From: Guillardia theta CCMP2712 | Lineage: Eukaryota > Protista > Cryptophyta | Assembly: GCF_000315625.1 (NCBI RefSeq) | Contig: NW_005434495.1 | Coordinates: 1 to 64,000 of the forward strand | Length of the DNA stretch: 64,000 bases | Direction of reading: 5' to 3' | Shown: positions 1-64,000 of the stretch, one piece after another | Position numbering within the stretch: position 1 is the stretch's first letter | Layout of the letters: each line of letters opens with the position of its first letter | The notes under the pieces: model-generated | Database searches by the model: none | The model's input: the letters and a program-made list of their open reading frames with translations, nothing else | What the model was told of the DNA's origin: nothing | Position numbers and translations under genes: made by a program

Positions 1-12060: not shown

Positions 12061-13848
12061 ATGAGCGGAATGAAGGGAAGGGCCATGGGAGTGAGCGGAG
12101 GGACGGCAAGCCTCTTCGAAGTCCTTGATGGAAAGGAAACGAAAGATGGCGAAAGATCCCGCTGGATCGGCAAAGACATATCGCATGCTGTCGATGAGGT
12201 CGGGTTCTACGAGAAAGCTCAGGCAATGAAGGACCAGCCGGGCTGGGGAGTGTTGAGGTGTGGAGATGCTCTGCTTGCTCTCTGACATGATCTCACCATG
12301 TTGCAGTTACACCTTTGAATCACTCGGAGTTCAAGACCTCCCTTGCACCAGCAGCGATGGCAGCGAGGACCTCGGAACAAAGAAGCTCCTGATCCTGCAC
12401 AACCTCCACCACAGGATGAAGAAACTGCGCATGCAGGATGTCAAGATCGGGAAGTACACGGCAGATGCCGACTGGATGGGAAAGTCGAAGACGGCGGCTT
12501 TCAGGAACAACATCGTGGATGACATCACCAACAGCGGGAAAGAAGGATACCGTTTGGAAGGGTTTGACTCCATGCCTTCGTCTCTGGAAACGCTTGATCC
12601 CTCCCTTGAGATGGGCAAGACGAGCTCTCCTGAGAAGGAGAAGAAGAAAATCAGACGCCTGCAGTTCCAACGGCTCTCGGCAGAGAAGTTCCTCAACTTT
12701 CTCCTTGACCTGGCCGACGTGGAAGAGGTTGTCGATGCTTCTACCTCATGTTGGCGCGTGAAGCTGATCGCTGTTGTGTTGCAGAGATCGATTGAGGTCA
12801 CGCTGTCTCGAGAAGAATTTGCCGAGGCAGTCTTGCGGAACATCTTGAAACAGATGTCAGACCTCTGCAGGTATTTCGAGCAGGTCCCGGTCCCTCAGAA
12901 ATGGATCGGATCGTCGGTGGCGCTGGGTTTTGACGTGTTCCAACTCCCGACCAGAGATGAATCTGGTCTGAGGGAGATGATAAAAGTCATCGTCAACATC
13001 TTTGATTGGGGACGTAGCGAGCTCCTTCAGGTGAATCGAGCTGCATGCTTCTAGCAAAGACTCTCTCTGTCCACTAGTTGATTACTCTGTTCCGATGTTG
13101 ACGAGGTATTCAGGAGAGTGAGTTCAACGCCCTTAGCCAGAAGGATCAGCAAGACCGGAGAGAATTTTGGTCTCATTACAAAGCTGGGATATATCGTCTG
13201 TACTACGAGCTTGCAAGGATCTATCAAAACAGATACACGTCTACGGCATTGCAACATCTTCGGATTGTTGTGAGCGATTACGACGCGATGTCCAACGACG
13301 ACGCGATTGGAGAATGCGTGATCAGCATGAAGGAGACAGGCGGAATGATTGAGGTCCCGCTCGTCACAGGAAAGAAGCTCCTGACCGTGAAAGGCGAGCA
13401 GTCCAAGATCTCGGTCAAGATCGAGAAGAGAACATACCCGCCTGTGGCGGGCAAGGGCAGCAGGTTTGCATCCGGATGGCTGGTCACGATTGGAGGCATC
13501 AACGTCATTCCAAACGAGGACAGGATGCGTGGGATGCTCGACTCGTCTGTGAATCACAGCGATCCCTTCCTCATCGTCGAGGCTCTGGAGCAGGCGGACA
13601 GCAGCCAGCGCGTGTCTTTCCGTCGGTCTCGGTGCATCATGAACAACGATCGCCCCACTTGGAACGAAGTTTTCGAGTTTCCAGAGGCTCGGTCGGACGC
13701 AGAGCTGAACTTCTTCAGGAGCTGCGGAATTCCTAAGGACCCTTCCTCTCTCTCTGCCGCTGAGATCAGCAGTTTCTTCCCCCTGAAGAAGGAGGACGTA
13801 GCTGAAGGATTCCGACGATTTCTCGCTTGCGCGGATCTCAAGTATTGA
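12061..13848 (+). CDS. Inositol polyphosphate kinase (IPK) family protein with C-terminal C2-like region
   Basis: EVGFYE, LILHNL, DVKIG, GYRLEG, GSSVAL and IFDWG match the IPK superfamily motifs. C2 fragments VSDYDAMSNDDAIG and SDPFL...PTWNEVFEF follow. Confidence 0.75.
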
Positions 13849-14611
13849 GGGGTCCCAGTCAGCTGAACTGTATGGAATCACTATCTTCCAGCGCAGCCAC
13901 CGACTGGCCCTGAGAATGGACTGACCTGTTGCTGGTTCGCTGGGTCCAACTTAATTTTCCGTATGTCTATGGTGAGCTTCATGTTGTTTTTGTTTTCATG
14001 TTGCGATAAAGCATGTCATGTATCATCCGTTGCCGGGCGGTCATGGGGCCATGATGGACCGGGCGGTCGCTCACACCCAAGTAGCGGCATCAGTACCACT
14101 ACGGTATGTGATCGGGGTGTGATCGGACCACCGCGCCCGGGAGCCGGGCAGCTGCGGCCCGGCAGTGCCCAACATTGCTCGCTCCGCTCGGGTGATCAAT
14201 GTGTTACCTCGTCCGCACAGCACTTCCATGCTTCCTCGAGACGCGGCCTGAGCTTGGTCTTGACGTCGACTTGATCAGCACTATGAACCGAGACCGAGAC
14301 TGCCGTTGACGGCGACGAAACTGCCGCAGCTAAGCCCGAAGACCCTGTACGGAGATATTTCCTCGTAATCCAAGAAACCGTGAAGACAACTCCGAGCTCG
14401 GAGAAGCCAGCTGCGGGGAGCTCCAGCCCAGAGCTATAGCATGTAGGAGATTGACAGGCCCCCTGGGGACAAAGTTACCGGGCCTGCCTCGAGGAGCAAG
14501 CTCTGCGTTTGCTCATCTTACTCAACCATCCTTTCAAGATTACAAGCACAGAGCGTCCTCACTACCCCGACAGCTTGCCGCACACGCGGCAGTGCCAGCC
14601 GCTGGTACTCA

Positions 14612-14935
14612 CCTTGACAGTGTCAAAGATCAAGTAGGCTGCCCTTCCGAATCTCTCCGCGCTACCCTCCATGTCATCCCCGCGCATCGTCGATGCCCCC
14701 CTGCAACTCACCAGCTCCTAGCTGCACCTTCCCTCGCCTCCTCAGCCCAGCCTCGGCTCCCCCATAGCCTGCTCCTCCTCCGACCCGGTAACCAGACCCT
14801 TCTTACCCCTCATGTCGAGAAAGCACAACTTCGGAAGGCTTGCGTCGTCGTCCTCCCCGTTCCAGGCGGGCCCTGGCATAGATCAATCTGAAAGCGTGCT
14901 TCTCCAAAACCTCCGCGCAGCCGCGAGTCACTCAT
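14612..14935 (-). pseudogene. Decayed fragment of an SF1 (UPF1/DNA2-like, AAA_11) helicase
   Basis: IDLCQGPPGTGRTTT at 14843-14875 (Walker A, K->R) is followed after a frameshift by RGKKGLVTGSEEEQAM (motif Ia-like), with in-frame stops. Confidence 0.5.
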
Positions 14936-15266
14936 AGAGATAAATCTCTGTCTCCTTGCATCGAGCCTCGGAGACCAGCGCTGGTCCGGGAGTCCTCCGA
15001 CTATCCTCAGTACAATCCGCTTGGGCGGTGGAGGTCGCTGAGCTCCCGGCCCACGCCGATCATCGGACTCTGTGAGCCAGCCCGGACTCGACCGACACTC
15101 CTAGGCTACTGAGCCGCAGTTTCCGAGGCCCGGGCCGGGCCGGGTATATCGAGTGACTGTGTGGGCCTGCGCATTTGAGTATCTAGTGAAGTAGTAAGGG
15201 CAGTAATATTTCTACCTAATCATCCGATCGCAAACTTCCACGGCCAGGGACGGGAGGAACTGCAGC

Positions 15267-16961
15267 ATGCACGGGATGCGGGCCGTTGCGCTGTTGTTGG
15301 GGTTGATGGCGGTAGGAAGCAGCAGTAGCAGCAGAGGAGGACGTGCAGAGTCAGGCGTCAGGGAGAGAGCCGGCTACAGGCCTTGGTCGAGACGTCAGAG
15401 CAAGAGTCTCCTACTGCCCCTTCGTGGCGGGGGAGGAGCGAAGAAGAATGCTAAGGGAGGGAGCATGATGCATAGGAAGGCAGAGAACTTCTCTTCTTGG
15501 TATTCAGAAGTCCTTCTCAAGGCTGAGCTGATAGATTACTACGACATCAGCGGCTGCTACATCCTCAGGCCATGGGCGTTCTCGATGTGGGAGGTGGTGC
15601 AGCAAGACCTGGACAAGCGGATCAAGAGCATGGGCGTGAAGAACTGCTACTTCCCCTTGTTCGTCTCTGAGGGAGCTCTCAATGCCGAGAAAGAGCATGT
15701 CGAAGGCTTCACCCCGGAGGTTGCCTGGGTGACGAGAAGCGGGTCCTCCAACCTCACGAGCCCAATCGCGATCCGCCCCACCAGCGAGACAGTGATCTAC
15801 CCGTACATGAGCAAGTGGATCCGGTCCCATCGGGACCTCCCTCTCAAGATCAACCAGTGGTGCAACGTCATCCGCTGGGAGTTCAAGCACCCCACCCCTT
15901 TCCTGCGCACTCGCGAATTCCTATGGCAGGAGGGGCACACGGCGCACGAGAAAGAGGAAGCAGCCCGAGCAGAAGTGCTGGAGGTGCTGGACATGTATGC
16001 TGACGTGTACAAAGATCTTCTCGCCGTCCCTGTGATCAAGGGGGAGAAGACGAGGAGGGAGAAGTTCGCAGGAGCAGACTACACCATGTCGACCGAGGCG
16101 TTCATACCCGCGACCGGCCGAGGAATCCAGGCCGCCACCTCCCATGGCCTCGGGCAGAATTTCGCCAAGATCTTCAAGATTGAGTTTGAGAACGAGAGCA
16201 GCCAGAAGTGTCAAGTGTGGCAGAACTGCTGGGGATTCACAACAAGAAGCCTCGGCATCATGATCATGCTGCATGGCGACGACCAGGGGCTGGTCATCCC
16301 TCCCCGAGTGGCGCCAGTGCAGGTAGTGCTAATCCCGATCATGCAGGAAGACTGCAATGCGGAGCAGATGAAGTCAGACCTGGTGAGGATGGAGGAGGAG
16401 CTCAAGAGCAGGAGCGTGAGGACCGTCATCGACGACTCGTCGTCTCGCACCCCTGGTTGGAAGTACAATCACTGGGAAATGAAGGGGGTGCCTTTGCGGC
16501 TCGAGTATGGGCCCAAGGACATGCAGGCAGGATCAGTTCGTCTGGTGCGACGAGACAACAGAGCCAAGTTCGACGTGTCGGTAGAGCAGCTGGGGGAGCA
16601 GGTGGAGAAAATACTACAGGACATCCAACAGAGCCTGTACGAGAGCGCGCTCAGGGTCCAAGAGGAGCAAACGAGGAAAGTCACGGGATTGGAGGAGTTC
16701 ATGGAAGCGATCGGCAAGGGAATGATGGCTGTTGCTCCTTCCTGCAACCGAGAGGCTTGTGAGGAGGCTGTGGTTGAGAAGAGCAAGGGGCCAGCGCGAG
16801 GCTCTCCAAGCCATGAGGAGGAGCAGGAAACAGACGCAATGCTGGGGAGCTTGAAGGCGCTATGCATACCCTCCCAGCAAGACGAAGTGGCTGAGGGCAC
16901 TAGATGCTTTGCCTGCGATCAACCGGCGACTTGCCATATCTTGTGGGGGAAAAGCTACTAA
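15267..16961 (+). CDS. proS: Prolyl-tRNA synthetase, eukaryote/archaeal type, intronless, with signal peptide and transit-like extension
   Basis: IRPTSET, QWCNVIRWEF, PFLRTREFLWQEGHT, GIQAATSHGLGQNF, PGWKYNHWEMKGVP, C-terminal GKSY. Confidence 0.96.
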   Translation: MHGMRAVALLLGLMAVGSSSSSRGGRAESGVRERAGYRPWSRRQSKSLLLPLRGGGGAKKNAKGGSMMHRKAENFSSWYSEVLLKAELIDYYDISGCYILRPWAFSMWEVVQQDLDKRIKSMGVKNCYFPLFVSEGALNAEKEHVEGFTPEVAWVTRSGSSNLTSPIAIRPTSETVIYPYMSKWIRSHRDLPLKINQWCNVIRWEFKHPTPFLRTREFLWQEGHTAHEKEEAARAEVLEVLDMYADVYKDLLAVPVIKGEKTRREKFAGADYTMSTEAFIPATGRGIQAATSHGLGQNFAKIFKIEFENESSQKCQVWQNCWGFTTRSLGIMIMLHGDDQGLVIPPRVAPVQVVLIPIMQEDCNAEQMKSDLVRMEEELKSRSVRTVIDDSSSRTPGWKYNHWEMKGVPLRLEYGPKDMQAGSVRLVRRDNRAKFDVSVEQLGEQVEKILQDIQQSLYESALRVQEEQTRKVTGLEEFMEAIGKGMMAVAPSCNREACEEAVVEKSKGPARGSPSHEEEQETDAMLGSLKALCIPSQQDEVAEGTRCFACDQPATCHILWGKSY

Positions 16962-16979
16962 CTGGCTAGAGCAAAGGAC

Positions 16980-18750
16980 TAGCACCAAGTCTTTCCCTCC
17001 TCGCTCTCTGCTTCTCGCTCGCCTGCACTCTCTGAGATCGTGATCTTACGAACAAGACTTGTCAGCCAACAGGAAATGTACAGGAGGGATCATTGCTCAC
17101 CTTGCTGCTCGCAGAATTCCATCAAGAGTTTCCACCACAACATGTCAGAGGGGCGATGGCGCAAAGTTGCATCTCACCTCAACCACTTGTTGGTGAGGAG
17201 GAGCAGGTCTTCTCCGACGGCATCCTGGCCCCCGATTCTCACGAGCTGCTGGAGGACAAGAGCAGGATCTCACCTCCTGCATGTCTTGCACGTAAATCCT
17301 GAGAATCTTCGAGCGAGGAAAATGTGAATAGGCTGCTGAAATCTTGCTGGTTGAGATGGACTCAAAGAGGTCTTGTAGGAGCTGAGAAACAACTCTGTCA
17401 ACGTCTTGCGATGGGACCATCGAACCATGTTGGAGCTACCATGAAGAGCAGCTCCTCTTGGTCGATCGTGTTCTTCTCCGTGTTGTTGGCAGAATCTCCA
17501 AACTGCCAGCCATTCATCACCCATGATGCTTCAAACCCAATCATAGCTCACAAACTCATCGTCGCTCCAGCTTCCCTGTTGACCTTCATCTTCCTTCTCC
17601 TCTTCCTCGAATTGCAGCTCGGTTGCCCTACCGCCATGTCATTCACATCTCTCTGACCGAGTCCTTCATACCTGTTCATCATGATGCGAAAGCATTTGGT
17701 CCTCCACCTCATGCTCGTCTCTTCGTTCCACCCTTCGAGCAGGTCAAGGATCATCATTTCTTTCTCCACCGTCAGCTTTCGAGCAGGGATTAGAGGATTG
17801 TTTGATCAAGTTAGAGCAGCACACCAGGAACTTCAAGAGCTGAGGAACGGTATAGCCGAAGGCTGTGACGGAGCTGGTGGATAGCTGCAGACTTGAGAGG
17901 GAGCAGGTAGTCATAGTTGTTGAGGAACAAACAGCAAGCATACCTCTGATTCGCATCCTCCCTCATCTCCTCCTTCTTCTCCATGATCTTCTTCATCAAC
18001 CGCTCCCGCTGCTGCTCCTTCTCAACAACCTCAACACCATTGCGAAAGGACCCTGCTGGGACAGCACGCTTCTTTGACTCGCCACTGTAACTCTGCAAGG
18101 GTGCGTTTGCAAGCCAGTCAAATATTCCTTTGTAGCATCTGGAGAGGGTCACGCCATGGCATACATCCGTCCTCCTCCTTCACCTCCCGTCCTTCATGTC
18201 AAAGATCCCGACCCCATTCTGCATGATGTATCCTACCTGCAGCAGTGTCAAAGGGCCAACAGGAGAGTCTCGACCCTCCTCCTCCTGCTCGTCACCTTGT
18301 AGAATCCCCGCATTTTCCGCGAGACGAATGTGACAGTGCCTAGTGGGTGAGGAGAGGCGGGAAAGTCTTTCATCCTCGCGACTTCGGCCCGTGGGGGCAC
18401 CACGGATCCTCCTCGCGGCTTGATCGTTGCGATGACGTCAGCGCTGCATCTTGAAGATCCTCCGGCCACCGCAAGACTTGTCAAGTGCCTCTCCTGATGG
18501 ATCAAATTCGGTGACTCCTTTCCTCTCCAGCCCCCCTCTTCTCTATCCCTCCCTCCCCCTCTCAGGCCCGATGGCTATGGTGACTCGCCCGGCCTCCCTT
18601 CCCTCCACTCCTGCTCTGTCTCCCACTTCACTCTCTGTCACTCTCACCCCCCTCATCAATCATCTCTGATCTATCCTTCATTCTTCCCCTCTCCTCCTCC
18701 TCCTCCTCCTCCTCCTCCTCCCTGCGCCCACCCGTCCCCTCCCTCATGCT
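16980..18750 (-). CDS. Multi-exon hypothetical protein
   Basis: Chain of open exons separated by GT-AG introns (...RGFYK|VGYIMQNGVGIFDMKDG|RCYKGIFDWL...). Both ends uncertain. Confidence 0.45.
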
Positions 18751-19472
18751 TCGCCCATCTAGTCAACGTGACTCCGACGTGACTCTCAACTTGGAGCCTC
18801 ATCGCCCTCGTACCCATCATCACCCTCATCCTCATCAACGGACGGTGACCGCCAAGTCAAATTGCTGTTGGATTTTGGAGGAGGACCCATGGGAGAAGAG
18901 AGGAGGAGGGGAGGGGAGAGGAGAAGAGAGGAGAGGAGGAAGAAAAGATTAGGGAGAAGCATACAAAGCTGAGAGGAGGCGAACGTCAAGTGAGAATTGA
19001 AAAAGCGAAAGGAGAGAGTGAAGTAGAGGAGGGGAAATGTTCACTCAGGGAGAAAAATGGAGGAGAAGGAGGGAGGGACAATGCAATGGAGAAGTGAGCC
19101 GAGGAGAGAAGAGGAGAACAAGAGCGAGGGGAGGATGAGAGAACGAAAGGGTGATAGAGGAAATGGTGGAGTTTTTGGGGGAGTAGATGCGAGGAAGGAT
19201 GACGGGAATGAGAGGAGAGAGTGGGATCTATCAGAGAGAAGGAGAAGGAGAGAAGGAAGGAGAACAAGTGAGGCGGAGAGGTAGGAAGGCGAAGAGGAGG
19301 AAGATGGGGAGAGACGAGGATAAAGCAATGAGGAAGGGAGCAGAACAGAGAGTGGAAGAGGGGCGGGCTTAGAAGGCGATTGGGTTGTATTGGAGGAGGG
19401 GAGGGAAGGAAAGTCCTTTGAATTTCGTCTTACGTCGACTCTTTACAGTCTTTGGAAGGTTGTTAATTTGGC

Positions 19473-20351
19473 ATGATGGAGTCAGCTCAGAGCAGATCAG
19501 CACCCATGCCAACAAACATATGGGAAAGTAGTTTTCGGCAATCCACAGAGTGATGTTGACAGTTGTCGCATATCACGAAGATGCTAACTCTATCTACAGT
19601 GAAACTGGAATGCCTGCCATGACAAACATCATGAGCCATAGGTTTCTGACAGGGGACCGTCTTGATGACAACTATCAGCCCCACACCAAAGTCCTCAAGA
19701 CGGTCAGAAATGGCCAACAGCTGTTCGAAGGAAAGACGACGATGATCGAATCTTTGATCCAGAACAGATTTGTCTCAGAAATCAACGCAAGATTCGGTAC
19801 AAGAAATGCCCCTAAAGTATTCCAATCGTTGGACGAGACCGGAATTCCTATCATAGAGAGCACGATCAAAGGGAGATGGATATTTCAGGGGTCAAAGAAA
19901 AAACCTCTCACTGATTCAAGGCAATCCAAGGATTTCATCTCAAAAAATAAGGTTCACTATTTTCAGCTTTCGCTGCTGCTTCTCTTTCTCAAATTGCTGC
20001 TGCTGTTTATCCTTTTCCTCCCCCCCTTCCCCCTCCTCCTCCTCCTCCTCCTCCTCCTGGTCTTCTTCCACCTCATATACATCGTTGACATCTTTTCAGT
20101 TGCTGATCTCGACGTACTCAAGACGTTCTACTGCCTCTACTGCCTCTACCATGCCTCCTCGTCCTCATAGTGTAATCGGCCTGACGCCTTCGAACATCCC
20201 TCCGTTGCCGGGCAGGAAACTGTACCTCGACGGGGAGCTGAGGATTCCCAAGACTGCGCACGAGAAAGCTCTGTATGTAGCGAGCGAGCATGCGAGGGGC
20301 GAGAGATTTCAGCGCGAAAAACCGAAAAGCACGAGTAAGTACCTTCGTTAG
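19473..20351 (+). CDS. Hypothetical protein
   Basis: Open exons 19550-19950 and 20170-20351 linked by a CT-rich intron. Confidence 0.45.
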
Positions 20352-20532
20352 CGCAGAGATACTAGTAACGGAGCGTGTGCCATGGCGGACTGGGCGATGA
20401 GGAAGTGAAAGAACAGGAAAGGGGAGGGCAGGGCTGAGACAGGTAGCACGTTGCCGGTGTGGTGTGAGTTTGAAACACAGAAGAAAACAACAAGAAAAAA
20501 TTCATTTCGACAAAAAGAGAGATTTTCATAGC

Positions 20533-21453
20533 CTAATGTTTCTTGGCCTTCTTTGACTTGGGGGAGACGTAGCTTCTGATGAAGAAGTTGAGGAAGAGAG
20601 CAAAGAGAGACATAATGTAGACGAGGTACAACTGCGTCACCTTCCTGGGGAAGGTCTGGCAGTTGGACTGGAGGAGCCAGATTGCCTGCCCGTTCATGGT
20701 GATGAACTGAATCATCTGCATCATCGTGAGGTACTTCTTCCACCAGATGTCCTTGGTGTGCATGGAGACGAAGTAGTAGGTGTACATAACAGTGTGGATG
20801 AACCCATTGAGGACGATGGTCAGGTAGATGTCTCCGTCATACCCCACGTTGACGTTCATCCAGTAGATCATGAAGATCGTAAGGTGATGGTACACGTGCA
20901 GGAAGGAAAGCTGCTCCCACTTCTTGCCCAGCACGATGAAGAAAGTGTCCATGAAGTCCAGGACCTTGGAGATGTAGAACAACCAGAGCACAGGGGCGAT
21001 GGGAGGGTTCTCAGTCTTGAAGGGGTTGCACGGAACGAGATTGTAGTTGTGCCTGTAAGCGAGGATGCCAGCCTCGAGTGTCATGTAAGAGCAGAGCATC
21101 ACTTGCAGGATGTTGTAGACGAAGCGGATGGGGTACGTCAGCTTGTCCAGGGATCGGAATGGGATCATCACGATCTGCACCAACGTCAGGAGTGTTCTAC
21201 AGCCGCTCGACGTGTCTCACTCTTCCAACAATGACCAATGCGAAGTAGATGGCTGAGATGGCGAAGGCCGAGGCAAAGTCGGTGAGGAACCAACCCTTCC
21301 AGCTAGTGAGATCAAGAGGCTCGAGGAGGTTCAACGCACCTGCGTGGGCAAGGGCTTGATCGCCTTTCCGCTGTCATCGAACAACTCTGTGTTGGCTGCA
21401 AAGTTAAGCAGTTGGCGGCCAACAGCGTCTGCCCATGGCTTGTAGGCTTCCAT
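20533..21453 (-). CDS. ELO-family PUFA elongase, delta-6 elongase-like
   Basis: KVLDFMDT, SFLHVYHH, NGFIHTVMYTYY, TMMQMIQF and a lysine-rich C-terminus. It resembles diatom ELO1-type enzymes. The start MEAYKPWADAVG lies two exons upstream of the ORF. Confidence 0.92.
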
Positions 21454-22710
21454 CTCTTGATTACAGGGAGGAGAACCTGCGCCTTGGTCTCAGTTCTCCA
21501 ACATCCCATGCATACGTGACTAGCATTAGGAGCGAGAAATTCGAACTTATTTGAATGTGGCTACGGGTACGCAAACGTAAATGCTCACGCAAAGCACCAA
21601 TACGAAGGGAGGGAGGGACAAGAAGAGAGCGCTGAACACAACTTCTCAATAGACGTGAGCAGAGAGAGAGAGGAACAGACGGCGAACACGTTAGCATGTC
21701 ACATGAGTAGAGCTGGAACAAACAGAAACCCAGGACGTCATAACATGCAAGGAAAGAGGAAAAGTGGAGATGAGGGATGAGCAGGGAGACCATGTTGGGG
21801 GGAAGGAAACACGCAGTCAAGGGAGCGATGTAAGACGAATACAAGGAGAGGGAGCGCAAGGAAGGAGAGCAGGAGGCGGAGGAGCCATTGTGCGCGGGGG
21901 TTAATAACTACAAGGAAGGGTCTGCATGCAAGGGGACGGAATCTTCTCCGACCCCATACTTCGGTGGCATGGACTGGAAAGTACCGGTCCTTGCTCTTTT
22001 TTGCGCGACAGGTCAGATGAATGGAGGGGTACTTTGATTGCTTGAAGGGGGTAGTGATAAAGTACATAGGGTGATCGTCAAGGGTAGGCCTTGAAAGTGG
22101 GGTGGGGTGTGGGGGTCCTCGTGCCTGACCCCCTGAGGGGATGAGGAGATCAGGAAGGGCATCGGGGTCATCGAATCTTGATGGGTAGGGGTCCGATAGA
22201 CAGGTCGTTAAATGGGAAAGTACCAGGGTGAATGACTTGAAAACTGAGGAAAAAGAAGGGTGAGGGTACTTGACAAGGGGTGTCGAAATGATCTCATCGT
22301 ATTTGACGGGTGGGGGTGGAGTCTCAAGAGGAAATAAGTACCCCTTAATTTCCCTGAAACATTGGGGTAGGGGTATTGTGGTCAGTATCCGAGTTTGCCC
22401 CAGGACGAACAGAAAGCAGGAGAAATGTCGAGCGATGCGAGAGGGAGGGGAAGGGCAGCAAATCAGGAGGAGGAGGAAGAGGAAGAGGAAGAGAGGAGAG
22501 AGACTGGGAGAGTAGAGGAGCAAGAAGAAGGGTAGAAGGAATGCTTTGATGTGCGAATACGCCAAGACTACTTGAATGGCTCAAGCAGTCGGAGCGATCG
22601 AAAAATTGAAGCAGGGGCGATAGGAATGGACTTGAGGCCAGGAGGGGAGGAAAAATGGACCTTGACATATCGGATCGCAGGTCAAAAGTATGTGATTGTG
22701 AGAAGGACTT

Positions 22711-24063
22711 ATGGACTTGACCGTTGTTATTGTGACTTCTCCCTCCTGGACCGATCCGTCTCTCGGTCTGATCGAGCCAGTCATAGCGAGTTTGGCGCTG
22801 GTAGAAGGGGTGGAATCCTGTATAGGAGGCATCAAGATCGTTCTAGATGGCTACAAGATACACAAGACAGCGCAGACGAAGAGAGGAAGGGTCACGAAGG
22901 AGATGGCAGAATCCTATGAGGTGAATGTTGTAACTTGTGCGGTGAAGAGCTGAACTCATCCGCAGCTGTATTATCAAAACCTTGCAAATAGATACTCTCT
23001 TGATTCGAGATTCTCCCTCCTCCGCTGCCCCGAGCACTTTGGGTTTGCCATGGCGGTGCGCTATGGGCTGGAGGTAGAGCGATGGCAGTGACGGGGAGGG
23101 AAGGGTATAACGTGGATTGCAGCATTGCTCCACTGAGTTTGCGCTGATAGTTCAGCATGACCGATCGTTTGTTGCGTCTTTCGATCGTCTCCCCCAAGTG
23201 TTGAGCACGATGAGATCTGTCAGCTGGATCAGATACGCTGGATTCCCCAGCGTCATGAACTGTTCGCACCCAAGGACCCTGTCATGCCGATACGGGCTAG
23301 GGGGCCTGGTGAAGGAGGAGAATCGCGTCAGGGTCGAGGGAGAGGAAGCGATGGAGCTGATGCCTCTTGCCTTCTGGTATGACTCCAATCACATCGCTCA
23401 CGTGGGACGATACCTGGAGATCTTCGCGCCCTATACAAACCTCCCGTTGGAGCTGCGGGAAGCGATCGGTAGGGAGAACGTGCACCAGCTGCTGTTGAGG
23501 AAGGGAGACTTCATCGAGGACAGGTTCGGTCAGGCGCAGGTGAGATCTCCTCCTCTCTCCTTCCCCCTCTCACGTATCTCCTCGCTGAGTAGCGGAAGCT
23601 GCTCACGGGATCAGGGTTGCGGGAGGACGAGGCTCTGCTAGGGAGGATGCACAGATGGTTCGGCAGCTACCTGATCTGGGACAGGAGGGGCTGCGGGCAG
23701 GAGGACGAGGACGTCACCTGCAGAGTTTATGTGGTGAGGATGGGAGAAGGGAAAGAGAGGAGACAAGAGAGGGGGCGAGGGAAGAGTCGGGAGGAGGCAA
23801 GGACTGGGGTGTGGCTGGGGTGCTGGGGATCCGGGAGGGAGTTGAAGAGGACCGGGCCAGAGAGGAGGAGAGGAAGAGGAGACAGAGGAAAGGTTTCCTG
23901 ACGTGACAGCAGGGGCATCTGCCAGGAGCGAAGAGGGGAGGGCAGAGTTACGCGATACAGACAGACACGCACCCTCTGTCAAAGACTTGCAAGAGGAAGG
24001 AGTGGGTGGCTGCTGGCAGACTGTCCCAGTCCCAGCCTTCCTCCTCCGTCAAGGATGAAGTGA
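22711..24063 (+). CDS. Hypothetical GT-A-fold glycosyltransferase-like protein
   Basis: TVVIVTSPS..PS, IVLDG, HFGFAMAVRYGL, STEFALIVQHD (DxD-position motif), FWYDSNHIA. Confidence 0.45.
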
Positions 24064-24099
24064 TGGAGCACCTGGCGGCTGATTGAGCTGTCAGATACT

Positions 24100-25347
24100 T
24101 GTCTCATGCCCGTCTTTTGTCTTGCTTCTCCAACCATACTTGTGTGAATGATGTATCTTCCGGTTGCGAACCACTGCGCAACTATCTTTCTCTCGTCTCC
24201 TCCTGTTCCTATTCTCCAATTATTTCTGTTGATTCGTGTCAAATAGTCTTCCCTTCTTCTCGCTTCCTTGTACAGCTGATCTCTTCGTCTTTTCATTTAA
24301 AGAATAAGTGTCTTCGTTGCTCCGCCCTCCTCGTCCTACATTACATCTTGTCTCCCCTCGCTATCCGCCTTGCTAGGGCATTGCCCCCACGTCCTTTCTC
24401 AACTGCTTCTTCCTCTCCTGCTCTGCCAGCTCCAGCTTGATCTTGGCATCGGCTGCAGCTCGAGCGACTGCGTCGTCCCTTTCGCTCTGCAAGCGAGCAA
24501 GCTCCCTCTCCATCCTGTCTCAGTCTTGTCACCCCCAGCAGGAGCATCAGCAGGGACTCACCTCTCGCACTCTTCCTGCAGCCCGGCAGACTCGCTCTCG
24601 ACCTCCTTCCTCGCCTGTCGAACGTCTTCGAGTTGAGAGACGAGGAGGTAGGTCCCCTCCTCCATGAACCGCGACAGGCTGCTCACCACCGCCCCCAGGT
24701 CCACCGCCTCCAACTCAACACGCTTGCTGTTGATCGGAGAGGAAGAGGAGGAGGAGGGGGGGGGCTGAGGAGACTCCAACCTGGCCAACCTGTTCATGAT
24801 GCTTCCCTTGATGCCTCGCAGCGTCCAGTCTCGTTCTCTCTTGCCGCCCTCGTCTTGCCCGCCGGAGTTGCTGGGAGCTCCCGAGTTGAAGAGCCTCTTG
24901 GGCTCGAGGAGGAGAGGACTCTTGGTGGCGGCAGCGGAAGAGGAGGGGGAGCTCTCCCTGCTGCCATGCCGAGGAGAAAACTCCATCCATCCTCGCGTGC
25001 TGGCCTCTGACCCGACGAAGGGGCGGATGACGTCATCAAGGCCTCCACTCCTCCCGCTCACGTGAGCATCCTCCAGCTGCTTGTCGAGCTTCGCCCTCCT
25101 CTCGATGGCTGAGCAGAGCAGCCAGGTGAGGTCCGCATTCTCGCGGAGGAGCAGAGCTGGGGTGGAGCTGGAGAACTCCTCGCAGGAGACCTCGTTCTCT
25201 GAACACCTTGAGAGGCTCTCGCTCGCTGCCTTGTTGATCTGCTCCACTACCTGAGGATGAATGTTCAACAACACGAAGTCAAAGATCGAGGATAATGATG
25301 ATGATGATGATGATGATGATGATGGTGATGAGGAGGAGGAGCATGAG

Positions 25348-25379
<32 letters not shown>

Positions 25380-26899
25380 TGTAGTTGTTGTTGTAGTTGT
25401 TGTGGACGTGGGGTGGTGGTGGTTGCGGTGATGGTGATGGCGGTGGATAGTGGTGGTGAAGTCGATTGAATTCTGTCCCTTCAAAAAGGTACGTCAGAGT
25501 ATCGACCTTAAGGTTCTTAAAGTCCTCATAGCGTCCAGGGTCAACTCTCCAGGGGCCTATCCTGAGAGGGCTGCTGGCAAATGGGGTCCTGAGCCATCGC
25601 CACTTTACAGACTTGCAGAGCAGAGAACAAGTCTCACTGCCGGGCGATTCTTGAGATGCGCTGATCCCTGTATGAGTTCAGTTCGTCTTTCATTCTCTTC
25701 GTCTCCATCCATTCATTTGTCTCGCATCGGATCTGCAATGACGTCATTCCCTCCTCAGATCGTTTTCATTCTCGCAACCACCTTCATGCGATTCTGAATC
25801 TCGACCGCTAGCTCGCTTGCTTGATCCTGGTGCTCCTGCACCTGCTCCGACAGCCGCACCAGCTGCTGACGAGCTGAGCAAGGGGAAACAACAGCAGACA
25901 ACATGAACCTGAAGCCCTAGATCATGTTTGAGCTTCTTGTCTGACTCTCCTCTGATCCTCGCGTCTGCTAGCTTCTCCTTCACTCGCTTCACCTGCGCCA
26001 GCGCCAGCGCCAGCTCAGGGCTCTGCGTCGGGCCTGCAGGAAACAAGTTGATGCATGGCGAATGCCGTGAGTCGAGCTTACCTGTCGATTCTGACGCCAC
26101 GTTCTCGTCCTCCTCCTCGTCCAAAGCTCTATCCCCCATCCCTGCTGTACCATGAGAAGAGGTCGGAGATGAGAAGAAATCAAACATCGACATCGGACAT
26201 CGAGATCAAACATAAAGAACAGACATCGAGATTAGACATTCAAATCAAACATCTGGAAGTAGGAGATAGGAATCCTCGCCTGGAATGACATGATTCACAA
26301 AGTCCACGAACTTGTACAGGCTGTGCAGCACATGCATCCCAGCAGCCAGATCCTCCTCCTTGGCTCCCCCAAAGGCCGATGAGCCGTTGGCAGCGAGTCG
26401 AGCAAGACCGTTCATGTACTTGTCGAGCTGCATTCTCCTCTGCTCTATGTGCTCGGGGTTATGAACGATGAACAAGCTTCTCCTCGGGAGCTCGGGGAGG
26501 AAGTGGGAGAGGTCCCAGCCTAGCAGGCGCGACAGCTCTTGATCGAGTGTGAAGAATTGGCTGAATCGCTTCTCCACGTTCCACTCTGTCTCGTCGAACC
26601 TGCACATGACTATGAACACCACCAACGGCTTCCCCTGCATGTCCACTCGCTGGTGTGCTGAGACCACCTTGACCTTGAGGCGAGAGGCAGAGGGAAGCTC
26701 GCCTGCGGTGAGTTAGCGAGGAAGAGGGAGAGAGGGAAGGAGGGAGGGATCGAGCGAGCGAGGGCCGCAGAAAGGTGGGCAGGAGGAAGACAGCAGCGGA
26801 AGGAGGAGGAGGAGGAGGAGGAGGAGGAGGAGGAGAATGACCTTTGATCGCTCTGCTGTCTCTCTCATACGAGAACAGCCCGTCGACCCTCCTCGCCAT
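24100..26899 (-). CDS. PX (phox homology) domain, coiled-coil protein
   Basis: WNVEKRFSQFFTLDQEL...LPELPRR...IEQRRMQLDKYMNGL, then coiled-coil exons. Ends approximate. Confidence 0.75.
25290..25400. repeat. Compound (GAT)n/(GTA)n/(GTT)n intronic microsatellite
   Basis: Directly visible. Confidence 0.85.
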
Positions 26900-27315
26900 T
26901 CTTGACGCTGCCGCCCCGATCACCCCCGGCATCGTTATCTTCATGTTCATGTTCATGTTCATTGCCGCCGATGACTGAAAAATTCCAAAGGAATTTTATT
27001 GGACTTGAGTCCTTTCCTGCCCCTCCTGCTTCCTTTCCTGCTCCCTCCCCCGCCCCTCCTGCCTCCTCCATGTCTCCCCAGCTAGTTCCTCATCCCTCTT
27101 CCTCTTCTCCTTCCCTTGTCCCCATCTTCGCCCCCTTCGCGCGAGTTTCGGGCGGTTCCCCATGAGAACATTGAAGGCAAGAAGCCCAGGACGCGCATGT
27201 TGAGTGCTACTGTGCTCAACACTCAGCTCCGATGCAAGATGCCTTGAGGGGAGCGAGCGGTCGACATACTTTGCTACTGGCCATGACAACTGTTCTCTTG
27301 TTGCCCCCTGCCCAT

Positions 27316-28218
27316 ATGAACGACCCGGTTCTTGGTCTGGTGCGTTGCCTGCCTGCTCTACCTCTCCTCATGTTCATGGCAGGGGGCGGCACCTTCCAAG
27401 AGGCTAAGAAGCTGCTCTGACTGCGGACGGTTCTTTCACTACTGCCATCTTGCTTCCCCAACTCCTGTGCAGGCGACCTGTCTTCGGTCCCGTGGGAGGG
27501 GCTGCCGTTCACTGCTCCCTGCATCGGCATCGGGAGGACATAGATCTGATCAACCCCAAGTGCCAGTGAGTCTCACCATCCTCTTCCCTCCCCTTGTCGT
27601 TACCTCCGCCCAGGTACTCCTCAGGCTGTTCTAAGAATGCAGTCTTCGGCGGGTCGGATACAGGCTGGTTGGGAGGAGGAGGAGGACGAGGGGGAGGAAA
27701 CATGCTGAGGTCAACGGTTTGTTGGCAGGAAGAGAATGTTCTGCTCTGAGCACAGCTGTCTCCACCACGACAATCTAGCCAAGAAGAGGTTTTGACCTTG
27801 ACTGTTTCCCTCGTCCTTACGGTCTCAAAGGAAATCTGAGCAGCAAGGTTATCCAGCGTTCGACCTTTTCAACCAAGCAGAAGCACATCCGAAAATCAGG
27901 AGGAGGAGATTGCGGAGAGCTGCTTTCAAGCCTGAGTTTCAACTGATGTCGAACTACCCGGCTGTTCGGAAGTCGACGACGCCTATCAACGTCAAACTGC
28001 TTCCTGAGAGGATGGTCAATGACTCGCAGAAAAATTTCATGAGCCCCGTGCAAGAAGCTCTTGATCTCACGTTGAATCTCAAGTCGTACCCGCCGCTGAA
28101 CAGGACGCACGGAAGCTGCATTGTTTGCCTTGACAGGAGCATATGCTGGTGCGGTGGAAACGGGATGGAGACGTGGGGAGGTGAAAAATGTTGTCAGGGG
28201 AGCAGCAGTGGAAGATAG
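27316..28218 (+). CDS. EsV-1-7 cysteine-rich repeat protein (2 repeats)
   Basis: Spliced: CSDCGRRPVFGPVGGAAVHCSLHRHREDIDLINPKCQYSSGCSKNAVFGGSDTGWKRMFCSEH. Confidence 0.7.
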
Positions 28219-28398
28219 GCTGTGGAGATACTTCTTGTGCAGAAGGTCTTTGTCTTGGCCCTTGAACCTTGAAAGTTTGTCTGAGCAACCTCATAGCTGC
28301 AAGAACCTCACCAATTCAACTTGTGTGCTGTTGAGCAAGAAATGCGAGTCTTGCAGGTCAGCACCGCACGTTTCTGCAATATTCTTGATGCAATTAGC

Positions 28399-29708
28399 AT
28401 GGCAGTCGATATGGAAACTGGGCATCCAAGGAAAAGGGCAGGAAAAGGGTGTGGAGGTGTAGTTTTCATGCCTACGAGGTGGGAACGAGCGTCTCCATTT
28501 CCTTCTTTCCGTTCTCCACTAGCCTGACTGACCTTCCGTGCCGGCTCTCCACAGAGTGACGTGGATTTCGCACACTCTCAATGTCAGCATAGCGAAGGAT
28601 GTAGTACCCTTGCTTCCTTCGGTGTCCCAGACGTATTTCTCCTCTCCCTCCCTCCTCTCCCTCCTCCTCATTCACCACAACCACCGCCTTCTCCAACTCC
28701 TACTTCTTCACTCCACCCTCCCTTCTCCCTCTCCTCCTCCCTCTCCTCCTTCTCCCTTTGCTCCTTCATCGTTCCTCGTCTCAATTGCTCCGCAGGGCAG
28801 GCCGATGTTCTGCCGCCTCCACAAGGACCCTGTGAACGATCGTCTCCTCATCTCTCTTCTCGCCTCACTCACGGCGCAGAAACACGTGTCGGTCTCGCAT
28901 CAACGACATTTCTGCACCCAGCCTGGCTGCAGGAACCGAGCTTGTTTTGGGACAGTGAGGCCGATGACCGAGGGGGAAGCGATGAGGTCTCATGCTGCTG
29001 GTCAACAGATCGTGCAAGGTGCTCCGAATCGACAGCATTGCTCCTTGCACAGACTGCCGGAGGAGAAGGACCTTGTCCACAGGTGCTGCGACTCTGCTCC
29101 TGGCCCTCGCGTTGACCTGACGTCTTCATCCTCAGAACGTGCGAAGGAGACGACGGGACTTGCTCCAAGTTTCCAGTCTTCGGGGATCCCACCGAGAGAA
29201 TACCGCGATGGTGCAGGGCCCATCGGAAAGAGGTGGAGGAGCTGACGGCAGAAGCTCTCGCTGACTGTCAGCATGTCACAAGGGGGTGCATGTGGACGTG
29301 AAGCACTTTCGTTGTGAGTTCAAGGGTTGCCGCCGTCACCCGATCTACACCAGGGCGAACAAGACGTGAGGACAGGGCTCGGGGCTCGTATGACCTCACG
29401 GCCGATGCAGGAGGCCCTCGATCTGCAGCGAGCACAAGGAGGAGGTGGAGGGGCAGACGATGGTGGTGGAGAAGGGGATGAAGCAAGAATCGAACAGAAG
29501 CTCCGAGGTGAAGCTTCAGTGTCTGACTGTCCGCCTCTCTATCCTGACGGCATGGTCGCAGAGCCTTTCAGAGCCCAGCCAGACCGCCGGCTATGCTCCG
29601 CCAGACCCCACGAAGCCGAAGAGGCTGGTGAAACATGACGACGACGACGACGATGATGATGAGGTTTGTTGGAACCGCACACATGTTTCAAGTTTTATCG
29701 TATACTAA
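28399..29708 (+). CDS. EsV-1-7 cysteine-rich repeat protein (about 4 repeats)
   Basis: CQHSEGCSTLASFG..FCRLHK; CTQPGCRNRACFG..HCSLHR; CSKFPVFGDP..WCRAHR; CEFKGCRRHPIY..ICSEHK. The 3' end is uncertain. Confidence 0.72.
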
Positions 29709-30129
29709 GATCATATCGCAGTCCGATATTCCAGATGATGTCAGCTTCGGGTTTGTTTCACAGTAGCAGCCGTGGAGGTACTGAAGAAATTCACTGCAGG
29801 TGGCAAGAGCAAGCCTTTCTGAACGCAAGCTCGGCCTTGCCTCCCCATCAGCACAACTTGTCGTATGAGATTTCTGTGAGGAGCGCCGACATGATACAGA
29901 CAGAAGTTTCTGTCCACCACAGCTCCAAGACTTCCATCTCGTCTTGTCATACTGACAACATCATGGCAGCAGCAAACATGCTCATCTCGTCCATGCAGAA
30001 GACGTTCGCTGCTGGCCTGTCTGGCGGCGCGAAGGCTGCCGACTCGTCCGATGCTCAGCCCAGCGACGCAGAAATGTAAGATATTCAATGAGATGTCCTA
30101 TTACCCTCCTCCTCTTCCAAATCCCCGCG

Positions 30130-30563
30130 CAAAACTTCATTTCCCATCACGTAATCTGTTTTGCGCTTCACCAAGCGTATCAAAGGTTTCTTGCATCCTA
30201 CACCTTATCCACGTTCAGCTCACACTGCTCGTACCACTTGAGCCAGTTGCGATCTTTCGCGTCAAACGGCGTCCACAGGCAGGGCCAAGAACCCGACATG
30301 CTGCTGGACTCTGACTCCTCCACGCCCTGCTCTGAAGCCTCCGACTCACTCCCAGCAGAAACTACTCGATGCGATCGCTGCTGCTCGAAGGAGGCTGCAG
30401 GTGAGTCAAAGACTAGTATGCTCTCAGTCAAACCAGAGATCTCATCCTCTGACTCCGCATCGTCCACACTGCCACAAGCTTCTTCTGATGCAGTAGTCAT
30501 TGGTTGTTTAACGAACGGTTCGTTCTCATTCCAAGAGCTCGCGCGGCTCTGCTGTGCATCCAT
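30130..30563 (-). CDS. Small acidic hypothetical protein
   Basis: 121-aa ORF with a probable 3' intron; no recognisable domain. Confidence 0.35.
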
Positions 30564-31420
30564 GGGGTTGGGCTCAGGGGCTTCTCAGCGGCTACAGGGG
30601 TCGGTCAGCAAGTGTGCAACAGGAGAAGGATCATCGTACCAGAGGTAAAGTCACCTACCGTAGTACAGAGGCAAGTAGGCTGAGATCAAGTCGCCGCCCG
30701 TCAAAGGCTTGACATTCCGAAGTTCACAGTGACTGCCACCGACTCGGACGGCGAGCGGCCCCGGGCCGGGCGCACTGTGACGGGCCCCGGCCCGGGGCCT
30801 TGTGAGTTAAATACTGTCAAGTGATAAGTGGGTTCGAACGCCTCGACAGTTATGTCTGATTCAAATATGAAACGGTCGCCACCTTTAAGTAGGGTTGGGG
30901 TACTTTGTCCACCCACCCAATATCAGCGATTTGTACTAGTGAAGAGTTGATTTGTATCATTTCGAACATGGGGGGTAGTGATTGCGATTGAAGTACGGGG
31001 GTGGGTACGAGGCTGGAAATGGTGGCAGATCCATAGAGCAGAGGGAGGAGATACACAGAGAGGAAAGGAGAGGAGGAGGGAGAGTGAGTGAGAGAAATGG
31101 ATAGAAGAGGGAAAGTGGACAGAGAAACATAGTAACGGCAGTGAATAAGGGGAATGAGGAAGAGGGGTTACTTCGGGTAGGAAATGCTGAACGGAAAGGA
31201 CGAATCACAAGGGAGTCTCCGAAGACAACTGGAGTTTGGCTTTCATTCACGTCTGTTCTTGTTCTTTTGAATTATTGTACTATCTTGTTCTTTTCTCATC
31301 ATAAGGTGGAGTTAGGCCGATTGAACGTGGCACTGACTTTTCCATGGTGCCTCAGATTCAGGGCTTTTTATGAGCAACGGCAGCCAGTCGTCGTGAACTT
31401 GTGAATCCCAAAGAAAAGAA

Positions 31421-32601
31421 ATGGAAGCAGTCGCATCGCACGACCTCTCTCACGATCATCTTCCCTCCGCTCCTGCAGATACGGCCACAAGCTTCCTTGC
31501 CGAAGAGAAGACTTTAGACGGGGCCTCGTCTGAGGGCAACCAACAGCATGCTCTCGCCGGCATGTGCGCGCATGATGTCAGTTCTTCGAGCGCGTTTGCC
31601 ATGTGGTCACTGATGATGATGTGACCAGGGAGACTCGATGCGATCATGTAGCCTCTGTGGAGAGACGGGGCACAACAGGAGGACTTGTCCGAAGCCTCCG
31701 AACGTCGAAATGTTGGATAAGATTGGTCTAGGCAGGTCTGCTGAGACGTGTGGAAGCTTGATGGTGATGACTAACTGCCCGATGACAGTAAACCGATCCC
31801 TTACAAGCGTCCTGAGGTGGAAGGAGACGTCGGCAAAGGAGTCTCTTTCAGCCAGTTCAACGTGGGAAACGTGAACGCCCCATTCTCGTACCTCCAGGTA
31901 AGATGTCTTGATGTCTTGTCTCCTGTGGGTGGCAGCTCACGGACTTGAACAGGCCTTCGCTGTTGGGACGGGCCTCATGAACAACCCGCAGACATCTTCC
32001 CAGCTGGCCGGCGGACTCCTCCAGCACTCCAACCTGATGATGTCGCCAAATGGCAGAGTCGTTCCGATCTCAACTCCGGACGGAGGATCCAACTCTGAAG
32101 AAGTGATGGCAGAGACGTTCTTGTCACAGGGGTCTCACTTGCCTGCTTGCTAGATGGTCAAGGCCGCGGAAGAAGCTGAGCGGCAAGCGAAGGAGAGGAC
32201 GGCAGCGGCTTTAGAGAGAAAGAGAATAGCTGAGGAGATGGTGATAGTTCAATGGCTGTCCTGCTTGCTCTGACCTGCTTGCTAGCTCGAGACAGCTCTG
32301 GCTGAGGCGCAAGTTGCGGAGAGGAAGCTTGAAGAAGCTCTTGCTCGCAAGGCCGCACTCTTGGGAGTGCCTGTTGGCTCCTTGTCAGGAGACAAGTCTG
32401 ATGCCGAGCACGGAGCGGAGCATGCTGGGATGCACAACACAGACAACGACTCAGACTCAAATAAACACAACACAGCCAACAAGAGGAGCAGAAGTGCGTT
32501 CCAGGTAACCCCCTTCGTCCTCACTAGCTTGTGATTCATGCGCATGAGAGCAGGTGGACGGAGAGCAGCGCGGTCGCGTGTTGAGGTCGCGGGGCCATTG
32601 A
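31421..32601 (+). CDS. Zinc-knuckle (CCHC) and coiled-coil protein
   Basis: CSLCGETGHNRRTC; later exons AAEEAERQAKER...KLEEALARK. Confidence 0.6.
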
Positions 32602-32722
32602 CTGCGGGGACGCGCGAGGAGTGAAGAAGGAGGATGAAGCGAGAGGAGTGCGAGCCATGTCACATGGCCCTAGTGTAACGGATAGAGAGAAGATCTCAAG
32701 TTGATAATTAACTGAGTTGGTC

Positions 32723-33481
32723 TTACCTCCACCACTCCCGCCATGGCGGTCGAGGCCCCGTCATGCCGAATCGCGGCATCCAAGGGTAGTCCATGGAGAC
32801 GTAGGGCGGCACGAAACCTTTGCGAGCAGCAGCTAGAGACAAGGCGAGCCGGCTGTACCTGCAGCAGGGACTGAGGACTAGGACATGGCGCTGGGACGAG
32901 CTACCCGCTCTGCAGGCCGAGGATAAGGTAATCACACTCCGCGAGGAGGAGGATGTCAGTTAGAGTGGCCTCAGCGACTTGCTTGCGGTCGACTAGCGCC
33001 ATCCTAAGGCGCATCTCGAGCAGCCAGTCGTGACTTAGAAACTCTCTGTCCGCCCTCGAGAAGAGGAAGGTGAATCCTTCTCCTTCAAACTGACAGCAAG
33101 CTCAGCCCTCTCCCTCTCCCTCTCCCTCCCCCTCCCCCTCCCCCTCTCCCTCTCCCTCTCCTCTCCCTCCCCCTCTCCCTCTCCCTCTCCCTCTCCCTCT
33201 CCCTCTTTCCTCCCAATTCTTCTCACCTCTGCTGTCTCAGTGTAGACGGAAGGACTGTCAGAGGTGACAAACACGGTCTTGACCCCATATAAGGCTGAAA
33301 TGTTCCGCACGTGCGGCATAAAGTCCCTGAAGTGCTTGCAGCTTGCCAGTGGCATCCCATACCTGCCGACCAGAAAGACTCTTACGCTAAATCTCCTTCC
33401 TGGATTGCGAACCCCCTGCTCTCCCCCAAAATATCACCGTCCTCCTCCACCCTCATTACCAACTTCAAAGGGCTCCTCCTG

Positions 33482-33519
<38 letters not shown>

Positions 33520-35629
33520 ATACTCCTCTACCTGCTACTGCTGCTGCTGCTCCTCCTCCTGCCTCTCTCACCCCGGACTTGCTTTCAGCTTGCAGGAATC
33601 TCCTCTCCTCACGTGAACTCCTATGATCGGATTCCGAAAGCTCAAGGCCGATTTGGCAGCTCGAAGGAGCCCCTGAGCAGGGAAGAGTGAGAGGAGGAAG
33701 CGGAGGAGGGAAGGAGGGCCAAAGAGTCGGAGAGAAACGAACATGAAAGAGGTCAATGAAGGAGACATGCAAGGGCAAAAGGAACATGAGAAGAGCGATG
33801 GCGGAACTGAAACTTGCAAGAGGCGAGGCGAGGCGAGGCGCGGAGCAGAGAGGGGCGGAGACGAGAGGAGACGAGACGAGCGGAGAGGGGAGGAGCGATG
33901 AAGGACTTGAGACTGAAGGAGGAGGGTCTGTTACCACAAGCTTCCTGTTAGGAGCCATGATGAAGCTGAGCAGATATGAATTCCACCAGAAGAAACCCCA
34001 TGATTCGAAGTCAGCAGGAGGTTTGTAGTCTTCGATGTGCTCCAACACCTGCGCTATCCTCCTTACACCTCCTATCCCTCTCCCTCTCCCTCTCCCTCTC
34101 CCTCTCCCTCTCCCTCTCCCTCTCCCTCTCCCGGGCCGAGTCTCATCCCCTCTTGGAATCACCTCTGTGCTATCATGCCGGCTGACGTCTTCAGGACTGC
34201 ATCCTGCAGCCTTTCAGAGGGGAAGGAGGGGAAAGGAGGGGGCTGGGATACCTGAGAACAAGGGCTGGAAGTAGCAGGAGAGATCTTCCTGCTCTGTGGA
34301 TCTTCGAGGGCAACCGCGGTGATAGAGGTAGTCACAGAAATCTCTCACGTAGAGCATCGTGCCGTTGCGGAAAGCTCCCGCCAGTGCTCCAGCGATCTTG
34401 AATCGCCGTGGGGTTGCGAACAGGAGAAGCGTCAGGAGCATCTATCGCAAGGTTTTCTACCTGCTCCACGAATGAGGCAAACCCGGTATGCCCGTTGGTT
34501 CCCCGGATGCGAACTACTGAGATGCGAGAAGAGTTTCTGCATTGACGATGATCGGTAGCGTGTTGAAGCTGTTCCAATCGCACTCGCAGCTCCTCTGCCA
34601 TCTCCTCCCAGACCTTGCTCTGCCCGACACTTCACCATCTCCATCCCCGCCGCCATGGCATGTTACCTTGACGCAGCGATCGCCAGCCATGTGAGGGTCG
34701 CTGGTGGGGAGGTAGGCCAGATGGCTCAGTAGATGATGTTCACATCGCTCTCCTGTCCAATCTGGGGCACAGACACAGTGACTCTCAGATCTCCTCCCCA
34801 TCTCCCCGCAGTCGTTCGGACATCTTGTTTCGGGGCATGGAGTTTCAACTTCCGCCATCTCCCCATCCTCGAGATATTCTTCGTCACTCGCAATGCTGAA
34901 GGAGACCGAGTGATTGATCCCCAGAGGCTGATTGTGCTTGTCTGAAACCTCCACGTAGGCAGTATGATGTCCGTCCGGCAAGAAGCTCAGCCCCAGGAAG
35001 TAGACACTCCTCATCCTCTCCCCCATCTTCTCCCCGTTCACATAGTAGGACACATGGTAGGCCATGGGCTCGTACCCCGAGCATGACGTCGATCCTTCTT
35101 GGCAGCGGCTCGGGTCACCGACATCGTCCACGGTGAAACGGAGGAACCTCTGCGAGTTTCGCTTGAAGACATACCCAGCTGGAGGGAAGACCCAGTTCAG
35201 CCGGGGGCGGAAGTCGCAGGTGAAGAAGAGGAAGAACTGCTCGTCGATAGCATCCTCATCTCTCATGCTGCCATCCTCCTCCATCGCTCTCAACGACACC
35301 GCAAACTCGTGAGGGCCTGCAAGAAGCAGCGGGAGGGTGATCAGGAGGGGTTGAGGTTGAAAATCGTAGGATCTCAGATCCTCCCCATCCAGCCTTGTCA
35401 TGAGTTTGACTTGACCCCCCGACCGATCAACTTCCTCCATGCAATGTGCCATGGAGACATGCAGAAAGGGAAGCTCGCTTCCAAACTCGTGCATGCTCTT
35501 TCCATCCAGGACCAAGCACCCGGTCTTGACATCCAGGTCTGCCTCCGCATCCTGGGCAACCCCTCGCCACACAGCTGGAAAAAGCCAAAAGCACAAGCAT
35601 GCAAGGGTCCGAATGGACCTGCCTTTCAT
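32723..35629 (-). CDS. Secretory GT23 (FUT8/NodZ-like) alpha-1,6-fucosyltransferase-like protein with N-terminal Ig-like and EGF-like regions
   Basis: Signal peptide; CPNDC...CVCAPDWTGERC; LSCYFQPLS; PIIGVHVRRGDSC; VFVTSDS; DILLLAECDY; YVSMDYPW. Confidence 0.75.
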
Positions 35630-36000
35630 TTCCTTTGCTCCCGTCAACCAGCAAGGGATATCATCAGCTCTGGATGAAACCGATTCTAAGAGATCATTCC
35701 TGTCAAAAGTGTTTGTCATGTCATGATCAGAATGATTTCAAGTGTTTGCCCTCTATGGTAGCTATCTAAATTCACTCTCTGACATCATTTCCTTGCACTT
35801 ACTCTCTCGTCATATCTGGTGTTCCTTCTTCTACCCCCCCCCCCTTCCTCGTCCTTCCCTGTCGCCTGAGCAGTCGCTTCAATAAGTTTATAGGAAATTT
35901 TTGATATTTTGTAGTATATACAACGTTTCATATGAAAAATTTATAGTTTCAATACTACAACCAAACCAACCTTTCCGCCGAACCCGATTTAGCTCTTGTC

Positions 36001-36728
36001 ATGTTCGCGCTGCTGGCCAGCATCGAGCTTGACTCGCCCATGGGATGCTCGGGCCCAGGATCTCAGGTGATGCAATGAGGGAGGAAGGGAGGGAGGGAGA
36101 GAGAGGGAGGGAGAGGGAGAGTGCATGATGTTTGGACCCGAAGGGTTTTGTAATGCAGAAGACAATCTATACAAGATGGGGTTGGTCAGAGTAATTATGC
36201 AGCATGATGTGCAGAAGTTGATACGAGGCAATCCTCCCCTCCCTCCTCTCTCTCTCCCTCCCTCCCTCCCTCCCTCCCTCTCCCTCTCTCTGCAACGTGG
36301 TAGCCAGTGTGAGTGAGGTTCAGTTCACTGATGTACTTGTTGTCGGGTGTAAAAAAACTTTAATGTGAATTGAACTGAGGAGAACCAAAACGTCTGTTCG
36401 CCAGTGAATCCCTGGGGTTGACATCTCTCGCAGTACTGCAACTCGAGGGGGAGCAGCTACGGTGATTATGGCTTGAACATCGGTGACGCTGCAACGGGTA
36501 CCTTCTGGATGTATCGGATCCCTGTCCTGACCATGACGTAGCTATGGCATCGTTCGATGGAGAGGGGAGTGGACACGACTTCTATGGGAGCTTTTGGCAT
36601 CCTCGTAAGTGATCGATGACGTTGACTGCCTCGCAAATCATTGAGTGTTTTCCTCCTCAGCACATGGATGGCGCAGCAGCAACGACGCCGGGCGCAGCTC
36701 CTTCGGATATGACTATAGGCAGCAATGA
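36001..36728 (+). CDS. Small multi-exon hypothetical protein
   Basis: MFALLASIEL... start. The terminal exons splice cleanly to ...GHDFYGSFWHPPHGWRSSNDAGRSSFGYDYRQQ*; the middle exons are unresolved. Confidence 0.3.
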
Positions 36729-36869
36729 AGGTCGATGATGCGATGGAGAATCTTCATTGGACTCAGCTACATGATGCTGCTTCTGTGTTGAATCTCGACA
36801 AGCGCTTCATCTTTTTCTTTACTTGTACAAAATTTCGATATCCGAGCGAAGTATCACTCTTTGATCGGA

Positions 36870-39800
36870 TCACTGAATGCCGTCCTCATACATGGACAGG
36901 TCGAGCGTAAAGACGTTGCTGTGACCTCCCGTTATGTCTCTGCATATGCCAACCAGCCCGTCTGCCTTTTCGTAGAAACGCTCTTTGAGAGAGATGATTA
37001 CACATTGCTGCTCGTGCCTTCGCGATTGGATGTAACGAGTGACTTTTGCCACATTGCGAGCGTCTAGAGCTGCATCCACCTCGTCGAGAACGATGAAGGG
37101 AGCTGGACAGTAGCTGTTGATGGCGAAAAGAAGCGCAAGCGCCGCAACCGTCTTCTCTCCTCCCGAGAGATGAGTCATGTCCATAAAGCGTTTGCCCGGA
37201 GGAATGGTGTCATACTTAATACCATCCATGTAGGGCTCCTCCTGATTGTTGAGGGTAAGATATGCAGATCCACCAACGCTCTGTTCAACTTTCGTTGGAT
37301 CGCATGTGAGCTCCTTGTAAATCTCGTCGATACATCCTTTGACGTGGTCGAAGCATTTGTTAAACAACTCGCATCTTTTCTGCTTGACATCTTCGAATTG
37401 CTTTGTTAAATCCTGCGAATTCTGTTTGGCAGATGACAGTTCCTGCTGCACAGCTTCGTATCTTTCTTCGATCTCTTTGAGCTGTTCATGCGCCTTCATA
37501 TTTGGATTCATCGTCTGGAGCGTTTCGTTGATCTTTTTTTGCTTCTCTTCAAGGTCCGACCGTATCTTTTCTTGGTCTTTCTCACCAAGATCACGCTTAT
37601 GCTCCCTTGGCAGTTTCGAAAAATCTATGCGAGATTGCAACACTTCTTGTCTGATCTCTTTGGCAGTTTGGCTATGACCAGCTTCGATATCCATGTTGTC
37701 TTCTTCATCGTCATCAGTGCTTCCATCTTTTTTCTTCCTCGTGGGAATTTCGATTTCATCCATTTTACATTGCTCAAAGACTCCATTTCTTTTGTCCCGC
37801 AATCGTTGCATCTGGGCTTCAGCCTTTTCCAATTGTCTTGAAATTTCCTCACGATCTTCATTAGCTTTTTTCAAAACCTTGGTAATCTCCTTGTACTCCT
37901 TCTCAATTTCATCGATCTCCTCCTTAATTGCTTTTTGCTTTCTCAATTCTTCTTCCTTTGCATCCATGGCTTCCTTCATCTTCTTCTTGCTTGATTCTTC
38001 TTTGCTTTTGAGAGACGCAATTTCTTCCTCAAGTTTTTTTGTTTCTTGCTTCTTGTCCTCAAGCAGCTTGACGTACGCAGAGTAATTTGACTTGGATTTG
38101 GCAATGACGCCTTCAACTTTCGCTTTCTATGCAGATTAGCATGTAGTCAGTGACCTTTTGTCACAGTAACAAAAGATCACCTGCTGGGTAAGATCGTTGA
38201 TTCTGCTTTGGACTTCACGCTGTTCTTTCAAGGATCCACCTTCAAATTCAGCGATGCTCTTGATACCCATCTTCTTGCAGAAGTCCCGATAAACCATATC
38301 ATGGATTTTGTCAAGCGCAGCCCTGTCTTCTTCAAGAGTTTTTCTCTGCGAATCGATTTCTCGTTTCATGTGTTGGATGTTGGGAGCAAGTGTCTCCAGT
38401 TGTTTCTTGTGAATATTCACCTCCTTTTCCAAATTTTTCTGGTCAATATCGTGGATCTCTTTCAGTCTTTGAGCCGCAGTGAGTTCGGCGGAATTTTCTG
38501 AAAGCTTCTTTTCAAGGCCAAATTTAGCCCTCTCCAGAACTTCAATTGTTTTGCTGACTGACTGCAAATCAAGAGTTCATCAGTTATGCGATAGATCAGC
38601 TATAAATGTCTTACTTCCTGTTCTCTGCTGCATTTTTCTAATTTTTCTCTCAGCTTATCGAGTTCGTTTGCTTGCCATCGTTGGGCTTTCGATTGCAAAT
38701 GTGAATTGTCTCCTCCCGTCATCGTTCCTGATTTTGAAATCAATGCACCATCATGGCTTACAACCTGAGGAAATCATGTCACAATTTAACAATTTGGGAG
38801 AATATTACCTTGCATCTCAATGAACCAACTGATTGGGACTGATATGCCAAATTTTTTGCATCCTGCAATGTAGGTACCAAGACAGTATTGCCCGTGACAT
38901 ACCACATCGCTTTTTCCACAGATTTTTCGTATTCGATACAATCCAATGCAAGCTTAGCTCCTTGAATCATTCTCAATCTGATTCAGCGTCAGTATCAAAA
39001 CAAATAGCTTTGCAATCGAAGGGAGTACCTCTCGTCAGGAGGTTTTGCAGTAAGGGTATCCAAAGGAAGAAACGTCATCGCTGGAGCTTTCTGCTCCTTC
39101 AGATGCTCAATACAACGACGAGCAGTTTCTTCCTTGTCGATGACGACTGCATCCATATTACCCTCCATGGTTATCGCCATTGCAAGCTCATGTTGTCGTT
39201 GGCGGACTTTGCACAAGTCCATCACACGTCCGCGAATACCAGGGAACGAGCTGGATAGGTGTTCCAGTCTGATCTTAAATTGCTCGTCTCTTTGATTCTG
39301 GTGGTGGTCAAAGCTTGCCTCTCGAATCTTTTCTTGCAATTCGCGGTTCTCGTTTACCAGGACCTTGATTCAGGTCAAAAGTATTGTTCAAATTTCTTAT
39401 CGCTTCACCTTCTTTCTGGCGTATTCGTCCTTCAATTTCGCTGTGACATCCGTCAATTCGCTGCTGCACTTGTGCTTCTCTTCGTTCAACCCCTGATGTA
39501 TATCAGATAATATCAACTGAAAAGCACAATTTCACCTGCAGCTTGTTCAGATTCTTGCTATTGACTGCAGACTCATCCTTGATCTTGCTGCTGAGATGAT
39601 CGATCCGTTGTTGACAACGCTTCATTGACACTTCCAATGTCTCAAGTTGACGTTTTGCTTCTTGATCAGCCCTTTCTGTCCTTTCCAATGCTGTTTTGGC
39701 TTTGTGAGACATTTGAAAAGCTTTGGATTTCAACTGGTTGTACTCCGAGACCTGTTCTCCAACCAGATCAATACCTCTTTTCTTGCTTTTGGACTCAATC

Positions 39801-40987
39801 TCCTTGAGAGCAGCTTCGAGGTCATCTCGTTCTTTTTCTTCAGACTTGAGTTTTTGAGTCATCTCCTGGAGTTTTTCTTTCGAATTCTTCATTTCCTCAG
39901 AATTTTTGGTGATGTCAGCTTTTCTTGAGCTTATCTCTGTTGACAGCTTGAGAAGATCTTGTCGTTGGATACTCTTCACTTTCTTTTCAAGGTCATCAAC
40001 TTTCTTGTCAATCACTGACCACTCTTTTTGCTTTTCAGCCTTTTTTTTCGACTTTTTGTCTGCTGCATTGGATACTGCTTTGCAATTTTTGGAGCATTCT
40101 TCAAGCTTTTCTCCCAAGGTTTCAGCTTCTGTTGCGTGGCTTTCGATCTGCTTTTCAATCTGATACAAATCAAAAAGAACGTGATGGGTTTTCAGATCAT
40201 TCAAGTCGTTGAGCATCTTCTCATAAGTGTTTGCCTCCTTCACCTGTTCTTTGCACTGTTTCTTCTCGTTCGAGACCAAAAGGCTGCGTTTGTAAACTGC
40301 AACAGCGGTTTGAGATGCAGCACTTTTTTGCTCCATAAGTTCCTCGTACTGCTGCTTGAGATCCTCCGAACCAGAAATTCTTTCTAGCAGTTCAGTGAGT
40401 TGTTTTGGGGTCTTTTGGGCAACCGCTTCGACTTCGTTCTGAAAAACCAGGAAGTTGCGAGATTTCACCAGCAGACCAATAGATTTCAATCTCCTCTGGT
40501 ACTCTTTCTCGTCGACTTTCTTATTGTCAATTTTATATTCGCTTGTGTCGCGTGAAGTAATCGTTCTGGTGAACTGAATCTCATCGAATTTGCCAGATCT
40601 AGTTGTTGCTGGTTAAAATTCAAGTGGTGATAGTAATGAATCACTTACCCCTTCTCAGGTCCTCGGTAGAAGAGCGACACAGAGGTTGGAGATGCACTGG
40701 CAGTGCTCAAATTTGATCGAAAATCCGCAATCCTCGATCCTCTGAGCGTAGTGGCTGTCACTCCAACAACGAAGCTGATTGCATCCATCAAGTTCGATTT
40801 CCCTGGCGAGAGATCACAAGCTGACTGAGCAGATATCTTAAAAGATAAACTCACCTGATCCATTCGGTCCGATCACACATGTGAAATCTTTGAATGGACC
40901 GATCTCAAGGTATCCAGCATAACTTTTGAAATTTTGGACTACGAGCTTGTACAGACATCCTCGTCCGTCGTCATCGCGTGCTGGCAT
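36870..40987 (-). CDS. SMC1: Structural maintenance of chromosomes 1 (cohesin subunit)
   Basis: NFKSY, IGPNGSGKSNLMDAISFV, RNFLVFQ, hinge (GIRGRVMDLC, MTFLPL), PPGKRF, LSGGEKTVAALALLFAI, LDEVDAALD. Confidence 0.95.
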
Positions 40988-41843
40988 CTCCGAAGAAACT
41001 GTGACAGCATCAAGTTACAACCAAACAATACTGACTGATGATTGCATTCACTGTTGTATATTTCTAAACTTGTTTACTCATGCTCAGCCCAACTTCACTT
41101 CATCAGCCTTCTACATGCTCCACCATTTCTGCACAACAATGCCTCCCTTCGAAACAAGACATCATCAGAAAGTCTTCCCATCTCTACCATTCGTGATATT
41201 CTCGCATGTTTCCTCTCATCAAACATGCTACGTCATCTTCTGCCTCCTGAACCTTCTTCCCTCTTCCCGCCATTTCCCGCCTTTTTCACCGACAAACTTT
41301 CGGAGGGGCCGCGCCAAAGCTCCACCACTTACTACCCCTCTTGCGACCCTGGCAAATCCCTTCAAATACACCCCTATGAAATACCCCACCCCCTATTGAC
41401 TACCCCTCGAAAGGATTGGCCGATGACCCCTGGCACACTGGTTTTGGCGGCATCGTCGGATGGGGAAGACGCGGGGATGAGGGCTAAATCTGGGTCATTG
41501 GTGGAGATGAGGGCCCCATTTCCAACGCATACGATGGCGTGTAGACCTTGTGCAGCAATGTGTATGGCACAGAAGAGACGAGGAGAGAGATCAGACAAGA
41601 AGAGAAAGGAACATGTGATCAAGCTATGAGAAAGAGAGCCATGAAAGTGTGAGCATTCTAGAAAGATCGGACGGACCAATGACAACTCTGGATGAAACGT
41701 GAGAGATGAAGAAAATCAGCTCACGATGTTACAATTGCTGCGAAGCACATTTTGAAGGGAGATTAGTGGCAGAGAGTTAGCATTATGTCACGTGTAGTGA
41801 ATGAGACCGACATCAGAGCACGGCTGAGCGTTTCTTCTGCAGG

Positions 41844-44800
41844 ATGCCTCTCACTCCACAGTTCAAGTGGAATGAAGATGAAGAAAGCTGCTCTGTAGAA
41901 GTCATTCTTTCAAGTGCAGCTGGATCGACAAGGAATACCCGGGTGGAATGCACAGATGCTATGATCAAAGTGACATCTCCACCATACTTCCTGCAAGTGA
42001 GCAAATGAGAGTTTTTCGCGGTGATTTGTTGTTGATTGCTTTGCAGCTTGACTTGTACAAGGATATCGATGAATCAACCAGCAAGGCCACTGTTCTGCCG
42101 GGTGTTGTTTCGATCAAAGCGCGAAAGAAAGACAAGGGAATCTGGGGTCAGCTGAAGGCGGCTGGAGACGCTGCATCGGTGAAAGAGAGGCGGGAGGCTT
42201 CGATTCGAGAGAAAAGCCAGAGAGACGCGCGGCGCTACGAGGACACAAAGGAGAAGAAACGGCAGGACGATGATTACGTGTTCCACAAGCAGTGGGATCT
42301 AGAGAAGGACGAGAAGAGAGTCATTGAGCGCCTTGCTGAGCTGCACAAGAAAGATGCGGAGAAGCAGCTGTACGAGTGGGTTGATACCAAGGAAGCGAAG
42401 GAGGCTGCGGGCAGAGGTGCTGAGGATGAGCAGGTTTCGACTTACTTTGACAAGCAGCTGGTGGAGGGAGACGTCGATCCCTTCGAGGAGAAAGATGGAC
42501 TCATTCCGCTCCCTGGCAGTTACCACAAGAAGACAGCAAGAAGTAGCGCCATGGCAAACTCGCTCAAGGCTGAACCAGTACCAGAGTTTGACATTAGGAA
42601 GAAAGACAAGGAAGCATCGATCGAAAGACGAGATGAGGTTAGTGCAAAGAAATCTCAGATAGAGGAGATAGAGGAGGAGGAGGAGGAGGAGGAGGAGGAG
42701 GAGATCAAGAAAGCAATGGAGCAGGAGGTCGACGAGGAGCAGAAGGCGAAGGAGCACAGACGACTTGAGGCAGAACGAGTGATGCCGCTGTCGATGACAG
42801 CCAAACAGAAACCTGATGCCAGTAGCTCTTCTAAGAACCCAGCAGTGGAGGAAGAGGAGAGCTGCCGTAACAAGAAGGAGGCAGAGGAAGGTGACTTGGG
42901 CAAGGAACTTGCGTCCGGGAAGAATGTCGAAGAGGAGGAGGAAAATGATGAAGACAAACCGGCCAACAAGAGAGAATCTTCACGATCGGACGTGGCAGAT
43001 GAAGAGAAGCTGTTAGGAAGGAAGAAGGGAGCCTCTCTCAACAGGTCTCTTCTTTCTGCTGGCGATCCCCCATGACTCTCCTCCTCAGATGGGATGCAGA
43101 GGCTGTTGCGCAGAAGCACAGAATGATTGGAGACGCATACTTCAAGGCTGGTATGGTTGAGGATGCAAAACGGCACGAGGCACTTGCGAGGGAAGCTGCT
43201 CCATGGGTAGAGGATCAGCTGAGAGTGTACGAGACGAAGGAGGTGAGGGATTGGTGGAGGTGGACAAGGAAGACCAGACGGTAATTCTGAACAGGAAGAG
43301 GAGTTGAGACTGCAAAAGGAGAAGGAGAAGGAGGAAAAGGATCGAGACACGCTCTCTGCGCTGCCTCCTCCTCGCTCAGCTGGAAGGGTCGAGCTGAACT
43401 TCACCAAAGGTCGTCGTAACCTGCCCGCAAGGTCTTGGAAATGATAAGGGGCGGGGGGCGGGGGCGAGGAGGAGGAGGAGGAGGAGGAAGGGAGGTGGGG
43501 GAATCTGACCGATGGAGCAGAGAAAGAATCGAGACAGACGAAGAGGTCAAAGTCCGCGAAGAGGAAGACTACCGCGAGAAGAAGCGGGCCAACCCCGACG
43601 CCAGGTATGCCGCTGGGTAGTGAAGGGTTGAGGTTGTGGAGAAGTCCATTGGGGATTTTGATTGCGGGTGGATGACGCAACCAGGATGAGGATGTGAAGC
43701 GAGTTCGTGATGCTTTTACTTTTGTTGTTGTCGATGTTGTCGTTGGTGATGATGTTGGTTACCATGACGACGGTGTTGTGATGCTGTTAATGATCATGAT
43801 GATTCAGGGGTCCCAATGAGGATCAGGCACAATGGCTGAAGATGCGAGGAGATCATTTCTATAGGACGAGGGACTACAGGGCAGCTCTCAACGCCTACAC
43901 TAGCTGCTTGCAATTGGACACCAGGAACGCTCAGGCATATAGCAACCGCAGCCTGTGCTCCCTCCGCCTCTTCCTCTTTGCAGACGTCATAGCAGACGCC
44001 AGCAAGGCTCTCGACCTCTTCAAGAAGGTGGAGGACAAGGAGGGGAGAGAGGTAGCTGACAGAAGGGTGCAGGTGAAGAAGGAGGGGAAAGATCCCGAGG
44101 ATTGGGCGCAGGAGCTGGAGAAGCGAGCTCGATGTCTTCTGCGCCGCGGAACAGCATACACGCGCTTGGGAATGTTCGACCTGGTGGACCTGCGATGAGC
44201 GAGAGGAAGGAGGAGCTTCTAACTGTCTCTCTCCTTGCAGGCCCTGCAGGATCTTGACGCAGCGAGTAAGCTCCTTCCAGACAACGAGCTGATCAAGGAC
44301 GACCTGGAGGGGCTGCGAGAGGTGAGGAGGGAGGCCGAGGACCAGGCAGTGGAAGGGGGGGGGGGGGAGGTCGATGAATATGGGTCCTGCAACATCAATA
44401 TACAACGTTGACTGTGAGAGCAGGCGATCGCTCAGCATCCGTACGTGAAGGCGAAGGAGGAGGGGGACCGCGCTTTCAAGCAGGGGAACACCGATGAGGC
44501 CATTCGAGCATACGATGCTGCCATCGATGCAGATGGAGGATGCTTTCAGGTCCCTCTAGTTTCCTTCCTCTTGTTTCTCGTCCTTGTCTTTCGTTTCGCG
44601 TCCCCTCACAAGCTTTCACCTCAGGCTCTGTCCAACCGAGCAGCCTGCTGGCTCGCAAAGGAGGAGTATGTCCGCTGCATCGAGGACAGCACAGAGGCGC
44701 TGATGCTGCTCGACCCTTCTGGTCACTTCAACACGAAGCTGGCACTCCGTCTGCTTGTCCGCAGAGGCACAGCGTGAGGACCCGAGAGGCAGGGGAGGAG

Positions 44801-45190
44801 CAGGGATGACGAAGGCGCAGGAGGTGCTGGCACGGTGACTTCGAAGAGGGAAGAGCAGACTTCAAGCGCGCGCTCTTGCTCGACCCGCACAACAAACAGC
44901 TCCAAGACGATGTGAGCGATGCTGGAGGAGGAGGAGGAGGAGGAGGAGGAGGAGGAGGAGCAATCACCGTTGAATCTCTGAGACGGGGGAGGCGGAGGAG
45001 GAGGAGGAGGAGGAGGAGGAGGAGGAGGAGGAGGAGAACCTGACTGTCTGTTCAGGTTTCGATGCTCGTCACCACCACCGGAGCAGCCAAGAGTCTCTCA
45101 GAGTTCATGGGAAGCGCGTTGCCGGATGCAAGGAGCCATGCCCTCGCTGCCCTCGAGGCCGCAGGGATCCAGCGACCTCCGGGAGCATAG
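41844..45190 (+). CDS. DNAAF4: Dynein axonemal assembly factor 4 (DYX1C1/PF23)-like: CS domain, charged region and TPRs
   Basis: MPLTPQFKW...IKVTSPPYFLQLDLY (CS domain), LPPPRSAGRVELNFT, then WLKMRGDHFY and further TPRs. Confidence 0.8.
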
Positions 45191-45276
45191 GGGGAAAGAG
45201 GGAGAGCAGGAGGATGACATGGAATGAAATATAATGATAACAAGAGCAAGCAGAGGCGGGGGAGGCAGCTCCTACT

Positions 45277-48200
45277 TTACATGTTCTCAGCGACACCTGC
45301 AGGTGCATCAGGAGAAGAGACGAGCAAGACAAGGAGCGATGAGGAGAGAGGGAGCAGGAGGAGAGAGTCTTGCCTGCCATGACGTCGAGGAACTGGCTGA
45401 GGTCGTTGGGGCTGACATGAAATTGGACCTGACACTGGGATTCAGCTGGGCTCCTGCTCTTTCTGACCTCCTGCTCACCCGGCAGAAGTCGTAGATGACG
45501 AACTGGAGGGCGATGAGAGCGCCGCCGAAGAGGATGCGAGGCTGAAGGCCGATGAGGATATCTCCCCATCTCCTACTCGCTACCCACGTCCTCCACGCGC
45601 TCCCCAGTGTCGCTCCTCTCGACTCGCTAGCCTTGGCGAAGAGATAATCCCCCGGCTGTGACGTCACTGCCGACACCATCCCAGCTATCGTCCCTACACA
45701 TCGTCACAATCGCGCCCAGCTCTGCTCGAGCTGATACCGCTGACCAACGAGACGAAGAGGATGGAGCCGAGATCGTCGCGGAGTTCAGGGAAGGCGAGGA
45801 AGATGCTAGTCTTGGTCACATCGAAGACCGCAAACTTGGACATGACGAAGAGAACGTCTTTAACCAGCATTGGAACCTGCGAAAAAGCTCTCACTTCCTC
45901 CTCCTCCAGCTCCTCCTCCTCCCCTCACTCCTCCCCTCTGCTCCTGCTCACCAATCCACTAAACAGGGAAGACCACCCTTCCTCTTCCTGCATCCTGTTC
46001 CATCCCTTGATCAGGCTGCTCCCAGCGAATTTTTCGTCGGCGATCAGCCTGGCAATCGCATGAGCTGCGGTTGGAAGACAGCAGAGCTTCACCTCGTCTT
46101 GACGGCCATGAATGGACAAGCTGCTGCTGCCGCGAAGACAGCAGCTGTCACGCTGGACAACACAACGACGGGAACAGGGTAAAGCAGAGACTGCGAGGAC
46201 CATTCAGTTCTTCCACCACAATTTGAGCAGACAGACCAGCTTGGGTCCAGCTAGATCCGCAAAGAACCTCCTGAAGAACTCTGTACCTCCGAAGGACAGA
46301 GCCCCGTAGATGCCGAACCCAGCCACCTCCGGCTGACGTGACGTGTCAAACTCACGGAGGCCTCACAGTTTTGAACCTGCAGGCCTCTGAGCAGAGCTGT
46401 CAGCCCTCCTTCCTTAGTCAAAACTTTGACTGCTGCATCCAGCAGCCCATCGTACGTGCCCTGTGGTGCTGTCTGCAAGAGGCCGTCACGCTCACGCGAG
46501 GGCCCAGCAGGTGTTCACCTGCATGCGGATCTTGACGGTGTCAAGAGGAACAAGAGCGGCGTGCGCGAAGCTGGCACAGATGGCTCCACTCGCTGCAAGG
46601 CGCCAGTAGACACTGCAAGGAGTTGAGAAGGAGGAGGAGGAGGAGGAGGAAGAGGACCTGCCATCTAGGTTCGACTCTTTCTCGATAGGAGCCCGTCTAG
46701 AAACTTTCCCCAGAGGCCCGAAGGGCGTAGAGATGTTGTTGCCCAAAAGAGACTTCTCGACGAAGGAGAAGCGGTTGGAGGAGGGATCATACTCAACGCG
46801 GACCTGTGAGAGCAGGTGAGACATTTGCAGCTGCTGTAGGATTTAGAATCGAGAAGACCGATGAAGGGAGAAGACGCGTCAGAACTTCGTCAATGGTCTT
46901 GGTGTCCTGTGAGTTCATTGCAACCTTCTTGGCACTTGTGTTGCCTGAAGTAACTCAGAAATGCCGTCCACCATCACCTCAACATACCGAGTCGTCCGAA
47001 GGTGGCAATCGCCGTTGCTGTTGTTCCGTTCGTGTCTCCCCCCGAGTCTATGGGAGATTGTACTTTGACCTGCGTCCTACATCATTCAGAGAGCGCTCAG
47101 TTCCAGGTCTACCTTCCACGGGCAAGAAGTTGTATATCCAGCTCCCGGGTTCAAGATCTCGATCCGATCTACCTCTTTATCCAGTACAGCATATCCTCTT
47201 CCTGCTGCTGCCATCTGATCCTCCGACTCGTCGGGCAGGAAGTTCACTCGCAGATATTCCTTAGAAACTCGTCCGATCCCGCTCCCTGCCGCCTTCATCT
47301 TCACTCCCACTACTCGCCCATCCTCCACGACAGCCTCTGCCTTGGGCTTCTTGAAATTTTCCTCCATCATCCCCATCTTGGCCAGTTCATCAAGCCCCTC
47401 AAACACTACACGCGGAGGCTTCGAGAAGTTTCCACCCCCGTCCTCAACCTCCACTCTTAGGATCTTTCCGTTGGGCCGCAGGAGACATTTCGCTTGAGCT
47501 TTGACCGCAGGATCGTAGTCGACCAGCACATCGACTTCAGGCGCAGCTCCTGTGTACCCTGATCCTCGTGATACCAGCGAGACTTTGGTCAGGCTCGCGT
47601 TCTCCCACATTGACAGCACAGACTGAATCTCTTGGGTGGGTTGGAACTTGTCCATCAAGGTGAAGAGGAAGCCGATCTGCTGCAGGGCGTCTCGATCGGC
47701 CGATCCAAACCTTCGAACCAGCAGCTTGACCAGACGCGCAGCTCCTTCCGTCCCATTGTACGACTTGAGCCCATACTCCACCGAGGCAGAGAAAGATGCG
47801 AACTGCTCCAATCTCTTGTCTTGATATGCGTCCATCGGCAACACAGAAAGCTCCTCTCCTCTCCTCTTCCACAGTGCCATGCTGCTGGCATCATAATTCA
47901 GGAGAAATTTGGAAAGGTACTCTATGAAGCGCAGGGAATAAGTCGATTCAGCAGCGTTCATGTTGGTTCTGATCGCTGACCCCTCTGGCCCAGACACCGG
48001 ACGCCAAACGAGACCAGGCGGCTGCTTGGCGGCGGCTCGGCGCTCTCCAACAGGAAGAAAGAACCCGGAGAGAGCAGCAGCGCTCACGACAAGCATGCTC
48101 CTTCGCGCTACTCCTTCTCTTCTGATCTCATCCTTGCCGCTTTCCGGGCGTGACACTGCACTAAGCAATCGAAGCCCGCCACCCTTCTTGCGCAAGGTTT

Positions 48201-48318
48201 TCGGGGGGTTGGAAATCACCCTCCTTGTTGGGTGCAATGTCGAACCTGAGAACAGAAAGCATTCTACTTGAAAGCACAATAACGCCCAAGCGAGGAGCAG
48301 GCAGAGAAAGGTTTTCAT
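45277..48318 (-). CDS. Mitochondrial carrier family protein (phosphate-carrier-like) with plastid presequence, twin-arginine-like signal and long soluble N-terminal domain
   Basis: Three carrier motifs VPLDTVKIRMQ, CPFMAVKTR and SQPGDYLFAK; N-terminus MKTFLCLLLAWALLCFQVEC-F; RRSMLVVSAAALSG..AAA. Confidence 0.82.
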
Positions 48319-48690
48319 GAGTTCCTTCACTGGACTTCGTCAGGTCATTTTACCTAGAAAGCAGAAATCATGGAGTGAAATTACAGAGCATCAGACAACT
48401 TGTAAGCTGCAATTACACGTCTAGAGTTACAACCCATCTCTCACCTACACCTGACAACCCTGTCAAGTGCTGAGTGCTCCCTGGTAAACAACTCCTGCTG
48501 CTTTGGTACCATCTCTCATCTTTGGTCCGATCCTCTCAACTCACAGTCGTGCAGTTATCTTGTGGGTTGTTCTCACTTACACTTGTTTCTCTTTCGTCAT
48601 TAGTAGGCTTGTTGCATCATCTAGCAGGTATAAAAATGGATATGGAGGTGTGTGGGGTCAATTCACATTCCTCTCTGCCGTTTCTCATCA

Positions 48691-48743
48691 AGAGGACAAG
48701 AGGACAAGAGGACAAGAGGACAAGAGGACAAGAGGACAAGAGG
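48691..48743. repeat. (AGAGGACA)x6.5 tandem repeat
   Basis: Perfect 8-mer array. Confidence 0.9.
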
Positions 48744-49410
48744 CAGGAGAGCATCATCTCTTGCTCTCTCTCTCTCTCTCTCTCTCTCGTCTTCTGCTCT
48801 CCTCTCTCCCTCTCCCTCGTCTTGTCTTGTCCAATCTCATCACATCACAACTCTACTTCAGGGTTCATGCGTTCGCCTCCGGATCAACACGGACCCTGGG
48901 GGCAAAAATTGGGGTGGGGTAACGGAGAAAAAGGGGTGGTCCAGCGGGAAAAGGGTTGGTCATCGACGTGGAGGAATCTTCACTATAGCAAAGTAGGGTT
49001 GACCTTGGGTAATCAGGGGGTGGGGTGGGCATGGGGGATATGGTCGCTTCTGGGGGTAGGGTACATTTGGACCCAGACCAGGGTGGGGTGGATACTGAAA
49101 CAGTGGTAACGGTGGGGGGGAGCTGTCACAAGAGGGATGCGGCTGCTGTGCAAAGATGCGCTCTCGGGAGTCGTCGCTCAGTAGACATGTTGCTCTGATA
49201 GCGCATGACCATGCTTCAACCCTCAGATCGTTCTAGATGGAGAGAGAGCTTCAAAGTCCCTTCCCTTCTGTGCGCTCTCCCCGATCTTGCCCACGGGCTT
49301 CTGAAGGGCTTGAGGGCGAAGATTGTGACAACGCATTGAATTAGACGATTGAATGTACAACCAAAATCCAGTATTTCTGGAGAAAAACAAAGAAAGACAA
49401 TGCACGTTCT

Positions 49411-50096
49411 CTACCCATACAACCTTATCGCAAAAACTGCCGTCGAAATACAAAACAAAATCCGATGGAAGAGCTAGAAGGAAATGAGTTTCGATCATCA
49501 GAGAGTGTCGTCACAAAGACAGATGTGCTTACATGCGTTGATGGGAGCTGTGAAGGTGAAGCACCTGCCAGCAGATTAAGTTCAAGTTCGCCATCATTCT
49601 GGGTTCTACTGAGAAGTACTCCTCCGCTTATGAGTGATCCACTTGGTAATCCCTGACGCTCGATCAGTGATGTCCTGTGGTAACACTTGCTGGATTACCT
49701 GCTGCTGTAGATTGAAATTGATCCGCCGCTCCGTCAGCTTCTTTACCACCTTTCCACCAAATTCAACACAATTTGCAAGACTTTCGAACGTACAGTCGTC
49801 TGCAATGGCTTCGTAGTTGTGAACACCTGACCATAATTTAAGCACCGGATAAGAACACTGGAAATCCGTACAGTCGCAGTGACGTCGGAGGAAGACGATG
49901 GAGATGAGAGTCTTCGATCGCCTTCAAAATATGCACCCCTGGAGAAAGTTTTAGAGCACGTCTCGCCAAAACAATCGCGACAAACCCGCCAGAAGTATGA
50001 CCATCTCCTGAGCCAGAGGAGGATGCTGATCCTGAGTTTGAGGACGACGAACTGGCAGAGGAACTCGAAGTCTGAGATGAAGAACTCTGCTGGCTT

Positions 50097-50132
<36 letters not shown>

Positions 50133-51880
50133 CTCGTCGAGGTGGCTTGTGCGCTGTCGATGAGCTTGGTGATATTAACCTGGATGAAAGTCAGAAAGAG
50201 GGAACATTAGCTGATTTAGCTGACTCAACATACCATTTCGATGGTGACTTCCGATGCGTCGGCGATTGCTTGAATAAAAGGAAGTTGGAATTTGGCTTCA
50301 AAAGCGAAAAAGACGAAACGCATCAGATAATAAACTGAATTTCCATGTCATACCTTTCATCTCAGTCACGGGAACAGGCAATCTGACTGTTACGGGAACA
50401 TAGGTTGATGCAGCAGCAGTCTTCGATGTAGTACCACTACACAATTGTCAAATCTTCTGTCCAACCTATGTGAAAGGAATGCTTACAATTCTGATGGACA
50501 TGTTGAGTTCGATGTCCCACACCCCGGAATCTTGATTCCAGCAAAGCAAGCTGCTTCAAATCAGTCGCCCAAAAAACAAAGAAAACAATATACAGTAACA
50601 ATTCATGCAGGTAGACTGATATGCAAAAAAGTTCTGTGAAAGCTTTAAGTGACAAAAACAGCTTTCTATACTTCACCTGAGGACAAGCTCTGCAAGTTCC
50701 TGGTTTAGACCCTTGACACCCTGTCCATTTGCTTGAGTTCGGACTGTAGAACAAGCCATGATGATTTTTCACCAGAAAGATATTCTCCGGTCTTGCAATT
50801 CGAACATTGCATGCACTCTGTTCATCCATTAGTCATCGTGAAACCACGGTACATCACAAGATTACTCTGTTGGCTACAATCTTTATAGTATCCAGCGCTA
50901 CATGCTGTACAACTGCGAATACCAAGTCACTTAAATAAAACAAAATAAATATTTAAGGTACTTTGCGGCCAGGCAAATTGCATCTGAAGTCTCTGAACCT
51001 TTAAACATCAATTAATAATTGTTTCCTGTACGAAAATCGTGGCTCACATTTGCTAACTTCCAGCTCCTGAGATGAGCAAGTCGAGCAAGAAGAACAAAGG
51101 GAACTAGAGTTAGCTCCGATGAATGTTGTGAATTTCCCTGCTGGGCATTGGGAACAAGATCCAGAACCACTCTTATCCTTGTACATCCCTGCTGGGCAAG
51201 GAAGACAGGTACTTCCCGTCTGATTGAACCCTGAAGGGCATACACAATCCGTCACAGATGAACTGCCAGCCGGTGACGTCATAATTCCAGGACACTTCGC
51301 ACAGTTCCTACAGGTACACACGTGAGTCAGGAACCTGAGCAAATCGACATCATTTCTCGCCATACCCTGTCGAATCTTTGTACGTGTTGGCTGGGCAAGA
51401 GGCCGGCACGATAGTGTAGACACAATCGGCAGTCTTCTTGATAGAGTCAGACCTTGAGTTGGACCATGCGCCTCTCAAAGTGACGGTCCCCGAGGAAGGA
51501 AGAGTCACAGCACCGCCACAGCTAAGTGACCTGGTCATTGAACATTCCCCTCCTTGAATCCCCCATGTCCCTGTGCCTGCGCTCGAGACCATTTCGACGA
51601 TGCAAAGACGGCCAGGATTGGAAAAACTGATAGAAAGTCCTGTGGTCGAGGTAGGGACATTGGACCCGCAACTGAGTGACTTTCCATTGGTAAGGCTGAT
51701 AACCGCCTGTATCGATGTAACTACAGCTCCGTGGCCACTGAATTGCGCGCCGTCAACCAAGGGCTCAGCACATTGGAGAAGTGACGGAACAGCGGAAGAA
51801 ATCTCAAGAAAACCCAAGAACAAGATGCAATGCAGGCTTGAAGCCAGCAGACGAGCTGAAGCAAACGTTCGAAAACTCAT
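49411..51880 (-). CDS. Cys-rich cell-surface protein (ephrin-receptor-like/TNFR-like repeats, Ser-rich stalk, hydrophobic C-terminus)
   Basis: Signal peptide; CPANTYK, CLPCPAGMYK, CSQCPAGKF and CTACSAGYYK repeats; poly-Ser; ends LFHRILFCISTAVFAIRLYG*. Confidence 0.7.
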
Positions 51881-52307
51881 CCTGCCCCAGCGGTAACCCA
51901 GAAGAACCGGAGGATCAATCGGAATAGAGGGGGGGGAAGGAGAGAGGAGAGAGAGGAGGAGAGAGGAAGGCCGTGCAAAGCGGCAGCAAGTGGGGACGAG
52001 CAAGCAATTGGTTTCGATCAACTCCCCCTGTCAACAACTTGCCATGGCAACCACGTCCCTGACAAACTCAACACTGTTACTCATAGGTACCCTTTTGTAC
52101 CATCACCCCACCTATTTCCCTCTGTATGACCCCTCCTGGTGAGATTTTAAAAAAGAGGCCCGGCCGACTCATGTTTAACTAGTACTCCTTTGAGTAAAGA
52201 GTACTAGCCAGTGTACGGCCCCGGGCCCGGCCGGGGAATTCGGAACCGGTTGTAGAACTAGGGATGAAAGTTGATTCCGAGGAGATAATCGGGCCGGTAG
52301 TAGCGCT

Positions 52308-55300
52308 ATGGCGTCGCTACCAGCAGGTAGAAAATGTTCGCTTCTGCCTCACCCTTCTCGTCTTTGTTTCATGAGTTGTGTCAATCTGCCAATGGCCCGA
52401 CTTTCTCTTGTCTTCAATGAGAGCGAGAGATCTGACGGCTTGCGTTCAGTCCTGCGAGATGCGATTCAAACGACCTTCCATGATCTTGACATTCAACAAA
52501 ATGGATTTCTTCAATTCAAGTCAGAAGTGTTCTTATTCTCGCTACATGTAGCTTGACTTCCTTCAGATTTTTTTCACAGTTGCTGCACAAATCTGGACTT
52601 TACATAAATGAGATGGAAACGAATGCTATAAAAAGACACCTCAGTCACATCAAGGTTAGATAACCTCAAGAATGCACCTGTCTTGTGACGCAAAGACAGG
52701 GAGCTGAGGACGAGGAAACCAAAATAGTTTTTACAATTGAAGACATACATTACTTTTGCACGGTATAGCTATTATCTGATGAGAATTGCTGACTAAGGAT
52801 GTTTGAAGAATCCTTCATTTATGATATGTCTACAAATCGAAGAATCGATGAGCTCGGAACGAGAAATCAGGTTATCCTGGTCATCTTCTTCCATCATTGT
52901 TATGATTCAGGCCCCACAGGATAAACCAATATGTCTCAAAAGTGCTTGAACAAGACGAAAAGACTATCGACGACTTCCTAAAATCTCCATCGTTGAGCAT
53001 TGTTGGAGATAGACAAGCAGTGCTGTACTTGCTTTCATGTTTTCGGTTCCAGTATTCGTTGACCAGTATACATCAGGCGACTTGCCAAGATCTTGCGGGA
53101 AAAGTCTTTGGACATCGCAACTCGGAAGAATTTGGTAAGGAAAGAGGGGGATGATATGTAGCCTGAGGTATCCATGATCAGACCAAAGCAATCTCAAAGA
53201 TCTCCGAAAAGCCCAGAGAAGTGAAAGCTTGTGTATCCGAAAACTAATGTAATGTGTTGACGAAGGCTTCGGGTGTTGATAGAATGCCTGGAGTGAAAAA
53301 GGATAAGATCTATGATGATCAAGCTATTGCAGGTATTGACCTGAGAGATAGTTTTGCTCTCCGCTGACCTGCAACAGCTTTTTCATGGATTCTGTGTCAT
53401 GGATCACCAATCTACATGGATCAGCGGACCTTTACAAACCCAGAACACGAAAACATCAGTCAAGATCTAGTATTCGTGTTCGTTTGAATACTTTTTGATC
53501 AACGATTTGAGATCAGATTCCACTGTATACGCATTGGATTCAGAAGTATGAAAAATCAACAAGACGTTTGGTAGCAATTATGGACACAAACACAGCTCAC
53601 GAAGTCTGAACAGGAATTTGTTACAAAACTTCAAGAAGAAGGCTCTTCGAGGCAATCAGTGCCTCCAGAATTAGTTGAGTATAGGTGACCTCAGATTTGT
53701 TGCGGTGCGACAGGACTGACGTGGAAACTCAGAGAAACGTGCCATGAAGCTTGTGAGTTTGTTCGAATGGAGGCGATCAGAGGGTTGGGAAACATTTCAG
53801 ACCACGAGCATGAGCATTCGCTCAAGGTAATATGGCGATTCGAAGCCTTGTTCGTTATGTATCGATACGTTCCTCCAGGTTCTGGAAAGATGTGCGACGT
53901 CGGATCCTTGCTGGGCAGTACGTGGCATGGCGCTTGAAATGTTTGAAGCGACTGTTTGAAGATGAGCTGCAATGAGATTGATTCCTTAGGTTGAAAGCTT
54001 TTGCAGTGAACATCCGGTTTGTTCTTGGAGTTTTATGCTGCTCGTCACGTGACGAGGATCATCGCAGGAAGGCTTCTTTCTTCGAGCGATGGGACATGCA
54101 GGAATACTGGTGGTCAGACCAAGATGAACCGTGGAGATCTCAAGACGAATCAAGGAAATATTTATGGCAGACTTTAGAAATCAGCACGAGAGATATAGCG
54201 TGGCAGGTATTAGCAATGATGATGAAGACAACCTTGTGGAATGAGTGTGCAGGTGCGAGTACGAGCTATCGAAGTGATCACAGAAACAGCTGAGATTGGG
54301 AATATCGATGCTCACCGAATCCTCGTGCCTCTCATTGAAGACCAATCCAACGTGAGATCTCCGAATTCTGTCACGATGTCCTTTGAATTGGATGCAAAGC
54401 GAGTCAAATCTGCCACACAGCGTGGACTTACCAACCTGGTATGCATGGATTTTTGTTTCAAAATTATTTTGAGGATGTCGTAAATAGCTCTACGGCCGTG
54501 GCGAGTGGGTTGCAAGGAGATGGGAGGAGTTACAAAAGTAATCATCTTTGCGGCTAAATACAATGTCTGACGTTGCTATCAAGAAATGTAAAGGACGGAA
54601 TGGAACATGATTTAGCAGCAAGTGAGGCTGAAGAGAAAGCCACTAGGGCAACAAGGAAGGATGCAGCGACAACTGTGATCGATGTGTTGATCGAGTACAT
54701 CAAAAGTGGGAAGCATGGGTTCAGGTCCTTTCGGCTTTATGGCCTTGAGAAGCGTTTTGATCCATCTTGCAGGCAGCAAAATCTGATTACATTGGGTAAA
54801 GTAGTTCATTCCGCAACGATGAGAGGAGAAAACAAGTGCATCAGTAAGAAATGTTGACCAGATCGCTTTCAGTTGAAGTTCCTCAGATTTTCTTGTCGAT
54901 TGCATGGATTCCGACATTGCATCAGTGCGAACAAGCGCAATGGCTGCAGTAAGAGTTATCTGTCTGAAAGATGATAGGAGGGTGGTGCAGAAAATCATGG
55001 AGATGGCAGCCTATGATGTCGACGTTCATTGCAAACGATATGCGATCGAATCTCTCGAGGTCGTCTCCTCGCGAGGGCAGCGAGACCCTCTCGACGTACT
55101 CTGCGATCTCCTTGGTCATGGTGAAGCAGAAATTCGCGAATCCGCCGTGAGATGATTGACATGCCCAACTGCTTTTGCTGAGCAATCGTGCGATGTACAG
55201 GTTAGGACGATAGAACATTTGGCAGACCACTGCGATTCGCATATGATAGGGAAGGTGTCCTAGATATCTCTTTTCTGCTTCTCCGTCATTCAGCTCTCAG

Positions 55301-55453
55301 ATCCAGCTTCTGCTAAGCGACTCCAACTGGTCAGTGCGACGAGCTGCTGCAACATGCCTCAAGCATCTCTGTGGCGATCATTCAAATGTGGAAAACTTGA
55401 TCCCCGATCCGCAAGATCGCCGATGGTTCTTGAGATCTTGGCCACATCCCTGA
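52308..55453 (+). CDS. HEAT-repeat protein with N-terminal EF-hand-like motif
   Basis: FHDLDIQQNGFLQF; repeated D...VR..A...L units (DSDIASVRTSAM, HGEAEIRESAV, DSNWSVRRAAA). Confidence 0.65.
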
Positions 55454-55852
55454 CAGAAGAAAGCCATGGCTTTCATGCGTCACTGCTGAGGTAGGCAGAC
55501 CTCCATTGCTCTTGATTCTGATTCAACAGTACAGCTCATCTCACTAGTACTCTAGTCTTGAAGATTCACCTGGTGCTCGAAGGTCGTTTGACCAACGCTT
55601 CCGGCAGGCCCTAACCCTCACCCACCCCTTGATTTTATAACCCTCAAATTTCCACTCGAGAACCCACCCTATAAACATGGTTGTATAAAACGAGTGTTTT
55701 ACCACCCCCTCCTCAGACCAATTCCGGGTGGTCAGACTGAGAATTTTTATGCATGGAGCTGTGTTCCGCTTCCAGTCCCCTCGCCCCCCCTGTCGAGCGT
55801 CCGAGCGCTCCCTCCTTGCTGCAGCCTCTCCGCTCTCTCATCTGAAAGCTGT

Positions 55853-57188
<1,336 letters not shown>

Positions 57189-57302
57189 TCCTTGATTGAC
57201 GCCAGGACAGAAGAAATTCAGGAAAGCAAAAACAAAAATTTATTTCCGAACAAAAATGATGTGATTTTTTTGTTGTTAAAGAAAGATGTACAATATATCA
57301 AA

Positions 57303-57669
57303 TTACATAATAACACAAGGAATACAGATTGGGATGCAAACTGGCATTCCGTCGTCGTAATCACCTGAATGGATAACATCAGTTCGTCTTGAGGACATGT
57401 TCACTTATTCACCGCGAATGTCATTCAGAGCTCCACAAAAGGGACATCGAAACACGGGACCGGGGGCATCAGCTACATTTCGACAGTTGTAGCATGCAAC
57501 CTGTGTTGCAGTTCAGAACTTCCGCTCCTTGGGCAGACCGCTCCTTGGGCAGAGGAACAAGTATATGATCATTCAGAAATGACAAGGCTTTGACGAGATC
57601 CTCTCCCCTTACCCTGATAGTCGTCGTCGTCGTTGGCTCCACAGCCGTAGCCACTGGGATGTCTTGCAT
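57303..57669 (-). CDS. 68-aa protein with C4 zinc ribbon and C-terminal CaaX box
   Basis: Exons 57669-57613, 57500-57413 and 57364-57303 splice in phase to MQDIPVATAVEPTTTTTIRVACYNCRNVADAPGPVFRCPFCGALNDIRGDYDDGMPVCIPICIPCVIM*. Confidence 0.8.
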
Positions 57670-57981
57670 CTTCTTCCTCCTCTCGTCTCCTTACCGTCTG
57701 CTCAGGGACGTGCTCCACCCACACTCCTGCGAACCTGCGGAAGTTCTTCAAACTATGCTTTTTTAACTTAACTTTGAGTAAAGGCTAGTGCCGCAGCTTT
57801 GGTGCTCGGAGCTACCCGGTGACCGTACGGCCTGAGGCAAACTATCCCCGACTATGAGTAAAAGATCCCCGACTTTGAGTGAACTTATCCGATGATCGGC
57901 CGCTGGCCCGGCCGGGCCGGACTCCGACCTGATACCGGGCCCGGGCTAACTTACAAGCTTTTTCATTTTACTGTCATGACT

Positions 57982-59132
57982 TCAAGGCTTATGTAGGATT
58001 AATACCTCAGCTTTGAGGTCCGGAAACTCTGATTGCTCCAACCACCAGCTGTTGAATTCATGTTTCGAGCCTGCTTTCCCTCCGGCTTGACTCGATTCGT
58101 TCATGGTCTCAGCAATCTGATTCAAGACAACCCTAGAATGCTGCATCACATCAGCAAATATCATGACAGCTCCCTTCTTTGCTTTTTGCGCTAGAAAACT
58201 GTAAAACTCCCAACCTGTTCTCCAATTCAGTGATAGTGAATATCATTCAGATTCCTGCAAACCAGTTTTCTTTGCCTTGTCCGAAGTTTCATTTGCGACA
58301 TATGAGAAGATGAAGAGGTCATAAGTGTTTGCAGCAAGAAAGAGACGCTTGTTTGCATCATGATGCCTCCCAGCGGTCGCATCACAATGTTCGAATGAAA
58401 GCGCGATATCGTTACCCATCAATTCCTAGGGGTTTGAACTCATCAAATACTTCACCAACGACGGGGTTTCAACCTGTAGGGTAGGAAGATTTCTCCGCCA
58501 GCTTCTTTCGTTGTCATAAAGAACGCATTGAACGGTTGCATCCTTCTTTGCATCGATACCAAAACCAAGATAATTTCGATTTGCCCAGAATAGTCCGCTG
58601 ACATCCGTTCCTTTCAAAATCAAAGATAAATTGAGAGCAATCACAAGAGACTGCGCGCTGCTTGCAAGCATCTCCAAGTCGAGAACACGAACTTGCCTGG
58701 TCCACCGCCGATGGAAGCGACTCGCAGAAGAGGTTTTGACGACATGCTTTTGGTCAAGGATTTCTGTAGAGCCGACCGAAGATCAGGCACGACCGACGAG
58801 TTTGGATTGAGAATATTTCCCACAATCGAGTACAACAAGAGTCCCCGTCGCTCAAACTTGGTGCTGTAGTAGAGATGATGCAGCGCTTCTCCGGAGAATT
58901 TGATCCCCTTGGTGTCCTGCCCGTGAGCTAAGTTTGCTAGTCTCTGCTTCGCTTCCATCATAGACTTCTCATTGATGCCCCCCTGTGCTCTACGCTCCAC
59001 ACTCTCCATCATCTGGAATCGACCTGTTGCAAACCACTCCAAGACATTCTCCGGAATTTTCAAGCAACTCCGTTTGAGCGTCTGAGCGATTGGAAGTTTG
59101 GCTGTCTTGCTTGTAACCTTGGTTCGGGTCAT
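57982..59132 (-). CDS. Class I SAM-dependent methyltransferase-like protein
   Basis: LRVASIGGGPG (motif I), LYD..W, DLFIFSYVANE, KKGAVMIFAD. Confidence 0.6.
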
Positions 59133-59707
59133 GATCTCTTATCTTGTTATGGCGTGACTTGAATAAAAAAAGCCTGCAAAGACAAAAGTCATGTAAATCC
59201 GATCAGATGCGACAGATGCAATGGAAGGGGGCTGATAGCTTTTTTGGCAGTGTTAGATCTTGCAAGCGTTGCTCAATAACCACGAAACTCCCAGCAAGAT
59301 GACAGAACAAGAGACACCTGCAAACAGTCTCTTCGTAACATCATCTCCCAATCTCTCTAGGGAATACATAGCCTATCTCGCCATCTGCCGCGGGCTTGCT
59401 CTGCTGTTCAGACTTGATCGCTAATGCGGGGGATAGAGTGCAAGGGGAAGGGTACTTGGGGAGTATTTGTACGAGGGTTTCGGTGTGGGGAATATCAAGA
59501 TAAGACTCAAATAAAAAAACGTAGGACAATTGTTCCCCAGTGATCCTGCTCCCCGACCGCAAAACTTGACGGATGCTTGAGATGGGAGGGAGGGGAGAGC
59601 AGAGGGGATGGGGAGGAATCAGCTGAGCCAAGGGGGTGTGGAACTGATACAGTCACGCTTTTGACAGTTTGCTCAATATGTGTTCATGTCCTAGTTTACA
59701 ATCAGAA

Positions 59708-61081
59708 TCATTCCTGGTAGAGTTCAGGAAGAGCCGAGGAAACGCCTCCGTCAGCGATGAGGTTGACCTGGAAACATAATCGCTCAGCAGACACAGGAAC
59801 AAGAGAACTGAAGCGACGTAATGAACTCACGCGGCGACCGAGACGAAAGCCGCTGCCATCCCAGATCACCCAGCGAGAGCCGAGGTTGCCTATGCGGTAC
59901 CTCCTGCCGCTGATGTCAGAGAAAGCCACACAAGAATCGGCTGCTCTACCGCTGAGGGTTGCGGTAGCCTGACTTGGCCTTGAGATAAGCCTCCACCTGC
60001 ACCTCAGCTCACTGGAGGCCTGCACGCATAGACGCGCAGGTCACCGCATAGATGACGCCGGCATGGCAAACGACGACCACTCGCTGTCCGGGATGCTGCA
60101 CAAGCAACCTTACCCAGCTGATCCAATCCTCCTGCTCTCTTACGCACCTGCATTCGAACATAATCTAGCGCTGAGAAAACGCGGGGGAGCACCTGAAGGT
60201 GAGGTCAGAGGTGGGAGCAGGACGCCACAGACACTACCATGTCATCGGTCTCATACGAAGGGGGCAACAATCTTCGCTTGAGATATCCTGTGATCGCAAG
60301 CGCGTGAGGCAAGTCGAGTCATTTCAGAAATGGAGAAAAGAATGTATCAAAGAGGAAAAAGACGATCACCTGGCCACTTCTGCTGAACCTCTTCATATGT
60401 CAAACCTGCGCCCACGTCGATTTCTCGTCGTCACAGTATCATTCTTCTGCTTTACCTGACCATTCTCCAACGCTTCGCTCCCTGAATCTTTCATCTTCCA
60501 TGATCTGATGTGAGAAGAGTCAAAAATCAATACAAGCTAGAAGATGAAATTCGAGGGGCGCATCACCTTTCCTAGTCCAGCTTGTGAGGAGAGGATTTGA
60601 GCTGTCTGCTTTGCTCGCTTCATGTTGGAGGAATAAACTGCAAATCAGTGAGGCTCTTCATTTTTTCAGCATTCACCGTCACTTGCGCCGATGTCAGGAA
60701 TGCCGCCTCCCTCAGCCAACACCTGCGGTCCTCCTGACAGCCTGACAGCAAGCATGATCAGCACATCTCCCCTTTCCTCCAGGTGCGCTGCCACCTCAAA
60801 GCCGCCTGGACTGACTGAGCAACGCCGAGGCTGGAGAGCGACATGTCTGCTTGACCCTGCCACCTTCCCTCCGCGTTCCAGGTCGACTGTCCATGCCGAA
60901 CGAGAAGGATTTGGGTTGTCGGGCCTGTGGCCTGTTTGCTGCTACCGTCAGCAGATTTGTTCGACTTCGTCCGTTGCTGCGCAGACTCTTTGGAAGGCGA
61001 GAAGTTGACGTTGAAGTTGCGGCGAAGTCTGAATGCCCCGCGAGCAATATCAGAAACTTGTCCGTCTGGTCTTCTGTTCAT
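59708..61081 (-). CDS. Histidine phosphatase (phosphoglycerate mutase-like) family protein
   Basis: LLVRHGQSTWNAEGRWQGQAD, YSSNMKRAKQTA, RERSVGEWSG, VVVCHAGVI. Confidence 0.88.
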
Positions 61082-61088
61082 TCCAAAG

Positions 61089-62541
61089 CTACGGGAGTTG
61101 TTCTTGGAGGACTCTCTCTTTTCCTGCGCGCGAAAGTGATGTCATTTTATACAGCATGACCAAAAAGCACAAAAGGCTTGTCAAGTACCTGAGGCGGTGC
61201 TCGACGATACTGATTGAAGTTTAGCCGATTTTCTATCCCCGAGCTTTCAAGATCATCAAGAATTTTCTTAGTCAGCTCCATGTACTTGTCTCTCTCTGCT
61301 AATGGTTTGTCTTCCAAGGTGTCCTGCGCACTCATTTCATCACTTTCGACATCAAACTGCATGGAGTTTGGCGGTAAAATCCCATCATCATCGCCTGTTT
61401 GTACCAGTTCGCCCATTTCCTCATCCTCGTCGGATGAAAGAGGAATCTCTAAATCAATCACATCCTCTTTCATTACTTGCGATTCAAGGCTCGGGAAATT
61501 CGATACCGGGGGATTAACACGCTGAGCATACAAGTTGAGGAGAGTTTCAATCCTTTGTTGAAGGCCTTTCTCCCACTTGTCATAAGCATTTCGAATCTTC
61601 TTTAGTGATCGTGCACTCTCGCCTCTGCCACGGAGGTTTGACAGGTAAAACTCGCACATTTGGAGGAATTTGTGGGGACGACGAGCCTGGCGATTCTCCT
61701 TCGGCACATCTGACAAGTCTGCCTCCATCAACGGAGCTCTCACTACAACGCCATCTTCATCCACTGCCTCCAATGTGATTGAGCAGCTGTCAAGCTTGAG
61801 CTCGAGCGGTTTCAGCCTGTTTCCCATCGTCTTGGCGTAGGTGAGAGCCGCTGACTCGTTCTGAAACCTTCGAACGAGCAGCATCGGCGCACAAACGTCG
61901 CGCTCAACGATGATCCCAGCAATATTTGACAGCGCATTCTTGGTGGCCATGGCAACCTCTTGAATTCCTCTTTGGAACTCTGGAGTCCAGCTTTCTTCGC
62001 GCATCACCAGGAACACATTCCAACTCTCTGCTGCTTTCTTGTACTCGACAGTCGAGAGGTTCAGCGCCAGGGGTATCATGACGGCGACAGTTTGATTCAC
62101 CTCGTTTGCCACTCGTTGAAAATCCTCGAGCGTCAAACGCGGATAGACGCCCCCGCTGCAGATCTTCTGCCGGACATTCGGCGAGTTCAGTGCCAGCTGA
62201 GATTCCTGCGAATTATGAGAAGAGTCGAAGTGAGGGAGGAGGGACAGCACCTGGATGACCCTCCTTGAGATTCTCCAACAGATGTAAAACCCTTGGCCGT
62301 CATCTGCTCCTGCTGCGGCAGCTTCCTGGTAGCTGTTACTTGGATATAGCATCTTGGCACCCTTGCTCCTGGTGCATCGCGGCGAGGCTTCACAGCGAGG
62401 AAGCCGGTTCGCTCTCAACGATGAGAGAGAAACGTGCGAGACGGAATTAAAATGAATAGGACTGAAAACATCGACAAAGGACGTTGACGAGACTAGAAGC
62501 ACAAAGAGAATGTATTGGCGCAGAAGAAGTTTGCTGGACAT
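61089..62541 (-). CDS. Hypothetical protein with bipartite (plastid-like) presequence
   Basis: 474-aa ORF; hydrophobic signal followed by a Ser/Arg-rich transit-like segment. A probable last intron gives ...PQEKRVLQEQLP*. Confidence 0.6.
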
Positions 62542-63077
62542 TTGACGTTGTCCAAAGAAACTAATACACAAGAAAAAGGCACCAATACAAAGATAGGTTT
62601 CCCTTCATCAAAGAATATGCAAAATCTACCGAAGATGGGGAGGAGAAGGTGGAAAGGGGGAAGAGGGTTCAGCGATGCTTCGGACGCAACAGGAGCAATC
62701 GACCAAAAGGGTGGGAGAAGTTTTAGGAATCAGGAAGGGGAGGTTCCAGATGAGAGCGAGGAGATGATGGCAGGAGAGGGATGCTGAGGGAACAGGGAAG
62801 GCGGATGCTCTAAAGAGCAGGGGCGGGAGGAAGCGGAGGAGGGGCGAGGAGGATGCGGATCTTCTCTCATGGCGGATCCGCAGGGGCCATCATGGAGGGG
62901 GCTGGAGGTAAAAGAAGACTAAAAACTTTCGCAAACTAAACCTTGCACTGAACTAAACATGGAAGAACTTTTTCTCAGTTAAGTTTAGCAGGAGCCTCTC
63001 GATGGCTCAGGCAGTCTGCTATGTTTCCAACAAGAGACACTTGGAGACGCTTTCAAAACTTTTACTCCTTCCTAAAA

Positions 63078-63342
63078 CTTACATATCCTCCTCCTCCTCC
63101 TCCTCCTCCGTCCTGCGACGCTTTCGAACCATGATGAAGCCTTCCTCCTCCACTGGCTTCGCGTCACTGTCCGCACTGCTCTCAGAGCTTGTGGTGTAGA
63201 GCTGATTGTTTGTGTCTGAAGTAGAACGTCAACTTTCGCTCGTTCCTTTGGCAGCTCAGCCTCTCATGCCCTTGGTCTCCTTCCCTTCCCTTCTCTCCCC
63301 TCCCTCCTGCCCGCCCGCCCCCCTCCTTCCTTCCTCGGGTAT

Positions 63343-63429
<87 letters not shown>

Positions 63430-64000
63430 CCCTTTCTAGTTTCTGGCCACATCCGGTTTCTTACCGTCTTGTATGATCTCCAAACTCCTGCACCCCTGGT
63501 ACACCAACCCGAGTATGGTAAGCCTACCAAGCTCCCCGTCTTCTTTCGGTTCCGTCCCATGTGCCTCCCCTAGGTCGATCTGATAAACCTCCGCCACCTC
63601 CTCCACTGCGCACTGCAGCAGTTTCCCTTCCATGCGGCTGCGAGGCCAGACGCCTACGAGAGGTGACAAGCAGGATGTGAGCAACAGGAGGCGACGAGGC
63701 GAGCCTACCAGACACGCGATAGCCCTCGGGCACGCTGAGACTCCAAGTAGCATGAAGCTTGACAAGCTCGAGAGACGCGTGGAAGAAACAGCTGCGAGAA
63801 GTCAGAGAAGGAGCAGACGAGAAGGAGGAAAACCTCAACGCTTGTCCTCGCTTCTCCGGTGATTCGACTCCCATAGACACGAAATTCAAGAACTTGCTCA
63901 ACTTCCTCCTCAACGCCACGAAGATGCGCATCACTACCTTCACGATCTGCTACTCTCTCAGCAATGCTGAGGTTCCCATCAGTCTGCGAACCTGCAGCTT
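63078..64000 (-). CDS. 3' part of a multi-exon hypothetical gene, truncated by the right edge
   Basis: Open exons with GT-AG introns; terminal exon ...EEEGFIMVRKRRRTEEEEEEEDM*. Confidence 0.4.
63344..63430. repeat. (GCCT)n intronic microsatellite
   Basis: Perfect tetramer array. Confidence 0.92.

Follow-up and report, generated by a model that had tools for sequence, protein, structure and literature searches.

The window, a 64,000-nucleotide stretch of Guillardia theta DNA, carries on its minus strand, from 48318 to 45277, a 12-exon gene whose product has 824 amino acids. The coding region (45277..48318) begins with the ATG at 48318 and ends with a TAA stop at 45279-45277. The exon lengths total 2475 nt, equal to 824 codons plus the stop, and exon-by-exon translation with phase arithmetic gave an open frame throughout. 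The parts of the product follow one another in the order signal peptide (VEC before F), basic transit stretch, RR with hydrophobic core and AAA, helical domain, four GxGY repeats, linker and six-helix carrier. All features listed in the first-pass annotation, namely the VEC-F signal peptide, the basic segment, the RR-core-AxA leader, the four repeats and the carrier motifs, are present.

Exon 1 (402 codons) is spliced to the carrier exons in transcript contigs of two runs. Ten of the 11 junctions are spanned without mismatch by X3 record 6 (2740 nt) and X7 record 8 (2498 nt), and the last junction is present in X1 and X7 contigs and in two raw X19 reads. X3, X7 and X1 are assembled contigs labelled 'RNA?', whose intron-less joints indicate that they are cDNA-derived; some introns are retained in X1 record 3. 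The raw RNA reads of X19 are of low depth and cover the 3' end of the gene only, where they give the strand and the two reads over the last junction. The introns are GT-AG in all cases but the last, which is GC-AG. The locus is one gene with one spliced transcript, as had been proposed: the contigs span the junctions between the parts that might have belonged to separate transcripts. The first-pass annotation had joined an exon at 47086-48318 to the carrier exons. The joining stands, but the exon stops at 47113 with a GT donor directly behind it, upstream of an in-frame stop at 47086, and two small linker exons between it and the carrier exons (47069-46988 and 46944-46859) had been missed. Exon 2 (46988..47069, minus strand, 82 nt), defined by transcript joints, is colinear with the relative P0002, and exon 3 (46859..46944, minus strand, 86 nt), defined by transcript joints and homologue comparison, contains a conserved L-L-P motif.

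The targeting leader and the soluble domain

The first 20 residues (48259..48318, minus strand) form an ER-type signal peptide (best 10-aa hydropathy, 2.8) that ends in VEC with F at +1, matching the small-x-small before F layout of the published targeting rule for cryptophytes and diatoms (PMC5784005). The following stretch (aa 21-70; 48109..48258, minus strand), the boundaries of which are inferred, is transit-peptide-like and contains 11 K+R, 4 D+E and 9 S+T. A twin-arginine leader (aa 71-97; 48028..48108, minus strand) comes next, consisting of RR (aa 72-73; 48100-48105), a hydrophobic core of 16 residues (best 13-aa Kyte-Doolittle mean, 2.2), a basic c-region and AAA (aa 95-97; 48028-48036). 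The lumenal phycoerythrin alpha subunits of G. theta have the same layout, with a signal peptide cut before F or Y, a transit peptide, and RR, core and AxA (PMC5784005), which bears out the earlier reading of a tripartite presequence. Their passengers are small and soluble, however, whereas the passenger of the fusion precedes six membrane helices.

A twin arginine that varied among orthologues had been named as grounds for refutation, but the motif proved to be conserved. The RR is aligned in all homologues of the displayed alignment, and RR with a hydrophobic core occurs in 112 of the 119 homologues that have the N-terminus, 51-88 aa ahead of the core motif of the helical domain; the seven exceptions include RK in three and KR in one. 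The leader consensus across the family is [S/T/N]-R-R-x-F-[L/F], and A-x-A follows the leader core in 87/112 homologues. When 52 homologue leader segments were searched, Pfam TAT_signal matched eight (best E, 3e-7) and the Rieske Tat-signal family PF10399 matched four. The G. theta leader itself gave no match to either family at E up to 0.1, and its A-R-R-S-M-L is a weak fit to the family consensus. A small-x-small layout before F, Y, W or L, scored with a crude regular expression rather than with ASAFind, was present in 56/86 homologues with an N-terminal hydrophobic stretch. In cryptophytes, the tatC gene lies in the plastid genome (PMC7058160).

Between the leader and the linker lies a soluble domain of approximately 300 aa, which according to the AF2 model is two-part and confidently folded (pLDDT 91.4 for the domain as a whole and 94.8 for the beta part). 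The first part (47599..47955, minus strand) is modelled as a conserved domain of six helices that belongs to no known family and carries the core motif F-x-x-Y-L-x-[RK]-x-L-L. The second (47113..47601, minus strand) is a beta domain with four GxGY-type repeats, recognised in the sequence as GSGY (47554-47565), GGGN (47428-47439), GSGI (47275-47286) and GAGY (47134-47145), all on the minus strand. The soluble-domain profile reaches E-values down to 1e-124 in homologues from other lineages, and the observation is therefore beyond chance.

The soluble domain is without a solved or functionally characterised counterpart. It gave no Pfam or NCBIfam family, and PHROGs returned weak phage matches alone. 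Foldseek against the PDB found no match for the whole domain and none for the beta part. For the helical part, a wide structural search gave a best Z of 4.5, below the meaningful level, and an ESM-atlas feature search gave no usable match. An atlas shape search returned only the family itself and phage proteins of low TM score.

The GxGY repeats show a weak likeness to modules of phage tails and baseplates. They are matched by PHROG baseplate-wedge and virion families (E 2.4e-4 to 7e-3), and a PDB profile search with the beta repeats gave the tailspike Dpo31 at E 0.0014. In structure comparison, the beta domain aligned over 78 aa with a fragment of T4 gp18 (outer domain) at Z 4.8; this score is well separated from the 2.6 of the next unrelated chain, yet lies below the trust level. 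The phage likeness noted in the first-pass annotation is thus consistent across searches but remains weak in score. GxGY-type repeats also occur in 9-22 copies in giant multi-repeat proteins, including open frames in the G. theta genome, and a Pfam search of six giant repeat proteins indicated that the repeat is absent from Pfam. The fusion shares such beta-hairpin repeats with T4-like phage tail and baseplate proteins and with giant bacterial and algal surface proteins, but it has four copies only, joined to a helical domain and a carrier. Because all similarity scores are weak, the likeness to the phage repeats need not mean common descent.

The carrier domain and its relation to the mitochondrial phosphate carrier

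The carrier begins in exon 4 (46519..46803, minus strand), which contains a conserved linker, a poly-Ser run and helix 1 with its His and PLDTVKIRMQ; this exon alone scores 24.9 bits against PF00153 Mito_carr (cut-off 22.3; E 1.8e-5). The remaining exons, all on the minus strand, were assigned by transcript joints and alignment. They encode the repeat 1 loop (exon 5, 46377..46472), helix 2 (exon 6, 46237..46332), helix 3 with motif 2 (exon 7, 46093..46190), the repeat 2 loop (exon 8, 45952..46048), helix 4 (exon 9, 45738..45876), helices 5-6 with motif 3 QPGD (exon 10, 45479..45693) and a family-specific C-terminal tail, D-L-x-x-F-L-D-V (exon 11, 45374..45428). After the GC-AG intron, exon 12 (45277..45296), the joint of which is seen in X1, X7 and the two raw X19 reads, supplies the last five codons and the stop. 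The G. theta product was analysed exon by exon rather than as the joined 824-aa sequence, and comparisons were made partly via full-length orthologues. When exons 4-11 were compared individually, they fell in sequence along residues 507-820 of the orthologue P0060 and along an alignment of mitochondrial phosphate carriers (PiC). Judged from these alignments, the carrier has three tandem repeats of two helices each and is colinear with a complete SLC25 carrier.

Concerning the P-x-[DE]-x-x-[KR] motifs, PLDTVK on helix 1 fits, and PFMAVK on helix 3 is without the acidic residue, confirming the Met for Glu that had been noted earlier. Helix 3 carries PFE in most of the family; the Met recurs in L005, a second cryptophyte-like relative, and its surroundings are strongly conserved between the two cryptophyte-type sequences. 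The helix 5 motif, QPGDYLF, has no basic residue, as in PiC (PADxxV).

As judged from sequence comparison, the carrier derives from the mitochondrial phosphate carrier lineage (PiC/SLC25A3/MIR1), in agreement with its earlier classification as phosphate-carrier type. The carrier part of a full-length orthologue is 31% identical, in register, to a plant mitochondrial PiC (E 4e-41), compared with E 1e-11 to 1e-4 against solved carriers other than PiC (GGC1, UCP and AAC). G. theta exons 4, 6 and 7 match PiC at approximately 1e-4 each; a search of PDB sequences with exon 4 was uninformative. In a tree with only two other G. theta carriers as the outgroup, the fusion carriers form a clade with 100/100 support, which is joined to PiC at 100/99 and sits on a long stem of 1.89 changes per site. 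Moreover, a helix-1 His, five residues ahead of the motif-1 Pro, is present in G. theta exon 4 and is shared by every family member and every PiC row. This His is required for transport (His33 of PIC2, His75 of SLC25A3; PMC7924939). CPFE-x-x-R-I-R and SNPAD are kept in most family members, in common with PiC. The carrier part is conserved across phyla; between G. theta and P0002, the conservation of the N-domain exceeds that of the carrier. A canonical PiC of G. theta, distinct from the fusion and free of introns, lies on contig C2.

The fusion therefore resembles PiC (SLC25A3, yeast MIR1/PIC2, plant PHT3) in its three-repeat, six-helix carrier with approximately 31% identity in register, in the helix-1 His, in CPFE-x-x-[KR]-[IV]-R and S-[NH]-P-A-D, and in its tree group. 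It differs from PiC in approximately 520 extra N-terminal residues (leader, two-part domain and linker), the conserved C-tail, the plastid-type targeting, the long branch, and the Met that replaces the motif-2 Glu in cryptophyte members. Carriers of this superfamily normally have little sequence beyond the carrier itself; known exceptions are the ATP-Mg/Pi and aspartate/glutamate carriers, in which a large N-terminal calcium sensor of the EF-hand type faces the mitochondrial intermembrane space, the 'cytoplasmic' side of the carrier. These carriers are like the fusion in having a large N-terminal soluble domain, and may offer a model for a regulatory lid, but they have EF-hand domains where the fusion has a helical bundle and GxGY repeats that match no Pfam family.

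Distribution of the fusion family

A profile search returned dozens of 50%-identity clusters of proteins of 700-990 aa that span the entire soluble domain. Of 40 long homologues, 34 contain PF00153 (best E, 3e-45). In the atlas, the family cluster has 65 members, all with Mito_carr and all eukaryotic, mostly from diatoms. Named members belong to Fragilaria, Seminavis, Grammatophora, Attheya, Amphora, Corethron, Chattonella, Chrysoparadoxa, Prymnesium and Chrysochromulina, and the fusion is also found in transcriptome-derived proteins of many species. At the sequence level, cryptophytes, haptophytes, diatoms and other ochrophytes share the complete architecture, RR included; a search for it in diatoms and haptophytes had been suggested. 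The first-pass annotation had also tied the protein to the lumenal phycobiliproteins of cryptophytes. We know of no lumenal phycobiliproteins in diatoms, haptophytes or other ochrophytes, and the tie is rejected because the family occurs in these lineages.

In public records, the Fragilaria crotonensis annotation divides the orthologue into two models, and the automatic UniRef name of the Prymnesium parvum member, 'ADP,ATP carrier protein', is in our opinion a misnomer. The literature searched contained no description of this carrier fusion family. MCFc of Phaeodactylum (PMC12645085) and the carriers of a diatom preprint (10.1101/2024.12.16.628690) are different proteins. MCFc is, like the fusion, a mitochondrial-carrier-family protein sent to a red-lineage complex plastid; unlike it, MCFc is approximately 40 kDa, is without a large N-domain and was described as ADP/ATP- or amino-acid-carrier-like rather than as PiC (PMC12645085). 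The searches likewise returned no mitochondrial-type carrier that combines a Tat leader with a lumenal domain. To our knowledge, none has been described.

Proposed location and function

On balance, we favour the view that the gene specifies a nuclear-encoded, 824-aa protein of the complex plastid, with a PiC-type carrier in the thylakoid membrane and an N-domain placed in the lumen via Tat, which makes it a candidate phosphate transporter. We infer thylakoid location, Tat dependence and phosphate transport along the following lines. The protein would first reach the plastid stroma by the standard bipartite pathway, Tat in the thylakoid would then export the folded N-domain to the lumen, and the RR segment would be cleaved after AAA or retained as a signal anchor, leaving the carrier helices in the thylakoid membrane. 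The N- and C-termini of carriers lie on the 'cytoplasmic' face. For this reason, the 'cytoplasmic' face and the family-specific C-tail would point toward the lumen and the 'matrix' face toward the stroma, which would give the carrier its mitochondrial orientation with respect to the proton gradient. In the light, a Pi/H+ symporter of the PiC type with this orientation would carry phosphate out of the acidic lumen into the stroma, beside the ATP synthase. If the N-domains of calcium-regulated carriers are a guide, the lumenal domain would most likely be a regulatory or docking lid at the lumen-facing mouth of the carrier. We know of no described precedent for Tat-dependent insertion of an N-terminal passenger plus six helices, and the biogenesis route is therefore speculative.

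The Glu-to-Met replacement in motif 2 may change proton coupling in the cryptophyte branch, and because the Glu is missing there, Pi/H+ symport may fail in G. theta; the long stem of the fusion carriers implies that the substrate, too, may have changed. There is thus a minor chance that the thylakoid location is as proposed but that another solute (copper, sulfate or a nucleotide) is carried, or that the carrier is mainly a membrane anchor for the lumenal domain. SLC25A3-type carriers, including the PIC2 relatives, also transport copper (PMC7924939), and the better conservation of the N-domain between G. theta and P0002 would suit such readings. Nevertheless, the helix-1 His, CPFE-x-x-R-I-R and SNPAD are retained in most members, the carrier part is conserved across phyla, and the strong conservation around the motif-2 Met argues for constraint rather than decay.

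Location in a plastid membrane other than the thylakoid, with the inner envelope as the likeliest, and with the RR segment as a non-Tat transmembrane or stop-transfer anchor and the soluble domain in the intermembrane space or stroma, seems improbable to us. Plant plastid carriers of the superfamily are mostly envelope proteins, the G. theta leader is missed by Pfam TAT_signal, and its core hydropathy of 2.2 is sufficient for a membrane anchor. MCFc, a different protein and the sole diatom plastid carrier studied so far, was also assigned to the envelope (PMC12645085). However, the Tat consensus is kept position by position over three algal phyla with RK and KR as the only variants, which a plain anchor would not need, and homologue leaders do match TAT_signal and the Rieske family. 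Moreover, no envelope Tat system is established.

Finally, two adjacent genes wrongly merged (a secreted or lumenal protein and a carrier), to which the in-frame stop at 47086, the two Fragilaria crotonensis models and the introns kept in X1 record 3 might point, are ruled out by the spliced contigs over all junctions and by the fusion in transcriptome-derived proteins of many species, just as an ordinary mitochondrial carrier with a long presequence is ruled out by the hydrophobic, plastid-type N-terminus with F at +1 in place of an amphipathic presequence and by the separate PiC on contig C2, so that we regard either explanation as highly improbable.

The favoured thylakoid phosphate carrier would share its proposed role, thylakoid solute exchange in the service of the ATP synthase and lumenal nucleotide metabolism, with two thylakoid proteins of the green lineage, the Pi transporter PHT4;1/ANTR1 and the ATP/ADP carrier TAAC, and TAAC is itself a member of the mitochondrial carrier family (PMC5948301). 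PHT4;1, in contrast, belongs to a different transporter superfamily. We know of no Tat leader or lumenal domain in either protein. A review records PHT4-type thylakoid Pi transporters in green and red algae alone and TAAC in the green lineage alone (PMC5948301), so that diatoms, haptophytes and cryptophytes seem to have a gap where a transporter for lumen-stroma phosphate exchange would be expected. As a tentative extension, this PiC-derived family of cryptophytes, haptophytes and ochrophytes could be the missing exporter of phosphate or a related anion where PHT4 is absent, inserted into the thylakoid with the aid of Tat, with a folded lumenal domain of approximately 300 aa ahead of its six helices and a phage-like lid that might gate it according to lumen conditions.

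The corrected gene model is useful for annotation, since some public annotations, such as that of Fragilaria crotonensis, divide the gene. The soluble part, as modelled, represents a new, confidently folded domain that is partly common to the giant phage-like repeat proteins of G. theta. If the proposed location and route are true, a protein in which the Tat leader precedes first a large folded passenger and then six helices would extend the known range of Tat and define a new class of polytopic Tat substrates, and the family would show the re-routing of a host-derived mitochondrial carrier across five membranes. The family offers a concrete, widely conserved candidate for a thylakoid phosphate transporter, the knock-out of which is feasible in transformable diatoms.

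Transcript evidence and gene structure

On the minus strand, short frames resembling a carrier lie downstream of an open frame of 414 amino acids (48330-47086). Pfam recognised Mito_carr in one of the short frames (46824-46495; 24.9 bits, cut-off 22.3) and no family in the large first frame. Four public runs were compared with 45000-48600. Two contigs, record 6 of run X3 (2740 nt) and record 8 of run X7 (2498 nt), extended from upstream of the start codon through the carrier exons with zero mismatches, precise skips and continuous record coordinates. The runs are tagged 'RNA?', yet they are cDNA-derived, because the joints lack introns.

After the exon borders were corrected by the alignment cut offsets, the contig junctions defined twelve minus-strand exons: E1 (48318-47113), E2 (47069-46988), E3 (46944-46859), E4 (46803-46519), E5 (46472-46377), E6 (46332-46237), E7 (46190-46093), E8 (46048-45952), E9 (45876-45738), E10 (45693-45479), E11 (45428-45374) and E12 (45296-45277). 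Ten introns are GT-AG; the last (45297-45373) is GC-AG, a junction found in X1 and X7 and in two raw RNA reads from X19. The exons total 2475 nt, with phases consistent up to a TAA at 45279-45277, and encode 824 amino acids. The start and stop proposed in the first-pass annotation were correct, but its first exon was 27 nt too long (the donor follows 47113), and it lacked the two linker exons E2 and E3. Since the spliced contigs join the first exon to the carrier exons, separate transcripts are not indicated, and this is almost certainly a single gene combining leader, soluble domain and carrier.

Several local features were also observed. A run of nine Ser codons (46618-46662, minus strand), lacking in the relative P0002 and the complete orthologue P0060, lies in the linker directly before the carrier; it was skipped as a repeat in the read comparison. 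Record 3 of X1 (45950-46472, depth 30) matches the genome continuously through three introns, which reflects retained introns or else carried-over DNA in that run. Within 45000-45300, a convergent plus-strand gene, TPR-like by eye, ends with poly(A) sites at 45243/45245, about 32 nt from the carrier gene's stop at 45277; the two 3' UTRs probably overlap, because X1 record 1 fuses both 3' ends. The cryptophyte-like metagenome relative L005 (112-2847, plus strand) is intron-free from the leader through carrier helix 1, a region with four introns in G. theta; intron positions therefore differ among close relatives.

Carrier ancestry and the fusion family

The window protein was analysed exon by exon, and whole-protein analyses used natural full-length database orthologues. 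Exons 4-11, each taken singly, matched P0060 in order. The carrier part of P0060 (residues 540-831) found many same-family fragments, named 'solute carrier family 25 phosphate transporter 3' by JGI, and beyond its own family matched plant mitochondrial phosphate carriers (PiC) at about 31% identity. Its pairwise alignment to a Kalanchoe phosphate carrier covered 268 residues in register (E 4e-41). Among solved carriers from other subfamilies, GGC1, UCP1/2, AAC and OGC reached only 1e-11 to 1e-2, out of register. In a maximum-likelihood tree, which took in neither the un-joined window exons nor two truncated family rows, eight fusion carriers formed a single clade (100/100) on a long stem, and the split between PiC plus this clade and two further carriers of G. 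theta had 100/99 support. Judged by sequence comparison, the fusion carrier is thus shown to be of PiC ancestry, as first proposed. Because an intronless canonical PiC is present on contig C2 of the same genome, the window gene is an additional copy, and a derived one.

The window carrier retains the helix-1 His, PLDTVKIRMQ, the helix-4 KF-x-x-FD and SQPGD, and ends in a family-specific tail, D-L-x-x-F-L-D-V, that PiC lacks. As the first-pass annotation noted, the second motif carries Met for Glu, reading CPFMAVKT versus CPFE-x-x-R-I-R in the family majority. The same Met occurs in L005, the sole other cryptophyte-type sequence reaching this strongly conserved stretch, which argues for a constrained lineage-specific change rather than decay. 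The corresponding Glu of yeast Mir1p has been linked to proton coupling, which we take as a lead only. The long stem of the fusion clade and the Met of the cryptophyte branch, together with the transport of copper by SLC25A3 relatives (PMC7924939), would fit a carrier that has taken on another substrate or serves as an anchor, a reading that we consider unlikely although it has these points in its favour. Phosphate is the candidate substrate, held tentatively and at a confidence slightly below even.

A word-based search with exon 1 retrieved nine relatives, including two with PF00153 and one from the diatom Fragilaria crotonensis. A soluble-domain profile scored against 1.84 billion representatives matched dozens of proteins of 700-990 amino acids carrying the whole soluble domain once (E down to 1e-124), and giant proteins of 2000-7900 amino acids carrying only the repeat part, 9-22 times. 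Mito_carr was present in 34 of 40 long single-match proteins. Independently, an ESM-atlas shape search returned a family cluster of 65 members, all eukaryotic, mostly diatoms and 100% with Mito_carr. By source names, members occur in diatoms (Fragilaria, Seminavis, Grammatophora, Attheya, Amphora and Corethron), the raphidophyte Chattonella, Chrysoparadoxa and the haptophytes Prymnesium and Chrysochromulina, so that the same architecture is present in both diatoms and haptophytes. All named members are annotated as 'hypothetical', 'unnamed' or with automatic names. The F. crotonensis orthologue is split in public annotation into the adjacent models MHU86_7387 and MHU86_7386, and transcript-derived proteins of its cluster have 992 amino acids. 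One Prymnesium parvum member is named 'ADP,ATP carrier protein' in UniRef, likely a misnomer.

Leader and soluble domain

All three leader elements proposed at first are present in the window sequence: residues 1-20 form a hydrophobic signal peptide ending in VEC with F at +1, residues 21-70 are rich in basic and hydroxylated side chains (11 K+R, 4 D+E and 9 S+T), and residues 71-97 run from A-R-R-S-M-L through a hydrophobic core of 16 residues to E-R-R-A-A-A. The layout is that of the tripartite presequences of lumenal phycoerythrin alpha-1 subunits in G. theta, which comprise a signal peptide cut before F/Y, a transit peptide and a lumenal targeting domain of RR, hydrophobic core and AxA (PMC5784005). 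Cryptophyte TatC is plastid-encoded (PMC7058160).

An RR plus hydrophobic stretch aligned with the window RR in every relative extending far enough N-terminally. Among 119 retrieved proteins having 60 or more residues ahead of the helical-domain core motif (F-x-x-Y-L-x-[RK]-x-L-L), a set including some near-duplicates so that counts are of sequences and not independent events, 112 had RR and a hydrophobic core 51-88 residues upstream of that motif. The seven exceptions were three RK (one Chattonella cluster), one KR and three lacking any motif, which are probably cut gene models. Position -1 was S/T/N in 94 of the 112, +2 was F in 67 and +3 was L/F in 80, and A-x-A followed in 87; as a sequence pattern, this is the classical Tat consensus S/T-R-R-x-F-L. 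RR conservation in orthologues, on which the initial proposal depended, was therefore found. Among 52 leader segments of 45 amino acids each, Pfam TAT_signal matched eight (best 3e-7) and the Rieske Tat-signal family four; the window's own segment matched neither. An envelope carrier with a non-Tat anchor is disfavoured by this position-specific consensus, and we regard it as rather improbable. Two separate genes or a mitochondrial location are highly improbable, given spliced contigs crossing the junctions, a separate canonical PiC on C2 and an N-terminus that is a hydrophobic signal peptide with F at +1, not an amphipathic presequence.

AlphaFold2 modelling of the soluble domain (48-sequence alignment; pLDDT 91.4, pTM 0.75) predicted that domain residues 32-142 form a bundle of six helices and that long beta hairpins come after it, the beta part alone reaching pLDDT 94.8; in these models the N-terminal passenger is shown to be confidently folded. 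Foldseek against PDB found no match for the whole domain or its beta part, and a wide VIA structural search gave no Z of at least 5, with generic matches only for the helical part. Three tail-sheath entries of T4 type, covering gp18 residues 99-187, aligned with 76-78 residues of the beta part at Z 4.4-4.8; the next chain reached Z 2.6. PHROG baseplate wedge and virion structural families matched the repeats at 2e-4 to 7e-3, and a phage tailspike matched at 0.0014 in a profile search of PDB sequences. The suggested phage likeness of the GxGY repeats, which are absent from Pfam, was thus supported consistently, although weakly.

The same genome holds about ten stop-free frames of 2800-4184 amino acids with GxGY-type repeats (E 1e-8 to 7e-4) on contigs C194, C90, C207, C146 and C25. 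The helical domain occurs once more, on C43 around 55885-56163 (L002:322-2073, plus strand; profile E 8.8e-22), behind an RRR-hydrophobic leader; neither beta repeats nor carrier was detected nearby, and an assembly gap cuts the frame off. Adjoining this paralogue, L002:1795-3227 (minus strand) encodes tandem Cys-rich EGF-like units of about 55 amino acids with poly-Gly spacers.

Putative thylakoid placement and role

By established targeting rules, the ER signal and transit peptide would deliver the protein to the stroma, and the Tat leader would then direct transport of the N-domain, in folded form, through the thylakoid membrane. We consider a thylakoid carrier with a lumenal N-domain moderately probable. 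Mitochondrial carriers have both termini on the 'cytoplasmic' face, so this face and the conserved C-terminal tail would face the lumen and the matrix face the stroma. The thylakoid lumen is the acidic, positive side, like the mitochondrial intermembrane space. Electroneutral Pi/H+ symport of the PiC type would, in light, run from lumen to stroma, returning phosphate to ATP synthase and keeping lumenal phosphate low. The weakest part of the proposal is the role of the N-domain: in analogy to the EF-hand N-domains of carriers regulated by calcium, it might form a lid that serves in regulation or docking.

No thylakoid phosphate route is known for these algae, because reports of PHT4 are limited to green and red algae and those of TAAC to the green lineage (PMC5948301). 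The published diatom plastid carrier MCFc, a 40-kDa protein, differs from the fusion carriers (PMC12645085), which were not described in the full-text literature searched. The fusion carriers belong to a known transporter family, in an architecture that this literature does not describe and in a compartment that is probably new.
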